This document shows positions 1-64,000 of a DNA stretch of 64,000 nt, piece by piece. Location: NCBI GenBank assembly GCA_963663385.2, contig CAXXXD010000002.1:512001-576000 (forward strand), given 5' to 3'. The notes beneath the pieces were generated by a model that saw nothing but the letters and a program-made list of their open reading frames with translations, did no database searches and was not told the origin of the DNA. A program made the translations under genes and the position numbers. The DNA comes from Oceanispirochaeta sp. (GTDB lineage Bacteria > Spirochaetota > Spirochaetia > DSM-2461). How positions within the stretch are numbered: the stretch's first letter is position 1; each line of letters begins with the position of its first letter.

Positions 1-672
1 AATGCGGTTATTCTTCCCGACAGTGTGAGCTATACGGAAGGTGCCTTTTTCGAACCTATAACAGTGGCCCTGCATGCCCTGAATATCATGAACTTCAAGG
101 GTGGTAAGGATGTAGCCATGACCGGTATGGGAACTATCGGTCTATTAACACTTCAGTGTGTCAGAGCCATGGGCGCCCGGAAGGTTACCGTATTTGATAT
201 TGATAATGAGAGACTGGACGTGGCCAGAAAGTACGGCGCCGATCTCTGTCTGAATACCCTGGATGCGGATTTTAAAGAGAAGGCCATGGCCTTTACAAAC
301 GGCAACGGATATGAGGTCTGTCTGGAAACGGGAGGCGTTCCCATAACGGAAATCCTCTGTATGGAACTGGCTGCTCCCAAGGGTACGGTTATGTTTATCG
401 GAACTCCCCACAAGCCTGTAACCCTCCAGCCCAGTGAATTTGAATACATCAACCGGAAAGAACTGATTGTGACCGGTTCGTGGATGAACTATTCCGCCCC
501 CTTTCCCGGATGGGAGTGGGAGATGGCGGTTTACCTGTTCAGTAAAAATCTGGTTAAAACGGACAAACTGATAGACCGTAAGATCCCTCTCAGCAGGGCT
601 TCAGAGGCAATCGCGGACCTTATGAAGCCCGGTGCGGTAAAAGGCAAGATCCTGTTCGACTGTGAAAAATAA
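1..672 (+). CDS. Zn-dependent polyol dehydrogenase, galactitol-1-phosphate 5-dehydrogenase-like (5'-truncated by the window edge)
   Basis: Frame is open from base 1 (NAVILPDSVSYTEGAFFEP...). It has an MDR-family GMGTIG NAD motif, a GSWMNYSAPFPG motif typical of GatD-like enzymes, and gatZ lies directly downstream. Confidence 0.8.
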   Translation, partial: NAVILPDSVSYTEGAFFEPITVALHALNIMNFKGGKDVAMTGMGTIGLLTLQCVRAMGARKVTVFDIDNERLDVARKYGADLCLNTLDADFKEKAMAFTNGNGYEVCLETGGVPITEILCMELAAPKGTVMFIGTPHKPVTLQPSEFEYINRKELIVTGSWMNYSAPFPGWEWEMAVYLFSKNLVKTDKLIDRKIPLSRASEAIADLMKPGAVKGKILFDCEK

Positions 673-698
673 GACAAATACTATAAAGAGGTTTTTAT

Positions 699-2006
699 AT
701 GAGTGCTAGAGACGAATTCCTGCAACTGATGAAAGACAATAAAGAGGGCAGGCCCAGGGGAATCTACTCCATCTGCTCCGCCCACCCCGATGTTATCCGG
801 GCCGGTATGATGCAGGCCAAAGCCGATAATTCCATCGTTCTGATAGAATCCACCAGTAATCAGGTGGACCAGTTCGGCGGGTATACCGGAATGGTTCCCG
901 CTGAATTTGTGGAGTATGTTAACGGTCTGGCAGAAGAGATGGACTTTCCCGGAGAGAAAATCCTCCTGGGGGGGGACCACCTCGGCCCTAACGCCTGGCA
1001 GAATCTTCCCGCCGCAGAGGCCATGAAGAATGCACGTGACCTGATTGCCGCCTATGTTAAGGTGGGGTATCAGAAGATCCACCTGGATGCCAGTATGTTC
1101 TGTGCCGATGACGAAGGGGATAGACATAAACCCCTGGCCGACGAAATCGTATCCTCCCGGGCGGCTGAACTCTGTAAAGTGGCCGAGGATACCTGGAAGG
1201 AGTTCTGCTCCGACAAGCCCAAGCCCATCTACATTATCGGTACAGAGGTTCCCGTTCCCGGCGGTGCCCAGGAAGAAGAGGAGACCGTAACACCGACTCC
1301 CGCTTCCGAGGCTGCTCATACCATGGCTGTAACAAAAAAAGCGTTTCTGGATTTGGGGCTGTCTGATGCCTGGAGCCGTGTTATCGCTCTGGTTGTTCAG
1401 CCCGGTGTGGAATTCGGTGATGATCAGGTTTTCCACTACGACAGTGCTGCCGCCGCAGACCTGAGTGCCCTGATCCACGAGGATCCCCAGTTTGTTTACG
1501 AAGCCCACTCCACCGACTATCAGAGCGAAAGCGGACTCAGCCAGCTGGTTAAAGACCACTACTGCATACTGAAAGTGGGTCCCTGGATGACCTTTGCCTT
1601 CCGGGAAGCCCTCTTTGCTCTGGAGGATATGGAAAAGGAACTGCTGGGCGGGTCAGGCAGGAACCTCTCGGGACTTCGTGAAACCCTGGAGCTGGTGATG
1701 ACGGACAACCCGGGCTACTGGAAGAAGTACTACCCCGGGACGGAGGAGCAGCAGCTGTTCAAGAGAAAGTACAGTTTCAGCGACCGGAGCCGCTACTACT
1801 GGCCCGATGCCCGTCTGGACGAATCCATTGCCCTGCTGAAGAAAAACCTGGATGAGAAGGGAATCCCTTTAAGCATGCTGAGTCAGTTTATGCCGAATCA
1901 GTACAATGCGGTGCAGGAAGGCAGGATCAAGCTGACAGCCCGGGAACTCATTCTGAACAGGATTCAGGATATTATGGGGATATATGCCAGGGCCTGCGGG
2001 TTTTAG
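699..2006 (+). CDS. gatZ: GatZ/KbaZ family protein (tagatose-bisphosphate aldolase accessory subunit / tagatose-6-phosphate 4-epimerase)
   Basis: Motifs SICSAHP, IESTSNQVDQFGGYTGM, LGGDHLGPN, GTEVPVPGGA, VVQPGVEF, EAHSTDYQ, LKVGP, SDRSRYYW. Confidence 0.93.
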   Translation: MSARDEFLQLMKDNKEGRPRGIYSICSAHPDVIRAGMMQAKADNSIVLIESTSNQVDQFGGYTGMVPAEFVEYVNGLAEEMDFPGEKILLGGDHLGPNAWQNLPAAEAMKNARDLIAAYVKVGYQKIHLDASMFCADDEGDRHKPLADEIVSSRAAELCKVAEDTWKEFCSDKPKPIYIIGTEVPVPGGAQEEEETVTPTPASEAAHTMAVTKKAFLDLGLSDAWSRVIALVVQPGVEFGDDQVFHYDSAAAADLSALIHEDPQFVYEAHSTDYQSESGLSQLVKDHYCILKVGPWMTFAFREALFALEDMEKELLGGSGRNLSGLRETLELVMTDNPGYWKKYYPGTEEQQLFKRKYSFSDRSRYYWPDARLDESIALLKKNLDEKGIPLSMLSQFMPNQYNAVQEGRIKLTARELILNRIQDIMGIYARACGF

Positions 2007-2208
2007 GCACCTCCAACCACATCCAGTCTGATACGCCTCTGGAAAATCTGATCTGTCTGTTTAAAGCAGGTAGAGAATCAATCTCCTTTCCTCCTTTTTC
2101 GGAGGAGGCAGGGGAGGCCTTGTTTAAGGCTTTGCAATTTACGGTTCTGTTGATGAATAGGTTAGTCTATTCAGAGTCAGAGTTGTACCGTCAGCTGAGA
2201 GAGAATAA
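2004..2208 (+). repeat. Left copy of a ~205 bp diverged direct repeat (partner 11158-11360)
   Basis: 2004-2060 is identical to 11158-11214 (57 bp). Similarity continues with mismatches and small indels to ...gagagagaataa at 2208 and 11360. Confidence 0.95.
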
Positions 2209-2215
2209 AAGGACG

Positions 2216-2896
2216 TTACCGGCAAATAACCCGCCACTTGTTCAAAGCCTGTGTCCTGTTGGATACGTGGAGCTTGGAATAGATAATGGAAAGATGATTT
2301 TTGACAGTCTGTTCCGCCAGGTTCAGTTCTGTTCCCACGCTCTTGTTGTTCAGGCCTTTCTCAATCAGTTCCAGAATATCCTTTTCCCTCTGACTGAGGG
2401 TTTCCAGTATTTCATCTTCCTGTGTATTTACGGGTATATCTCTTTTCAGGAGGGGAGGCCTCTTTTTTTCCTGCCCGCCGGTCAGAAGCCTTCTGGCAAT
2501 GGAGGGGGATATCTGAATTGTTCCGGACTGGATGGCCCGGATACCGGATATTAACTCTTCGGGAGGGATGTTTTTTAACAGATACCCCACCGCGCCATGT
2601 TTGATGGCTTCATGAACATAGTCATCGTCATCAAATGTGGTCAACATCATTACTTTTATATCAGGGTATTGCTCCTGAACCTTCCGGCAGGTTTCAACCC
2701 CATCCATAACGGGCATCCGCACATCCAGAAGGATAACCTGGGGTTTTACTTCTTCAAGTTTTTCCAGGACTTCCCTCCCGTTATGGGCAATAGCTACAAC
2801 AGATATATCGGTAGTCCGCATTTCCAGTACATTACGAAGGCTCTCAACAAAGAGTACCTGATCGTCTACAAGCATTACAGTCAGTTTTTCTGGCAT
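2216..2896 (-). CDS. NarL/LuxR-family response regulator
   Basis: Receiver domain (VDDQ, LLDVRMP, LTTF, GYLLK) and C-terminal LuxR HTH (LSQREKDIL...TVKNHLSIIYSKL). Confidence 0.95.
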   Translation of the reverse strand: MPEKLTVMLVDDQVLFVESLRNVLEMRTTDISVVAIAHNGREVLEKLEEVKPQVILLDVRMPVMDGVETCRKVQEQYPDIKVMMLTTFDDDDYVHEAIKHGAVGYLLKNIPPEELISGIRAIQSGTIQISPSIARRLLTGGQEKKRPPLLKRDIPVNTQEDEILETLSQREKDILELIEKGLNNKSVGTELNLAEQTVKNHLSIIYSKLHVSNRTQALNKWRVICR

Positions 2897-2898
2897 CT

Positions 2899-4119
2899 TC
2901 AGTGTTCCCAGGGAATTAATATGGACAATTCAAAACCGGATGGAGTATTGACGGCATGAAGGATTCCGTTTACCTTATCCAGGCGTTCCCGCATACCTTT
3001 CATACCAATGCCCTCCAATGCATTTTCCTGAGCTCCTTTGCCGTTATCGGCCAGGGATATTTTAGCATAAGATCCGTCACACCAGAACAGAATTCGTATT
3101 TCAGAACAATGGCCGTGCCGGAAAGCATTAACCATTCCCTCCTGAATCATGTGATAGACAATTTTATCTATCTCATTACCGAAACTTATAGGAGCATTCC
3201 CGTATTCAAGTATCACTTCTATGCCGGTAGAGCGGCTGAAGGTCGTTGTCAATTCATTCACCCTCTGCATAAATGATCTTACGGTTTTCTGTCCCACCTG
3301 CCGCAGTTCTCTCAGGTAGAGGCGTATCTCTTCCAGTCCCTTACGGGCAATCGTCCGGGATTTTTCAAGGAGCAGTCCCGTTTTTTCGGGATCAATCCGG
3401 GCAAAGTCCGTGGCGGATTCGGTCATCATCATAATGTTTGTCAGGGTGTAGCCGGCAATATCATGAATCTCCCGGGAGAGTCTTTTCCTCTCATTTTCCT
3501 CGGCGGATCGGCCTGCGTGGATGGCATGTTCCTGAAAATCAATATTGGCTCTGGTCAGATTTAAAACCGAGTTATCCAGGCGTTTCACCTGAAGGCTGTC
3601 CTGTTCCTGTCTGAAAAGAACCTGCCGGATATTGAACGAAAAGACATATACCGAAAAAAGGCTGATCAGCATCAGGATCTTCTCATGATTATCCGGACCG
3701 GCAACAGGCCTGTTCCAGATAACCGCATCTTTCTGTTCCAGGAAAATAAACAGAATAAGAGCCAGGGCAATCCAGGGACTGAGTTTTTTCCCGTATAAAA
3801 ACAGTTCGAAAATAAGCACTCCGCATATAATGGATTCTATATTCATATTATTCCCCAGTGGATAGCCGCAGTACCAGCACAGGATGATTTTTATAATAAA
3901 AATAGGGATCAGCAGATCTGTTTTAATGATCCTGAACAAGGGAAGCAGCAGGGACAGGAGAATGGATATATAGATAACAACAGCAAATTCAGAGGAATAG
4001 ATATAGAGGGTCCTTTCATTGATGATATTCCATTTGAAGAAAAGGAGTGCAAGAATATAAAAACCGGACAGGGATAGGGCAATGGGGAATCGGAAATCCT
4101 TTAACTTATTTTTATTCAT
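2899..4119 (-). CDS. Membrane sensor histidine kinase (HisKA_3/NarX type)
   Basis: Hydrophobic N-terminal half, ERKRLSREIHD H-box, QEGMVNAFRHG N-box, DNGKG and GIGMKGMRER motifs. Confidence 0.93.
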   Translation of the reverse strand: MNKNKLKDFRFPIALSLSGFYILALLFFKWNIINERTLYIYSSEFAVVIYISILLSLLLPLFRIIKTDLLIPIFIIKIILCWYCGYPLGNNMNIESIICGVLIFELFLYGKKLSPWIALALILFIFLEQKDAVIWNRPVAGPDNHEKILMLISLFSVYVFSFNIRQVLFRQEQDSLQVKRLDNSVLNLTRANIDFQEHAIHAGRSAEENERKRLSREIHDIAGYTLTNIMMMTESATDFARIDPEKTGLLLEKSRTIARKGLEEIRLYLRELRQVGQKTVRSFMQRVNELTTTFSRSTGIEVILEYGNAPISFGNEIDKIVYHMIQEGMVNAFRHGHCSEIRILFWCDGSYAKISLADNGKGAQENALEGIGMKGMRERLDKVNGILHAVNTPSGFELSILIPWEH

Positions 4120-4150
4120 ACTTTTAAAGCTTTCCTTATTCGCTAAGTAC

Positions 4151-4229
4151 GGTACTAAAGTACCTTAAGAAAATAATAAGATTTTGTATAATAATAAGAA
4201 TATTATAACATATCGGGTACTTTAGTAAC
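4151..4229. promoter_or_regulatory. Two candidate response-regulator operators GGTACT-NN-AGTAMC (4151-4164, 4216-4229)
   Basis: ggtactaaagtacc and ggtactttagtaac lie in the divergent intergenic region between the kinase and the ABC operon. Confidence 0.55.
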
Positions 4230-4292
4230 TCCTAATCTGAAAAATCCCGCCATAGAATAATGATAAATCTAGATAAGGGAGGTTCATTCTAT

Positions 4293-5588
4293 ATGAACAA
4301 AAAAAGTGTTTTATTCCTGTTGTCGATCTTCACTCTCATATTACCCGCAGTGGCCGGTGGTCAGAGTGAAGGATCTCCGGTTGATTCTTCAGAACCTGTT
4401 GTAATCAACTTTATGGCTGATAACAGAAGTGAGCTTGTAAAAATGCAGGAGCTTCTGCCGGAATTCGAAGCGGAAAACAATATCAAGGTTAACTGGATGC
4501 AGCTGCAGGAGACTCCCCTGCGATCCAAGACAGGACTGGAACTGTCTGCACCCTCAACAGATATCGATGTGATAATGGTCGATTTCCTTTTTATGAACAA
4601 GTATGCCAAAGCCGGCTACCTGGCTCCTCTGGATGAATACTTTGGCAAGGGTTCAACATTTAAGGAAAGTGACTTTCAAAGTCCCTTTATCGATGCGGTG
4701 AAATATAATGGTAAACAGTATGCCGTCCCTCTTTACCAGGATTGTAACATCCTTGTCTACCGGGCTGATCTCTATGCGAAATATGATCTGAATGTACCAA
4801 AAACCTTCGAGGAACTGGAGTATAACGCCAAAGTTATTCATGAAAATGAACCAGGTGTTGCCGGTATTACAATGAGAGGCCAACGTGGTCAGGGTGTTAA
4901 TGAATGGACATGGCCTACATTTCTCAGAGGTTTCGGCGGAACCTATTTTGATCATAACATGATGGGGAATCTGGATACTCCCGAAGCCATCGCTGCTCTC
5001 GAATATTATGCCAGTATTCTGAAAAACTATGGTCCTGAAGGTGTTGCGAACTTTTCCTATATAGAAGTCCAGACAGGTTTTGCCCAGGGAAAGGCCGGAA
5101 TGTTCATCGACTCCGCCTCACTGGCTCCCCGCTGTGAAGATCCTGCTTCCTCCAAGGTCGCCGGAAAAATCGGTTATGCAGTAGTCCCCGGGAAAAGGGA
5201 GATTCAACCCGGATTTTACTCCTGGACACTGGTTGTTCCCGAGCACTCCAAGAATAAAGAGGCAGCCGCCAAATTCCTGGAATGGATTGTCAGCCCTGAA
5301 ATTGCTCCCCGGCTTGGTTGGTCTGCCCCTAATATCGCCCTGGAAACTGTATACGATGTAGCGCCCTATGCCGGATACGATCAGTCTGAACCTCTTGTTG
5401 AAGTTATGAAAAACTCCCTCGCATTAGCCGATCCCGACTACCGTCCGAGGGTTGACGAAGCATCTGAAGTAGGGACACGTGTTTCCATAGCTATTTCCGA
5501 AGTTCTGGCTGGTGAAAAAACAGCCGAACAGGCTTTGAAAGAAGCTGACGCCGATATCGATCAGATTATGAAAGAAGCCGGATACTGA
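4293..5588 (+). CDS. Sugar ABC transporter substrate-binding protein
   Basis: GGAGG RBS before ATG 4293, signal peptide ending AGGQSE, family-1 SBP motifs (YNGKQYAVP, LVYRADL, SKNKEAAAKFLEW). Confidence 0.92.
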   Translation: MNKKSVLFLLSIFTLILPAVAGGQSEGSPVDSSEPVVINFMADNRSELVKMQELLPEFEAENNIKVNWMQLQETPLRSKTGLELSAPSTDIDVIMVDFLFMNKYAKAGYLAPLDEYFGKGSTFKESDFQSPFIDAVKYNGKQYAVPLYQDCNILVYRADLYAKYDLNVPKTFEELEYNAKVIHENEPGVAGITMRGQRGQGVNEWTWPTFLRGFGGTYFDHNMMGNLDTPEAIAALEYYASILKNYGPEGVANFSYIEVQTGFAQGKAGMFIDSASLAPRCEDPASSKVAGKIGYAVVPGKREIQPGFYSWTLVVPEHSKNKEAAAKFLEWIVSPEIAPRLGWSAPNIALETVYDVAPYAGYDQSEPLVEVMKNSLALADPDYRPRVDEASEVGTRVSIAISEVLAGEKTAEQALKEADADIDQIMKEAGY

Positions 5589-5656
5589 TATTCGGAACCC
5601 TCTCCCCCTCGACTACGCTCGGGGACCGAGGTGATTGATAAACACAATTATTAAAA

Positions 5657-5698
5657 CATTCCCCCTTCTCCCTTTGGGAGAAGGGTTGGGGATGAGGG
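5657..5698. repeat. REP-like hairpin with G-rich tail (cccttctccc-ttt-gggagaaggg-ttggggatgaggg)
   Basis: Perfect 10 bp stem followed by a GGGG..GAGG tail. Same architecture as the motif flanking the DUF559 genes. Confidence 0.7.
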
Positions 5699-5732
5699 TT
5701 TTCACCGGATAACTTATTGGAGAATAAAATAA

Positions 5733-6626
5733 ATGCTTAATAACAAAATACAACTGAAAGATAAGCACTATCTGGTTCTTTTTCTTGCTCCTGCGATTAT
5801 ATCGCTTGCCGTGCTGTCTTTATACCCCCTGATCTTCAGCCTGAAAACAAGTTTTTTTGGCTGGGATCTGATCAAACCCGGATCCGAGAAGAATTTTGTC
5901 GGCTTCCGGAACTATACGACGATTATAACAAACAAGGCCTTTCAGGGAGCCGTCTGGATAACCCTCAAGTATACCCTTGCCAGTGTGACTTTTGCGATCC
6001 TGGCTGGTACAGCCATGGCTTTCCTGTTTTTTCAGAACCTGAAAGGAACCTGGGTAGTCCGTACTGTGGTTATTACTGCCATGGTTATTTCTCCGGTTAT
6101 CGTGGGAACCCTGTGGCGTCTGATGTACAGCCCCGATTTTGGAATCATCAACTATGCGCTCTCCCTTGTCGGGCTGGGACCTTACTCCTTTCTGGCGGAA
6201 AAAGAGACAGTGCTGAGCTCCCTGATCCTGGTTGATGTCTGGGAATTCGCTCCCCTTGTTATGGTTATCATCCTGGCAACTCTTCAGGGAATTAATCCCA
6301 CCTTTTATGAAGCCGGCGTTATTGACGGCTGTAATGCCATACAGCTTTTTCTGCACATTACACTGCCCATGCTTAAACCGGCTCTGCTCCTGGCTCTCCT
6401 GATCCGTACCATGGACTGTTTCAGAACCTTTGATTCCATCTATGCCATGACAGGTGGAGGACCGGGGACCTCCAGTCAGAACCTGAATATTCTGATGTAC
6501 AATACGGGCTTTGAGTTTTTTCAGATATCCAAGGTTTGTGCCATGGCTATTTTGAGTCTGATCATTATTACAACAATCTGTCTGATTCTGGTTAAAAATC
6601 TGAAGGATGATAATTCGATATGGTAG
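5733..6626 (+). CDS. Carbohydrate ABC transporter permease (MalF-like)
   Basis: FVGFRNY, EAA-like loop YEAGVIDGC, MTGGGPG, multiple TM segments. Confidence 0.93.
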   Translation: MLNNKIQLKDKHYLVLFLAPAIISLAVLSLYPLIFSLKTSFFGWDLIKPGSEKNFVGFRNYTTIITNKAFQGAVWITLKYTLASVTFAILAGTAMAFLFFQNLKGTWVVRTVVITAMVISPVIVGTLWRLMYSPDFGIINYALSLVGLGPYSFLAEKETVLSSLILVDVWEFAPLVMVIILATLQGINPTFYEAGVIDGCNAIQLFLHITLPMLKPALLLALLIRTMDCFRTFDSIYAMTGGGPGTSSQNLNILMYNTGFEFFQISKVCAMAILSLIIITTICLILVKNLKDDNSIW

Positions 6627-7450
6627 AGAAAAACAGGAACTTTAAACTTGTCATTTTATATATAATTCTGCTGCTGGTGTTTATCTTTTATGCCAGTCCC
6701 ATTATCTGGATGATTTCCAGTTCATTCAAAACCGATGCGGATGCCCTGACCATGCCTCCCAAGTGGTTTTTTAAGCCCACAGGAAGCAACTATTATGAAG
6801 CCTTTTTCAACCGGGGTTTGATGGACAATTTCTATAACAGCCTGATTATTTCGGTCGTCAGCAGTCTTCTGGCTCTTGTTATCGGGACTCCAGCGGCCTA
6901 TGCCATGTCCCGTTTCAGGTTCAAAAAGAAAGAGGATCTGTTTTTCTGGTTTCTCTCTACCAGAATGGCTCCTCCCGTACTGGCGGCCATCCCCATGTTT
7001 ATGCTCTCCAGGAACATAGGGATTTACGATACGGTAGGCCTGCTGATTGTGATGAATATGCTGGTCAACCTCTCCTGGGTCGTCTGGATGATGCGCTCTT
7101 TTTTTGATGAGATAAGTGTTGAAATTGATGAATCCTGTATGGTGGACGGCTGTACCAGATTTTCAGCTCTCTGGAAAATCATTCTGCCTCTCTCCCGACC
7201 GGGACTGACGGCTACGGTTATTTTCTGTCTTATCCTGTCCTGGAATGAGTACTTCTTCGCTCTCATCCTGACAAGTGTCAACGCCACAACTCTGCCGGCG
7301 GCTATCAGTTCCTTCCTGACAGTTCATGGCCTCCTCTGGGGCCAGATGTGTGCCGCCGGAACCATAATAATGCTGCCAATCGTCGTATTTGTTTTCTTTA
7401 CTCAGAAACAGCTGGTTCGCGGTATGACAATGGGCGCTGTAAAAGGTTAG
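6620..7450 (+). CDS. Carbohydrate ABC transporter permease (MalG-like)
   Basis: NSLIIS, AAYAMSR, EIDESCMVDGC, WNEYFFAL, QKQLVRGMTMGAVKG. Confidence 0.93.
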   Translation: MVEKNRNFKLVILYIILLLVFIFYASPIIWMISSSFKTDADALTMPPKWFFKPTGSNYYEAFFNRGLMDNFYNSLIISVVSSLLALVIGTPAAYAMSRFRFKKKEDLFFWFLSTRMAPPVLAAIPMFMLSRNIGIYDTVGLLIVMNMLVNLSWVVWMMRSFFDEISVEIDESCMVDGCTRFSALWKIILPLSRPGLTATVIFCLILSWNEYFFALILTSVNATTLPAAISSFLTVHGLLWGQMCAAGTIIMLPIVVFVFFTQKQLVRGMTMGAVKG

Positions 7451-7454
7451 GCCC

Positions 7455-8948
7455 ATGCAGAAACATATACTTGCTATCGATCTGGGAACTACAAGCTGTA
7501 AAATCGCCTTGTTCGATGAATCTCTTGTCTGTGCGGCAGAGTGGTCAGATTCCTATCATACATCCTTTCCCCATCCGGGATGGGCCGAGCAGAATCCCGA
7601 TGACTGGTGGCGTATCGTACTGAGCGGGATCCGGTCGGTAATCGTATCAAGCGGAATCGACAAAAACTCTATTTGCTCTATTGGACTCGATACAATGGGC
7701 AGTGCTCTGGTTTCTGTAGATAAAAATAATAATGTCCTTTGTCCGGCGCCTCTGTGGATGGACAGAAGGTCCGAAACCGAAGCTGATGAAATCAATGCCA
7801 TAATGGGCCGCGATTTATGGGATATCAATGGCAACAGGAGTGATCCCTCCAATGTGGCTCCCAAAATCCTCTGGTTAAAAAAACACTTGCCGGAAGTGTA
7901 TGAGAAGACGGACTGCTTTTTGCATGCCAACGGATTTCTTGCTTTGAGACTGACGGGAAACAGGTCTATGGATGTCACCGAAACCGGCCTGACCCAGCTA
8001 TGCCGTACAGCGGACAGGGACTGGGATGACAGGCTTCTACAGCTTTGTGGAATTGACCGGTGTAAATTGCCTCCCGTTGTGGAATGTCATCATATTGTCG
8101 GGGGAATCACGTCGGCCGTTGCGGAGGAAACCGGTCTCCCCGAAGGAATCCCCGTAAGCGCCGGGGCTATGGATATGTGCGCCGCAGCTCTGGGATCGGG
8201 TGTTTTTAAAGCGGGACAGGTTTATATTTCTGCGGGAACTGTGACTGCCGTGGGAGCCTGTCTCGACAAGGCGGTTTTTCATCCTGATCTGCATATCTAC
8301 CCGCATATCGTTCCCGGACTTTTTATTACCGCTGCCGGAGTGGACTACGGCGGAGCCGGACTGAAATGGTTCAAAGGGATTATGGAATCCGACGATTACG
8401 CTTTGATTGACAAGGCCGTTCTGGAAGAGGAGGAGGGAGAATCTCCTCTGCTTTTTCTGCCCTACATGGTAGGGCAGAGAGCGCCATTATGGAACAGCAG
8501 TATGACTGGAACCATCGCCGGGCTTCACCCGTCCGTAAACAAAACGGATCTTTACCGGATGTTTATGCGGGGGAATGCCTTCGGTGTACGGAAGGTTCTG
8601 AATATACTGACTGGTTCAGGATATAATATTGATCTGGTTAAAATGACCGGAGGTTGTTCCCATAGCACTCCCTGGATGAACATATTTGCAAACTGTACAG
8701 GTATCCCCTGCGAAGTTCCCGGTTCCAGTGATGTTGCTGTTCTGGGTAGTGCCATGATTGCTGCGGTCGCCTGCGGGCTGAAGTCAGACTATGATGAAAT
8801 ACTGAGGAACAGATCTGCTAAAGCCACATTCAGTCCGGATAATACAAAGGCCCGGAAGATGAGCCGGTTGTACAAAATATATGATGCCTATCTAAATGCC
8901 ATGCTGCCGATTATGCAGGCTTTGTCTGACTATAAATATAACAATTGA
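7455..8948 (+). CDS. FGGY-family carbohydrate kinase (xylulokinase-like)
   Basis: IDLGTTSCK, GWAEQNPDDWW, WMDRR, PKILWLKK, FLPYMVGQRAP. Confidence 0.92.
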   Translation: MQKHILAIDLGTTSCKIALFDESLVCAAEWSDSYHTSFPHPGWAEQNPDDWWRIVLSGIRSVIVSSGIDKNSICSIGLDTMGSALVSVDKNNNVLCPAPLWMDRRSETEADEINAIMGRDLWDINGNRSDPSNVAPKILWLKKHLPEVYEKTDCFLHANGFLALRLTGNRSMDVTETGLTQLCRTADRDWDDRLLQLCGIDRCKLPPVVECHHIVGGITSAVAEETGLPEGIPVSAGAMDMCAAALGSGVFKAGQVYISAGTVTAVGACLDKAVFHPDLHIYPHIVPGLFITAAGVDYGGAGLKWFKGIMESDDYALIDKAVLEEEEGESPLLFLPYMVGQRAPLWNSSMTGTIAGLHPSVNKTDLYRMFMRGNAFGVRKVLNILTGSGYNIDLVKMTGGCSHSTPWMNIFANCTGIPCEVPGSSDVAVLGSAMIAAVACGLKSDYDEILRNRSAKATFSPDNTKARKMSRLYKIYDAYLNAMLPIMQALSDYKYNN

Positions 8949-8964
8949 ATAACAGGAGTTGCAA

Positions 8965-10098
8965 ATGACTGAGAGATATACACCCCGGGAAAGGGTGGCC
9001 CTTATACTGAATCATCAAGAAGCGGACCGGGTCCCTCTGGATATCGGTTCTACCGCCGGCAGTTTTACCAATACCACTTTTAAGATGTTGAAAAAGCATT
9101 TCGGGATTACCTCAGAGGATCTTGTGCCCCGGCCCGATGCCAGTGCCGCCTATTACAACGACGATCTGCTGGAAGCTCTGGGCAGCGATTTCAGACATAT
9201 TTTTCTTATGCCTCCCGATTCCTGGTCCTTTGAGCCGGATGAAAACGGGACAACCCGCAGTGAGTGGGGCATGGAAAAAAGAAAAATAGAGGGGCTGACC
9301 GAAATTGTGAGTGCTCCCCTGAAAGATGCGACAGTTGATGACCTGGCATCCTATCCCTGGCCCGATCCGGAAGATCCCGGCCGGGTACGGGGACTGAAAG
9401 AGAGGATTGAACACCTCTACAACAACACCGATTACGCCCTGGCCAGCCGGGCTGTTTCTCATGGGTTTTTCGAACTGGCCTGGGAGCTCCGGGGGATGGA
9501 GAATTTTATGGTGGATATGCTGGTGGACAGGGAGTTTGCCGAGGCTCTGCTGGATAAGACCCTTGAAATCCAGATGGGCCTGTATACGGCTCTTCTGAAA
9601 GATGCCGGTCCTTATCTTCAAGTGGTGGAAACCGCCGATGACTATGGGATGCAGACAGGTCCCCTTATGTCGGTTGAACTTTTCCGGGAGCTGATCAAAC
9701 CCAGGCGTAAAAAACTCAACGAACATATCAAATCCCTGGCGCCCAACTGTAAAGTATTTCACCATACCTGCGGTTCTGTTTTTGATCTGCTGCCGGATCT
9801 GATGGAGGCGGGGGTGGATATCCTTAATCCCTGTCAGCCTTTGGCGGCAAAGATGGATTCGGAAGGACTGAAGAAGGAGTTTGGAAACAAAATCTGTTTT
9901 CACGGAGCCATTGATGAGCAGGCTGCTCTGCCTGGTACGATCGAACAGCTTGAAGCGGAAATCGAAAAGAGAATCGATGCTCTCTCTCCGGGAGGCGGCT
10001 ACATTGTTGCCTCCACCAGTAATATACAGGATGACACTCCCCTGGAGAATATCCTGTTTTATATTAAGAAAGTAAAAGATTACGGGGTCTATAGATGA
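8965..10098 (+). CDS. Uroporphyrinogen decarboxylase / MtaA-CmuA superfamily protein
   Basis: TPRERV..ILNHQEADRVP, DDYGMQ, HHTCG, FHGAID, GGGYI. AGGAG RBS before ATG 8965. Confidence 0.88.
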   Translation: MTERYTPRERVALILNHQEADRVPLDIGSTAGSFTNTTFKMLKKHFGITSEDLVPRPDASAAYYNDDLLEALGSDFRHIFLMPPDSWSFEPDENGTTRSEWGMEKRKIEGLTEIVSAPLKDATVDDLASYPWPDPEDPGRVRGLKERIEHLYNNTDYALASRAVSHGFFELAWELRGMENFMVDMLVDREFAEALLDKTLEIQMGLYTALLKDAGPYLQVVETADDYGMQTGPLMSVELFRELIKPRRKKLNEHIKSLAPNCKVFHHTCGSVFDLLPDLMEAGVDILNPCQPLAAKMDSEGLKKEFGNKICFHGAIDEQAALPGTIEQLEAEIEKRIDALSPGGGYIVASTSNIQDDTPLENILFYIKKVKDYGVYR

Positions 10099-11231
10099 GC
10101 CCTGTCATGGCTCCGCGGGAGAGAGTCCTCGCGGCGCTCGATCACCGCCAGCCGGACAGGGTCCCTCTCTACTTTGGGGGAACCTCAACCTTTATGACGG
10201 ATACCGCTTACTTCAGGGCTCTGAAAGAGTGGGATCTGGGTGAGCCTGTAGAACCCTATCGCTGTGGTCATACGGGTAACTATGTAGACAACCGTATCCT
10301 GGAATTCCTGGGAGTGGATGTCCGTGTGCTGCAGATGAAGATCGGTCTGGAAGTTCGAAGGCTGTCAGACCGTACGGTTAGAAGCGATTGGGGGATTCCC
10401 CTGAAAATGGTAGACGGGTACGGATCCCGTATTAATCCGCCCTTTGAATCTCTGAATCCGGAATGCCGGCCGGATGAGGCCCTGGAGGCGTTGTGTCGCC
10501 ATCCCTGGCCCGACGGGGGGGATCCGCGCAGGGTAAGGGGACTGAGAACGGCAGCTTTACAGTTTCTGGATCAGGGCTATGCCCTTGTGGGCCGGTCTCC
10601 CCAATCCGCCTCCTTTCTGGAGTATGGCTGCTGGCTGCGGGGGGATGCCAATTTCTATATGGATCTTATGCTGAACAGGGAATTTGTTCATGCCTTGTTT
10701 GACAGGATCTATGATGTTCAGAAAAAATTCTATGAATCCCTTTTGTCAGAATGCGGGGATCTCCTGGATATTGTGGAAACCTCGGAGGACTACGGTACTC
10801 AGAGCAGCCTTCTGATTTCTCCGGATACTTTCCGGGAGTTTATTAAACCCCGTCGGGAGAGGCTGAACAGCTTTATCCGGAGCAAAAGCCCGGAAATAAA
10901 GATACTCCACCATAGCTGTGGAGCCATTGAGACAATTATCCCGGACCTCCTGGATACGGGAATCGACATTCTCAATCCGGTCCAGCCCGGGGCGGGAGGG
11001 ATGGATCCCTCCGCTATTACCGAAAAATACGGGAAACGATGTTGTTTCTGCGGTGGTATCGATATGCTGCAGGCCGTATCGGGAACCAGACAGGAAGTTG
11101 AGGCTGAAGCCGCCCTGCGTATAGATCAATTCCGGGGGAGGGACGGAGGTTACCTTCTAGGCACCTCCAACCACATCCAGTCTGATACGCCTCTGGAAAA
11201 TCTGATCTGTCTGTATAAAGCAGGAAGATAA
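10095..11231 (+). CDS. Uroporphyrinogen decarboxylase / MtaA-CmuA superfamily protein (second paralog)
   Basis: PRERVLAALDHRQPDRVP, EDYGTQ, HHSCG, ILNPVQ, FCGGID, GGYLLGTSNHIQ. Confidence 0.88.
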   Translation: MSPVMAPRERVLAALDHRQPDRVPLYFGGTSTFMTDTAYFRALKEWDLGEPVEPYRCGHTGNYVDNRILEFLGVDVRVLQMKIGLEVRRLSDRTVRSDWGIPLKMVDGYGSRINPPFESLNPECRPDEALEALCRHPWPDGGDPRRVRGLRTAALQFLDQGYALVGRSPQSASFLEYGCWLRGDANFYMDLMLNREFVHALFDRIYDVQKKFYESLLSECGDLLDIVETSEDYGTQSSLLISPDTFREFIKPRRERLNSFIRSKSPEIKILHHSCGAIETIIPDLLDTGIDILNPVQPGAGGMDPSAITEKYGKRCCFCGGIDMLQAVSGTRQEVEAEAALRIDQFRGRDGGYLLGTSNHIQSDTPLENLICLYKAGR

Positions 11232-11360
11232 TCGAATCTCTTTTCACCCCCTCCTCCGGAGGGGAGGCTTTGTTTAAGGCTTTGCTGTATTTACGGTTCT
11301 GTTGATGAGTAGTCTAATCCATTCAGAGTCAGAGTTGTCCCGTCAGCGGAGAGAGAATAA
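11158..11360 (+). repeat. Right (gene-overlapping) copy of the ~205 bp direct repeat
   Basis: Covers the 3' end of the URO-D gene, the intergenic hairpin and the 3' end of the convergent lipoprotein gene. Matches 2004-2208. Confidence 0.95.
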
Positions 11361-11752
11361 GTAACCGTAGTGGCTTCAAAATCATCAGCCGCTTCTTCTG
11401 CGGCTTCTTCTGCTGTGTAATCATCATCTGTTTCCAGATAAACAGCCCATTCTTCTTCACTGCCGTACCATTTATTTCCGTCACTCATGGCTGTAGGTGT
11501 CATAAGAAACTGGGTATCCGAAAGTTTCTCAATATCCCCTTTTTCTGAGGGATAGTATCCATATCCGGGAATCCCCGCATCATATTGATAGTCTGTGTCT
11601 GTCATATCCAGTCTTGAAGTTACTATGAAAGAGAAGTACCAGGTACCCGCATAATCTTCATTCATGGAAGCACTTTCGCTTTCACTTCCGGAGCAGGACA
11701 TAAAAAACAGGACTGTAATAACAAGTAAAGTGACAGATAGAATTTTTTTCAT
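11291..11752 (-). CDS. Small acidic lipoprotein, unknown function
   Basis: MKK + hydrophobic core + FFMSC lipobox-like site, YAGTW motif, very D/E-rich. Confidence 0.8.
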   Translation of the reverse strand: MKKILSVTLLVITVLFFMSCSGSESESASMNEDYAGTWYFSFIVTSRLDMTDTDYQYDAGIPGYGYYPSEKGDIEKLSDTQFLMTPTAMSDGNKWYGSEEEWAVYLETDDDYTAEEAAEEAADDFEATTVTYSLSADGTTLTLNGLDYSSTEP

Positions 11753-11954
11753 ATTTTCTCCAAATTATTTTTTGACTCTATTAAGTAAGTCTTAGGATAT
11801 ATGAATTATAGGGTGTGCTTCGATGGAAAAACAGCAGTTTTTCATAAAAAACAATGAATAACGGGATCTTCTTTTTTCATAAAGGAGAGCCGGAGGTCTT
11901 CAGGAGGGACAGTCGGATTGGCACTTGGCAGAGTTGCGTACTATAATTTTATAT

Positions 11955-12476
11955 ATGAGAGAAGTTCGCCTGAATGAGGATCTGAATAAACAGATCAAAA
12001 AGATCATGCCTTTCCGCTTTATGGATTCCGCACCGTCGGACTTTCTGGTGGAGCGGTCGGAAATTCTTCAGTTTGAAGAGGGTGAGACTATTATCCGTCA
12101 GGGAGAGGTGAATCAATCTTTTTATTCCATTATCGAGGGGAATATCAGTGTGACTGTTGCCAATGACGACGGCAGCGAGAGCTTTATAAGTACCATCGGT
12201 GCCGGCGAGGTATTTGGCGAAGCCGGCATTTTCCTGAAAGTCCCCCGCACAGCCAATATTGTCTGCAGCAGCGCTACCCGGGTAGTGATGATACCCAGGA
12301 AGAGCATTTTAAAGCTGATCCGGGAATTCCCCGAAAACGGAAATAAATTCCTTATGATGATTATCTTCAGTCTGCTTCGTAAATTGAAAGGTTCCAATCA
12401 GGAACTGGCGTATGAGCGGAAGGATGATGCCAATCAGGACGATATTGATACACTGGTTCAGGATCTGCTTGGTTAA
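11955..12476 (+). CDS. Stand-alone cyclic nucleotide-binding (Crp/Fnr-type cNMP) domain protein
   Basis: GETIIRQGE, GEVFGE and PRTANI phosphate-binding cassette; no obvious HTH. Start uncertain (11925 or 11955). Confidence 0.85.
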   Translation: MREVRLNEDLNKQIKKIMPFRFMDSAPSDFLVERSEILQFEEGETIIRQGEVNQSFYSIIEGNISVTVANDDGSESFISTIGAGEVFGEAGIFLKVPRTANIVCSSATRVVMIPRKSILKLIREFPENGNKFLMMIIFSLLRKLKGSNQELAYERKDDANQDDIDTLVQDLLG

Positions 12477-12596
12477 AATCTCCGCCGGGCAGGATAAATC
12501 AACTGGACCGACGGAGATAGTACCGGGAATCGTAAACCGGAGAAATATATTGTCCTCCGGATTTTCCGAATTGGCAAGGGGATTTCTATCAATTTT

Positions 12597-13763
12597 TCAC
12601 GGAATCATCAAGCCTTTGAGATAATCTTCGTCTCCCATTTTTTTCAGAGTATCCAGTAGTCCGTTCAGGTCTGTTTTATGGGTATACATCCTATGAAACG
12701 GGATTGTTTCATGCCGTTTCAGGATTTGAAAAGCCTTATCGAAAGCACCCGGGTGATTAGCGCTCATTCCCAGGATTCTGGCGTGTTTGCTGCAGATCAG
12801 CCTGGCCGGGTCAAAGGATATCTCCCTACCCTGATTAACCATATTTCCCACTTCCACATAGGTTCCCAGGCGGCGCATCATCTCAAGGCCGTCGACAAAG
12901 GTATTTATATTATTGGAGCACTGAAGAACAACATCCGCCCCGCCGTCGGTCAGATCCCTGACCATCTCGATCCGTTCCTGCCGGCTGTACTGATGGTAAT
13001 CAATCAAATGGTCCGCTCCCGCAATTTCTCTGGTCAGATCAAGGCGTTTCTGACGGCTCCCGATCATTATAACCTGCTGAGCTCCCATCAGACGGCAGAC
13101 CAGAGCGGAAAGGACCCCGACCTGTCCCGATCCGATAATTACAACCCGGGAACTTGTGGTCAACCCGGCTTCCATTACTCCCGGGCTTGTCTGGGCCAGC
13201 TCCACAGCCCGGACTGCTACAGCCAGGGGATCCAAAAGGGCTGCGATTTCAGAAGGCATATTTTCAGGGATCTTCCAGACATATGTTTCCGGGAAGACAT
13301 AGGTATATTCGGCAAATCCGCCCATGAAATGGGGCCAGCGGCTGATATCGGAACTGATGGTTTCCTCCCCCTCCAGACCCAGTTTGGAGTAGGGAACGCC
13401 GTATACAAAGGAGTCATCGCAGGTTGTGCAGGTTCCGGGACGGTGACTAAGGCAGCCCTGACACTTTCCGCAGGTTATCCAGGGGTAGAGTACAATCCTG
13501 TCTCCCTCCTTCAGGGGGCCCCCGTAAATATTGAGGCTTCTGTTTGCCAGTTTTCCCATCTCAGTTATGGTTCCTGCAATTTCGTGACTCATAATGGCCG
13601 GGTAGGGAGGGATATCCTGTATCAGATGACCGTCTGTTCCGCAGATTCCCGCAGCATCCACCTGAAGAAGCATACCATCCTCTCTGACTTCCGGAAGGGG
13701 GAGGTCACGGATTTCTATATTATATTTATCGAGCCATACGGCTGCTCTGCCGGTCTTTGCCAT
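12597..13763 (-). CDS. Zn-binding medium-chain dehydrogenase
   Basis: GICGTD, SHEIAG, structural-Zn CGKCQGC...C, GSGQVG. Confidence 0.92.
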   Translation of the reverse strand: MAKTGRAAVWLDKYNIEIRDLPLPEVREDGMLLQVDAAGICGTDGHLIQDIPPYPAIMSHEIAGTITEMGKLANRSLNIYGGPLKEGDRIVLYPWITCGKCQGCLSHRPGTCTTCDDSFVYGVPYSKLGLEGEETISSDISRWPHFMGGFAEYTYVFPETYVWKIPENMPSEIAALLDPLAVAVRAVELAQTSPGVMEAGLTTSSRVVIIGSGQVGVLSALVCRLMGAQQVIMIGSRQKRLDLTREIAGADHLIDYHQYSRQERIEMVRDLTDGGADVVLQCSNNINTFVDGLEMMRRLGTYVEVGNMVNQGREISFDPARLICSKHARILGMSANHPGAFDKAFQILKRHETIPFHRMYTHKTDLNGLLDTLKKMGDEDYLKGLMIP

Positions 13764-13790
13764 TTTATTACCCTCTTTCTGTTTCAAATC

Positions 13791-13945
13791 TTAAGTGTAT
13801 TAAAACACCTGTCAGTTGGCTTGTCAATTTTTTCCTTCGGGGAATATATAAATAATGTAATCGATTGCATTTTATCGGAATGTAGATGAAAATAGAGAAA
13901 GTGGAAAAAACTTGACAAATTTGTTTTAGTGTATTAGAACACTAA
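13791..13945. promoter_or_regulatory. Divergent sigma70-like promoters, each overlapped by a GTGT-N6-ACAC palindromic operator
   Basis: Minus strand: TTGACA (13827-13822), 17 bp, TTTAAT. Plus strand: TTGACA at 13912-13917. Operators agtgtattaaaacacc (13794-13809) and ttagtgt-attaga-acactaa (13926-13945). Confidence 0.7.
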
Positions 13946-13974
13946 GATATACTTTATAAATTAAGGAGCTTAAT

Positions 13975-14409
13975 ATGCTGAATGGAATACCAAAGATTCT
14001 GTCCCCCGAACTGGTAAAAATCCTGATGGAGATGGGCCACGCCGATGAAATTGTTATTTCCGATGGGAATTTCCCTGCTGTTACATGCGGCCAGAGAGTT
14101 ATCCGGGCCGATGGTCACGGCGTTCCTGAACTGCTGGATGCTATCCTGACCCTCTTCCCCCTGGATACCTACGGAGACGAGGTTCCGGTTTCCTTAATGG
14201 AAGTAACTCCCGGTGATCCCGTGGAGACTCCCATCTGGGATGAGTACAGAGAGGTCATTAAAAAACATAACCCCGGGTTCAGGGATTTCAACTTTATCGA
14301 ACGCTTTGAGTTCTATGAAAGAGCCAAGAAGACTTTTGCCATAGTTGCTACCGGAGAAGCGGCGCTTTATGCAAATATTTTACTCCGCAAGGGAGTTGTG
14401 GTAGACTAA
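13975..14409 (+). CDS. fucU: L-fucose mutarotase (RbsD/FucU family)
   Basis: MGHADEIVISDGNFP, LFPLDTY, ERFEFYERAK, TGEAALYANILLRKGV. Confidence 0.92.
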   Translation: MLNGIPKILSPELVKILMEMGHADEIVISDGNFPAVTCGQRVIRADGHGVPELLDAILTLFPLDTYGDEVPVSLMEVTPGDPVETPIWDEYREVIKKHNPGFRDFNFIERFEFYERAKKTFAIVATGEAALYANILLRKGVVVD

Positions 14410-14437
14410 ACCTTAAAAATAATCGATAGGTGGTCTT

Positions 14438-15484
14438 ATGAGCAGTCAGGGCAGCAGCAAACTTCCGAAAATCCTGATTCTTGATACGGGAGGTACCATC
14501 AGTCAGAAACCGGGACGGGACGGAACGCTGGTTCCCTGTACAACCGACTATATCGAGATGGTTCCCCGGCTGCATGATATTGCCCGGATAGAACTGGAGC
14601 GCCTGGAGCGGATGGACAGTACGGATATGTCCACCGCACTCAGGGGCCGCATCGCTTCCCGAATCGCCGGTGAATACGGTAATTATGATGGTTTTGTTGT
14701 CCTTCACGGAACGGATACCATGGCCGATACGGCGGCGGCTCTTACCTATATGCTTAAAGGACTGGGGAAGCCGGTTGTATTAACCGGAGCCCAGCTCCCC
14801 ATATTTGCTCCCGGCCCGGACGGGATGAATAACCTGTTCTACTCGGTTAAAGCGGCCGGCATGGATCTGGGAGAAGTGGTTATCTGCTTCGGCGACCGGA
14901 TCCTCCGGGGCTGTCGATCCTCCAAGGAAAACGTCAACGGTTTCAATGCCTTCGGTTCCCATCGTATACCGCCCCTGGGCGAACTGGGGGTGACTGTTCG
15001 TTTGCTGAATCATCGCATTCCCCGCAGCACATCCACTCCGAAGCTGTTTACAGACTTTGATTCGGGGGTCTGTTATCTTCCCATGTCCTCCGGTTCAACC
15101 CTAAACATGCTGGAGTCCCTGGCCCAATGGAAAGACCTGAAGGGTCTGGTTGTGGGCGGATTCGGTACGGGAAATATACCTTCCATACAAATGGCCGGAT
15201 TGGAGAAAATCTTGAACCGGAGCATCCCTGTGGCGGTTGTGACAACCTGTCTTCAGGGGGATACCATCCTGGATCAGTACGAAGTAGGGCAGGTGGTTAA
15301 AAAAGCCGGTGCAATGGAAGGCCTTGATCTTACCCCGGTGTGTGCCGTTCAGAAGCTGATGTATGCCATTGGCCTGGCCGATTCTGAAAATCAAACGGAT
15401 TCTGATCCGGATAAACGACGGCAGAGAATCCATGAAATCTTTCAAACACCTGTTGCACTGGATATGGCCCTATCCACGAACTAG
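14438..15484 (+). CDS. ansA: L-asparaginase type I family
   Basis: TGGTI, DSTDM, VVLHGTDTM, PVVLTGAQ, GFGTGN; no signal peptide. Confidence 0.88.
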   Translation: MSSQGSSKLPKILILDTGGTISQKPGRDGTLVPCTTDYIEMVPRLHDIARIELERLERMDSTDMSTALRGRIASRIAGEYGNYDGFVVLHGTDTMADTAAALTYMLKGLGKPVVLTGAQLPIFAPGPDGMNNLFYSVKAAGMDLGEVVICFGDRILRGCRSSKENVNGFNAFGSHRIPPLGELGVTVRLLNHRIPRSTSTPKLFTDFDSGVCYLPMSSGSTLNMLESLAQWKDLKGLVVGGFGTGNIPSIQMAGLEKILNRSIPVAVVTTCLQGDTILDQYEVGQVVKKAGAMEGLDLTPVCAVQKLMYAIGLADSENQTDSDPDKRRQRIHEIFQTPVALDMALSTN

Positions 15485-15490
15485 GGATTG

Positions 15491-15592
15491 TTCCTCGGCT
15501 ACTTCCACTCCGCTCAGCACGGCGTCCGCTCGGAAAGCTGTTTGGGGTGTTGCGGGATTAACAGATAGGCTCCGTTTCTCGGCTCCGCTCGA
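15491..15592. repeat. Cluster of short CTCGRCT-N-CGCTC motifs (second REP-like family)
   Basis: cttccactccgctcag at 15502-15517, ctcggctccgctcga at 15578-15592, an interrupted copy at 15493-15535, and a related ctcgactacgctcgg at 5608-5622. Confidence 0.5.
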
Positions 15593-15628
15593 CAGGCTAA
15601 ATCCCTTATATGACCTCTCTGATCTTAG

Positions 15629-15820
15629 CCCCTCTCAATCCGGACCCCTCTCAGTCGGACCCCTCTCAGTCTCCCCTCAGGGGAGAAGTTGTATAGTTTC
15701 CCCCCCCCTTAAACGGAAGACTCAATACATTTTTCCCCTCCTGGACCATCCATTTATCACTATTAGGGAAAGTAACAATATATTTTCCCCCTCCCTGAGG
15801 AGGGGGCCAGGGGGAGGTCC
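15629..15820. repeat. Repeat unit R1 (left hairpin motif, spacer, right hairpin motif)
   Basis: ggacccctctcagtc stutter, tctcccc-tca-ggggaga hairpin, then ccccctcc-ctga-ggaggggg-ccagggggaggtcc. Confidence 0.95.
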
Positions 15821-15883
15821 TGAATTGGTCTGATTTTCCCATATATTTGAATCAGAACAGAGCGATTTCCTGTAGATAGTAAT

Positions 15884-16276
15884 ATGGATGATACACAAGT
15901 AAAACCGAATTATATAACTGCAAAATGCTCAATGTATAAAAAGTTAAGAGAGCTTCAGACACTGCAAAGAAAAAAACCAACCAGAGCTGAACGTGTAATG
16001 TGGGAACATCTACGGAATAAGAAATGTGGTTTTAAAATCAGAAGGCAACATATTATTGATCGATATATAGTCGATTTTGTTTGTCTTAGTGTACAGTTAA
16101 TTATTGAAATTGATGGAGAAATCCACAGAAATCAGAAAGAGCAGGATTTGCAGCGTACTGAGAGACTCATTGAACTCGGATATGAAGTTATGCGTTTCTC
16201 AAATAAAGATGTATCTAAGGATCCAAATGCTATCTTTGTAAAAATTAAAGAGAGGCTGGAGGACATGAATCAATAG
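15884..16276 (+). CDS. DUF559 / Vsr-like endonuclease, copy 1
   Basis: PTRAERVMWEHLR, KIRRQH, YIVDFVC, LIIEIDGEIH, QDLQRTERL..LGYEVMRFSN. Confidence 0.9.
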   Translation: MDDTQVKPNYITAKCSMYKKLRELQTLQRKKPTRAERVMWEHLRNKKCGFKIRRQHIIDRYIVDFVCLSVQLIIEIDGEIHRNQKEQDLQRTERLIELGYEVMRFSNKDVSKDPNAIFVKIKERLEDMNQ

Positions 16277-16280
16277 AAAA

Positions 16281-16470
16281 CCCCACTTAGTCGGACCCCT
16301 CTCAGTCCGGACCCCTCTCAGTCTCCCCTCAGGGGAGAAGTAGTATCGTTTTCCCCCCTTAAACGGAAGACTCAATACATTTTTCCCCTCCTGGACCATC
16401 CATTTATCACTATTAGGGAAAGTAACAATACATTTTCCCCCTCCCCGAGGAGGGGGCCAGGGGGAGGTCC
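16281..16470. repeat. Repeat unit R2
   Basis: Near-identical to R1, R3 and R4. Confidence 0.95.
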
Positions 16471-16533
16471 TGAATTGGTCTGATTTTCCCATATATTTTA
16501 ATCAGAACAGAGCGATTTCCTGTAGATAGTAAT

Positions 16534-16926
16534 ATGGATGATACACAAGTAAAACCGAATTATATAACTGCAAAATGCTCAATGTATAAAAAGTTAAGAG
16601 AGCTTCAGACACTGCAAAGAAAAAACCCAACCAGAGCTGAACGTGTAATGTGGGAACATCTACGGAATAAGAAATGTGGTTTTAAAATCAGAAGGCAACA
16701 TATTATTGATCGATATATAGTCGATTTTGTTTGTCTTAGTGTACAGTTAATTATTGAAATTGATGGAGAAATCCACAGAAATCAGAAAGAGCAGGATTTG
16801 CAGCGTACTGAGAGACTCATTGAACTCGGATATGAAGTTATACGTTTCTCAAATAAAGATGTATCTAAGGATCCAAATGCTATCTTTGTAAAAATTAAAG
16901 AGAGGCTGGAGGACATGAATCAATAG
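16534..16926 (+). CDS. DUF559 / Vsr-like endonuclease, copy 2
   Basis: 130 aa. Differs from copy 3 by K->N (RKNP) and from copy 1 additionally by M->I. Confidence 0.9.
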   Translation: MDDTQVKPNYITAKCSMYKKLRELQTLQRKNPTRAERVMWEHLRNKKCGFKIRRQHIIDRYIVDFVCLSVQLIIEIDGEIHRNQKEQDLQRTERLIELGYEVIRFSNKDVSKDPNAIFVKIKERLEDMNQ

Positions 16927-16930
16927 AAAA

Positions 16931-17105
16931 CCCCTCTCAATCCGGACCCCTCTCAGTCTCCCCTCAGGGGAGAAGTAGTATAGTTTTCCCCCCTTAAACG
17001 GAAGACTCAATACATTTTTCCCCTCCTGGACCATCCATTTATCACTATTAGGGAAAGTAACAATACATTTTCCCCCTCCCCGAGGAGGGGGCCAGGGGGA
17101 GGTCC
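16931..17105. repeat. Repeat unit R3 (one 15-16 bp stutter unit shorter)
   Basis: Same unit with only one ggacccctctcagtc copy, which explains the 635 vs 650 bp period. Confidence 0.95.
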
Positions 17106-17168
17106 TGAATTGGTCTGATTTTCCCATATATTTTAATCAGAACAGAGCGATTTCCTGTAGATAGTAAT

Positions 17169-17561
17169 ATGGATGATACACAAGTAAAACCGAATTATAT
17201 AACTGCAAAATGCTCAATGTATAAAAAGTTAAGAGAGCTTCAGACACTGCAAAGAAAAAAACCAACCAGAGCTGAACGTGTAATGTGGGAACATCTACGG
17301 AATAAGAAATGTGGTTTTAAAATCAGAAGGCAACATATTATTGATCGATATATAGTCGATTTTGTTTGTCTTAGTGTACAGTTAATTATTGAAATTGATG
17401 GAGAAATCCACAGAAATCAGAAAGAGCAGGATTTGCAGCGTACTGAGAGACTCATTGAACTCGGATATGAAGTTATACGTTTCTCAAATAAAGATGTATC
17501 TAAGGATCCAAATGCTATCTTTGTAAAAATTAAAGAGAGGCTGGAGGACATGAATCAATAG
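17169..17561 (+). CDS. DUF559 / Vsr-like endonuclease, copy 3
   Basis: 130 aa, same catalytic-type motifs intact. Confidence 0.9.
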   Translation: MDDTQVKPNYITAKCSMYKKLRELQTLQRKKPTRAERVMWEHLRNKKCGFKIRRQHIIDRYIVDFVCLSVQLIIEIDGEIHRNQKEQDLQRTERLIELGYEVIRFSNKDVSKDPNAIFVKIKERLEDMNQ

Positions 17562-17565
17562 AAAA

Positions 17566-17755
17566 CCCCACTTAGTCGGACCCCTCTCAGTCCGGACCCC
17601 TCTCAGTCTCCCCTCAGGGGAGAAGTAGTATCGTTTTCCCCCCTTAAACGGAAGACTCAATACATTTTTCCCCTCCTGGACCATCCATTTATTACTATTA
17701 GGGAAAGTAACAATACATTTTCCCCCTCCCTGAGGAGGGGGCCAGGGGGAGGTCC
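17566..17755. repeat. Repeat unit R4
   Basis: Similarity to the other units ends after gggggaggtcc at 17755, where unique sequence resumes. Confidence 0.95.
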
Positions 17756-17897
17756 GGGAAACATGTCTGACCATAAGAGATAAACTCTGTCGAATTGCCA
17801 TCCTGCATGATATAATTAATACAATGCCTGGAGAATGTGCCATAAGCTGTAAAATCCGGTTTATGAGATTGTCCACATGGAAAATTCAGGAGGCTTC

Positions 17898-19268
17898 ATG
17901 AGTTCTATATTAATTAAAAACTGTGATACCCTTTTTCAGGGTGCGGATAAACCTGTCCTTAAAAACTGCGATCTGTTTGTTGAGAATAATATTATCTGTG
18001 AAATCGGTGTGGATCTGAAAGTTAAGGCCGACAGGGTCATTCCGGGAGAAAAGCGGGTTGTCCTTCCCGGTTTTGTGAATACCCATCACCATTTTTATCA
18101 GACCTTTACCAGAAACCTGCCTGCCGTGCAGAATGCGGAGCTCTTTGAATGGCTGGTCTACCTCTATGATATCTGGAAGCATATAGATATCGACAGCGTC
18201 TATCATTCGTCCATGCTGGCCATGGGGGAACTGCTGAAAACCGGCTGTACCTGTGCGACCGACCACCATTACCTCTATCCCCGGGATATAGACGGGGATA
18301 TCATGGCAGCCCAGTTCGCCGCTTCGGATAAGCTGGGGATGCGCTTTTCTCCCACCAGGGGATCCATGTCCCTGAGCAGGAAAGACGGGGGGCTGCCTCC
18401 GGACTCTGTTGTACAGACGGAAGAGGAAATCCTGAAAGATTCCGAGCGGGTCATAAAGGCCTATCACGACAATTCGGACTTCTCCATGAAGAAAATTGTG
18501 CTGGCTCCCTGCAGCCCCTTCTCCGTAACGGAGAAGCTGATGAAAGAATCTGCCGCTCTGGCCCGGGAATACGGTGTCCGTCTCCATACCCATCTGGCCG
18601 AAACCCGGGATGAGAACGATTTCTGTAAAAAGATGTATGGCCGGCGCCCCCTAAAGGTGATGGAGGACTGCGACTTTCTGGGCGAGGATGTTTTCTTTGC
18701 CCATGGTATACACTTCAATGATGAAGAGCTGGATATTCTTGCTGAAACGAAGACGCATATCGCCCACTGCCCCACATCCAACATGCGCCTGGGTTCCGGG
18801 ATCTGCCGGGTAACCGAGATGATCCCCAAAGGCATCAATGTCGGTCTGGCCGTGGACGGGTCCGCCTCCAACGATTCTTCGGATATGCTGGGGGAAGTCC
18901 GCAATGCCCTGATGCTGCAGCGGGTACATTATGGGGCTGCCGCGGTAACAACCGCGGATGTTTTAAAACTGGCAACCGAAAACGGCGCCCGCCTCTTGGG
19001 GTACAAGAAGGTAGGCCGTCTGGAGGAGGGCATGGCTGCCGACCTGGCAGTTTTCAATATGGACAAACTTGAGTATGCCGGAGCGTTGAGCGATCCTGTA
19101 GCGGCGCTGATATTTTCCGGTTACAATCATGAAGCTGAATATACAATTGTAAACGGAAGGATTGCCGTGGAAAAGGGCAAACTGACCGGTATGGATGAGG
19201 ACGAACTGAAAGAGGCCTGTATGACCCTTTCGAAATCCCTATGGAAAAAAGGAGGAGTGCAAATATGA
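17898..19268 (+). CDS. Amidohydrolase, 8-oxoguanine/isoxanthopterin deaminase-like
   Basis: PGFVNTHHHFYQT, TDHHYLYP, RGSMS...GGLPPD, APCSPFSV, LHTHLAET, HCPTSNMRL, VDGSASND. Confidence 0.87.
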   Translation: MSSILIKNCDTLFQGADKPVLKNCDLFVENNIICEIGVDLKVKADRVIPGEKRVVLPGFVNTHHHFYQTFTRNLPAVQNAELFEWLVYLYDIWKHIDIDSVYHSSMLAMGELLKTGCTCATDHHYLYPRDIDGDIMAAQFAASDKLGMRFSPTRGSMSLSRKDGGLPPDSVVQTEEEILKDSERVIKAYHDNSDFSMKKIVLAPCSPFSVTEKLMKESAALAREYGVRLHTHLAETRDENDFCKKMYGRRPLKVMEDCDFLGEDVFFAHGIHFNDEELDILAETKTHIAHCPTSNMRLGSGICRVTEMIPKGINVGLAVDGSASNDSSDMLGEVRNALMLQRVHYGAAAVTTADVLKLATENGARLLGYKKVGRLEEGMAADLAVFNMDKLEYAGALSDPVAALIFSGYNHEAEYTIVNGRIAVEKGKLTGMDEDELKEACMTLSKSLWKKGGVQI

Positions 19269-20059
19269 GCAGCCGGTATTTAAAACCGAAAACGATAGAA
19301 GAAGCCCTGATGATGAAGAAGGAATACCCCGGGAGTCTCTACCTGGGCGGCGGAACGGAAATCAACAATCCGTCTACGGAAATTCAGGCGGAAACCCTGA
19401 TCTCCCTGGATGATCTGAATCTGAAAGCCTGCGTTAAAGGGAACCATAACTATATCCTGGGGGCATCAGCCACCTTTCAGGAACTGATTGACTGGGAGGA
19501 GTGTTCTCCTGTCCTGAAGGAAGCCGCCGGTTTCCTCTATTCCAGGAATGTCCGGAATATGGCGACTGTGGGAGGCAATATAGGGGCCCATCTGAAACAG
19601 TCCTATCTGGTTCCTGTTCTTATGGTGCTGGAAGCGGATGTGGAACTGGGGAATGATGAGGTCATTCCCCTGGAACAGTATGTCAAAGAGGGGCGGAATG
19701 ATCTTATCCTTAATGTCCGTTTTTCCCATATCAAAGGAAAAGCCGCTGTAAAGAACCTTACCAGAACCGCCGGGGGAGAGACAATTGTATCTGCCGCTGT
19801 GGCGGTGGAACAGGAAGATGGAAAAATCACCAAAGCCCTTATTGCGGTAGGCGGTCTTTTTGACAGAGTGACCAGACTGACCTCAGTTGAAGAGGCTCTG
19901 GTCATGGGAAAGCTGAAAACAGGCGAAGAGATTCAGGATGCCGTGAACGAATCGGTCAGTGCCGAAGAGGATTACCTGGGGTCCGCCGCCTATAAGAAAT
20001 ATATCTGTGGAATTATTGTTGCCGACTGCGTGGCAAAATGTATGAGGGGGGAGTCATGA
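19265..20059 (+). CDS. ygfM: Molybdopterin oxidoreductase FAD-binding subunit (YgfM-like)
   Basis: LGGGTEIN, RNVRNMATVGGNI, DYLGSAAYKKY; ATGA overlaps couple it to both neighbours. Confidence 0.8.
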   Translation: MSSRYLKPKTIEEALMMKKEYPGSLYLGGGTEINNPSTEIQAETLISLDDLNLKACVKGNHNYILGASATFQELIDWEECSPVLKEAAGFLYSRNVRNMATVGGNIGAHLKQSYLVPVLMVLEADVELGNDEVIPLEQYVKEGRNDLILNVRFSHIKGKAAVKNLTRTAGGETIVSAAVAVEQEDGKITKALIAVGGLFDRVTRLTSVEEALVMGKLKTGEEIQDAVNESVSAEEDYLGSAAYKKYICGIIVADCVAKCMRGES

Positions 20060-22941
20060 ATCAGAAAATTACCCTGGAATGGGTTCTGAACGGAAAAACC
20101 CTGTTTACAGAAACCGATCCTTTTGTAAATGTACAGGTTCTGCTGAAGCAGATGGGAATCCTCTCTGTCCGCGACAGCGATAATCATACGGGTTTTGCCG
20201 GAAGCGATACGATCCTTCTGGATGGAAAACCTGTTAATGCGGGGTTGATGATAGCCGCTCAGCTGGACGGTCACGATGTGGTCACCGCTGAGTTTCTGGC
20301 AAAGGGCAATCAAATGGATCCCGTTCAGGCCGCTCTGGTGGATGCCGGTGCGGTTCAGTCCGGTTACAACGCCCCCGCCTCGGCTCTGGTCCTGACAGAC
20401 CTGCTCAACCGCTGCAGCAACCCCACGGAAGAGGAGATCCGGGATGCCTTTTCCAGCCTCTACTTCCGGGACAACGGGTATATCCCCCTGTTCAAGGCGG
20501 TTGAGCTGGCTATCAAGTACCGGGAAAACGATACAGAGGATCTGGCAATCGCTCCCGAATTCAGGGACGATCTGCGGGATGTGGGAAAGCCCCGGCGAAA
20601 GATCGACGGTTCCAAACTGGTTATGGGCCGCAGGGCTTTTGTGGAAGACCGGGTGGATCCCAATCCTCTTTATATGAAGGTTCTCCGAAGCCGTTTCGCC
20701 CACGCCTATATCAAAAGCATCGATACCTCCATGGCAGAATCCCTGCCGGGCGTACACAGCATCATTACTCACGAAAACTGCCCCGATGTCTATTACGGCT
20801 CTGCCGGTCAGGGATTTCCCGAACCTTCTCCCTACGATAAGAGGATGTTCAGTCAGAAAATCCGCCATGCCGGAGACCGTGTGGCCGCCGTTGTCGCCGA
20901 GTCGGAACAGATTGCCCTGGATGCCCTGGCCCTGATCCATGTGGAGTATGAAGCCCTTCCCCCGGTTTTCACCGTGGATGAAGCTAAAGCCGAAGGGGCT
21001 CCTGTCGTACAGAATGGAACAATTGAGTATGTTGTCGGCGCTCCGGACGATCTTGAAGAGCAGAACAAAACCGCCGATCCCCGGGACGGTAAGATAATCT
21101 ACCAGTTTCCCATCGGAGCGGATCCCCGTAAAAACATCGCCGCCAGCGTTTCCGGCGGTATCGGGGATATGGACAAGGGCTTCAGGGACGCGGAAGTTAT
21201 TATTGAACGGGAGTACGAAACTACCCAGATTCAGTGTACCCCCCTGGAACCCCATACGGTATATACCAAAATGGAAGGGGACCGTCTGGTCATTCATGCT
21301 TCCACCCAGGTTCCCTGGCACCTCAGGCGGATTGTCGCCCGGGTTCTGGGAATCAAGGAGAACAGGATACAGGTTATTAAGGAACGAACCGGCGGCGCCT
21401 ACGGTTCCAAGCAGGATATCCTTCTGGAGGAACTGGCCGCCTGGGTTACCTGGACCTCCGGACAATCCGTATTCTATCAGCATACAAGAGAAGAGGAGTT
21501 TATCGCCTGTTCCACCCGTTTCCCCATGAAGATGGGGGTTAAGCTGGGAGCCCGAAAAGACGGGACCCTGACAGCTGTTCATATGACGGTGGACGCCAAC
21601 TCCGGTCCCTTCGGGAACCACTGCCTGACCGTTCCCATGAACGCCTGCTCCAAGTCGCTGCCCCTCTTTTTGTGCGACAACTTTCACTTTGATGTGACAA
21701 CCTACTATACCAATATTCCCCCCACCGGCGCCTATCAGGGATACGGCGCTCCCAAGGGATCCTACGCCCTGCAGATGGCCATTGCCGAACTGGCGGAAGA
21801 ACTGAAGATGGACCCCCTGGCTCTGATTGAAAAAAACAGGGTAAGGGAAGGGGCCATGCTGGAAATCCTCAAGTGCCTGGGTGAGGGAAGGGAAGGAATC
21901 GCGGCTCCTGTTGAAAGCTGCGGTCTGGACGGTGCCCTGAAAGAGGGCGCCGAGATGATCGAGTGGGATAAAAAGGAAATATCCGATGACCCGGATGTGA
22001 AGATCGGAAAGGGCGTTGTTATCATTCAGCAGGGATCGGGACTCCCCGGTCTGGACCATTCCAATGCGGATGTCAAACTGATGACCGACGGAACCCTCAT
22101 CGTTCACACCGGCGGAACCGATCTGGGAACGGGACTGGATACGCTCTGTGTTAAAATTGCGGCGGAGGTGCTCTGTACCCCCATGGACGATATCGCCATC
22201 GTGGCGGCTGATACGGACAACACCTCCTTCGATACGGGAGCCTATGCGTCAAGCGGAACCTACTTTTCCGGCGGTGCGGTTTACAAAGCCGCGGGCGTTC
22301 TGAAGGACAAGATCCTGCAGGCGGCATCGGAAATGCTGAAGGAACCGGTGGAAGATCTGAGCCTGGAATTCCCCTCTTTTGTAAAAGGAAAGAAAGGACA
22401 GGTCAGCTTTGAGGATATCTCCCGGGACTCCCTGACCGGCGAAGGCCGGGGGCAGCTGATCGGTTTTGCCTCCTACACCACGGATGATTCCGCCTTCCCC
22501 TACGGGGCGCACTTCGCCCAGGTGGCGGTCAATACCCGCACCGGCGAGATCAAGGTACAGAAGTATTATGCCCTGCAGGACTGCGGAACCCCCATCAACC
22601 CCGAGCTGGCTCTGGGGCAGATCTACGGCGGTGTGGTTAAATCCATCGGCCATACCCTCTACGAAGAGATGGTCTTTGACGAAAAGGGCCGCTGTCTGAA
22701 CCCCGACCTGCGGCGTTACGGCGTTCCCCTGATCGGCGATATACCCGAGGATCTGGAAGCCCGTCTGGTTTACACCGATGATCCCTTCGGTCCCTTCGGC
22801 GGCAAGTCCATCTCCGAAATCAGCGTAAACGGCGCCGCTCCGGTTATTGCCAATGCGGTGCATGATGCCACGGGTATCTGGATACGGAAGTGGCCCATTA
22901 CACCCGAGAAGATTTTAAGGGAGCTGGGGAAAATTAAGTAG
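20056..22941 (+). CDS. xdhD: XdhD-type fused Fe-S-like/molybdopterin-binding oxidoreductase (putative hypoxanthine oxidase)
   Basis: SVRDSD..GFAGSD and QSGYN N-terminus typical of XdhD, AGQGFPEPSPYD, STQVP, GGAYGSKQ, AYQGYGAP, GAYASSGT, GPFGGKSISE. Confidence 0.88.
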   Translation: MNQKITLEWVLNGKTLFTETDPFVNVQVLLKQMGILSVRDSDNHTGFAGSDTILLDGKPVNAGLMIAAQLDGHDVVTAEFLAKGNQMDPVQAALVDAGAVQSGYNAPASALVLTDLLNRCSNPTEEEIRDAFSSLYFRDNGYIPLFKAVELAIKYRENDTEDLAIAPEFRDDLRDVGKPRRKIDGSKLVMGRRAFVEDRVDPNPLYMKVLRSRFAHAYIKSIDTSMAESLPGVHSIITHENCPDVYYGSAGQGFPEPSPYDKRMFSQKIRHAGDRVAAVVAESEQIALDALALIHVEYEALPPVFTVDEAKAEGAPVVQNGTIEYVVGAPDDLEEQNKTADPRDGKIIYQFPIGADPRKNIAASVSGGIGDMDKGFRDAEVIIEREYETTQIQCTPLEPHTVYTKMEGDRLVIHASTQVPWHLRRIVARVLGIKENRIQVIKERTGGAYGSKQDILLEELAAWVTWTSGQSVFYQHTREEEFIACSTRFPMKMGVKLGARKDGTLTAVHMTVDANSGPFGNHCLTVPMNACSKSLPLFLCDNFHFDVTTYYTNIPPTGAYQGYGAPKGSYALQMAIAELAEELKMDPLALIEKNRVREGAMLEILKCLGEGREGIAAPVESCGLDGALKEGAEMIEWDKKEISDDPDVKIGKGVVIIQQGSGLPGLDHSNADVKLMTDGTLIVHTGGTDLGTGLDTLCVKIAAEVLCTPMDDIAIVAADTDNTSFDTGAYASSGTYFSGGAVYKAAGVLKDKILQAASEMLKEPVEDLSLEFPSFVKGKKGQVSFEDISRDSLTGEGRGQLIGFASYTTDDSAFPYGAHFAQVAVNTRTGEIKVQKYYALQDCGTPINPELALGQIYGGVVKSIGHTLYEEMVFDEKGRCLNPDLRRYGVPLIGDIPEDLEARLVYTDDPFGPFGGKSISEISVNGAAPVIANAVHDATGIWIRKWPITPEKILRELGKIK

Positions 22942-22963
22942 ATAAGAACCTCATGATTCTTAG

Positions 22964-22992
22964 GATAATCCGCAATCTGATTGCGGATTATC
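22964..22992. other. Near-perfect 29 bp palindrome after xdhD
   Basis: gataatccgcaatc-t-gattgcggattatc. Confidence 0.6.
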
Positions 22993-23089
22993 TGCATTTT
23001 AAATGCGTAATTGTATCCATTTGGGTATAGAAGCAGACTCAGTCTGTTGAATATGAGATAATTCTTTGGATTAAAAAAGTCAACAAATT

Positions 23090-23121
23090 AGGCAGTCCTT
23101 AATTAACGGCTGCCTTTTTTT
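23090..23121 (+). terminator. Intrinsic terminator
   Basis: aggcagtc...ggctgcct followed by a T-run. Confidence 0.6.
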
Positions 23122-23189
23122 ATTGTGTTTTTTTAAAACCGTGTATATTATTATCTGTGTTGAAGCTTAAATCTATGGAGTGAAAAATA

Positions 23190-25037
23190 ATGAAAAAGTA
23201 CCTATCTCTTTTTCTCCTGCTGCCGTTCCTGTTCTTTATGAGCTGTGAATTATTTGACAGTGGAAGTGATAAAGACGATGACGATGATGATGATAATAAT
23301 ACTGAGCAGGTCAGCGGCCTACAGTTTAATATCAGCGGGGCGAAGGCGTTAGCCGGTGGCAGTTCAAGCAGTTCCGGGGTGGAAATGTCCCGTTCCGCCA
23401 GAACGGCAATGTCGGCGGATCTGGTGAAAATCCTGGAAGATGGAACCATAGAAGCTGCGTTAAGTTTTGGTGATGACAACTACAGCTGGACCCCCAATAT
23501 TTCCTTTATGTCTGTTGGGGAGGACGGGAGTGTGTATATCTGTTTTGAATCAATGTATTCTGAGTGGAATTATGATGAAACGGATGGTTCCTCATCAACT
23601 ACCTATCTTCAATTTGTTAGAGTCTATCCTGACAATACCTATGATGTCCTATGGCCACATGAAACAGATTCTGATGAGTATCCCAGTGAGACCATTCAAA
23701 CCTGGACCTGGTATACCGATATGGATATGGATCCATTGGTGAAAGATTCCTCTGGTAATATATATTTTATGACACAGAGCTGGACTAATAGTAAAACTGT
23801 AAACCATATTTATAAGTATTCACCGTCTAGTGGTGGAAGCCCGGTAAGGGTTACTCCGGCAAATTCAACAATGACGATTGATACGTTTAAGGTAGATTCC
23901 AATAGTAATCTTTATATTAAGTCCGGTTGGTCAACTTCTGATAGCTGGATGCGCTGTTATCTTTCGGGCGAAACAACACCTCAAAATATATATTTTACTT
24001 CAACTAATGATACCTGGATTCGAGGGTATAATACGGCTCCTACTGGTAGCGCTCTTATAATCAACGGTTATAATGTGCGGGGAATGAGCGGTATTATAAA
24101 AGCAACAGTAAGCTCTGGTTCTAATCCGGAAATCGATCTCCTATATAGCACCAATAGTTCCAGCTGGGTCTCTTTGGCCATGGATACGGATTACACATGG
24201 GATAATCCAACCAGTTTGATGAATTATACTTATACATATAATCAGGCAACATATTCGTATGATTATACTTTCAGTTGGGATAATGATGTATTATCAGATT
24301 CAAATGTTGTGGAAGATAAAATTCTTCAAAGGATTCAACCATATTATATTGGTGCAGTAACCCTTAAATCCGAGCCATCAGCTTCAGGATGGGATCTGGA
24401 TGCTTCTCCTATAGCTTCTGATGGAGGTTTCACATTTTCAACTGTTGGCGAATGGATTAAAGATCAACCGGAGGATTTTCTTAAAACATGTTTCACTGGA
24501 ACAATGATGAAGGACTGGCTTGCAAATAATAACCTGAGTTATTTCAGTTTTGATTATATTCAGAACATGATTTATGACACAGCCGGAAATCTGTATGGGG
24601 TTTACTTTGACTATAGCGGAACGGGAAATAAAATTGTGAAACTGTTAAATAGTGCTGGAGACCGCAATTTATCCATAATCAGTTCAGCCCATGGCGAAGA
24701 TAAACCGAGTATGATAAAATTTATTGGCAATTATATGTATTACAGATACTCTGTTATGGATGCTTCCGGTTATGAAACAGGTTACAACAAACTGGCCAGG
24801 CTTGATATTACTTCCAGTTCGGATAACAATGATGAGGAGATACTGACTGATAGTTTCTTTACCGGCAAGAATCTTCAGATCCTTACCTATGATGTTGCTG
24901 ACGATAATTCTGTGATGTACTTTTCCGCTTTGGATTATTTTACTAATGAAGTTATCTTTGGAAAAGTTGATTTGACAACCATGACATACAGTGATGTGGA
25001 TTATAGTTCTACATTCAGCGAAATAACCGTATTCTAA
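23190..25037 (+). CDS. Large acidic Ser/Thr/Tyr-rich lipoprotein, unknown function (possibly beta-propeller-like)
   Basis: MKK + hydrophobic core + FFMSC, poly-Asp tether, repeated D..GN(I/L)Y motifs, AT-rich DNA. Confidence 0.8.
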   Translation: MKKYLSLFLLLPFLFFMSCELFDSGSDKDDDDDDDNNTEQVSGLQFNISGAKALAGGSSSSSGVEMSRSARTAMSADLVKILEDGTIEAALSFGDDNYSWTPNISFMSVGEDGSVYICFESMYSEWNYDETDGSSSTTYLQFVRVYPDNTYDVLWPHETDSDEYPSETIQTWTWYTDMDMDPLVKDSSGNIYFMTQSWTNSKTVNHIYKYSPSSGGSPVRVTPANSTMTIDTFKVDSNSNLYIKSGWSTSDSWMRCYLSGETTPQNIYFTSTNDTWIRGYNTAPTGSALIINGYNVRGMSGIIKATVSSGSNPEIDLLYSTNSSSWVSLAMDTDYTWDNPTSLMNYTYTYNQATYSYDYTFSWDNDVLSDSNVVEDKILQRIQPYYIGAVTLKSEPSASGWDLDASPIASDGGFTFSTVGEWIKDQPEDFLKTCFTGTMMKDWLANNNLSYFSFDYIQNMIYDTAGNLYGVYFDYSGTGNKIVKLLNSAGDRNLSIISSAHGEDKPSMIKFIGNYMYYRYSVMDASGYETGYNKLARLDITSSSDNNDEEILTDSFFTGKNLQILTYDVADDNSVMYFSALDYFTNEVIFGKVDLTTMTYSDVDYSSTFSEITVF

Positions 25038-25061
25038 CACCGGTTATTACACGTTAATCAG

Positions 25062-25092
25062 AATCCTGCTGTTCATCAGCAGGATTTTTTTT
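25062..25092 (+). terminator. Intrinsic terminator
   Basis: aatcctgctg-ttcat-cagcaggatt followed by a T-run. Confidence 0.85.
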
Positions 25093-25322
25093 GTGAAGAT
25101 ATCTTCATATTCCGTTAAGAAATAGTAAAAAAATCCCTTTTAATGTGTGATTTTCTTGTTTTTTCTTTGATTTTCTGTAACCTTTGCTTTATCATTGTAC
25201 GTAGTGTTCGCTTATGGAGAAAAAGCCCCTGCCGGTTATACTATTCATTTTTGCGGATGCGGAATGTTGGTTATTTGGTCCGTCGGATCATGTAAGAAAA
25301 AGAAAATTTAGGAGAAGTGCTT

Positions 25323-27086
25323 ATGAAAAAACGCTTGTTATGTGTCATGATTATTTTGAGCGTAATTAGCGCCGCTGTGTTTGCTGATGAGGATTTTAGA
25401 GAGTCGTATACAAACGATGTCACATCAGGAATTTTTAGTGAAGACCAGGATAACTATCTCAGTACAACTGGTTTTGGAAATCTTGAGAGTAACAAACTGT
25501 TTATGTCTCTCGGTTCTCCTGATGAAAGTTCCGGTGCTTTTCAGATTGGAACAGCAAACTTTTTTGACAATCTATATATTGGAACTAGTTTTTATATAGA
25601 TGAATTGGGTACTCAGGGTAATTCAGGTACAGATGTATCAATTACACAGACATCAGATATCGATTATAATAAAACAGCAAGTGGAACTGTCACATCAATT
25701 ACAACTACTGAAAATGAAAAAATAGAATCAACTTATAAATTCGGTAATTCAGGCCAGGTTCTTGTCGGTGTTGGTGATATTGGTATTTCTGTCTACGGTG
25801 GTATGTTTAAATCTGATACAACCGGTACATATGATGGTTATGGTAGTATTGGAACTTCTCAATCTATAGTAAGCAAAGATATGGATGGTAATGTTCTTTC
25901 TGACTATTCAAAAGATTACGATGGCGGTTACCACAATGATTCAACAATTCAGGTATCTCTGGAAGTTGGAGTACCTGTCGGTTCCCTGGATATTAAAGCT
26001 GGTGTATGGACCGAGATTGTTAATGATGAAGAAAAATATACTTACAAAGAAGTTCGGGAAACACCTAATGCCGGTTTTGCAGAATATGAGGGAACGGATG
26101 ATGTTCAGTACTATAAAAAAGAAACCGGAACAAGTTCCAGATTCTCTATTGATAGTGATTCTCTGACAGATTACTGGGCCAATTCAAACGATGGAAATTA
26201 TATAAATATCATTCCCAGTGTCAGTGTTGATACGGCATTTGATACCCCCCTGTTTGGAGGAACAACTCTTGATGTTGGTCTGGCTTATAAGCTTGGTTTG
26301 ATGCTGAGTCCTGTAAGTGAAGAAAGTACTTCTATAACTGAGTATAAAACCAATAATACTGCCGACCCCGGATATGTTAGGACTACTTTAGTTGAAACTG
26401 AAGAAGAAGAGGCTGATGATATCTCCTATATGAACCACATGATTTACCCTTCTTTCAAGTTGACCAAAGATTTTGGTGATTCTGTGAAACTGGGTGTTTC
26501 TTATAAGCCAATGATTTCAATCATCAATCAGGAAGTAACAGATACACATTCCAAAACAGTTACTACTACCTATGATGACGGCAGAGCTGCAACAGATGAT
26601 GATTATGTAGAAGTTGTAACAACCTCTTATGCTGATGAAACCACAACTACCGAGACTTTCAAATATGATTATGATTTGGGTGTTGGTGCTCAGTTTATGC
26701 TGAAAGAACGTTTGAGAATCAATGTTGGTGCAAAGGCAACTGTTCAGGCTCTGACAATAGCTTCTGAAAAGAAAGATGTTGATGGTATTGGAGAAGTTCA
26801 GACTGTAAGATACAGACCTGATGAAGATGGGACAAGCTACACCACTACTTATTCAGAATCAGATCCGGATCCGGATCCTGATAGTGATCCTTCTACAGAT
26901 GATGGAACAACTCCTGCTCAGACTCAGTATAACCAGAATCTTGGTATAACAATGGCCTATGAAGCTGGTTTTACCTTCTTCTACAATGACAGTCTTACAC
27001 TGGATATGAAAGCAAACATGTTAGGAACAACTACAAATGTATTTGCATTTGATACATGGTCTGCAGAATTCACATTTTCTTACTAA
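25323..27086 (+). CDS. Putative outer-membrane beta-barrel protein with large acidic loops
   Basis: Signal peptide ending AVFA, alternating amphipathic strands, C-terminal aromatic beta-signal (AEFTFSY), DPDPDPDSDP loop. Confidence 0.75.
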   Translation: MKKRLLCVMIILSVISAAVFADEDFRESYTNDVTSGIFSEDQDNYLSTTGFGNLESNKLFMSLGSPDESSGAFQIGTANFFDNLYIGTSFYIDELGTQGNSGTDVSITQTSDIDYNKTASGTVTSITTTENEKIESTYKFGNSGQVLVGVGDIGISVYGGMFKSDTTGTYDGYGSIGTSQSIVSKDMDGNVLSDYSKDYDGGYHNDSTIQVSLEVGVPVGSLDIKAGVWTEIVNDEEKYTYKEVRETPNAGFAEYEGTDDVQYYKKETGTSSRFSIDSDSLTDYWANSNDGNYINIIPSVSVDTAFDTPLFGGTTLDVGLAYKLGLMLSPVSEESTSITEYKTNNTADPGYVRTTLVETEEEEADDISYMNHMIYPSFKLTKDFGDSVKLGVSYKPMISIINQEVTDTHSKTVTTTYDDGRAATDDDYVEVVTTSYADETTTTETFKYDYDLGVGAQFMLKERLRINVGAKATVQALTIASEKKDVDGIGEVQTVRYRPDEDGTSYTTTYSESDPDPDPDSDPSTDDGTTPAQTQYNQNLGITMAYEAGFTFFYNDSLTLDMKANMLGTTTNVFAFDTWSAEFTFSY

Positions 27087-27105
27087 GAGAAAAGGAGCAT
27101 AGAGT

Positions 27106-28446
27106 ATGAATAAAACTATAAAGATTCTTTTTTCTCTTCTGATTATGGCTGCTTTGGTGATGACCGGATGTAATGTCGGTAGTTTTTCACCTGAAATCGG
27201 AGGGGAAGACGACGTAATAGCAAGTATTGCTACTAATACGAATGGATTAAGTACAACTAATCTGGTTGTTGGTACTGCAACTGGTACCCTGTCAAATACA
27301 ACCGGTCAGGTAATAACTATCACCTTTACTGGGATTGTAGATGTATCAGGAACAACAATTCCCGGACTGTCCATTACCAATATGGGTACCATTACCGGTG
27401 CAACAGCTGGTGTAGCTAAATCTCAGGGATCGGCTCTGACTTATACTGCTGAAGTCTTCCAGACAGGAGCCAACTCTTCTACTGCTTATTTGACTCTGGA
27501 CTGTACCAGTGCGACAAGCTGGATTGAGCTGATTATCGATGCCGGTTCCGTAACTGGTAACGGCGGAACCATTCATTTGTCATCCGGTGATGATGAGATC
27601 CCCGGTGAAGACGAAGATGATTATATCAAAGAGTTTGCTGTAACCGGCGGTACACCAGTAACCAATGACGGTACTGTAAGGGATCCTGATGCAACCGTTA
27701 CGATAACTCCTCTTGCAATGGGTGTTAATGAAATCACTACTACTGTAACAGATACTGTTAATACCCATGATTTTGCATTGGCTACTCTCAGCTCTGCTGT
27801 AAGTGTTTATTCATTTTCAAATGGAGCCTATACATTATTTACCCATACACCTGCTTTCAATACGACCACCGGTGTATACTCCATCCCCGCGACAACAACC
27901 GGTAATCAGCTCTATAAAATCTACTGGAATGAATATGATATTGTAGAGAATGCTGCCAAGAATGGTTATTTTCACAGAGTCAGTTTTGATCAGCTTGATG
28001 ATGATAACCTGAGTGATAATTCTGCCATTCTTTCTGTTGGAACTTTCAGGTCATTTAATAATTCTGCCCAGTCATTTGCCGGTCAGCCTACTATTACTAT
28101 TGACAGTAATGGTGGTTATATCAATATGGCTCAGATTACTGCAGCCAATGTCTCTGTAAAGGTATTTGTAGATACAGGTAACGATGGTCAGATTGATAAT
28201 CCTAATTCAGACTGGGTGTATGATGTAGATTTTACAGTACGGAAAGTTGATGATGATACTTTTATGCTGTATCTGCCTGCAGAGATCGGTATTGATGGTG
28301 ACTGGTCTTACGTTGTAACTATTCAGCCTGTAATTCAGGATCTTGGTGCTACCTATCCCACAACTCCTGCAGACACAACAGATGACTACATGCATGTCTC
28401 CACAACTTCGGAAGATGGTGCATTTGTTCTGACAGGTAACTTCTAA
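27106..28446 (+). CDS. Thr-rich surface lipoprotein, unknown function
   Basis: AGGAG RBS, signal peptide ending VMTGC, beta-rich Thr/Gly/Asp composition. Confidence 0.8.
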   Translation: MNKTIKILFSLLIMAALVMTGCNVGSFSPEIGGEDDVIASIATNTNGLSTTNLVVGTATGTLSNTTGQVITITFTGIVDVSGTTIPGLSITNMGTITGATAGVAKSQGSALTYTAEVFQTGANSSTAYLTLDCTSATSWIELIIDAGSVTGNGGTIHLSSGDDEIPGEDEDDYIKEFAVTGGTPVTNDGTVRDPDATVTITPLAMGVNEITTTVTDTVNTHDFALATLSSAVSVYSFSNGAYTLFTHTPAFNTTTGVYSIPATTTGNQLYKIYWNEYDIVENAAKNGYFHRVSFDQLDDDNLSDNSAILSVGTFRSFNNSAQSFAGQPTITIDSNGGYINMAQITAANVSVKVFVDTGNDGQIDNPNSDWVYDVDFTVRKVDDDTFMLYLPAEIGIDGDWSYVVTIQPVIQDLGATYPTTPADTTDDYMHVSTTSEDGAFVLTGNF

Positions 28447-28469
28447 GTTCATTTTATAGCTACTTGTTT

Positions 28470-28506
28470 GGACTGCCCCAAAGGGGCGGGGCAGTCCTTT
28501 GTTTTG
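28470..28506 (+). terminator. Intrinsic terminator
   Basis: ggactgcccc...ggggcagtcc followed by tttgtttt. Confidence 0.75.
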
Positions 28507-28650
28507 ATAAACCCGAAACCGGACGGCACCAGCCGCCCGGTTTTTTAAATTCACCCGGAGTAACTGAATACCCCCATTTTCAGTTTCAGGATAGCTTTTT
28601 CTTTGTATAGGAATTACAATAAACCAATATAAATAGAAAAAGGTTTCATC

Positions 28651-29427
28651 ATGAATAGAATAAGTGATCCGGCCCCTTTCGACCTCCATCCCGTTCCAAA
28701 TGCAGCATTAAGCTCCCTGTCCAAGCTGATTTTTGAAAATGAATACCTGCCCAAGGCTTTTGCCTATGATGTACTGGAAGCGAACGGGCGTTCCTATGAG
28801 TAACGATTGGCCTCCTGTCAGTTTATTACTTCACCGGATGAACCGGTTCCGACTGTATCGGGTCTTTTGACTCTGGGACTGAGTCCTCAGGATTACCTTC
28901 CAGACTCTGCCGTACAATTTTTGAGGATTGACGGAAACGAACTGGCCGACCCGGTACTGGATGAGCAGCTTATTACGGGAACCATTCCGGAAATCCTGCG
29001 GAAAACCGAAGAAAAGCTGATGGCCCATAACAGAACGGCCGTTGATATAACCAGCTCTCCCGTTCATAAACGGAGCATGCCTTATCCTCCGGCTGCGTTT
29101 CAGCAGATACTATACAATGCCGTACTGCACCGCAGTTACGAACGGACGAATGCTCCCGTCAGGGTGTACAGGTTTTCTGACAGAATAGAAATAAGCAGTC
29201 CGGGAGGCCCTTTTGGCAATGTTACTGCCGAAAACTTTGGAAATCCCGGAATTACAGACTATCGGAACCCTAATATGGCTGCTGTTCTGAAAAACTACGG
29301 GTATATTCAGGCCTTCGGCAGAGGGCTTGCCGTAGCGGAAAAAGCCCTGAAGGATAATGGAAATCCTCCCCTGGAATTTGATGTGAACCCAAGCGCTGTA
29401 GTGTGTACTCTCAAGAGGCCTCTCTGA
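28651..29427 (+). pseudogene. Disrupted ATP-binding 'transcriptional regulator' (HATPase_c_4 / RecG-C-like), 5'-truncated with an internal stop
   Basis: Frame from ATG 28651 reads ...LEANGRSYE*(TAA 28801-28803)RLASC... and continues in frame to NAVLHRSY, DRIEISSPGG, YRNP, FGRG. Confidence 0.8.
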
Positions 29428-30083
29428 TGGCTGTACCCGTATTTACGCTTTTTTACAACAAAGGCGGAGTGGGTAAAGCATCCCTTCTCTACTACCTGTC
29501 CTGGATGTATGCCGAACTGGGAAAGAAGGTTGTGGTGGCAGACCTCGATTCTCAGGCAAATCTGACAGATGCTTTCCTTGAGGAAGAAAAATAGACAAAT
29601 ATCTGGAAAGAGTCTCCCGAATCCGGGTCTCACCTCGAATTCAAACTTCCCTCAGCGGAAATGAAATCCCTGGGTTATCTGTGTCAGCAGCACAGTGTCC
29701 GATTTGACCGCCCTGTTAAAGCCTATGACCGCTGGGTAAACAGAATCCCTTCTGTTTATCGACAGGCTGTACTGAATGAAACAAATCCTCCGATTATAGA
29801 AATGGCCGATGATCCCTTCTGCCTTGCTACGATCAGGCACTACAGGAGTCTTGTCCCCATGGCTCAGGAATTCCGCAAGCCCATATTTCATCTGACCGCA
29901 GCGGACGGAGCCATTGGGAGTCATGCCAATGCTGTTAGGGACGCCGCCCGTGATTTTCGCAATCTGGCACTGAAAATTTCTTCCCTGATGGAGGAATCTG
30001 TTAAAGAGAATTTCAATCAGGTCCTGAACAAAATAAAGGAAAACTCTAATACCGAAGATCTCCCTGACTGGGATAAAATCTGA
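29427..30083 (+). pseudogene. ParA-family ATPase remnant (nonsense stop plus large internal deletion)
   Basis: NKGGVGKA Walker A and ADLDSQANLT, TAG at 29592-29594, then only a C-terminal piece (YRSLVPMAQEFRKPIFHLTAADGAIGSH). The central region is missing. Confidence 0.8.
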
Positions 30084-30087
30084 TAAT

Positions 30088-30126
30088 TTATAGCAACCAC
30101 TGTTACTGTAACAACGGTTGCTATAA
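30088..30126. terminator. Long hairpin between convergent genes (probable bidirectional terminator)
   Basis: ttatagcaacc-ac-tgttac-t-gtaaca-ac-ggttgctataa. Confidence 0.6.
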
Positions 30127-30166
30127 TGTGAAGAACATCCAATGAAAAATAAATAATCCGTATTTT

Positions 30167-30409
30167 TTATTGCGAATCCTGAATGATCTCGTATTCACTA
30201 ATATCTACATAATCATCCCAGCTTAATCCGTGACCACCGACATCAACGTGGACATTTTTAAAGAAGCTATTATCTTTTAACTTTTGAAAGTGTTCATTTC
30301 TATTAATGACTTTATGACAATCGAATAATTTGGTCTGACCGTCCGAAAACTCGACATTAAGTATAAGATTATCCTTTGGAAGCACATTTATAATCTTTGG
30401 TATTATCAT
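30167..30409 (-). CDS. DUF2442 domain protein (putative antitoxin)
   Basis: 80 aa, LNVEFSDG..KLFD, F..V.VD.GGHGLSWDD.VDI; coupled to the DUF4160 gene. Confidence 0.82.
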   Translation of the reverse strand: MIIPKIINVLPKDNLILNVEFSDGQTKLFDCHKVINRNEHFQKLKDNSFFKNVHVDVGGHGLSWDDYVDISEYEIIQDSQ

Positions 30410-30657
30410 TATTCTAACCCAGGTAATTTAATAAATTCTTTTGTTTTCCACATTTTCTTAAGTTCCGGTTTATAATCTTCAGCCCATTCTTTTATGAGTT
30501 TAATGGCCTTTCCCGGCAAATCACCTTCCAGCATTTCTAAAGAATCCAAATCAAAAATTCCATTATATTCATTATATATTGCGTGAAAATGAGGTGGCAG
30601 ATGATCGTTAAAATACATCTTGATCAAGATTCCATAGAATATTGTTATTACTGGCAT
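30409..30657 (-). CDS. DUF4160 domain protein (putative toxin)
   Basis: MPVITIFYGILIKMYFNDHLPPHFHAIY...EGDLP...EWA...ELKKMW; GGAG RBS. Confidence 0.85.
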   Translation of the reverse strand: MPVITIFYGILIKMYFNDHLPPHFHAIYNEYNGIFDLDSLEMLEGDLPGKAIKLIKEWAEDYKPELKKMWKTKEFIKLPGLE

Positions 30658-30782
30658 ATTTGCTCCTATAATCATTATACAGTTACTATAAAATATCATC
30701 AAATCCATTTAACCTGAATTCAGGTAATCAAATACTGTAAATGTTGATTGCTTTAATGGATTTTGTATTTATAAAAAAAGAA

Positions 30783-30856
30783 CCCTCTCCTCGTGGGAGA
30801 GGCCGTATGCCAGCCTGAGCAACAAACGAAGTTTGTGACCAAGGGCAGGGTGAGGG
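30783..30856. repeat. Interrupted REP-like hairpin variant
   Basis: cctctcc-tcgtg-ggagagg hairpin separated from its agggcagggtgaggg tail by ~40 bp. Confidence 0.5.
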
Positions 30857-30898
30857 TTGGCCTGAAGACCTCGACACTATACGATAGAAGCAAGACCA

Positions 30899-30934
30899 TT
30901 TCCCCCTCCCCGAGGAGGGGGCCAGGGGGAGGTC
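30899..30934. repeat. Solitary copy of the DUF559-array right-hand hairpin motif
   Basis: tttccccctccccgaggagggggccagggggaggtc is identical over 36 bp to the ends of R2 and R3 and overlaps the stop codon of the adjacent gene. Confidence 0.92.
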
Positions 30935-33407
30935 ACAGAAACAGACTCGCCTGAGCGTCATCCGCCGCACTGAGAAAGGAGGCCACGCCGCCCACTTCCA
31001 CGCCGTCGATCAGCTCCTCTTCCTTTATACCCATTACATCCAGAGTCATCTGACAGGCTACGATGCGCACACCGTTTTTCATGGCCTTCTGCATCAGTTC
31101 CTCCAGGCTGTCCACGCCAAGGGCCTTCATGCGGGCCTTCATCATGGCCGCGCCCATACCGCCCATATTCATTTTGGACAATCCCAGTCTGCCGGCGTGG
31201 TTCGGCAGCATCATGCCGAACATTCTGCCCATAAAGTCCTTTTTCACCCGTCCGGGTTTTTTCTTTCTCAGGATGGAAAGTCCCCAGAAGGTGAAGAACA
31301 GGGTCACTTCCTTGCCGGCCGAGGCGGCGCCGTTGGCAATAATGAAGGAGGCCAGGGCCTTGTCCATATCGTTGGAAAAAACGATCATGCTGGTCCCTTT
31401 CTGGGGGACGTTGGCAGTTTTCGCCGCTCCTGCCGCGCCGCCCTTTTTAATAACTGCTTCCACCTTGGCGCCCTTCTGGTCCACTGAAAGGACCGTATTG
31501 CCCGTCATCTTGGCCCAGGCGTAAACATCCGTGGCAAACCCCGGGTCAGTGGCTACTTCGCGGATCGCTTCGCCCGGGAGGATTTTGTCCATCTCCTCCT
31601 TCAGCTTCATAACAGGACCGGGGCACTGCAGGCCGCAGGCATCCACCTGAATGGTTTTAATATCGCCCGCCGCGGGGTGAACCGTATGGGCATTTTCCGC
31701 CTGGTAGATCATATCATCGTTACCGATAATATCCCGGCTGAAAATATCTTCGTTGCTCTGCTTCTGGGTGGACATATTGTATGTTTTAAGACCGCCGGAA
31801 AGATTGTACACTTCCTCAAGGCCGTTCATCCGGAGGATGCGTTCGGCAAAGTAGGCTCTTTTTCCCACACCGCAGAAGACAATAATCTTCCTGTCCCGGG
31901 GTACCTCTTCGATTCGGTCCCTCAGATCATCCAGGGGTATATTCATTGCGCCGTCCATGGTATCGATACCGAATTCTTCTGGCGTTCTTACGTCAAGAAA
32001 AAACCGTTCATCCGCGGGGATCTCTGCCACCTGATTCCATCTGATATGCCGGGAGGAACCGTTCAGAATATTCTCGGCGATAAACCCGGCGATATTGACA
32101 GGGTCTTTGGCGGACGAGAAGGGAGGCGCGTAGGCGTGTTCAATCTCCTGCAGATCGTCTATTGTACCGGCATTTCCGAGAATAACCGCAAAAAGGTCTA
32201 TCCGTTTGTCCACGCCGTCGTAACCGACAATCTGGGCGCCAAGGAGTTTTCTCTCCTTATTAAAGATAATTTTTATGGTCATGGGATTGGCATCGGGGTA
32301 GTAGCCGGCATGGCTTCCTGCATGCATTACCAGGGTTTCATACTCCTTCCCCGCTCTCTGGAGCTGTTTTTCCGAAAGACCCGTTGAGGCAACAGTCAGG
32401 TCGAAGACCTTGGCGATCCCCGTGGCGATGGTTCCCCGGTATATCCGTTTGTCCCCGTTTATAATGTTGTCGGCCACAATCCGGCCCTGTTTATTGGCCG
32501 GTCCGGCCAGGGGCACTTTAAGGGCATCACCCGTAATGGGATTGGGGAATTCAGTGGCATCTCCCAGGGCATAGATGTCCTTATCGCTGGTCCGCAGCCG
32601 GGGATCGATCACAATCGCCCCGGTGGAGCCGATTTCCAGGTCAGCCTCTTTTGCCAGCTTGATATCCGGCTTCACGCCGATGGAGAGGATCACCAGATCC
32701 GCTTCTATCTCCCGGCCGCTCTGCAGGGCTATATTGACACCGTCGGCTGTATCTTTAAAAGAGGATACCCCGTCTTTCAGATAGAACTCCACACCCTTGA
32801 CCTTCAGGTGCTGGTGTACTTCCGCGGCCATCTCGTAGTCCAGGATATTCATAACCTGATCCGCCGCTTCCACAATGGTAACAAAGACACCCAGATGGTG
32901 AAGATTTTCCGCCATTTCCAGCCCGATAAATCCGGCTCCGATAATAACGGCCCGCCGGGGTTTCTTTTCTTCGATAAAAGACTTGATCCGGTCCGTATCG
33001 GGAACATTCCTCAGGGTAAAGATCTTATCCGAGCTGATACCGGGGATACCGGGACGGAGAGGCTCTGCTCCGGGGGAGAGGACCAGTTTGTCGTAGGAGT
33101 CTTCAAATTCCTCACCTGTTTCCAGATTTTTTACGGATAAAGATTTTCTGTCCCTGTTGATAGCGGTCACTTCGTGCAGGACTTTGACATCCACATTAAG
33201 GAGACCCTTGAAGCTCTCGGGAGTCTGAACAAAAAGCCTGTCCCTTTCGGGGATAGTCCCTCCGATATAGTAGGGGAGGCCGCAGTTGGCATAACTGATA
33301 TATTCGCCTCTTTCATAAATGGTAATATCCGCTTTTTCATCCAGCCGTCTCAGTCTGGCCGCTGTGGTGGCGCCGCCGGCTACACCGCCTATAATCAGTA
33401 CTTTCAT
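30933..33407 (-). CDS. CoA-disulfide reductase - rhodanese - TusA - DsrE/DsrF fusion protein
   Basis: GGVAGG, SYANCGLPY, GAGFIG, HAGYYP, YAPPFS; rhodanese FCGVGKR; TusA DACGLQCPGP; DsrE FFTFWGL and ACQMT. Confidence 0.92.
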   Translation of the reverse strand: MKVLIIGGVAGGATTAARLRRLDEKADITIYERGEYISYANCGLPYYIGGTIPERDRLFVQTPESFKGLLNVDVKVLHEVTAINRDRKSLSVKNLETGEEFEDSYDKLVLSPGAEPLRPGIPGISSDKIFTLRNVPDTDRIKSFIEEKKPRRAVIIGAGFIGLEMAENLHHLGVFVTIVEAADQVMNILDYEMAAEVHQHLKVKGVEFYLKDGVSSFKDTADGVNIALQSGREIEADLVILSIGVKPDIKLAKEADLEIGSTGAIVIDPRLRTSDKDIYALGDATEFPNPITGDALKVPLAGPANKQGRIVADNIINGDKRIYRGTIATGIAKVFDLTVASTGLSEKQLQRAGKEYETLVMHAGSHAGYYPDANPMTIKIIFNKERKLLGAQIVGYDGVDKRIDLFAVILGNAGTIDDLQEIEHAYAPPFSSAKDPVNIAGFIAENILNGSSRHIRWNQVAEIPADERFFLDVRTPEEFGIDTMDGAMNIPLDDLRDRIEEVPRDRKIIVFCGVGKRAYFAERILRMNGLEEVYNLSGGLKTYNMSTQKQSNEDIFSRDIIGNDDMIYQAENAHTVHPAAGDIKTIQVDACGLQCPGPVMKLKEEMDKILPGEAIREVATDPGFATDVYAWAKMTGNTVLSVDQKGAKVEAVIKKGGAAGAAKTANVPQKGTSMIVFSNDMDKALASFIIANGAASAGKEVTLFFTFWGLSILRKKKPGRVKKDFMGRMFGMMLPNHAGRLGLSKMNMGGMGAAMMKARMKALGVDSLEELMQKAMKNGVRIVACQMTLDVMGIKEEELIDGVEVGGVASFLSAADDAQASLFL

Positions 33408-33572
33408 CGATAAGCCTCCCTGGTATCGAAATAATTCTAAAATCAAGAAAAATATATAGATAATAATTTAATTATATTGAAAATGCTATATAAGTCAATG
33501 TTTATCTTCATATTATGGAATCCATTATTTCCTTAATATCGTTACATCAGGAGATAAATGCTTACTCAAAGA

Positions 33573-34361
33573 TTAAATCAGATTCAGATCGTTGGCAAAT
33601 TTAAGGGCTTCCGCTGTATTGGAGGTTTGAGTTTTGGCAAGAATTTTCTGTCTGTGATTATTCACGGTACAGACACTGATTCCCAGGTAATCTGCTATAT
33701 CCCTGCTAGGATAACCACGGGAAATAAATCCGAGAATTTCCAGTTCCCGGGGTGTTAAAGGTGAATCTGCCTTAGCTTCTTCTGGTGCAAAGAGAACACG
33801 TTTTCCCGTATCCATATCTTCCATATACCGTCTGGCTGGAACATTCATATCACTGAGAGGAGATACATCTGTTACTATCAGGACCAGCCAGATGTTTCCC
33901 CGCTGATCGAGTTCCAGGATGACAAGCTGTTGGATGAGCCTGATCCAGGTGTTATCTGCCCGCCTGATCCGAAAATCCACACAGGTTTTATAACGCTGTC
34001 GATCCTTAACCGGTTGTGCAGATAAAAAACGGAAGGCAGAACTGCTTGTCTGCTGGAAACAGGCAATATCGTAAGAATTCATTAATTCAAGAAAGAAGTC
34101 GATTCCGGCTTTTTGAGCATCCTCCGGATTAAACCCCAACAGGAAGCGGAAACGGCTGGTGAGGAAAGGGTAGCTCATTGTCGACATATCAAACAGGGCT
34201 GCTGAACTCCCGTCAATTCTGTCCAGGCTCTTTAAAAGAGGCAGGTGATTGTTCAGGATGAATGGATCGGTATACAGAGGATCAATTCTGTACTTTTCCA
34301 GAGTCTTTCTATATTCAAAAGGCGTCATATCACTTCCAGAAGAATGATGATTTATCATCAT
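33573..34361 (-). CDS. PAS-like + LuxR HTH transcriptional regulator
   Basis: DFRIRRADNTWIRL PAC-like motif, LTPRELEIL...TVNNHRQKIL. Confidence 0.88.
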   Translation of the reverse strand: MMINHHSSGSDMTPFEYRKTLEKYRIDPLYTDPFILNNHLPLLKSLDRIDGSSAALFDMSTMSYPFLTSRFRFLLGFNPEDAQKAGIDFFLELMNSYDIACFQQTSSSAFRFLSAQPVKDRQRYKTCVDFRIRRADNTWIRLIQQLVILELDQRGNIWLVLIVTDVSPLSDMNVPARRYMEDMDTGKRVLFAPEEAKADSPLTPRELEILGFISRGYPSRDIADYLGISVCTVNNHRQKILAKTQTSNTAEALKFANDLNLI

Positions 34362-34422
34362 ACCAATGTTCTCTTTTTCAGTCTATTTTTTTATGTATAC
34401 CAATACCTTTAGGAGTTATTAT

Positions 34423-34866
34423 ATGAATAAAGATTTTAAAACCCTACAACTGTTTTACAGTGCAGCTCTTTCAGATGCCGCTTTTCACTATGGGGAACAC
34501 CGGATATTTGATGATGTGACTGAAAAAAAACGAATCAGTCAGAACTATATGGCAGAAACACAACTGAGAAATCTGAACATCTCCAGCCTGGAGGAGCTTT
34601 ATCAGCGGTTTAGTGAGATCTTCGGCTGTGCGGAATGGAATACTGATACCGAGGGGGATTCTGTTGCTGCAGAGAGTGCATCCTGTATGCTGTGCGGAAT
34701 TGCCAGAAAGCAGGGGGCGCCTCAGCCCTGTAGGCCCTTCTGTATCAACCCCTTTACCTCATATGCACAAGCATTGGGATATTCTCTGGACGTTAAGGAG
34801 ACTCTTTGGGATGGTGAGCGCTGTCTTTTTGTCAGCCGGAAGAGGAGCGAGGATCGTGAAGGCTGA
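34423..34866 (+). CDS. Hypothetical Cys-containing protein (V4R/ATC-hydrolase-like fold possible)
   Basis: AGGAG RBS, CMLC...PC..FCINP...TLWDG..C motif. Confidence 0.65.
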   Translation: MNKDFKTLQLFYSAALSDAAFHYGEHRIFDDVTEKKRISQNYMAETQLRNLNISSLEELYQRFSEIFGCAEWNTDTEGDSVAAESASCMLCGIARKQGAPQPCRPFCINPFTSYAQALGYSLDVKETLWDGERCLFVSRKRSEDREG

Positions 34867-34882
34867 AAGCAGGAGGATAAAA

Positions 34883-35950
34883 ATGATATGCAGTACTCTT
34901 GCCGTTCTGGTTCTGATTGGATTTTTATGGCTTCTGAATCTGTCCTATACACCAGCCATCAAAGGGGAGGAGGGTGGTATTGCCTTATGGGAAAAGGTTG
35001 AAATAGGGGGCGTCGGGCAGTGGATACTTATTCGCCGATCCGGGAGGGATAAACCGGTTCTGCTCTTTCTCCATGGGGGAGCCGGGTCCCCCGAAACGGG
35101 GCTGTTGAGACGGTATAATGCCGATCTTGAAAATCACTTTACCCTGGTTGTCTGGGAACAGCGCGGTGCAGGAAAAAGTTGTACTCGAGAGGCGGTTCAA
35201 TCTGAATTCAGTGTAGACCGTTTTGTAAAGGATACCCTGGAATTGACAGCTTATCTGAGGAAACGTTTTGGTCAGGATAAAATCTATCTTGTGGCGCACT
35301 CCTGGGGGACTATTCCCGGTATGCTGGCTTTGAAGGTTCATCCGGAATATTACGCAGGATATGTTGGTATGGGGCAATTCAGCAACGCCCCGGTAGGTGA
35401 GCGTCTATCCTATGAGTATGTGTTAAGGGAAGCTGAAAATCAGAGGAACACTAAAGCTCTTGATGAATTGAAATCAATTGGTGTGCCCGATGAGTCAGGA
35501 CAGTATAGGGGCGGGATAGGGTCTACAACGGTTCAGCGAAAGTGGCTTGCCGCATTTGGGGGGTTCTATCGCAGTGAAACCAGTCTTTTCCCCCTGTTTA
35601 TGAAAAATATTTTTGTACCTGAATATTCCATAACTGATGCTTTTCGTTTTGTAAGAGGGATGATGCTGAAAAAAAAGAATATCATGATGGAGAACGAAGT
35701 ATTTCATACGAACCTTTCTAATCAGGTTCGGCAGGTGGATGTTCCGGTTTTCTTTCTGCTGGGGCGTTATGATTACAATTGCCCTTCCATTCTGGCAGAG
35801 GAGTATTTTAATGAGCTGCTTGCCCCGAAAAAGCAACTGATCTGGTTTGAGAATTCCGCCCATTCTCCCTGTTTTGAAGAACCGGAAAAATTCAATCGTT
35901 TTATGGCTTCTTTACCGGAGTGTATCGAGAGGTCCTCTTTTCGCGAGTAA
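34883..35950 (+). CDS. Alpha/beta hydrolase (proline iminopeptidase-like), membrane-anchored
   Basis: LHGGAG, WEQRGAGKS, AHSWG nucleophile elbow, GRYD, FENSAH; AGGAGG RBS. Confidence 0.88.
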   Translation: MICSTLAVLVLIGFLWLLNLSYTPAIKGEEGGIALWEKVEIGGVGQWILIRRSGRDKPVLLFLHGGAGSPETGLLRRYNADLENHFTLVVWEQRGAGKSCTREAVQSEFSVDRFVKDTLELTAYLRKRFGQDKIYLVAHSWGTIPGMLALKVHPEYYAGYVGMGQFSNAPVGERLSYEYVLREAENQRNTKALDELKSIGVPDESGQYRGGIGSTTVQRKWLAAFGGFYRSETSLFPLFMKNIFVPEYSITDAFRFVRGMMLKKKNIMMENEVFHTNLSNQVRQVDVPVFFLLGRYDYNCPSILAEEYFNELLAPKKQLIWFENSAHSPCFEEPEKFNRFMASLPECIERSSFRE

Positions 35951-36066
35951 AATAGGTTTACTTAATCAATTTGTAACAAATGTTTACTGAATACTGGTGA
36001 ATTATCTGTATAATAAAAAAGACGGGAGAAGTGACAGATTCCGATTCCTTCCGTGTTAAGTAGTAA

Positions 36067-38595
36067 ATGAAAAAAGGAAATTCAGTGAACATACATATAC
36101 AAACCAAAGGAATTCTCGGTCTTCTCCTGTTATTTCTGTCTGCAATTCTCCCGGCGGAGGATATAGGGATTACTGTCAGTGACAGGGATCTGGAAATCCC
36201 TCTGGAAGGAGCCATGATTCAGCTGGTAGGCGAAGGGGCGCCGGTTTACACAGGAATGGACGGATCGGCTGTGATAGCTGTTTCAGAAAGTATGGAAAGG
36301 GTTGTTCTGCTGATATCCTATCCGGGGTATGAAGGGATCCGTCTTCCTGTTGCTTCCGGCGAAACCGAGCTGGATGTCACCATGATCCTGTCCGGATTTA
36401 TCGAAGGAGAGGAGCTGGTTGTGGAACGCTCCGCTCCGGGCGAGAGCGATGAGGAAGTGGGGGTTTCGGTTGTCATGGACCGGGAGGAGATGAGCACCAC
36501 AGCCAATATCGGGATTGTAGAGGATGTAATGTCCTCCATTAAAACCCTCCCGGGTGTGGGCTATACCTCCGGTTGGGATGCGCAGCCCTCTATCAGGGGC
36601 GGTTACCCCGATGAACTGGCCGCAACCCTGGACGGCTTCTATGTTACCTACCCCTTTCATTGGGGAGGCGCCTACTCCATTTTCAATCCCAATATGGTGG
36701 ATACCGCCAAACTCTCCCACGGGATTTACTCGGCCCGGTACGGAAGGGCCATGTCGGCGCTGCTGGAGATCAGTACGAAAACCCCGGATGAACCGGAACT
36801 GCGGATTGACGGCGCCTTTACCACGACATCTACGGATCTGTTTATGCGTTCACCTCTGGGCAGTTCCTCCGGACTTTTTCTGGGAGGAAAGGTTACCTAC
36901 ATGGATACTCTCAAATGGGCCTTCCCGGGTGAAACGGAAGATATGGTTACCATGCCCTATATCCGGGATCTGTACGGAAAGTACTACTGGCAGCCTACAA
37001 CCTCCGTTAATCTCTCTTTAAACGGTTTTCTGGGAACCGACGGGATCGGCGTGGACACAGGTGTGGAGGAAGACGGTTTTTCCACGGATGTTTTTTTCGA
37101 TTACGACTATATCAACTCCTTTGTTTCGGGCAGCGTGGAATGGTCCCCTACGGACAAACTGTTTATTGATATGCTGGGCGGGTACAACTGGAATATTATG
37201 AATATGGAGTATGACGTTACTAACAACGGATCCCGTGAGTACAGCGAGGTGTTTCTGGAAGAGTACGGGGAACTCCTCGGATTGAGCGAGGGTGACACCT
37301 ACTCCATCGACGGTCTGCGGGATTACGGTACTTCCGATACGGACCTGCGGCAGGCCCAGTTCAAGCTGTCAGCGGAGAACCTGGTTAAGGATGGGGAGAT
37401 ACTTGCCCTGGGGACGGAGGAAGTCTTTAAACAGACCAGTCAGAAGACGGATTTTACGGGCTGGTACAGCATGTATGACGGAACTTCCTTTGAACTGGAT
37501 CAGAAGTCTTTCAGTACGAAAGTGGACGATAACTACTCCCTTAATTCCTCCCTGTTCCTCCTCTGGGAGCATGGGGGGGATCACTCCCGTATAAACAGCG
37601 AACTGGGGGTCCGTGGGGAGCACTACTATATCTGGAATGATGACTTCAGTATGCACGCCAAACCGGTGATAAATCCCCGGGCCAGCCTGACCTGGACCGC
37701 CCTGGAGGACGGACGTTGGCTGGATGAGCTGAACCTTTCCTGCGGATCAGGCGTTTTCTCCTTCTTCCCCCTTAATACGGAGCTGCTGGAAGAGCGGTAC
37801 GGGATCGATGACTGGACGGTAAATCCCGATCAGGCCCTTTTCAATGTGGTGGGCGCGGAGCTGCTGCGGGAAGACTGGAAGGTATCCTTCGAAACCTATT
37901 ACAAACACTACCTTAACCGCCTGGTCCTTACCACGGAGGAGGATGACGCCGGAGAATCCCAGCTCTTCTACAATACGAAGGGGAAGGGATATGCCGCCGG
38001 TTTCGATATAATGCTTCAGAAAAAATCCGGACGGAAGTGGGACGGGTACCTGACCTATTCCTTTATTTACGCGCGCTTCTACAATCCCTCCAATACGGGA
38101 ACGAAGGAGGAGGCGGAAGACTCCTTTACCAATAGCGGAGAGCCCCTGGATCAGTGGTTCTACCCCTATTATCACCGCTTTCATAACCTTAACCTGGTAT
38201 TCAACTGGCATTTCAGGCCGGGGTGGACCTTCTCGGTTATCGGTTCCCTGGCCAGCGGAGCGCCCCGGGACAAGGTGGGGGATATCACAATGTACCCGGC
38301 CATCTACGAGGGAACGCCTATCGAACAGTATGCCCGGACAGCTTCCTATTCGGACAGCCTTCGGGATGAAATTTCCGCTCCCGTTGATATAAAGGTATCC
38401 TACGGCCACTATAAGGAAGGATCCAAAGTGTACTGGGAGTGGTATGTTGCTCTGGAGGATATCCTCTCCAATGTGTACTCTCCGGGAACCAACTCCACCT
38501 TCAACTCCTATACGGGAGAGGAAAACAAGGATACTTCCGCCGATTTTGACCTGGGATTTCCCATACCTTCCTTCGGGATCAAGGTCAGTTACTAG
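36067..38595 (+). CDS. TonB-dependent outer-membrane receptor
   Basis: Signal peptide, ISYPGY carboxypeptidase-regulatory-like domain, plug TLPGV...SIRGG...LDG...YSARYG, C-terminal GIKVSY; same operon as exbB/exbD/tonB. Confidence 0.88.
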   Translation: MKKGNSVNIHIQTKGILGLLLLFLSAILPAEDIGITVSDRDLEIPLEGAMIQLVGEGAPVYTGMDGSAVIAVSESMERVVLLISYPGYEGIRLPVASGETELDVTMILSGFIEGEELVVERSAPGESDEEVGVSVVMDREEMSTTANIGIVEDVMSSIKTLPGVGYTSGWDAQPSIRGGYPDELAATLDGFYVTYPFHWGGAYSIFNPNMVDTAKLSHGIYSARYGRAMSALLEISTKTPDEPELRIDGAFTTTSTDLFMRSPLGSSSGLFLGGKVTYMDTLKWAFPGETEDMVTMPYIRDLYGKYYWQPTTSVNLSLNGFLGTDGIGVDTGVEEDGFSTDVFFDYDYINSFVSGSVEWSPTDKLFIDMLGGYNWNIMNMEYDVTNNGSREYSEVFLEEYGELLGLSEGDTYSIDGLRDYGTSDTDLRQAQFKLSAENLVKDGEILALGTEEVFKQTSQKTDFTGWYSMYDGTSFELDQKSFSTKVDDNYSLNSSLFLLWEHGGDHSRINSELGVRGEHYYIWNDDFSMHAKPVINPRASLTWTALEDGRWLDELNLSCGSGVFSFFPLNTELLEERYGIDDWTVNPDQALFNVVGAELLREDWKVSFETYYKHYLNRLVLTTEEDDAGESQLFYNTKGKGYAAGFDIMLQKKSGRKWDGYLTYSFIYARFYNPSNTGTKEEAEDSFTNSGEPLDQWFYPYYHRFHNLNLVFNWHFRPGWTFSVIGSLASGAPRDKVGDITMYPAIYEGTPIEQYARTASYSDSLRDEISAPVDIKVSYGHYKEGSKVYWEWYVALEDILSNVYSPGTNSTFNSYTGEENKDTSADFDLGFPIPSFGIKVSY

Positions 38596-38607
38596 GAGCG
38601 GTACGGA

Positions 38608-39486
38608 ATGAATACTACAAGGACAAGTATGAACAGAATAAAAGGTGTTTTACTACTGGCGGCTGCTGCCGCCCTTTTCTCCTGTGCCACAGGACAGGAT
38701 GTCCGTGTCTGGGAAGGGAGGATGGAAAACTACGGCTCCTATCCCCATGAGTGGGTTCTGAGCTGCAATGAAGCGGGACAGGCCTCCTTTTCCCTGCCCT
38801 ACGGCGAGGGAATCCGCATTACCGGGGAGGCTTTCCCGAGGGACGGAGGTCAGTGGATCTTTCATATGGACTATCTGGAGTGGTTTTCCAACTGGCACAG
38901 AGGCTGGACGGAAGCCCGGTTCGGTATGACCGGCAGCCTGCTGCTCATTCCAGACGGACAGGAGTGGCGGATGGAAATACAGGAACCTCCGGAAATCGAT
39001 TCGGTTCTGGAAGGGCAGATCAGGTACAGGGAAAACAGGTATTACGGCGACCGGTCCAGGGATATGGTCAGCAGGCGATGGGCCCGGATTTCCGCGGCGG
39101 CCCCGTTTATCCGGGAAGAGCTGGATATGGGCGCCTATAAGTTCTCCCATAAAAAGAAAGGGTTCTACTCGAAGGAATTCCTGCGGGATCTGGAATCCCT
39201 CCTCTTTCCCGAACTCTACGGATTTTCTGAAAAATGCCCCGAGCCGGATGGCGAGGTTTCTGCCCGGGATGAACGGTATGTACGGGGAGAGAATGTCCGC
39301 TGGGACACCCTGTACAGCAGAACATACCTGCCCGGAGAGCTGCAGCCCCTCCGGGATTCGGGAACCCTTCTGCGGGATTACGAAGAGGGGGCCGGCCTGT
39401 TTGTGATGGCCCTTACCTGGAATCTTCTGTGGGATGAGATGATTCCCGCTTCACATATTGTACGGATAAGCGAAGGAGCTGAATAA
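38608..39486 (+). CDS. Lipoprotein of unknown function in the TonB operon
   Basis: LFSCAT lipobox-like site, Trp/Tyr-rich, coupled to exbB. Confidence 0.75.
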   Translation: MNTTRTSMNRIKGVLLLAAAAALFSCATGQDVRVWEGRMENYGSYPHEWVLSCNEAGQASFSLPYGEGIRITGEAFPRDGGQWIFHMDYLEWFSNWHRGWTEARFGMTGSLLLIPDGQEWRMEIQEPPEIDSVLEGQIRYRENRYYGDRSRDMVSRRWARISAAAPFIREELDMGAYKFSHKKKGFYSKEFLRDLESLLFPELYGFSEKCPEPDGEVSARDERYVRGENVRWDTLYSRTYLPGELQPLRDSGTLLRDYEEGAGLFVMALTWNLLWDEMIPASHIVRISEGAE

Positions 39487-40178
39487 TGACAGAACAGTGG
39501 AGTCTGATACGATTTTTTGAGATGGGCGGCGTTTTTATGTGGCCGCTCCTGGTGTTTTCCATCCTGACGGTCGGTTTGATACTGGAACGGGTGCTTTATC
39601 TGCTGATTCACGATCTGAGAGCGGAACGGGTCCGGAGAGAACTTATGCCCTATATTGAAGACGGTCATATCAGGCAGGCCGAAGAGTTTCTGAACGGGTT
39701 GAAACCCCGGAATGTCTCCGGCCGGATCCTCCGGGAGATCATGAAGAACGCCCCTTACGGGGAACACCGGATGGAGAAGGCTGTGGAGGCGGAAGGGCAG
39801 GAGCAGATCCGCCGCCTGGAAAACGGCTTCAACTTTCTCTCGGCTCTGGCTTCCATCTCTCCCCTGACGGGATTCCTGGGAACTGTTTCGGGTATGATCG
39901 GTGCTTTCCGCTCCATTGCCGAGGCGGCGGATGTAAACGCTCAGCTGGTAGCCAATGGGATATATGAGGCTCTTCTGACAACCGTCTTCGGTCTGATCAT
40001 CGCGATTATCGCCCTGGTGGGATACAATATCCTGGCCCACCGGGTCGATACCTTTGCCGCGGATATTACCAAGGTCTCCAGCGATATGGTGGCTGCCCTG
40101 AGTATCCGGGCGGAGGAGCTGAAGGACAGGGCTCCCCTTTCTACCCCCAAACCGGAATTCCGGGAAACTACAGCGTGA
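39486..40178 (+). CDS. exbB: MotA/TolQ/ExbB proton channel
   Basis: GGVFMWPL, SPLTGFLGTVSGMIGAF, GIYEALLTTVFGL. Confidence 0.92.
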   Translation: MTEQWSLIRFFEMGGVFMWPLLVFSILTVGLILERVLYLLIHDLRAERVRRELMPYIEDGHIRQAEEFLNGLKPRNVSGRILREIMKNAPYGEHRMEKAVEAEGQEQIRRLENGFNFLSALASISPLTGFLGTVSGMIGAFRSIAEAADVNAQLVANGIYEALLTTVFGLIIAIIALVGYNILAHRVDTFAADITKVSSDMVAALSIRAEELKDRAPLSTPKPEFRETTA

Positions 40179-40597
40179 AACTGAAGAAGTTCTTTACCCA
40201 TAAGGCGGATGATCCCATGGGGGCTCTCAATGACTTGAGTTTCCTTCTGATTATCTACTTTCTGGTGATTGCCGGATTCAATACCAATATGGGGTTTCTT
40301 CTCAATCTCCCTTCAAAAGAGAAGCCCCGGATTGTGCAGAAGGAGGACCTGCTGAAGCTCAATCTGACCGCATCGGGGGATCTGCTTTTTCTGGATGAAC
40401 CCCTGAATGAAGATGCTCTGGATGAACTTCTCAAGGAGAACCTGAAGGTTCATCCCAACCTGACGGTGGCCCTTTCCATTCATCCCGATGTTCCCTATCA
40501 GAGGTTTGTGGATACCCTCCATATTATTAGAGTGCAGAAAGTGGAGAACTTTTCGTTTATTATGCAGGAGAGTTCAGGGGAGGGGGGTACTTTATGA
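40175..40597 (+). CDS. exbD: ExbD/TolR family protein
   Basis: LNDLSFLLIIYFLV TM segment with the conserved Asp, VPYQRFVDTL. Confidence 0.85.
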   Translation: MKLKKFFTHKADDPMGALNDLSFLLIIYFLVIAGFNTNMGFLLNLPSKEKPRIVQKEDLLKLNLTASGDLLFLDEPLNEDALDELLKENLKVHPNLTVALSIHPDVPYQRFVDTLHIIRVQKVENFSFIMQESSGEGGTL

Positions 40598-40998
40598 TCA
40601 GTCTGAAAAGCAAACGCCGCCCCCCTTCGGCCCCCCTTTCGGCCATGTCGGATATCGGCTTTCTCCTCCTTATTTTTATTATGCTCCTCTCCCTGATCAA
40701 CTACCGGAAGGAAGAGAAGATCGAGTACCCCGAAGCAAAGCAGGTGGAGCGGACCGAGGCGGAGCATCAGCTGGAGATCTGGATCAGCCGGGAGGGCGCT
40801 GTTACGGTAGAGGGGCATAATCTGAACGCGAAAGAGCTGGAACTGCTTATTACCGAGGCCTTTGTGGAGCACCCCGACCTCAGAATCCATATACTGGCAG
40901 ACAGGGGAACCCCCTACCGTCATGTGGACGGGGTTGTGACGATTCTGCAGCTGCTGCAGCATCGTGTGGTGAGTTTTGTGGTAAAGGAGGATCTGTAA
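40594..40998 (+). CDS. exbD: ExbD/TolR family protein (second copy)
   Basis: MSDIGFLLLIFIML, ADRGTPYRHV. Confidence 0.87.
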   Translation: MISLKSKRRPPSAPLSAMSDIGFLLLIFIMLLSLINYRKEEKIEYPEAKQVERTEAEHQLEIWISREGAVTVEGHNLNAKELELLITEAFVEHPDLRIHILADRGTPYRHVDGVVTILQLLQHRVVSFVVKEDL

Positions 40999-41624
40999 TG
41001 GGCGCTATGACATTCCCTCTGAACGAAGGCAGTATAACCCGCCTTATCCGATACAGTATTCTGACCCTGGCTGCGCTGGCCCATCTTTTTCTGCTTTTAT
41101 ACTTTAAATTCAATATTACCAGGGAAGCTGCTGTAGCTGAACCCGAGGCGGAAGTGATCAAACTGGTGGATTTTCAGGAGTATATCCCGCCGCCCCCTCC
41201 CAGGCCGCAGCCTAAAAAAGAGGTGATTGAGGTGAGTGATCAGCCCTCTGTGGCAGAAGAGATTATCGAAGTGGATGAGGAAGTGGTCGAAGTGGAGGAA
41301 GCCCCGCCGGTCCCCCGGGAACCGGAGTATCTGCCCCAGCACAAGATTTCCAGAATCCCGGTTATCCCGACCAAGGAAATTCTGGACCGGATCGTCTATC
41401 CGCCCATGGCCCTCCGGCAGAAACTGGAAGCCGTGGTTTATGTGGAACTCTACATTGATCAGACCGGACTGGTCCGGCAGGTTGTGGTCCTGAAGGACCC
41501 CGGGAACGGTTTTGCCGAAGCTGCACTGGATGCCCTTGAGGGACTGCAGTGCGGCCCGGCGGAAGCCAATGGAAAACCTGTGGCTGTCCGGTTCCGTTAT
41601 CCTATCCGTTTTGTGCTGGAGTGA
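40998..41624 (+). CDS. tonB: Energy transducer TonB
   Basis: N-terminal TM with His, Pro/Glu-rich linker, YPPMA and PAEANGKPV in the C-domain. Confidence 0.9.
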   Translation: MGAMTFPLNEGSITRLIRYSILTLAALAHLFLLLYFKFNITREAAVAEPEAEVIKLVDFQEYIPPPPPRPQPKKEVIEVSDQPSVAEEIIEVDEEVVEVEEAPPVPREPEYLPQHKISRIPVIPTKEILDRIVYPPMALRQKLEAVVYVELYIDQTGLVRQVVVLKDPGNGFAEAALDALEGLQCGPAEANGKPVAVRFRYPIRFVLE

Positions 41625-41713
41625 TAAAAATCACATGTCTGATGATGTATTTTTATATATAAAATTGTTCATTACCTTGCATTATCGGAATTATTTTCCT
41701 AAAATGTAAGGTA

Positions 41714-42895
41714 ATGGTAGATCGAAGAATCCTGAACAAGTTGGAACAGATCGTAAATAAAGTGCCTGCCGTGGTATTATTAGGACCCCGTCAGGTAGGA
41801 AAAACGACTTTAGCTCAGCATTTTTCTGAATTGAAAGATTCTGTATATCTTGATCTGGAGTTTCCTGAAGATCTGTTGAAACTGGATGATCCTTTAATGT
41901 ATCTATCTCGATATAGTGATAAACTAATCATCCTTGATGAAATACAGCGTGTCCCGGATTTGTTTCTTGTTCTTCGGGGAGTGATTGATAAGAATCGCAG
42001 GGAAGGTAAAAAAGGCGAACAGTTCCTGCTTTTAGGTTCCGCTTCCATGGATTTAATGAGGCAATCATCAGAAAGTCTGGCCGGACGTATAAGTTATATC
42101 GAAATGTGCGGATTTAATGTGCTGGAGATTCTTGATAACAATCCACGAAATATTGATAGACTTTGGCTGAGAGGTGGTTTTCCTGAAAGCTATCTGGCTG
42201 AATCCGATCAAGACAGTATGGAGTGGCTTGAAATGTTGATCCGCACATATGTCGAAAGAGAAGTTCCTCAAATGGGATTTCGTATCCCCGCATCCAGATT
42301 ACGACGACTCTGGACAATGCTGGCTCATCTTCAGGGAGAGAATATTAATTTTTCTAAATTAGGTGGGAACCTGGAGGTCGACGGAAAAACGGTAAGTAAT
42401 TATCTGGATATTCTCATTGACCTGCTTCTTGTCAGACGCCTGAATCCATGGCATGAAAATGTAAAAAAAAGACTGGTGAAATCCCCACGGTTCTATGTGA
42501 GAGACAGTGGGTTAATGCATAGGCTTTTAGGAATCTCCCATATTGATGAATTAATGGGAAATCCTGTGTTGGGAAAGAGTTGGGAAGGGTTTGTTATAGA
42601 AAATATACTATCCGTACTGCCGAGCAGGATTGAACCGTACTATTATCGTACTTCCGCCGGTGCGGAAATTGATCTAGTCTTGAATATATCGGCTAGGGAA
42701 CGGTGGGCCATTGAGATAAAACATGGGATCGTACCCAGGATCCCATCCGGATTTAAGTTGGCATGTGAAGATATCGGAGCTACTCGTAAATTTGTAGTTT
42801 ACGGTGGTAATGAAGAGTTTCCAATTAAAAACAATACAACTGTAATTTCTCTGGAGAGAATTATGACTCTTCTGATTGATGAAATTGACAACTAA
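41714..42895 (+). CDS. AAA_14 ATPase with DUF4143 C-terminal domain
   Basis: GPRQVGKT, ILDEIQ, LLGSAS, ESLAGR, RGGFP, VKSPRFYVRDSG, YYRTSAGAEIDL, AIEIK. Confidence 0.92.
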   Translation: MVDRRILNKLEQIVNKVPAVVLLGPRQVGKTTLAQHFSELKDSVYLDLEFPEDLLKLDDPLMYLSRYSDKLIILDEIQRVPDLFLVLRGVIDKNRREGKKGEQFLLLGSASMDLMRQSSESLAGRISYIEMCGFNVLEILDNNPRNIDRLWLRGGFPESYLAESDQDSMEWLEMLIRTYVEREVPQMGFRIPASRLRRLWTMLAHLQGENINFSKLGGNLEVDGKTVSNYLDILIDLLLVRRLNPWHENVKKRLVKSPRFYVRDSGLMHRLLGISHIDELMGNPVLGKSWEGFVIENILSVLPSRIEPYYYRTSAGAEIDLVLNISARERWAIEIKHGIVPRIPSGFKLACEDIGATRKFVVYGGNEEFPIKNNTTVISLERIMTLLIDEIDN

Positions 42896-43035
42896 TACTT
42901 ATTTAATCGCATAAAGTGAAGAACTGTACTCTTATCCCCACTCACATTGTGATGGAGTAAGGGAGATCTTCCTGAAAATTTGCAAAAAAATCTACCCTAA
43001 AAACCAGGAGGCTGGTACGGCTGTAATGTTGTCGC

Positions 43036-43200
43036 TCACTTTATGAACTTTTCTGTTTGTTTTATTTCAAAAGCATAATATCCGTCAGGAGTTTCAATTA
43101 AAAGATCGACCTCTCTTCCATCGGTAGTTCTCAGATGGAAACATTCTGCCTGAATCTGCCATGTCTTTATCTGTTTGAAAATCTCACTTACAACGGCACT
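43036..43200 (-). pseudogene. Orphan C-terminal fragment of a second AAA_14/DUF4143 gene
   Basis: Minus strand reads SAVVSEIFKQIKTWQIQAECFHLRTTDGREVDLLIETPDGYYAFEIKQTEKFIK*, with no start or N-terminal part. Confidence 0.8.
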
Positions 43201-43282
43201 TTTTAACTAAATTGCAAATATTACGTCAAAAATAGCAAGTGTAGTGAAAATATTACGTCGGTAAAGAATATCGGAGTATAAA

Positions 43283-43315
43283 AAAGCCTGCTCCTCAATC
43301 AGAAGAGCAGGCTTT
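43283..43315. terminator. Intrinsic terminator of the carboxylase gene (bidirectional-looking)
   Basis: aaagcctgctc...gagcaggcttt with A- and T-runs on both sides. Confidence 0.8.
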
Positions 43316-43347
43316 GTTTTGTTAACTGATATATAAAAAATATATTA

Positions 43348-46300
43348 TTACTTACAGTTTTTCATCCCTTCTTCAACCGATCTGATCAGATAAGGCCGGA
43401 TTGTCTCGGGCGTAACCACATCATCAATGGAACCGACCTCTTTGGCCCGGGCCACACTGTGAATCTGATCGAACTTCTGACCCAGGGATGTCTGCTTTTC
43501 ATTGTAGACTTTCTGGAAGAGCTCATCATAATCCTTCTGGGTGCACATTCCGCTGTCCAGGAAATTCCGGCACTCCGCAATCCGGGGATCCAGGTAGGTT
43601 TCCCGGCTGACTTCCCGGGGGAAGACGACCGCTGCCGCAGGCGCCCCTCCCAGTACGGAAGCGAAAGAGCCCTGTACCGCCCCGGCCCGCATATTGGGGT
43701 TCAGGGATTTGGAGAAGACAACGTAAGCCCCTCCATGATAACGGGCCACAACCAGGAATGAGATGGGACCTTTGAAGTTTACAATGGCCCGGCCGATCTC
43801 CGCTCCGTATTCAAGCTGAAGGTTCCGGAGACTTTCGGGTGAACCGTCGAATCCGGACAGGTTGGCCAGAATGACCAGAGGCATCCGGCCGGAGAAGGAG
43901 TTGATACCCCTGGCTACCTTTTTGGAGGACTGGGGAAACAGGGTTCCTCCTGTCCACATTTCCGGTCCGTCGTGGGGGATGGAGCCGAATCGGGGGAGGG
44001 GCCGGCTCTCGATGCCGATCATACCCGCCGCATATCCGCCTATTCTGGTTTCCCAGATGATGGAGGTATCCGCGTCCTTCATCCGCTGCCATCTTTCGAA
44101 GTAGCCGGCGTCTCTGTCTATGACGGAAGACATAACCTGACGGATGTCAAAAGGTTTCTTCCTGTCCGGGTTTTTATACATGCTGAAGATATCCCCGATG
44201 GTTTCAAATCCCTGATCCAGAAAATCATTGTAGGGTTCTTTTGTAATATCCCTGTTGGCAGGATCGTTTGTTGTCATTCGGGGGGGGAAAGACTCTCCCG
44301 GCGCTTTATAGCTGTATCTGTAGTGATCCAGGAGCATCTGATAGGCATCCGCCAGGGTGCGGGCCCGCAGCTGGGACTGGCCGTTGGGGGCCATTATCTT
44401 TTCCGCTCCGCCGATATCCAGGTTGGTTTCTCCCGAAACGGAACCGGAGAAGTCCAGGGCCCTTTTTCCGGTGAGCAGCATGGATGCGTCGTCGGTCATT
44501 ATCAGGATACCCTTGTTGTGCATAAGCATGGTGGCTTCCGCATTCCAGTAGGACTGGGCTCCCACATTAACACCGGGGACGATAACATTGATCTCTCCGC
44601 CGTTCTGGGTAAACTCTATAATCCGTTTCAGCGCCGCTGCGGTCCAGTCCAGGTTTTCCGTACCGGTCTGCATATCGATCTTGGCTCCCGAGGAGACAGG
44701 CAGCCACTCAACCGGGATCTGCCGTTCTTCCGCCAGATCCAGAGCGCCTATGACACAGCGGGATTCCGGTTCGGCCAGGCTGCCCAGGTCCTTTGTGGGA
44801 TCCGACAGGATAATCACCCTTTCCAGAGTCGTTTTATGATCGGGGTGGGGGTGTCTGATAATACCGAAAACCATATTGGATCTGTTTTCGCCGAAGATCC
44901 TGTCTTTGACGGAAACCGTCGTCTGCTCTCCATCAGGGCTTACTTCGATATCATACTCTTCAAAATCTCCTCTGGGGAATCCCTTGTAAAGGGGGAGTCC
45001 CGAATAGGTTATCATTTTGAGGAACTCGTAGGGGTAGACCATATTCCGCTGACGGGCCCGTACCACTTTTCCTGTGTAGCTGTCCTGGATTTCCAGGGCG
45101 TGGGTCTGGGGCTTGCGGCTCCGCATGGTGAACTGGTCCTGGGAGATATTGCTGATAATCAGTTCCAGTTCCCGCACCTTATCTTCGGACCAGCGTTTCC
45201 GTCTTGTGTAGACAACAATCTTCTCCAGTCCCAGATCATGGGTCTGGGGGAGGATGTTCAGTCCGTAGTTCTGCATCTGTTTCAGTTTCAGGTTGGCCAG
45301 GGAGCGGTTGTGCATGATGATGCGGTTCCACTGCAGGCGGAATTTATACTTGGCCTGAACCGAACGCATGGCAAATACCGCGTCGTTAAAGGCGTTTTCG
45401 AAGAGGATCATCCGGTCTATATTATGTTCATCCGCCCATTCGGGTTTGGGATCGGTAAAACTGGCCAGGGCAAAGAGTCTCTTTTCCCTGGGATTTTCGA
45501 TGGCTGTGGATTCCAGAAGGGTTACCGTATTGGATTTATAGAGAACCGTATGATCAAAATTCTGCAGTCTGATAACCCGGAGCTCCCGGAATTCCAGGGG
45601 GCTGAATCCCCGGGCCAGGCGGTACTCTTCCCAATGGTTTTCATGGTTCAGAAAGGTCCGGTAGAACTGGGGTTCCTTTGCCGAAAACCAGCCGACACAG
45701 AGTTTTCTGACCCTGGAATCTATTGTCCAGGGAGCCTTGTCCAGGTAGGCCGTTTCCGCCGGTTTTTCAGCGCGGATAACAAGAGTTATGGTTATATTTT
45801 CCTTCCACCCGGATAGGGAAACCAGTTCATTTATCAGGCTTTCCCTCATATCCTCTATATCTACAACACAGGTGATATCTTTATGCAGGACATTCAGATC
45901 AAGGTTCTGACTTTCGCAGAAATAGGCATTCAGCCCTTCTGCGCTTCGGATTTCTCCTTTTTTGAACTCCCTGTCCCTGTTCAAACGGCGTCCCATGGCT
46001 TCAAGGCCGAGGGCGTTGTGCTTCGGATTGTTTTCCAGGGCCATTTCAGCCAGTCTATCCATGATATCCGCGGCCGAATCGATGATAACATCCATAAACC
46101 CGTTTCGTTCGCTCTCTTCAAGCATCTTCTCAATGGCTTCACTCTGGAGTCTTTTTATTTCATCGACTGTTACGGTATCGATAATTTTATACCTGGCGTA
46201 CAGGGCCGCATCGGCCGCAGAGGGATCGATTGTCTGGGTCAGAGCAACAATCCGTCCGATTACCCCGGACAGTTCCGGGTGGTCTTCCCTGGAAATCGGA

Positions 46301-48837
46301 AGAGATTCCAGAGCAAAAAGTATCTGCTTAAGGATGTCGTGTTTCTTGTTAAGCCGGCCGTGAGACTGGAAAATATGAAAAAGTGCCTGGTTTCTGGTCC
46401 TCTTGTCCGTATCTTCCGGATGGTAGAAAGCGGTACAGCGGTTCAGGTCATTAAGAAAACCTTCCGGAAGTCCCTTCTCTCTGTCTTTATCCCGTAAAAA
46501 GTAGTGGGTCAGCATTTCCTGATAACTCATAGGTCTGGCGAAGCTGTTGTTCAGCACTTCCTTGCTGGTAAAAAGCTGTTCAACCGCTGTGTAGGCATCG
46601 AGTATACGGATCAGTTCGGGTACCAGACGTCTTTTGTAACCGCTGTTGGCCGAGGCAAAGTCAAAGAGCTGTTTGAAAGCTTTCAGGGAAGATGAACCGT
46701 AGTCGAATCCCAGGAAAACAGCATTCAGTTTTCTCAGGAGATATTTCCATTTTTCCTCGCCATCCACCTGCATGTTGTCAAAGGAGACCGGTTCGGCCGT
46801 TGCTTTTTCCTCTTCTTCCTCCTGATCCTTCAGATCAAGCATCACAAGAGCCTGACCGGCTGTAATCTGGGCGCCGTCGCCGACGCAGATTTCGCTGACC
46901 ACACCGTCCCCGGGGGATTCAACAAGCATCTCCATCTTCATGGCTTCCAGAATCAGAAGGATATCTCCCTTCTTCACCTTCTGTCCCACTTCCGTATTGA
47001 CAGACAGGACTATGGCGGGTGAGGGAGATTTGACGTATCCTCCGGAATCGCTTTCCAGCATAACCGGGTAGCCGTCGACTTCGCACTGCATCATATCGGC
47101 CCGGTTGACCATCAGGATATTGTAGCGTTTCTCATTCAGAATCAGCAGGGATTCCTGATCTCCCTTCCGGTAGCGGCAGATCAGGTCCTTGTCTTCATAA
47201 CGGATATGGAAAGTGTCTCCTCCCATATCCCGTACCTGGAACTTATAGCTGTTACCGGAACTGGTCAGGCTGATTTCGTACCCCTCGGCATTCTGCAGGG
47301 TCCGGGGACGGCCGATCCGGCTGATCTCTTCTTCGAAATTGATATAGTCTGTTCCGAACTGCCTGTAATACATTTCAACGGCACCGGCCAGGAGGGCGGC
47401 ACGGGTTTTTTCTTCCTGCTGCTCTACAATACGGGTTTTAAGCAGCTCTTCAACAAACCCTGTATGTACACCCCCTGCTTTAATCGCTTCATGATTGAGG
47501 AGTTCCAGAAGGAACGCCCGGTTGGTTGTGCCGTTATGGATATTGATCCGGAGGGCATGAAGGGCCTGTTCCAGTCTGGCCAGAGCTTCGGGCCTGGTGG
47601 GTGCGTGGGCAATTACTTTTGCTACCATGGAGTCGAACTCTGACGGTATGGTACTGCCCTGTTCAATTCCGGAATCCACACGTATCCCGGGACCGGCCGG
47701 GGCTTTAAACAGGATGATATTTCCCGGGGCCGGGCTGAAATCCCGGTCAGGATCTTCCGCATTCAGCCGGACTTCCGCAACAGCCCCCATGGGGATTCTG
47801 TCTGCCAGATCCAGTTTTTTTCCTCTGGCTACATCAATCTGGCCTTTTACAAGATCCACACCGTAGAGGGTTTCCGTGATGGGGTGTTCCACCTGAAGCC
47901 TGGTATTGACTTCCATAAAATAGAACTCCTTCCGGTCCAGATCGTAGAGGTATTCAACCGTACCGGCTCCGGTGTAATCCGCCGCCAGGATAAGCCGTTT
48001 GGCCGCCTCCTGCATCTCGGTCAGCATCTCTTCCGGAAGACCAACCGGGGGTGTCTCTTCAATGATTTTCTGATTTTTCCTCTGTACCGAACAGTCCCTT
48101 ACGCCAAAGGTATAAACCGCTCCGTGTCTGTCCGCCAGGGCCTGGACTTCCAGGTGTCTCCCTTTAACAACCAGAGCTTCTATAAAAACGATATCGTTTC
48201 CGGTAATACGGAGAGTCTCTTCCTGAGCGGATTTGAACTGGTGAGCCAGTTCCTCCGGGGTCCTGACAAACCGGATCCCCCGGCCTCCGCCTGCGTTGGC
48301 TGCCTTTACGATAACCGGGTATCCGATCTCTTCGGAAATCTTCCCGGCATCAGCCAGGTCCTTTACGGCTCTCTTACTCCAGGGAAGTATGGGAACATTG
48401 GCGCTGTCTGCCAGTTCCTTGGCTTCTATCTTGTCTCCCAGCAGGGACATGGCCCTGCTGGAGGGACCCATGAATACAATCCCTTTATTCTCTATTTTCT
48501 CTGCAAATACGGCGTCTTCAGAAACGAAGCCCCATCCTACCCAAATGGCATCACATTTTTTCCTGTCCAGGCCTTCGATCATCAGTTCATGATCCAGGTA
48601 GGGGGATTTCTGTTTACCCGGGAAACCGGACAGATCCGACAGGAGCAGAACATCGTCTGCCATTTTGACAAACGGGGCGTCCTCTTCCACTTCAATATAA
48701 AATGCCACTGTCTGCATATTCGTACCGTAAAGGGTGTTATATTCCCTAACGGCTCTGATAAAACGCAGGGCGGCTTCTCCCCGGTTGATAATACCGATTC
48801 TGGCATTATCTTTCAGAATGACTGTATCCTTCTGCAT
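43348..48837 (-). CDS. Single-chain multidomain biotin-dependent acyl-CoA carboxylase (BC-BCCP-central-CT), 1829 aa
   Basis: BC: NRGEAA, GWGFVSE, GGGRGIR, RDCSVQR, EVNTRLQVEH. Biotinylation motif EAMKM. CT: SSGAKI, ANLSGFDGS, GGAYVV. Confidence 0.93.
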   Translation of the reverse strand: MQKDTVILKDNARIGIINRGEAALRFIRAVREYNTLYGTNMQTVAFYIEVEEDAPFVKMADDVLLLSDLSGFPGKQKSPYLDHELMIEGLDRKKCDAIWVGWGFVSEDAVFAEKIENKGIVFMGPSSRAMSLLGDKIEAKELADSANVPILPWSKRAVKDLADAGKISEEIGYPVIVKAANAGGGRGIRFVRTPEELAHQFKSAQEETLRITGNDIVFIEALVVKGRHLEVQALADRHGAVYTFGVRDCSVQRKNQKIIEETPPVGLPEEMLTEMQEAAKRLILAADYTGAGTVEYLYDLDRKEFYFMEVNTRLQVEHPITETLYGVDLVKGQIDVARGKKLDLADRIPMGAVAEVRLNAEDPDRDFSPAPGNIILFKAPAGPGIRVDSGIEQGSTIPSEFDSMVAKVIAHAPTRPEALARLEQALHALRINIHNGTTNRAFLLELLNHEAIKAGGVHTGFVEELLKTRIVEQQEEKTRAALLAGAVEMYYRQFGTDYINFEEEISRIGRPRTLQNAEGYEISLTSSGNSYKFQVRDMGGDTFHIRYEDKDLICRYRKGDQESLLILNEKRYNILMVNRADMMQCEVDGYPVMLESDSGGYVKSPSPAIVLSVNTEVGQKVKKGDILLILEAMKMEMLVESPGDGVVSEICVGDGAQITAGQALVMLDLKDQEEEEEKATAEPVSFDNMQVDGEEKWKYLLRKLNAVFLGFDYGSSSLKAFKQLFDFASANSGYKRRLVPELIRILDAYTAVEQLFTSKEVLNNSFARPMSYQEMLTHYFLRDKDREKGLPEGFLNDLNRCTAFYHPEDTDKRTRNQALFHIFQSHGRLNKKHDILKQILFALESLPISREDHPELSGVIGRIVALTQTIDPSAADAALYARYKIIDTVTVDEIKRLQSEAIEKMLEESERNGFMDVIIDSAADIMDRLAEMALENNPKHNALGLEAMGRRLNRDREFKKGEIRSAEGLNAYFCESQNLDLNVLHKDITCVVDIEDMRESLINELVSLSGWKENITITLVIRAEKPAETAYLDKAPWTIDSRVRKLCVGWFSAKEPQFYRTFLNHENHWEEYRLARGFSPLEFRELRVIRLQNFDHTVLYKSNTVTLLESTAIENPREKRLFALASFTDPKPEWADEHNIDRMILFENAFNDAVFAMRSVQAKYKFRLQWNRIIMHNRSLANLKLKQMQNYGLNILPQTHDLGLEKIVVYTRRKRWSEDKVRELELIISNISQDQFTMRSRKPQTHALEIQDSYTGKVVRARQRNMVYPYEFLKMITYSGLPLYKGFPRGDFEEYDIEVSPDGEQTTVSVKDRIFGENRSNMVFGIIRHPHPDHKTTLERVIILSDPTKDLGSLAEPESRCVIGALDLAEERQIPVEWLPVSSGAKIDMQTGTENLDWTAAALKRIIEFTQNGGEINVIVPGVNVGAQSYWNAEATMLMHNKGILIMTDDASMLLTGKRALDFSGSVSGETNLDIGGAEKIMAPNGQSQLRARTLADAYQMLLDHYRYSYKAPGESFPPRMTTNDPANRDITKEPYNDFLDQGFETIGDIFSMYKNPDRKKPFDIRQVMSSVIDRDAGYFERWQRMKDADTSIIWETRIGGYAAGMIGIESRPLPRFGSIPHDGPEMWTGGTLFPQSSKKVARGINSFSGRMPLVILANLSGFDGSPESLRNLQLEYGAEIGRAIVNFKGPISFLVVARYHGGAYVVFSKSLNPNMRAGAVQGSFASVLGGAPAAAVVFPREVSRETYLDPRIAECRNFLDSGMCTQKDYDELFQKVYNEKQTSLGQKFDQIHSVARAKEVGSIDDVVTPETIRPYLIRSVEEGMKNCK

Positions 48838-49145
48838 AATCCTTCCTTTGCTGTTTCGGAATCATTCCGGCGCTGCAGACGCCTTCGGTTGGGATGATTC
48901 CGATTTGTTCAAAATACGGTTTTCGGTTTTTATTCGGTATACGGTTTCATGGACCCTGCATTTTTCTGCGGCCCTGACCGAATACTATCTACTCCGTCAT
49001 TATAATAGTAGAGCAGATCTTTATTTTGACATTTTTATACAATTTGTCAATATCGAAGGGGTGGATTCAGGATAAGAGACTGTGAAAAGGGGTAAGAGGA
49101 AGGGGTAAGAGGGGACGGAGCTATGTTGTTATGCCCGCAATAATC

Positions 49146-49712
49146 TTAATCCTGCTGGAAAAACTCTATTGCTTCATTGATCGATTCGGCTAATTCCCTC
49201 ATCTCGGCAGCCACAACCTTGAAGGCATCGCCTTTGTTCCCTATTTTGGCCGCCTGAATAGTACCGTTCAGAGAAAGTACCATCATGGTTTCGGCAATGT
49301 TACTGATCCGGGTAACCGCCTCCCGGCGGATAGCTTTTTCTTTATTTCTCTCTTCTTCTTTGCTGAGTATCTCTTCCACAATAACGGTTGCCATTTTCTG
49401 GAGAGGCTTGACTACTTCGGGATCCCCGCCGATGCCTATACAGCCTATAAGTTGCCCCTTATATCGGATCCGCCCGTTATAGCCGGCCTTGGCACCTTTT
49501 ATTGTCTGGACCATTTCGGGGGTAATGGCAATTTCCTTGCATTCGCCCCTCATGATTCTGGCCCCGCCTTCATGAATTGTTCCTACCCTTCTGGGATCTG
49601 CCGATGCAATAATCACACCGTTTCCGGTCATAATATTAACATCTCCGTTGGTAATTTCATGGATAATAGATACGACACGCTCGGAAAGTTCTTTACTTAA
49701 TGAATAGACCAT
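49146..49712 (-). CDS. Sugar-diacid recognition domain fused to a short MCP-signalling hairpin
   Basis: VNIM..NGVIIAS.DP.RVGTIHEG...GCIGIGGDP (CdaR N-domain), then LSLNGTIQAAKIG..GDAFKVVAAEMRELA. Confidence 0.8.
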   Translation of the reverse strand: MVYSLSKELSERVVSIIHEITNGDVNIMTGNGVIIASADPRRVGTIHEGGARIMRGECKEIAITPEMVQTIKGAKAGYNGRIRYKGQLIGCIGIGGDPEVVKPLQKMATVIVEEILSKEEERNKEKAIRREAVTRISNIAETMMVLSLNGTIQAAKIGNKGDAFKVVAAEMRELAESINEAIEFFQQD

Positions 49713-49955
49713 AATTGTACTCTTTGTAGGTTTTTAATTAGATAACTGGATGTCTGCTTATCAGACAAGTGAATTCTATCATGGGACATATGGGCTGTCA
49801 AATAGATTTACGGAAGGATCAGATGAGCAATCCAACCAATTTTGCGGCGGATTCAGAAGTCTGAAACGCTTCTCTTTCAGCTTATAAAAGCCTCCATAGA
49901 AATAATAGCCGGCATTCAGGCAAATACCGGCCTTAACAGGATTGTGACAGAAATA

Positions 49956-49988
49956 AAAAACCGTTCCGATATGCCCGGAACGGTTTTT
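49956..49988 (-). terminator. Intrinsic terminator after glnK
   Basis: aaaaaccgttccg...cggaacggttttt. Confidence 0.8.
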
Positions 49989-50018
49989 AGGTTCGTTCAG
50001 TCTGCTTACGGGGCAGAA

Positions 50019-50360
50019 TTATCCGATAGCTTTCTTACCCCGTTCTCCTGTACGGATACGGACACACTCTTTTAATTCTGTTACAAAGATTTTTCCGTCT
50101 CCTATATTCCCGGTGCGTGCTCCTTCGCAGATGGCATCTATGGTGGTCTCCAGAAAGGGTTCGCTGACGGCTATTTCTATCTGAATTTTATTTCTCAGTA
50201 TTACTTCGCTGTGTACACCGCGGAAGGATTCGTCATATCCCTTCTGCTGTCCGCATCCTTTTGCGGAGGTCACGGTCATTTTATGAACATCCGCTTCGAA
50301 GAGGGCTTTCTTCACATCTTCGAATTTCTGGGGTTGAACCAGGGCGGTAATTAAATACAT
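50019..50360 (-). CDS. glnK: P-II nitrogen regulatory protein
   Basis: KGCGQQKG T-loop, ARTGNIGDGKIFV, RIRTGE; adjacent to amtB. Confidence 0.92.
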   Translation of the reverse strand: MYLITALVQPQKFEDVKKALFEADVHKMTVTSAKGCGQQKGYDESFRGVHSEVILRNKIQIEIAVSEPFLETTIDAICEGARTGNIGDGKIFVTELKECVRIRTGERGKKAIG

Positions 50361-50388
50361 ATTCTCTTTTCTCCTATTCCAAGGGGAT

Positions 50389-51717
50389 TTAATCTATAAT
50401 CTGAAAGCCGTAGTAGGATTCCAGTCCGTGTTCGCCTATATCCAGTCCCAGGTTCTCTTCATCCCGGGTTACCCTAAGACCAATGGTCAGATCAATCACC
50501 TTGAAAATCGTACCCATGGTAATAAGGACAAAGGTTATTATAGACGCGATACCCAACAGCTGGATGCCGAGCTGGGCAAATCCTCCGCCGTAAATCAGTC
50601 CGTCAGAGGGAAGCCCAAGGGATGATTTCCCGAATATCCCTATGGCGAGGGTTCCCCATATGCCGTTAACGCCATGAACGGGAAAGGCTCCGACCGGATC
50701 ATCGATTTTCATTTTGTCCAGACTGAGAGCAACCAGTACGACCAGCACACCGCCTATGGCTCCAATCGTGATAGCAGCCCAGGGATCAATAAAGGCACAG
50801 GGCGCTGTTACAGCCACCAGTCCGGCCAGGGCACCGTTCAAAGCCATGGAAAGGTCCGGTTTACCTGAAAACTTCCATATGGTAATCATAGCCAGAATTC
50901 CGCCGGCTGCCGCTGCCAGGTTGGTATTGATGGCTACCCGGGCAATCAGATCTCCGTTTCCGACAGAGAGAGTTGATCCGGGGTTAAAGCCGAACCAGCC
51001 GAACCAGAGGATAAAAACTCCCAGAGCCGCCAGTGGGATATTGTGACCTGCAATCATTTTAACTGATCCGTCCGGTCTGTATTTTCCGGTCCGGGGTTTC
51101 AGCATTATTGTTCCAACCAGAGCTGCAACGCCCCCTGTGGTATGAACAACACCGGAGCCGGCAAAATCATTGAATCCAATGGCTGCCAGCCATCCGCCGC
51201 CCCAGACCCAGTGTCCGATTATGGGATAGATAAAGGCTGAAATAAGGAAAGAATAGATCAGGTAGGCCTGAAACTTCATCCGTTCGGCCATTCCTCCCGC
51301 AACAATTGTGGCGGCGGCTCCGCAGAAGGCCGCCTGAAAAAGCCAGAACGCAAAGAGGGGGACTCCGGCAGGGGTTTCTGCGCCTTTCATAAACCAGCCG
51401 GTCAGGCCCAGAAAGCCATTCCCGGTGCCGAACATGAGAGCATAGCCAAAGAGAAAATATCCCAGAGAGGCCATACAGAAGTCCAGAAAGTTTTTGGTCA
51501 GGATGTTAGTTGTATTCTTTGCTCTGATAAACCCGGCTTCAACCATCCCGAAACCGGCCTGCATGAAAAATACAAGAAAAGCGGCAAAAAGAACCCAGAA
51601 TGTATTCAGGCCCCTGATAATATCCGTCATACCGGCATCCGCGGCAGAAAGGAACGAAACCGGAAGGATTAGCAGCAGTGCCATTAATCCTCCTCTACCT
51701 CTTAAAAAAGTCTTCAT
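50389..51717 (-). CDS. amtB: Ammonium transporter
   Basis: FMQAGF, FQAAF, AERMK, DFAGSGVVH, LWFGWFGFN, DDPVGAFPVHG. Start at 51717 has a GGAG RBS. Confidence 0.95.
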   Translation of the reverse strand: MKTFLRGRGGLMALLLILPVSFLSAADAGMTDIIRGLNTFWVLFAAFLVFFMQAGFGMVEAGFIRAKNTTNILTKNFLDFCMASLGYFLFGYALMFGTGNGFLGLTGWFMKGAETPAGVPLFAFWLFQAAFCGAAATIVAGGMAERMKFQAYLIYSFLISAFIYPIIGHWVWGGGWLAAIGFNDFAGSGVVHTTGGVAALVGTIMLKPRTGKYRPDGSVKMIAGHNIPLAALGVFILWFGWFGFNPGSTLSVGNGDLIARVAINTNLAAAAGGILAMITIWKFSGKPDLSMALNGALAGLVAVTAPCAFIDPWAAITIGAIGGVLVVLVALSLDKMKIDDPVGAFPVHGVNGIWGTLAIGIFGKSSLGLPSDGLIYGGGFAQLGIQLLGIASIITFVLITMGTIFKVIDLTIGLRVTRDEENLGLDIGEHGLESYYGFQIID

Positions 51718-51757
51718 TGTTTTGTGTTCTCCAGAAATTGAGTTTGATTTATTAAAA

Positions 51758-51773
51758 TGCAAATTATGTACCA
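51758..51773 (-). promoter_or_regulatory. Sigma54 (-24/-12) promoter candidate for amtB-glnK
   Basis: Minus strand TGGTAC-ATAAT-TTGCA, GG-N10-GC spacing exact, ~40 bp upstream of the amtB start. Confidence 0.75.
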
Positions 51774-52054
51774 AATCCTTTGTCAACTTATCGCTGATGG
51801 AGGAGCGAGAGGGGGTAAGTCTTTTTTTTAGCAGGATATACAGAATTCTATATTTTCTCTCTATCTTCAATTCGATGGAAGGGGCAGGCGGTAAAAATGA
51901 GGAATTATGTTACATTTAAGTTGGTTTTCTATATTTATCCTACAAAAGTGTATGAATCTGGACGTGGCTTAATCCATTGAGAGGATTTTTCTTTTAAAGG
52001 GTGCTGAACCGGTATATAGTATTGAAAATGCTCAATTAATACTGGAGTTGATTT

Positions 52055-53215
52055 ATGGAGAAGTTAAACAGTTTCGAATTTCTGAATACTCAGATCGGAT
52101 TTATTACAGAGTGTGTAGAACCGATCAACGGTGTTTTGTCATTTCGGGATGCCATGAGTTATTTTGAAGGAAATGACGAACTTGAAGCAATTCCTGTGGA
52201 AATTGAAAGCGGGTATGGGATACTGAGCCGGGACTATCTGGAACGGAATAAAGTCTCCGTTCTGAATATGAGTAAGGCGATTTCATCTTTTAACCTGATC
52301 AACAGCTCTTCCAGGAGTTTTAACAGCCGGGAAAATGTCCGGAAAATATTTATTGATATTGCCAAAACAGAGGCTGATGAACAGCGTTTCTATATTGTCT
52401 ACCATAACAATAATTTGTTTGGTGTAGTCAGTCTGCATAATATAATCAGACATATATCGGATCTTCAGGAGTGGGAGATCAACCATGCCCGTTCCATCCA
52501 GAAAAGTATCCTCAGGGAAAACCTGATACAGGGGAAGGGGTTCAAGGTTCAGTCAGATATCCGCTGGGCCCATGATCTGGGTGGTGATTATTATTACTCG
52601 GCAGCTATCACGGAGAATCTTTCTCTGGTTTCCTGTTTCGATGTGGAAAGCGATCATATGACCGCGTCTTTAGTGAGTGTGATGATTGATTCCTATTTTA
52701 AAACCCGTTCTCTTATGGAGAACTTTGAAAAGGAGGATGTGGAGAAGCTGATTCTTTCCCTTAACAGTTTTCTGCTGGGACAGCTTCCGGAAGACAGTTC
52801 TGTTTCTGCCATTTTTCTGTTTATCAGGCAGGATGAAAGAAAGGTCTATCTATACAATTTTGCCTATACAGCTCCTTTTTTAATCCTCTCGGAGGAAGGT
52901 AAGATACGGGCAAAAAGGATTGCTCCCCAGTATCATCCCCTGGGGAAGGAGGATATTGTCATTTTCAGGGAAGCTCCGCAAATCTACAGTATGGAGAATC
53001 TGCATCATATTTTTATTTATTCTGATGGGATGCGGGACTGTGTCAACGCTTTCGGCGAGCATTTTGGTATGGATCGTATTCAGGAGTGTCTTATTAAGAA
53101 TTTCAAACTGATGGGGGACGGTTTCCTGGACATCCTGGCTAAGGAGATAGATGAATTCCGCCATGACACACCTCTTGTTGATGATATCGCCAGTCTGATT
53201 GTCAACTTTGAATAA
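52055..53215 (+). CDS. SpoIIE/PP2C-like phosphatase domain protein with CBS-like N-terminus
   Basis: ARSIQ, LGGDYY, FDV, YSDG, FGMDRI, DDIASL. Confidence 0.8.
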   Translation: MEKLNSFEFLNTQIGFITECVEPINGVLSFRDAMSYFEGNDELEAIPVEIESGYGILSRDYLERNKVSVLNMSKAISSFNLINSSSRSFNSRENVRKIFIDIAKTEADEQRFYIVYHNNNLFGVVSLHNIIRHISDLQEWEINHARSIQKSILRENLIQGKGFKVQSDIRWAHDLGGDYYYSAAITENLSLVSCFDVESDHMTASLVSVMIDSYFKTRSLMENFEKEDVEKLILSLNSFLLGQLPEDSSVSAIFLFIRQDERKVYLYNFAYTAPFLILSEEGKIRAKRIAPQYHPLGKEDIVIFREAPQIYSMENLHHIFIYSDGMRDCVNAFGEHFGMDRIQECLIKNFKLMGDGFLDILAKEIDEFRHDTPLVDDIASLIVNFE

Positions 53216-53393
53216 GGGGCTGTTTCTTTAGTGATCCCCTGAACTGCAATCCATAGAGACCTTCTCTCATCAATTCTCCGGGAATCCCAAAGCAGTCTTT
53301 GGGTCTTGTCATCTCACTATTGCCACATCTTTAATAACAATGTAAATGGATCGGGAGGAAATCCTTGTAAAATCATTCTATAATATGAACTAG

Positions 53394-55988
53394 ATGAGAT
53401 TAAACCATATTCTGCCCATTGTGATTCAGGCTGTTGCTTTACTGATTTCCGTTACGGCTCAGGATGATTATGGCAACAGGCATATTCTTTATCTCAACTC
53501 CTATGATAGCAGAATGAGCTGGGTCAAGGATATTGAACAGGCAATCGAAGAGGTTCTGGAGCCGGATTTCAGAAACTTGATCCTCTATATAGAAAATATG
53601 GATTCCAAAGTATTTCATACAGATGAATATTATGAAGCATATGGTCACTATTTTAGGACCAAGTACAGAGATCTGGATTTATCTCTTATTCTCTGTTCTG
53701 ATAATAATGCTTTTGATTTTGTTAAAAAATACGGGAGTGAGTTGTTTTCCGGAACACCTGTTGTATTCTGCGGAGTGAATGATTTTAATCAGACAATGAT
53801 ACAGGATCTGCCGAATTTTACAGGTGTGGCTGAGATCTTTTCGGTTGAGGATACCCTCGATTTCGCCCTGAAGATGCACCCCCGGACTGAAGAGATTTTT
53901 ATTATTAATGATTACCTTTCAACAGGGCGATCCTGGCAGCAGGATATAGAGAAACGCCTGAAGTATCTTGAGAGGCAGGTAGATATCAGGTATTCCGAAA
54001 ATATGAGCATGGAAGAACTGCTGAAGACCATTTCGTCTCTTCAGGAGAGAACGATTATCCTCTTGGGGGTGTATTTTTCCGATCGGGACGGCCGCTTTTC
54101 CACATATGAAAAAACCGGAAGAATGATATCAGAAGCAAGTAATGTCCCTCTCTACTGCCTGCTGGAATTCAATATAGGGTATGGCGCAATCGGAGGGAAG
54201 GTTATAAACGGGTACAGCCAGGGTTATGCCATGGCTCAGCTGGCAGATCGAGTCCTTGATGGAGAGTCTCCTTCAGCTATTCCTATCGTTCAGGAAGAAG
54301 CCAATCGTTTTATTTTTGATTATATCAGTCTGAAAAAATATGGTATCAGTCTGGAGAATCTGCCTCCTGATAGTCTTATCCTGAATCGTCCCTATTCCGT
54401 ATTTGATGAATACCGGAATGAAATTCTGACAGTCATTGCCTTGATAAGTATACTTATTGTCACTGTTATTTTTCTTATCTTTAATGTTTTAAGGAAGAAG
54501 CAGGCTGAACAATCCCTTAAGCAACTGGCTGAAGCCAGCTGGGAGGGAATTATTATCCATTGTAACGGGGTTGCCCTTCAGTTCAACGATATGTTTCTTA
54601 AAATTTTCGGTTATGAACGGCGGGAGATCGAAGGACAGCCTGTTCTGGAAAAAATATTTGCTTCTGAGTTTCTTGATGAGGTAAGTGAGAGGATAAAGAG
54701 TAATAATTCAGATCCCTATGAAGCAATTGGAGTGCGAAAAGGAGGAGAGACTTTTCCTATTGAAATCCGTCTTAGAATTATGGAATATCGGGGACAATCT
54801 GCCAGGGTTGCTGCCATCCGGGATCTGACGGATCAGAAAAAGATGGAAGAACGCTTTCGTCAATCACAGAAGATGCAGGCAATTGGTACTCTGGCGGGTG
54901 GAATTGCCCATGACTTTAACAACATTCTGAGTGCTGTTATAGGATATGCCGACCTGGGATTGCTGGCAGAAAAATCCGATTCCCGCTGCGGAGGGTACTT
55001 TGAACAGATTCTGAAAGCCGGGAAAAGGGCACGAGATCTGGTAAAACAGATTCTGACCTTCAGCCGTCAGTCCAATCAGGAGAAACAGTTCATCAATTTC
55101 GGTGTCATCATCAAGGAAACCATTGAGATGCTCAAAGCATCCATGCCCTCCACCATTCAGATACAAAAAGAGATTGACTCATCCCTTTGTGTCCTGGCCA
55201 ATCCCGTACAGCTTCAGCAGATTGTCATGAATCTCGGAACAAATGCAAAGCTGGCAATGGAGGAGCATGGGGGGATTCTGGAGGTAGAATTGAAAGAAGC
55301 TGTGTTAGACGGTAATCCTGTTTCGCCGGGAGTCGATCTTCCTCCGGGCCGGTATGCTCAGCTTATTGTCAGAGATAACGGCTGCGGAATGGATGATGAG
55401 ACTCTTCAGCGGGTTTTTGAACCTTTTTTTACCACCCGGGAGCAGGGGAAAGGCACAGGAATGGGACTCTCCGTTGTTCATGGTCTGGTTTCCGAGATGA
55501 AAGGGAATATTCATGTTTATAGTACGGTCGGTACCGGAACAACCTTCAATATCTTACTGCCGGCCTGTTCGGGAGAGCAAATCGGGATGGAAGAGGCAGG
55601 TTGTGGCAATGTGATGGGCGGATCGGAACGAATCCTTTTTGTGGATGATGAAATCTTTCAGGTCAATCTCGCCAGAGAACTGCTGGGAATCCTCGGTTAT
55701 AGCGTTACCGCAACAACCAGCAGCAGGGAAGCTTTGGAGATAATCCGGAAAAATCCTGAAGGATACGATCTGGTAATCAGTGACGTAACAATGCCTGAGA
55801 TGACCGGTGATATTCTGGTGGGAAAGATTCGGGGAATCCGGAAGGATTTACCCATTCTGATCAGTTCGGGATACAGTGAAAGGATTACGGCAAAAAAACT
55901 TGAAGAACTGGGTGTCCAGGAGTTTGTTATGAAACCGCTGCTGCTGAAGGAATTGGCAGAGAAAATCCGTTCTGCTCTCGGTGAATAG
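53394..55988 (+). CDS. Hybrid sensor histidine kinase (periplasmic binding domain-TM-PAS-HisKA-HATPase-REC)
   Basis: QKMQAIGTLAGGIAHDFNNIL, MNLGTNA, DNGCG, FEPFFTT, GTGMGL, VDDE, SDVTMP. Confidence 0.95.
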   Translation: MRLNHILPIVIQAVALLISVTAQDDYGNRHILYLNSYDSRMSWVKDIEQAIEEVLEPDFRNLILYIENMDSKVFHTDEYYEAYGHYFRTKYRDLDLSLILCSDNNAFDFVKKYGSELFSGTPVVFCGVNDFNQTMIQDLPNFTGVAEIFSVEDTLDFALKMHPRTEEIFIINDYLSTGRSWQQDIEKRLKYLERQVDIRYSENMSMEELLKTISSLQERTIILLGVYFSDRDGRFSTYEKTGRMISEASNVPLYCLLEFNIGYGAIGGKVINGYSQGYAMAQLADRVLDGESPSAIPIVQEEANRFIFDYISLKKYGISLENLPPDSLILNRPYSVFDEYRNEILTVIALISILIVTVIFLIFNVLRKKQAEQSLKQLAEASWEGIIIHCNGVALQFNDMFLKIFGYERREIEGQPVLEKIFASEFLDEVSERIKSNNSDPYEAIGVRKGGETFPIEIRLRIMEYRGQSARVAAIRDLTDQKKMEERFRQSQKMQAIGTLAGGIAHDFNNILSAVIGYADLGLLAEKSDSRCGGYFEQILKAGKRARDLVKQILTFSRQSNQEKQFINFGVIIKETIEMLKASMPSTIQIQKEIDSSLCVLANPVQLQQIVMNLGTNAKLAMEEHGGILEVELKEAVLDGNPVSPGVDLPPGRYAQLIVRDNGCGMDDETLQRVFEPFFTTREQGKGTGMGLSVVHGLVSEMKGNIHVYSTVGTGTTFNILLPACSGEQIGMEEAGCGNVMGGSERILFVDDEIFQVNLARELLGILGYSVTATTSSREALEIIRKNPEGYDLVISDVTMPEMTGDILVGKIRGIRKDLPILISSGYSERITAKKLEELGVQEFVMKPLLLKELAEKIRSALGE

Positions 55989-56100
55989 AATAAAGAGGAT
56001 TTTTCTGCTATATTTGTACACGTGTACTTGATGTGACTTGCGAAATCCTGTATGATTAAATCCAGCATATAAGATAGAGTAATAAATCAAGGAGAATCCC

Positions 56101-57114
56101 GTGGGTAAAATACTGATCACCGGTGGAGCCGGTTATATCGCATCGCATACCAATCTGGAGCTTATTAAAGGCGGCTATGATATTGTTCTGGCTGATAATC
56201 TGTGCAACTCTTCCCTGGAAGCTGTACGAAGGGTGGAAGAGCTTTCCGGTAGGAAGCTTCCTTTTTATGAGGTGGATCTGAAGGATATCGATGCCCTTCG
56301 CAAGGTATTCGAAGCAGAACCGGATATTAGTGGTGTTATCCATTTTGCCGCTCTTAAGGCGGTAGGCGAATCCGTTGAAAAACCTCTTCTGTATTATGAA
56401 AACAATATTACAGGGTCTTTGAACCTGTATAAGGTAATGGATGAGAAAGGTGTGAAACAGCTGGTTTTCTCATCATCCGCTACAGTTTACGGTGATCCTG
56501 CCTCCGTCCCCGTTCAGGAGGACTTTCCGACCCATGCTACCAACCCCTACGGGCAGACCAAACTGATGATGGAACAGATTCTGATTGATGCGGCCAAAGC
56601 CAAGGACTGGGATATCACCATCCTGCGTTATTTCAACCCCGTTGGCGCTCATGAATCCGGAAGAATCGGGGAAGACCCCGAGTATCCCAACAACCTCCTC
56701 CCCTTTGTTTCCCAGGTAGCGGCAGGCATCCGCGAAAAGGTTATGATTTTCGGAAACGACTGGCCCACACCCGACGGTACGGGGGTCCGGGACTATATTC
56801 ACGTTGTCGATCTTGCCAGAGCCCATGTCAAAGCCCTGGACAATCTGAAAGTGAAAAAGGGCGTTTCCATCTACAATATCGGAACCGGCAAGGGATACTC
56901 CGTTCTGGAAATGATCAAGGCTTTTGAAGAGGTTTGCGGTCATGAAATACCCTGGGCTTTCGGTCCCAGACGGGCCGGGGATATTGCTACCGTTTACGGC
57001 GATCCTTCTCTGGCGGCCAAAGAGCTGGGATGGAAGGCCGAGTCGGGTCTGAAGGAGATGGTGGAATCCGCCTGGAAGTGGCAGAGTGAGAATCCTAAAG
57101 GGTATAAAGCCTAA
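56101..57114 (+). CDS. galE: UDP-glucose 4-epimerase
   Basis: TGGAGYIASH, HFAALKAVGES, FSSSATVYG, YGQTK, LRYFNPVGAH, DGTGVRDYIHV. Confidence 0.97.
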   Translation: MGKILITGGAGYIASHTNLELIKGGYDIVLADNLCNSSLEAVRRVEELSGRKLPFYEVDLKDIDALRKVFEAEPDISGVIHFAALKAVGESVEKPLLYYENNITGSLNLYKVMDEKGVKQLVFSSSATVYGDPASVPVQEDFPTHATNPYGQTKLMMEQILIDAAKAKDWDITILRYFNPVGAHESGRIGEDPEYPNNLLPFVSQVAAGIREKVMIFGNDWPTPDGTGVRDYIHVVDLARAHVKALDNLKVKKGVSIYNIGTGKGYSVLEMIKAFEEVCGHEIPWAFGPRRAGDIATVYGDPSLAAKELGWKAESGLKEMVESAWKWQSENPKGYKA

Positions 57115-57139
57115 CGGGTCATTTTACTCAGGGTAAATA

Positions 57140-57168
57140 AAAGGCTGCCATACTTACAGGCAGCCTTT
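57140..57168. terminator. Bidirectional intrinsic terminator
   Basis: aaaggctgcc...ggcagccttt between convergent genes. Confidence 0.8.
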
Positions 57169-57186
57169 ACCATTTATAATAGATCT

Positions 57187-59475
57187 TTAACTTTTCAGAA
57201 CCCTGATTCCCATCAGAGGAGACGGGTCGCCCCAGCTGGATAGCAGTTCCAGTGTCAATGAAGAGAACATTGTCCCCTCTTCAAGCTGAATGACTTTCCT
57301 TGTCTGATAATTATTTTCCTCTTCAGCCAGAATCCGCCCGCTCTGGTCACTGAGACGGAAGTGTCTGACACAGGACGGCACTTCATTTATCTGATGTCCC
57401 ATCTGTACTGTTTCCATGGCATGATCCTGATCTGTATCAAAAATCAGAATGATTTTACCGGCTGTCCGGGGCTTTTCCCAGGCGATCTTTATGCCTGGCC
57501 GCTGATCATTTGAATCCGGCAGCCAGGCATTGGCTGCTCTGTATGGTCTATCCCGGCCGTTTCTGACTGATTCCGCTGCATAGGGGGATAGAGGCGGATT
57601 GAACCGTATGGCCGGCAAAGCCCCTTCCGGCCTTCTTTTGGGAAGCCAGAATTCGAAAGAGTCCAGTCCCGAACCTGCCGGGGCTGTCTGAATGGTGTCC
57701 TTTGCTACACGGGGGTTCATTTCATGGTATAGACTCATGAAGCCCGGAAGCCTTTTTTCCGCCATTTGTATTTCAAACGGTTTTTCCGGAACCAGGCATA
57801 GAAAGGCATAATTCTCTTCCGGCATCTCCGTATCAAAATCCATGTGGTATTCTGCGGTCCCGGCAGCTACAGGCAGGCAGTACTCTTCCATCAGTACTTC
57901 CGGTGTATAGTTCCCCGCTTTTTCAGAAGATCTCAGCTGTACTTTCAGTTTGCTGTCCTGATCCGATCTGCACCTCATAGTCATCCGGGGGCACTTCCCT
58001 TTCTTTACGGGAAGGAGGAGAGAATAGGGCGTTTGAATTTTAAGCCATTTTTCACAACCGGGAATCTCTGCTACCGTTTCTGTTGATGAGGCGCTTATAA
58101 CGGCATCTTTCATCAGGTCTTCCGGGTCTTCCGCTTCATGAAAAGGAATATATTGACCGGTTTGTTTCAAATGATTCTGAAACGCCTTCATTCTGGCCGG
58201 TTCCAGCAGATCCTTCGGTTGAATGTTCTGTTTCAGACAGTGTACGGCACCGATAGCAATGGCCTGGGCGCCATGGGCTCCCGTCATCATGACCCTTGTT
58301 GATCCCATAGCTACGTGGCTGCTGCTGATCAGCCTTCCGGCAATAAAAAGATTGGAGATGCTTCTGCTGTAATAACAGCGCCAGGGTATCTGGTAGATTC
58401 CCTTACTGTGGTACTGATTGCAGGGAGGTCTTTCGGAGTAGACCCCGTCAGCCGGATGCAGATCGATTGCCCATCCACCGAAGGAAACCGCATCTTCGAA
58501 TACGGTCTGATTTACGATATCCGATTGAGAAAGCAGATAATCCCCTTCAAATCGCCTGCTTTCTCTCTTCCCGGGGATCATTCCAACCCATTCCAGTGTA
58601 AGATTATCTGCCTCCGGGAATTTCCCCGAGTTCTTTATATAATCCCATATACCGTATGATATTTTGAGAAGCTCCAGCTTTATCTTCTGAGTGTCATGCA
58701 CCGTATCCAGACGGCCGCCGTATTCCAGCCACCAGAAGGCGCATCCTGTGTCGGAGGCCTTTATCTGATGGAACCGGGGTATCTGCTCGATATCTTTCAA
58801 GGCAAAATCCGGTGCCTTGTAACGGACAGGTTTTCCTGTATCTCTGCTGTAGAAATAGATAGTATGACCCAGCAGTTCCCCATAGGATTCATCCGGTGCA
58901 AGGGGTTCATCCAGCTCTTCTTTCTGTTCCGCTCCAATCCGGTAGGGTGCCCCGGACAGGTAGCCCAGAATCCCGTCTCCCGAAGCATCGCAGAACAGGG
59001 GCGCCGATACCTCGTAGAGAGTTGAATTCTGGCTGCAGAAGGCTGTTGCAGACCGGATTGTTTTATCCGTATTCTGTTCGCACTTAAATACCGATGTATC
59101 CAGAAGCAGCGTGATATTCGGTTCAGACAGCACTTTATCCAGCAGAAGAGCATCAACAAGTACCGGGTTGCCTTCTCTGTTCCGGTGCAGGTTTTCCACG
59201 ACAATTTCGTCTATGACTCCCCCCTCCCGGGACCAGCGGTTGTTATTTCCCATATGGGATGTTGCCCCCAGAGCCCAGAGGCGTACTTCGCTGGATGCGT
59301 TACCGCCCAGAACCGGTCTGTCCTGAATCAATGTCACTTTCAGATCTTCCCGGGCCGCTGTGATGGCACAGCAGACTCCGGCCAGACCTCCTCCCGTAAT
59401 AACAAGGTCCGAACATATCTTTTCTGTTTTCAGTTCTCTTGAACTATTCCCCTCGTATTGCCTCATACTACACAT
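57187..59475 (-). CDS. FAD-dependent oxidoreductase (FAD_oxidored family) with C-terminal beta-sandwich extension
   Basis: GGGLAG, DRPVLGGNASSE, DASGDG, GKRESRR, STRVM. Start is 59475 or 59466. Confidence 0.88.
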   Translation of the reverse strand: MCSMRQYEGNSSRELKTEKICSDLVITGGGLAGVCCAITAAREDLKVTLIQDRPVLGGNASSEVRLWALGATSHMGNNNRWSREGGVIDEIVVENLHRNREGNPVLVDALLLDKVLSEPNITLLLDTSVFKCEQNTDKTIRSATAFCSQNSTLYEVSAPLFCDASGDGILGYLSGAPYRIGAEQKEELDEPLAPDESYGELLGHTIYFYSRDTGKPVRYKAPDFALKDIEQIPRFHQIKASDTGCAFWWLEYGGRLDTVHDTQKIKLELLKISYGIWDYIKNSGKFPEADNLTLEWVGMIPGKRESRRFEGDYLLSQSDIVNQTVFEDAVSFGGWAIDLHPADGVYSERPPCNQYHSKGIYQIPWRCYYSRSISNLFIAGRLISSSHVAMGSTRVMMTGAHGAQAIAIGAVHCLKQNIQPKDLLEPARMKAFQNHLKQTGQYIPFHEAEDPEDLMKDAVISASSTETVAEIPGCEKWLKIQTPYSLLLPVKKGKCPRMTMRCRSDQDSKLKVQLRSSEKAGNYTPEVLMEEYCLPVAAGTAEYHMDFDTEMPEENYAFLCLVPEKPFEIQMAEKRLPGFMSLYHEMNPRVAKDTIQTAPAGSGLDSFEFWLPKRRPEGALPAIRFNPPLSPYAAESVRNGRDRPYRAANAWLPDSNDQRPGIKIAWEKPRTAGKIILIFDTDQDHAMETVQMGHQINEVPSCVRHFRLSDQSGRILAEEENNYQTRKVIQLEEGTMFSSLTLELLSSWGDPSPLMGIRVLKS

Positions 59476-60781
59476 CCACGCCCTGTTTTTTCAGTATCTT
59501 CTGTACATCTTCAGCCTGCAGTTCCCTGGGCTGGATATTCTTTTCCAGACAGACGGCAGCCGCCGCTGCCACACCCTGGCCCATATTCACGCAGATTGGC
59601 ATTACCCTGTAACTGGAATGGGCCTTGTGTGTTCCCGATATGTTCCGGCCGGCCAGAAAAAGCCCGTCTATTTTTTCCGGAATGAAACAGCCCAGGGGGA
59701 TGGTGTACTTATCCTTCTGGGTAAAGGCATTCTGTGCCCCGGCAGGATCGAGTCCGGGCCCGCTGATTCCATGAATGTCAAAGCCGAAATACGCTTTAGT
59801 AACAATCCAGTCATCAAAAACGCGGGCATTCTCAATATCCTGCTCTGTCAGTTTTTTAAGACCCCTGAAGTGGCGGGTTTCCCGTACGCCCAGTACTGAT
59901 GAAGTAGCTATGACATAGCAGTTTTCATAACCGGGAACATACTCTCTCAGAAATTTGACAATCCGGGGAATCTGGGTACGGCACTCAATTTCCGCATGGG
60001 TCAGGTCTTTCTCAATCAGACCATTCACCCCCAGGCTGTTTGTCATATTGACAGTAACCACTCCGGGAACAGATCCCGGATAGAGGAGGACATGACCGAT
60101 GGGCGGGGGTAAATGCTGCCGGCCCAGCTCCTGAAGGTTCCCGGCAGGTACAGGGAAGTCATCTTCAAATTCTCCCGGGTAGACCGCTTTAGCGTCGTCA
60201 ACACCTGCTACTTTGAACATTACGGTTACAGGCTGCATTCTGCCGTCCTCCTCCCGGCCGATGGAAAACTCCGCTCCCGCATTTGCGGCAATATCCCCGT
60301 CTCCTGTGGCGTCAATCACGATCTCTGCCATAGCAGCGGATCGTCCGGTTTTCTTTTGAAGAACAGCCCCTGTTATCCTGTTTCCGTCCATAATGGCGTC
60401 GGTTGCAAAGGAGTAGAGCCTTAAAGTGACTCCAGCTTCTTCCAGCATCTGCAGCATTACCAGTTTGGTATTTTCCGGATCAATAATCTGCTCGGCCTTC
60501 AGGACCTTGTCGCCAAAGTAATTCACATCACTTTCTGCTGTTTTTGCCCGGTTTAACAGCTCTTCATATAATGGTCCTTCGGTGGCTCCTGTCCAGTGAC
60601 TCATCAGTCCGGATGTCGCCACACCGCCGATTGTGCCGGTTCTTTCTATCAGAAGGGTCTTCAGCCCCAATCGTCCCGCACTCACTGCTGCGGCAAATCC
60701 GGCCGGTCCTCCTCCGAGAACCAGTACATCCGTATTGTATTCAACCGGAATATCTCTGGCCGGTTCTGTTATATATTTCAT
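59468..60781 (-). CDS. FAD-dependent oxidoreductase (FAD_oxidored family)
   Basis: GGGPAG, DATGDGD, GVRETR, AGRNIS, SYRVMP. Confidence 0.9.
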   Translation of the reverse strand: MKYITEPARDIPVEYNTDVLVLGGGPAGFAAAVSAGRLGLKTLLIERTGTIGGVATSGLMSHWTGATEGPLYEELLNRAKTAESDVNYFGDKVLKAEQIIDPENTKLVMLQMLEEAGVTLRLYSFATDAIMDGNRITGAVLQKKTGRSAAMAEIVIDATGDGDIAANAGAEFSIGREEDGRMQPVTVMFKVAGVDDAKAVYPGEFEDDFPVPAGNLQELGRQHLPPPIGHVLLYPGSVPGVVTVNMTNSLGVNGLIEKDLTHAEIECRTQIPRIVKFLREYVPGYENCYVIATSSVLGVRETRHFRGLKKLTEQDIENARVFDDWIVTKAYFGFDIHGISGPGLDPAGAQNAFTQKDKYTIPLGCFIPEKIDGLFLAGRNISGTHKAHSSYRVMPICVNMGQGVAAAAAVCLEKNIQPRELQAEDVQKILKKQGVDV

Positions 60782-60791
60782 ATGGTAATTC

Positions 60792-61622
60792 CTAATTTTT
60801 AATTCCAGAGGATGAAATCCCCTCCACAAACCATTTCTGTGCAATCACAAAAATCAGCAGTATGGGGAGAACTGTGAGAATGACAAAGGACATGACAAGG
60901 TGTGTGTTGATTTCTTCCGCCGCCATGCCAATGACCGTATAGAGCCCCATGGTTATGGTGTAGAGTTTTTCATTCTGCAGATAGATCAGAGGTTCAATAA
61001 ACTCATTCCAGCGCCACTGGGTTGTGAAAATGACAATTGTTGCCAGCGCCGGTCCGGAGAGGGGCATGATTATCTGTCTGTAAATTCGGAACTCGCTGCA
61101 CCCGTCAATCCTGGCTGCCTCACTCAGGCTCATGGGGATGCCTCTCAGAAACTGCCGCATCAGGAAGATACAGAAGGGGGAGCCGAACGCTGAAGGCAGG
61201 ATCAGCGGCATCAGAGAGCCTATCATACCCAGGTTTTTAAAAATCAGAAAACGGGGGATAATAATCAGAAACAGAGGCATGAACATGCAGGCCAGGGTCA
61301 GGTTGAAAATCAGTTCCCTTCCCTTGAACTCCATCCGGGACAGGGCGTATCCGGTGAGGGTGCTGACAAAGACATTTCCCAGTATGGAGAAAAAAACAAC
61401 TTTCAGGGTGTTTGCAAGGTAGGTCCCGATTGAATACCGGGTCAGGACTGTTCCGAAATTCTCAAAGTGGAGAGGAAAGGGAAACAGAGTCCTGGGCATG
61501 GTAATAATCTGGTTCTGATCTTTCAGGGCTGTGGATATCAGGTAGATAAAGGGCGAGAAGAATACAAGACTGACCAGTATCATAACGGTATATTTTATTG
61601 TCTTATCCAGGTTTACTTTCAT
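60792..61622 (-). CDS. Carbohydrate ABC transporter permease (MalG-like)
   Basis: GYALSR, LMRQF, LSEAARIDGC, WNEF, QKWFVEG. Confidence 0.93.
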   Translation of the reverse strand: MKVNLDKTIKYTVMILVSLVFFSPFIYLISTALKDQNQIITMPRTLFPFPLHFENFGTVLTRYSIGTYLANTLKVVFFSILGNVFVSTLTGYALSRMEFKGRELIFNLTLACMFMPLFLIIIPRFLIFKNLGMIGSLMPLILPSAFGSPFCIFLMRQFLRGIPMSLSEAARIDGCSEFRIYRQIIMPLSGPALATIVIFTTQWRWNEFIEPLIYLQNEKLYTITMGLYTVIGMAAEEINTHLVMSFVILTVLPILLIFVIAQKWFVEGISSSGIKN

Positions 61623-61626
61623 TTTT

Positions 61627-62532
61627 CTATACCTCGTAATGCACATGTCTGCTGCTTAAACGCATTAGACTGAATGTTATGATCACACTGAGCAGAATCA
61701 GTATGGTCGCCAGGGCGGATGCTTCGCCCAGACTGAATCTCTGGAACGCTTTTTCGTAGATATGCAGGGCATAGAAACGGGAGGATGTACCGGGGCCGCC
61801 CTGAACATTTCCCTCCGGGAGGATCAGGCCGGGTACGAATATCATCAGTCCGAAGATCATATCAATTACCATTCTGAAAAGGATGGTGGGGGATATCATG
61901 GGCAGGGTTATCCTGAAGAACTGTCCCGTTCGTTTGAGTCCGTCAATTTCCGCGGCTTCATACAGATGACCCGGGACTCCCTGAAGGGCTCCCAGGTAAA
62001 CAACCATGGCGGTCCCGCACTGCCAGATCATAAGCATGACAGAGGCCGGTTTAATAAGGTAGGGACTGGCAATCCATAAAGGGCCTTTAAGACCGAACAG
62101 TTCTATGAAAGTGTTGATCAGTCCGTTGGGATAGAACATAAACTTTCCCAGGACCAGAACGGCTACAACCGGAAGTACCGCCGGCACATATATGATGGAA
62201 CGCCAAAGGCCCTTGTGTTCAATATCCATGTTTAACAGATAGGCGGTAAACAGCCCCAGAACCAGATTGGCCGGGACATACATCAGGATGAACAGGAAGG
62301 TGTTTTTCAGACCTGTCCAGAAGAGTTGATCCTGAAATATCTTTATATAGTTTGCTATCCCGATAAAATGTCCCCCTCCTATCAGGCGGTATTTCATAAA
62401 GCTGAGGACGATGGTGTATAAAATAGGGCCGTACCAGAACACTGTCAGGGAAATAAGCCATGGCAGAAGAAACAGTATGGTACTGCGGATTTTCCCTTTG
62501 TTCAGATTCGATACGGGTTTCGAAGATTTCAT
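61627..62532 (-). CDS. Carbohydrate ABC transporter permease (MalF-like)
   Basis: FIGIANY, LYEAAEIDG, ITLPMISP, GEASALA. Confidence 0.93.
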   Translation of the reverse strand: MKSSKPVSNLNKGKIRSTILFLLPWLISLTVFWYGPILYTIVLSFMKYRLIGGGHFIGIANYIKIFQDQLFWTGLKNTFLFILMYVPANLVLGLFTAYLLNMDIEHKGLWRSIIYVPAVLPVVAVLVLGKFMFYPNGLINTFIELFGLKGPLWIASPYLIKPASVMLMIWQCGTAMVVYLGALQGVPGHLYEAAEIDGLKRTGQFFRITLPMISPTILFRMVIDMIFGLMIFVPGLILPEGNVQGGPGTSSRFYALHIYEKAFQRFSLGEASALATILILLSVIITFSLMRLSSRHVHYEV

Positions 62533-62625
62533 TTAAAATCCTTATAATTCATTTTGTTCAGAAGAAAATATCAGGAGGTATATCCGCTATCTGTCCGGAT
62601 GCCGGGCAGACAGCAGATTGTTCAA

Positions 62626-63978
62626 TCAGTTGTTGATGTCGTTCAGATAGTCCTGATACCAGGTATGTATATCAGCCATAATAGCATCCATGGATTCTCC
62701 GGCAATCCTGCGGGAAGGAATATCTCTCAGCCAGGGCTTCAGTGTATCCTGATGGATATCCAGCGCTTCCGGTACTATATCCGTATTCATGGAGGAAACA
62801 AGATTTGTCCACAGCGCATCTCCCAGATCCATGATGTAGCGTGAGTCCTTATTAACTGATACAATGGGACTGGGGCGGCCCTGGGCAATACAGAATTCTC
62901 CATTACCGGCGGGGTCAATGGTTATATATTTCAGGAATTCCCAGGCTGCCTCTTTATTTTTGCTTGTATTGCTGATGGCGTAGGACCAGCCGTTTTTGGC
63001 CGTTCCGCCGTGCTGTCTTTCAAAACCGGGTACGGGCAGAATCCCGAGATCAAGATCCGGATTGCCGCTTTTTACCTGACCGATTGTCCAGGATCCGGAT
63101 ACATAAAAAACCTGGTTGCCGTTGATAAAAGCCTGAACCTGGGCGGCCCCTGTGTCCGCTCCGGCCACACGGCTGTTCCACTCCATAATTCCCCGGTAGC
63201 CCCCGTAGCTTCCATAGATATCTTCAATATAGCTGTCAAAGGCTTTGGCCGTTTGAACTACACCATCCGAGTCCATCAGGGAAGTTTTGCTGTCTGCAGA
63301 AACCGTAGGATAACCTGCCCCGTAGCTGAATACAATGACAGCAGGCTGCCCGGCCATCTGGTTGGGATCCCAGGCAATTACATCCAGCTGATTGCCGTCA
63401 TTGAGTTTCTCCACCAGAATCCGGCTGATCTCTGTAAACTCCTCCCAGTTTTTCGGGGCATCCTTCTGGGGATCAAGACCTGCCTTCTTCAGGAGGCCCT
63501 TATTGTAGAAAAACAGGCCCTGTGCTCCCGCATTTACATTGGGCAGGCTGTATAGTGAATTGTTCCAGTAGCTGCGTTTCATTTCCGCTTCAACCAGAAG
63601 CTCATTCAGGTCCAGTCCGTCTTTTTCTGCAAGAGGTGTCAGATCCGTAAGGGTTTCCTCGGGCATAAGGCTGGTGTACCAGCCGCTGTGAATCTGCACT
63701 ATATCGGGCAGTGTTCCCGTTCCCGCTGCCTGTATTACTTTTTTCATAAGTTCATTGGGGGGAGTGAAAGTCACTTCAAAATTCACATTCGGATGGACTG
63801 CCTTATAGTCTTCCTGAATTGCATCAATCAGTTCGGTTCTGGAACCGCCCCACAGATGCCACCAGCTGAGAGTTACCGGTCCGGCCGGATCGGCTTCGCT
63901 CTGGCCTGCTGCCATCAGAGGCAGAGCGATCATGGAAACAAGAAATAATGCCAAAAGCGTAATGGATATCTTTTTCAC
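62626..63978 (-). CDS. Sugar ABC transporter substrate-binding protein
   Basis: GGAGG RBS and GTG start, signal peptide ending AAGQSE, LPDIV, FYNKGLL, SKNKEAAWEFLKY. Confidence 0.92.
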   Translation of the reverse strand: MKKISITLLALFLVSMIALPLMAAGQSEADPAGPVTLSWWHLWGGSRTELIDAIQEDYKAVHPNVNFEVTFTPPNELMKKVIQAAGTGTLPDIVQIHSGWYTSLMPEETLTDLTPLAEKDGLDLNELLVEAEMKRSYWNNSLYSLPNVNAGAQGLFFYNKGLLKKAGLDPQKDAPKNWEEFTEISRILVEKLNDGNQLDVIAWDPNQMAGQPAVIVFSYGAGYPTVSADSKTSLMDSDGVVQTAKAFDSYIEDIYGSYGGYRGIMEWNSRVAGADTGAAQVQAFINGNQVFYVSGSWTIGQVKSGNPDLDLGILPVPGFERQHGGTAKNGWSYAISNTSKNKEAAWEFLKYITIDPAGNGEFCIAQGRPSPIVSVNKDSRYIMDLGDALWTNLVSSMNTDIVPEALDIHQDTLKPWLRDIPSRRIAGESMDAIMADIHTWYQDYLNDINN

Positions 63979-64000
63979 AGATATTCCTCCTTTATATTTT

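Follow-up and report, generated by a model that had tools for sequence, protein, structure and literature searches.

A threefold array of DUF559 nuclease genes and triplex-motif doublets in an Oceanispirochaeta genome suggests a nuclease-repeat partnership

The locus described here, in a stretch of 64,000 nucleotides of Oceanispirochaeta DNA that was analysed as a whole (the window), is in our estimate (probability roughly 0.6) a DUF559 nuclease cassette recently amplified in tandem to three copies, where DUF559 is the cognate partner gene of the repeats that flank it and its product may cut and spread these repeats. The link between DUF559 genes and the repeats is real, as both their physical and their phyletic coupling show. 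The triple gene array is particular to this genome: a second DUF559 copy within 3 kb was found at 0 of 80 other homologous loci, a candidate at one of them (L109) being a single frameshifted gene. An import and expansion of one motif type likewise appears to be particular to this genome.

The array has the order R-gene-R-gene-R-gene-R, four repeat units (R, 175-192 bp) alternating with three near-identical DUF559 genes with a repeat period of 650/635/650 (Table 1); this strict layout, which an earlier note made from the letters of the window had proposed, is confirmed. The mutual similarity of the R units begins at the first tail repeat and stops exactly at ...GGGGGAGGTCC; 7 nt beyond the right edge of R4, where the array ends, lies an 'atgtctgac ... 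tataat'-like element that is conserved and precedes the amidohydrolase gene. Pfam assigned the flanking genes, which the note had named as ansA and a deaminase, to an asparaginase (ansA-like) and an amidohydrolase (deaminase-like), and it also bore out the claim that no transposase or integrase is nearby, such families being absent from the results for 19 ORFs at 2.9-29.4 kb of the window. Three of these 19 ORFs matched no family, and the ORF at 12597-13787 gave two extra sub-cut-off matches, to a CXXC zinc-finger and an alanine-dehydrogenase family. Scanning of positions 15450-17900 for promoters and terminators yielded no plus-strand promoter-like (sigma-70-type) site and no terminator-like site, and the three minus-strand promoter hits all fall within genes and are fewer than in shuffles.

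Table 1. Features of the array and its flanks (positions within the window)
Feature	Position	Strand	Details
ansA-like asparaginase, left flank gene	14438..15484	+	Pfam, synteny
R1 doublet	15629..15820	.	Inverted triplex-motif pair, spacer ~100 nt; A-type 15660-15686 (-), B-type 15787-15817 (+); the array begins at its left edge
Tail (third-strand segment) of A motif	15629..15671	-	Tandem 15-nt copies (2.8); A-motif tail tandems elsewhere, 16-nt unit, at 16280-16323 and 17565-17608
Leader, B motif to ATG	15821..15883	+	63 nt; recurs at 16471-16533 and 17106-17168
DUF559 gene copy 1	15884..16276	+	130 aa; K31, M104
R2 doublet	16281..16470	.	A 16312-16338 (-), B 16437-16467 (+)
DUF559 gene copy 2	16534..16926	+	130 aa; N31, I104
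R3 doublet	16931..17105	.	A 16947-16973 (-), B 17072-17102 (+); 15 nt shorter, minus one tail copy
DUF559 gene copy 3	17169..17561	+	130 aa; K31, I104
R4 doublet	17566..17755	.	A 17597-17623 (-), B 17722-17752 (+)
Amidohydrolase (deaminase-like), right flank gene	17877..19268	+	Pfam, synteny

BoxC/PIT/TM repeats have been on record since the 1990s in E. coli and in hundreds of further genomes, and we know of no function, origin or associated protein for them. Judged by its sequence, R is a tails-out inverted pair of putative intrastrand triplex motifs of this class and not a new kind of repeat. Each motif runs from a pyrimidine arm through a loop to the complementary purine arm, followed by a mirror copy of the purine arm: the left end of R reads TCTCCCC / loop / GGGGAGA / AGAGGGG on the minus strand, and the right end reads CCCCCTCC / loop / GGAGGGGG / GGGGGAGG on the plus strand. 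The earlier note had taken the two ends for degenerate reverse complements of each other; what stands is the shared architecture on opposite strands, and with it the REPIN-like inverted pairing, whereas the ends are not literal reverse complements. The A motif has 7-nt stems with loops of 3 and 3, the B motif 8-nt stems with loops of 4 and 3, both without mismatch, and both thus have the three compatible blocks of class II (BoxC/PIT/TM) motifs, defined by Holder et al. (2015, PMC4666352) through blocks of 6-15 nt, loops of 1-6 nt and at most one mismatch. Dispersed copies, another mark of class II, are found here as well, as the genome holds 175 motif hits, 140 of them good, where simulation gives about 2 (7 and 16 hits, with 2 and 2 good, in two first-order Markov simulations).

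The third block of the motif is specific in kind and position: an exact mirror lies just 3' of the purine arm in 88 of about 196 perfect 7-bp pyrimidine/purine hairpins, and among these same hairpins the mirror was on the wrong side in none and replaced by a direct repeat in none. As in R, the motifs are mostly arranged as tails-out inverted pairs, with 31 REP/REPIN-like (-)(+) doublets (spacers of 12-152 nt) versus 4 short (+)(-) and 6 short (+)(+) arrangements; no target-site duplications were seen by eye at the 31 doublets. By type, there are 40 B copies, together with 26 D and 8 C copies that have no adjacent DUF559 gene. The 26 D copies resemble the E. coli form. The same three blocks (pyrimidine, purine and mirror purine stems), with short loops, G/C-rich composition and multiple dispersed copies, characterize BoxC/PIT/TM repeats (Holder et al. 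2015, PMC4666352); by comparison with TM_ECO, however, the motifs here are paired heterotypically in inverted order (an A with a B or a C), their 7-8 nt stems differ in sequence, and they are tied to DUF559 genes, whereas Holder et al. report for TM_ECO no mobility gene, common flanking gene or associated protein.

The three gene copies are 99.5-100% identical at the nucleotide level and their proteins differ by K31N and M104I alone. All retain D64, E75, D77, G78, H81, D88 and R91, which are invariant across 20 homologues, in line with the description of the product as a Vsr-like nuclease whose E..D..EIDG..H..D pattern is intact in every copy, and the genes are also AT-rich as described (GC 0.34 versus 0.477 for the window). 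DUF559 is a large and widespread family with a solved structure, although to our knowledge it has no assigned role. The protein matches Pfam DUF559 (PF04480; E 9.6e-33; 112.8 bits, cut-off 20.6) as well as PDB 3HRL (E 4e-17), and its AF2 model (pLDDT 87.7) predicts a single-domain, Vsr-like PD-(D/E)XK nuclease fold: the best Foldseek match was 3HRL (E 6.7e-7, TM 0.90), the I-Bth0305I homing endonuclease (PDB 3R3P) was matched at E 9.5e-4 (TM 0.69), and the match to Vsr itself (PDB 1VSR) was weak (E 0.059, TM 0.40). The catalytic fold and the conserved acidic and histidine residues are common to I-Bth0305I, Vsr and DUF559 here. The latter differs in being a single domain of 130 residues; it did not match the Vsr family profile, the Pfam scan at E up to 0.001 returning DUF559 and MTES_1575 only, and unlike those of EDxHD homing endonucleases, the DUF559 genes of the array are intergenic, lying between repeat doublets with no intron, intein or host-gene context.

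Within this genome, all three DUF559 loci (five genes) are neighboured by such inverted pairs and have a motif at 20-184 bp, whereas the chance of a motif near a random segment is 1.8% (about 6e-6 for three loci), and among the ORFs near 90 motif clusters the only families recurring at three or more clusters were an ABC ATPase family (5) and DUF559 (3). An R-gene-R cassette is also present at C2:1393092-1393743. The earlier note had named a RAYT flanked by the same motif as a finding that would count against its reading; no Y1 transposase gene stands near any motif in the genome, the five Y1_Tnp (PF01797) genes lying 6.8-93 kb from the nearest one, and the repeat-flanked Y1 gene by which REP/REPIN-RAYT systems are recognized is thus not found among them.

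The coupling extends to other genomes. A motif lies within 300 bp of 64 of 80 homologous DUF559 loci (80%) and on both sides at 42 of the 80 (52%), its density beside these loci being 21-fold that of farther flanks; at the other 16 the strict finder detected no motif within 300 bp, and two relatives' loci (L011 and L012) are likewise without one. In E. coli, a triplex motif is located 167 bp downstream of ycjD. Motif copies also track the presence of the gene: among 41 relatives, motifs occur in 6 of 7 DUF559-positive versus 1 of 34 DUF559-negative genomes (Fisher 1e-5, kin not being independent), with 2 copies in the sole negative genome, and the D-type motif was present in 14 of 33 positive versus 2 of 118 negative genomes of the phylum sample, with 1 copy in each of these two. 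Both the enrichment beside DUF559 genes and the tracking of their presence are what the note had led us to expect. A reversed-pattern control gave 0 matches in every genome of the relatives' set. Because the DUF559 family search missed E. coli ycjD in the control set, some of the DUF559-negative calls may be false. As to layout, the gene in the array sits between doublets (nearest motifs +G-), while a common order elsewhere is -G+ (40 of 88 rows); circular permutation of the common -G+ cassette was considered and rejected by reasoning, since it cannot yield the order seen here.

Motif type co-varies with nuclease phylogeny, another expectation that held. In a quick IQ-TREE tree (44 of 85 inner branches unresolved), all A/B-flanked genes group with Bacteroidota sequences in a single clade, the D-flanked relatives making up a second (99% SH-aLRT); five genomes with B-flanked genes carry 6-34 B motifs, versus 0-1 B and 3-26 D motifs in five genomes with D-flanked genes. 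Clade and flanking type are linked DNA, so that their co-variation is in part trivial. In this genome, the 40 B copies are accompanied by five genes of the matching nuclease clade, whereas 150 other genomes in the phylum sample yielded no B-type motif. A relative (G003) has an A/B-clade gene yet only 3 B motifs, so the gene does not guarantee expansion.

These distributions bear on whether DUF559 could be a homing-type selfish gene, for which pre-existing triplex-motif doublets would serve only as landing sites or homology arms while the repeats spread by other means. The resemblance of its fold to I-Bth0305I, the common motif(-) gene motif(+) layout that places the gene inside a doublet, and gene-free doublets that could be empty sites all speak for such a gene. 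We nevertheless consider it unlikely, as repeat-rich genomes without the gene should then be common but are represented by just the one relative and two phylum genomes with their one or two copies, the B type is absent from the 150 phylum genomes yet abundant here alongside an apparently imported gene clade, and the gene in the window adjoins intact doublets instead of lying inside one.

In RAYT-REP systems, one protein gene is flanked by inverted short palindromic repeats, and the repeat greatly outnumbers the gene and is frequently arranged in inverted doublets. RAYT is a Y1 HUH transposase whereas DUF559 is a nuclease, and compared with RAYT, DUF559 is patchy, multi-copy and looks horizontally transferred. 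Of the RAYT-analogous reading in the earlier note, the inverted-repeat layout stands, but the closest functional precedent is Ssn-SRM as much as RAYT-REP. According to Chenal et al. (2025, PMC11893778), Ssn, accompanied by SRM/NTS repeats, is like DUF559 a small nuclease of one domain whose gene has its own dispersed hairpin repeat on its flanks; 71% of Ssn loci have the repeat and 42% have it on both sides (80% and 52% for DUF559 here), repeat variants are matched to nuclease variants just as DUF559 loci are type-matched, and Ssn cleaves single-stranded DNA (ssDNA) near SRM in vitro. On the other hand, the folds differ (GIY-YIG, cd10448, for Ssn versus Vsr-like PD-(D/E)XK for DUF559), SRM is a plain hairpin whereas the DUF559-linked repeats add a third mirror block, and the activity of Ssn was shown in vitro whereas DUF559 is known here from sequence and predicted structure.

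The Ssn precedent also admits a host function with no mobility, in which ssDNA cutting at the repeats would modulate transformation, recombination or replication past triplex-forming sites, and adjacency would reflect common inheritance of gene and sites. Ssn nucleases, which share the repeat-gene-repeat layout and cut ssDNA near the repeat, are reported to modulate transformation (PMC11893778), and in E. coli genome rearrangement has been linked to TM loci (PMC4666352). Such a function is unlikely, however, for it accounts neither for tens to hundreds of cognate-type repeats only where the gene is, nor for the patchiness of the gene across phyla and its low GC, both of which suit a mobile cassette.

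The origin of the array can be approached through its empty sites. Synteny of fucU, ansA and the amidohydrolase gene is kept in 6 of 9 genus relatives, in which the gap between ansA and the amidohydrolase gene measures about 170-640 bp and contains no motif; no DUF559 match fell at these sites in the genome-wide family search (the intervals themselves were not separately searched). The syntenic genus relatives are thus empty at the ansA-deaminase interval, where the note had proposed to look, and the recent amplification that it had suggested is supported. Copy number of the array rests on the assembly and on word depths of Logan contigs, the collapsed gene contig having 2.6x (run X1) and 2.1x (run X2) the depth of the flank contigs; word depth is not copy number, but it weakly hints at more than one gene copy. 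A single contig joint from 17109 to 17715 (run X1), with a 46-nt side, was set aside, as it probably stems from other genomic B-motif copies.

It is very improbable that there is no functional link, triplex repeats being recombination hot spots that trap small genes by chance or, in the weakest form, the array being one copy misassembled as three: in E. coli, loci with TMs show more rearrangement between strains (PMC4666352) and copy-number support comes from contigs only, but the adjacency is owed to one gene family, genes and motifs occur together far more often than by chance, fixed differences separate the three copies, R3 carries a 15-nt indel and contig depth exceeds that of the flanks. 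Least probable of all is that R acts as RNA, either a structured leader or a small RNA controlling the DUF559 gene, for although the B motif stands 63 nt upstream of every ATG and matches whalefall-1 in Rfam below threshold (24.1-24.4 bits versus a gathering score of 37), most motif copies occur without an adjacent DUF559 gene and in both orientations, and the third block, as a mirror repeat, would base-pair with nothing in RNA.

In the reading that we prefer, a nuclease in partnership with its repeats, the A/B repeat type and its nuclease clade would have entered the lineage by horizontal transfer and then expanded. The nuclease would recognise the folded (hairpin or triplex) ssDNA form of its own repeat type and cut at or near the fold, upon which host repair and recombination would copy the repeats, and sometimes the gene, to new sites, by analogy with the spread of SRM by Ssn or of REP by RAYT. 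Several observations count against this reading: we know of no strand-transfer activity of a lone PD-(D/E)XK nuclease, the doublets show no visible target-site duplication, D and C motifs here stand apart from any DUF559 gene, some DUF559 loci have no motif nearby, the array has the +G- order, and the gene in G003 is accompanied by few B motifs. The array itself is best read as the product of unequal homologous recombination between the ~190-bp direct R units of an R-gene-R cassette, like that at C2:1393092-1393743, and because such recombination explains the array, no special mobility mechanism is needed for it.

A wider proposal, which we advance tentatively and at a little less than even odds, is that DUF559 nucleases are the partner enzymes so far missing for BoxC/PIT/triplex-motif repeats. 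Next to RAYT-REP and Ssn-SRM there would then be a third, independent pairing of a nuclease with repeats: a Vsr-fold enzyme that reads ssDNA folded in three blocks (triplex-capable) and makes its own type of repeat spread. This genome would display every stage, from import of an A/B cassette from a Bacteroidota-like source into a phylum in which that type was otherwise unseen, through expansion to about 100 motifs, to tandem gene amplification. With its 40 B copies and five genes of the matching clade, against 0 of 150 in the phylum sample, the genome constitutes a natural experiment. The tie between DUF559 and the repeats opens both to simple assays, by cleavage of folded oligonucleotides and, in E. 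coli K-12, through ycjD and BoxC. Should a triplex-capable fold prove to be what the nuclease reads, it would recognise DNA structure in a new way and might serve as a tool, much as Ssn does for ssDNA.

Each of the three ORFs in the array, which lies between ansA and an amidohydrolase gene, matched Pfam DUF559 (PF04480, E 9.6e-33), and the gene copies are 99.5-100% identical in nucleotides, with K31N and M104I as the only protein differences. Alignment of the four R units between and around the three genes (R1-R4; period 650/635/650) revealed that their similarity starts where a short tandem tail repeat has its first 'cccc' (15629) and stops exactly at ...GGGGGAGGTCC (15820, 16470, 17105 and 17755). 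Downstream of the R1-R3 ends there is a 63-nt leader followed by the gene, and downstream of the R4 end the DNA is unrelated. On the basis of these borders, the array consists of R + (leader-gene-R) x 3. Variants are distributed over the R units as a mosaic: the loop is ctga in R1/R4 and ccga in R2/R3, left-half variants are common to R2/R4, and R3 lacks one of the tail copies that the other units have. Contigs of run X6, another sequenced sample, span both array junctions with 4 base differences and one 16-nt tail-copy deletion. The number of tail copies differs between R units, and run X6 lacks 16 nt at 15629; the tail seems prone to stutter.

Coordinates of DUF559 loci and repeat motifs (bare positions, window; C2 and C3, contigs of this genome, G000)
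Feature	Position	Strand	Remarks
DUF559 gene copies, 130 aa each	15884-16276, 16534-16926, 17169-17561		ORF call + Pfam
Second DUF559 locus (L004)	C2:1393207-1393521		R-gene-R; short doublets, 18-nt spacer
Eight tandem 18-nt copies of the A-motif third-strand tail	G000 C2:1393764-1393871		upstream of the second DUF559 locus
Third DUF559 locus	C3:420331-420618		doublet on upstream side only
Type A motif	R left end	-	TCTCCCC / GGGGAGA / AGAGGGG
Type B motif	R right end	+	CCCCCTCC / GGAGGGGG / GGGGGAGG
B-type motif matches to Rfam whalefall-1 (RF01762)	15785-15819, 16435-16469, 17070-17104, 17720-17754		24.1-24.4 bits, sub-threshold vs gathering score 37
Solo B-type triplex motif	30902-30932	+	stems identical to the array's B copies; no adjacent DUF559 gene
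Solo D-like triplex motif (GGGAGAAGGG)	5663-5698	+	no adjacent DUF559 gene

Both ends of R are built of three blocks, with a pyrimidine arm, a loop and a complementary purine arm followed 1-4 nt further on by a mirror copy of the purine arm. At the sequence level this fits the class II intrastrand triplex motif as defined by Holder et al. 2015 (PMC4666352), in excerpts of which the motif is equated with BoxC and PIT elements. A motif finder built to the rules of that paper and run over the 5.3-Mb genome returned 175 hits (140 good), compared with 7 and 16 (2 good in each) in two first-order Markov simulations. Sorted by stem sequence, the good motifs comprise 57 of type B, 40 of type A, 26 of type D (the E. 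coli-like GGGAGAGGG form), 8 of type C and 9 others. As a control for the third block, we chose ~196 perfect 7-bp pyrimidine/purine hairpins without presupposing it: 88 have an exact purine-arm mirror at most 13 nt 3' of the purine arm, and none has the mirror on the other side or a direct repeat in its place. Motif pairs (doublets) are mostly inverted with tails outward (31 (-)(+), spacers of 12-152 nt; 4 short (+)(-) and 6 short (+)(+)), the partners of type A are B or C, and R is an A/B doublet of the long-spacer kind (~100 nt). Whalefall-1, a metagenome 'RNA motif', may in fact be a DNA repeat belonging to the triplex-motif class.

Five DUF559 genes at three loci are present in this genome, and a motif lies within 20-184 bp at 3/3 of these loci, which a random segment matches 1.8% of the time. 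When ORFs within 1.2 kb of the 90 motif clusters were assigned to families, only ABC ATPase (5) and DUF559 (3) occurred at three or more clusters. None of the five genes of the RAYT-type transposase family Y1_Tnp (PF01797) in this genome sits beside a motif (distances 6.8-93 kb), and no transposase or integrase family was detected by Pfam in the 19 ORFs scanned up to about 12 kb from the array, three of which have no family and one of which has two extra sub-cut-off hits to unrelated families. For three large ORFs in a row at 23190-28443 (+; 615, 589 and 446 aa), Pfam gave no family at E up to 1e-5.

To extend the comparison, we scanned one genome per species for homologues, obtaining 80 loci (40-59% identity), mostly from Bacteroidota and some from Saccharibacteria, Patescibacteria, Ignavibacteriota and Chloroflexota. 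A good motif is present within 300 bp at 64/80 loci, and on both sides at 42/80; the first 300 bp contain 116 motifs and the nine farther 300-bp bins combined contain 46, a 21-fold density ratio. The layout tally, conducted on 88 rows (the 80 loci minus 3 with a stop codon or <95 aa, plus 10 loci from relatives and the window), showed a gene enclosed by a doublet, motif(-) gene motif(+), as the commonest arrangement (40/88). Of the 41 relatives searched, 7 gave a DUF559 match (one as a weak domain hit within a long ORF) and 7 contain the three motif patterns, 6 of them DUF559-positive; 33 have neither gene nor motif; the motif-positive, DUF559-negative relative has 2 motif copies in a genome of 360 contigs, and a reversed-pattern control gave 0 in every genome. 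In a phylum sample of 151 genomes the D pattern occurs in 14/33 DUF559-positive and 2/118 negative genomes, with one copy in each of those two. The Fisher values (relatives 1e-5, phylum sample 4e-9) are overstated because kin are not independent. The PF04480 whole-genome search gave no match in the E. coli control, though K-12 carries ycjD annotated DUF559, so some DUF559-negative genomes may be false negatives; ycjD itself (L113, NC_000913.3 1351204-1351760) is followed, 167 bp downstream, by a BoxC-type triplex motif oriented in the usual way. Next to DUF559 genes of two relatives we observed tandem triplex-motif doublets (L017 in G033, 1862-2409, period about 284 bp) and tandem single motifs (L020 in G007, 877-1340, period about 193-235 bp), indicating that repeats alone also amplify in tandem.

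Five genomes with B-flanked DUF559 genes contain 6, 17, 13, 34 and 21 B motifs, and five with D-flanked genes contain 1, 1, 0, 0 and 0 B motifs alongside 20, 26, 3, 11 and 12 D motifs; many D motifs also occur in three of the five B-flanked genomes. In a quick tree of the 88 rows, the window gene and the second-locus gene are sisters (99%) within a clade (86-94% SH-aLRT) that also holds the third locus, one gene from the relative G003, and genes of Bacteroidota and Saccharibacteria; relatives' D-flanked genes group apart in a clade of their own (99%). The strict finder called a flanking motif at 11/12 rows of the window-gene clade, all 11 A/B-like (GGAGGGG-type), the remaining row (L084) having a GGAGGAG-type stem instead. 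In the phylum sample, the B pattern has 40 copies in this genome and was found in 0/150 of the others. A Prolixibacteraceae locus (L036, 51% identity) features an A(-)-38 nt-B(+) doublet like those of this genome 36 nt upstream of the gene, and a Paludibacter locus (L047) is, judged by eye, another R-gene-R. From these sequence comparisons we read the A/B cassette as a putative import that then expanded.

The AF2 model of the DUF559 protein (20-sequence alignment, pLDDT 87.7) best matched the DUF559 structure 3HRL (E 6.7e-7) and then 3R3P (E 9.5e-4), the catalytic domain of the homing endonuclease I-Bth0305I, with a weak match to Vsr; the alignment shows invariant acidic and histidine residues. 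The gene is GC-poor (0.34 versus 0.477 for the window), as are relatives' DUF559 genes compared with their own loci. The DUF559 ORFs P0003, P0012 and P0014 extend into the repeat downstream of them, which adds Pro/Ser/Gly-rich tails (e.g. '...SPLSVSGPLSVSP'), and annotated C-termini in the family may be repeat read-through.

At the insertion site, the fucU-ansA-amidohydrolase gene order is kept in 6/9 genus relatives, in which the ansA-amidohydrolase gap measures about 170-640 bp and has no motif, compared to 2392 bp here; a whole-genome family search of the same genomes reported no DUF559 at the syntenic sites. On its right side the array stops 7 nt short of an 'atgtctgac ... (g)tgatataattaa' ('tataat'-like) element (17762-17815), which is also conserved ahead of the amidohydrolase gene in genus relatives (L028-L032) and probably serves that gene as promoter or operator. 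Within 3 kb, 0/80 homologous loci carry another copy of the gene, and gene arrays are therefore rare. The R-gene-R layout supplies ~190-bp direct repeats as substrate, and unequal exchange between them would generate exactly the borders seen and the variant mosaic. We put the probability that the array was made in this manner at roughly three in four. An R-gene circle that integrated at a resident R would yield the same product as unequal exchange.

Literature searches, with subscription journals outside their coverage, retrieved no DUF559 paper on repeats by title and nothing related that joins BoxC, triplex, endonuclease and repeat. Holder et al. 2015 (PMC4666352) lacks the words 'endonuclease' and 'Vsr', and excerpts state that a look for mobility genes near TM_ECO found none. 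In excerpts, Kosinski et al. 2005 (PMC1189080) classify YcjD as PD-(D/E)XK and go no further, and PMC12817139 describes the fabI-sapF site as taken by ycjD in E. coli phylogroups without the eefRABCD operon. The closest proven precedent for a nuclease-repeat partnership, from excerpts of PMC11893778, is the GIY-YIG nuclease Ssn with its dispersed SRM repeats. Homing of the nuclease into doublets is a live alternative, as is a host function at the repeats with no mobility. Since gene and repeat co-occur tightly, their types match and the putatively imported type has expanded, we favour the hypothesis that the spread of these repeats depends on the DUF559 nuclease.
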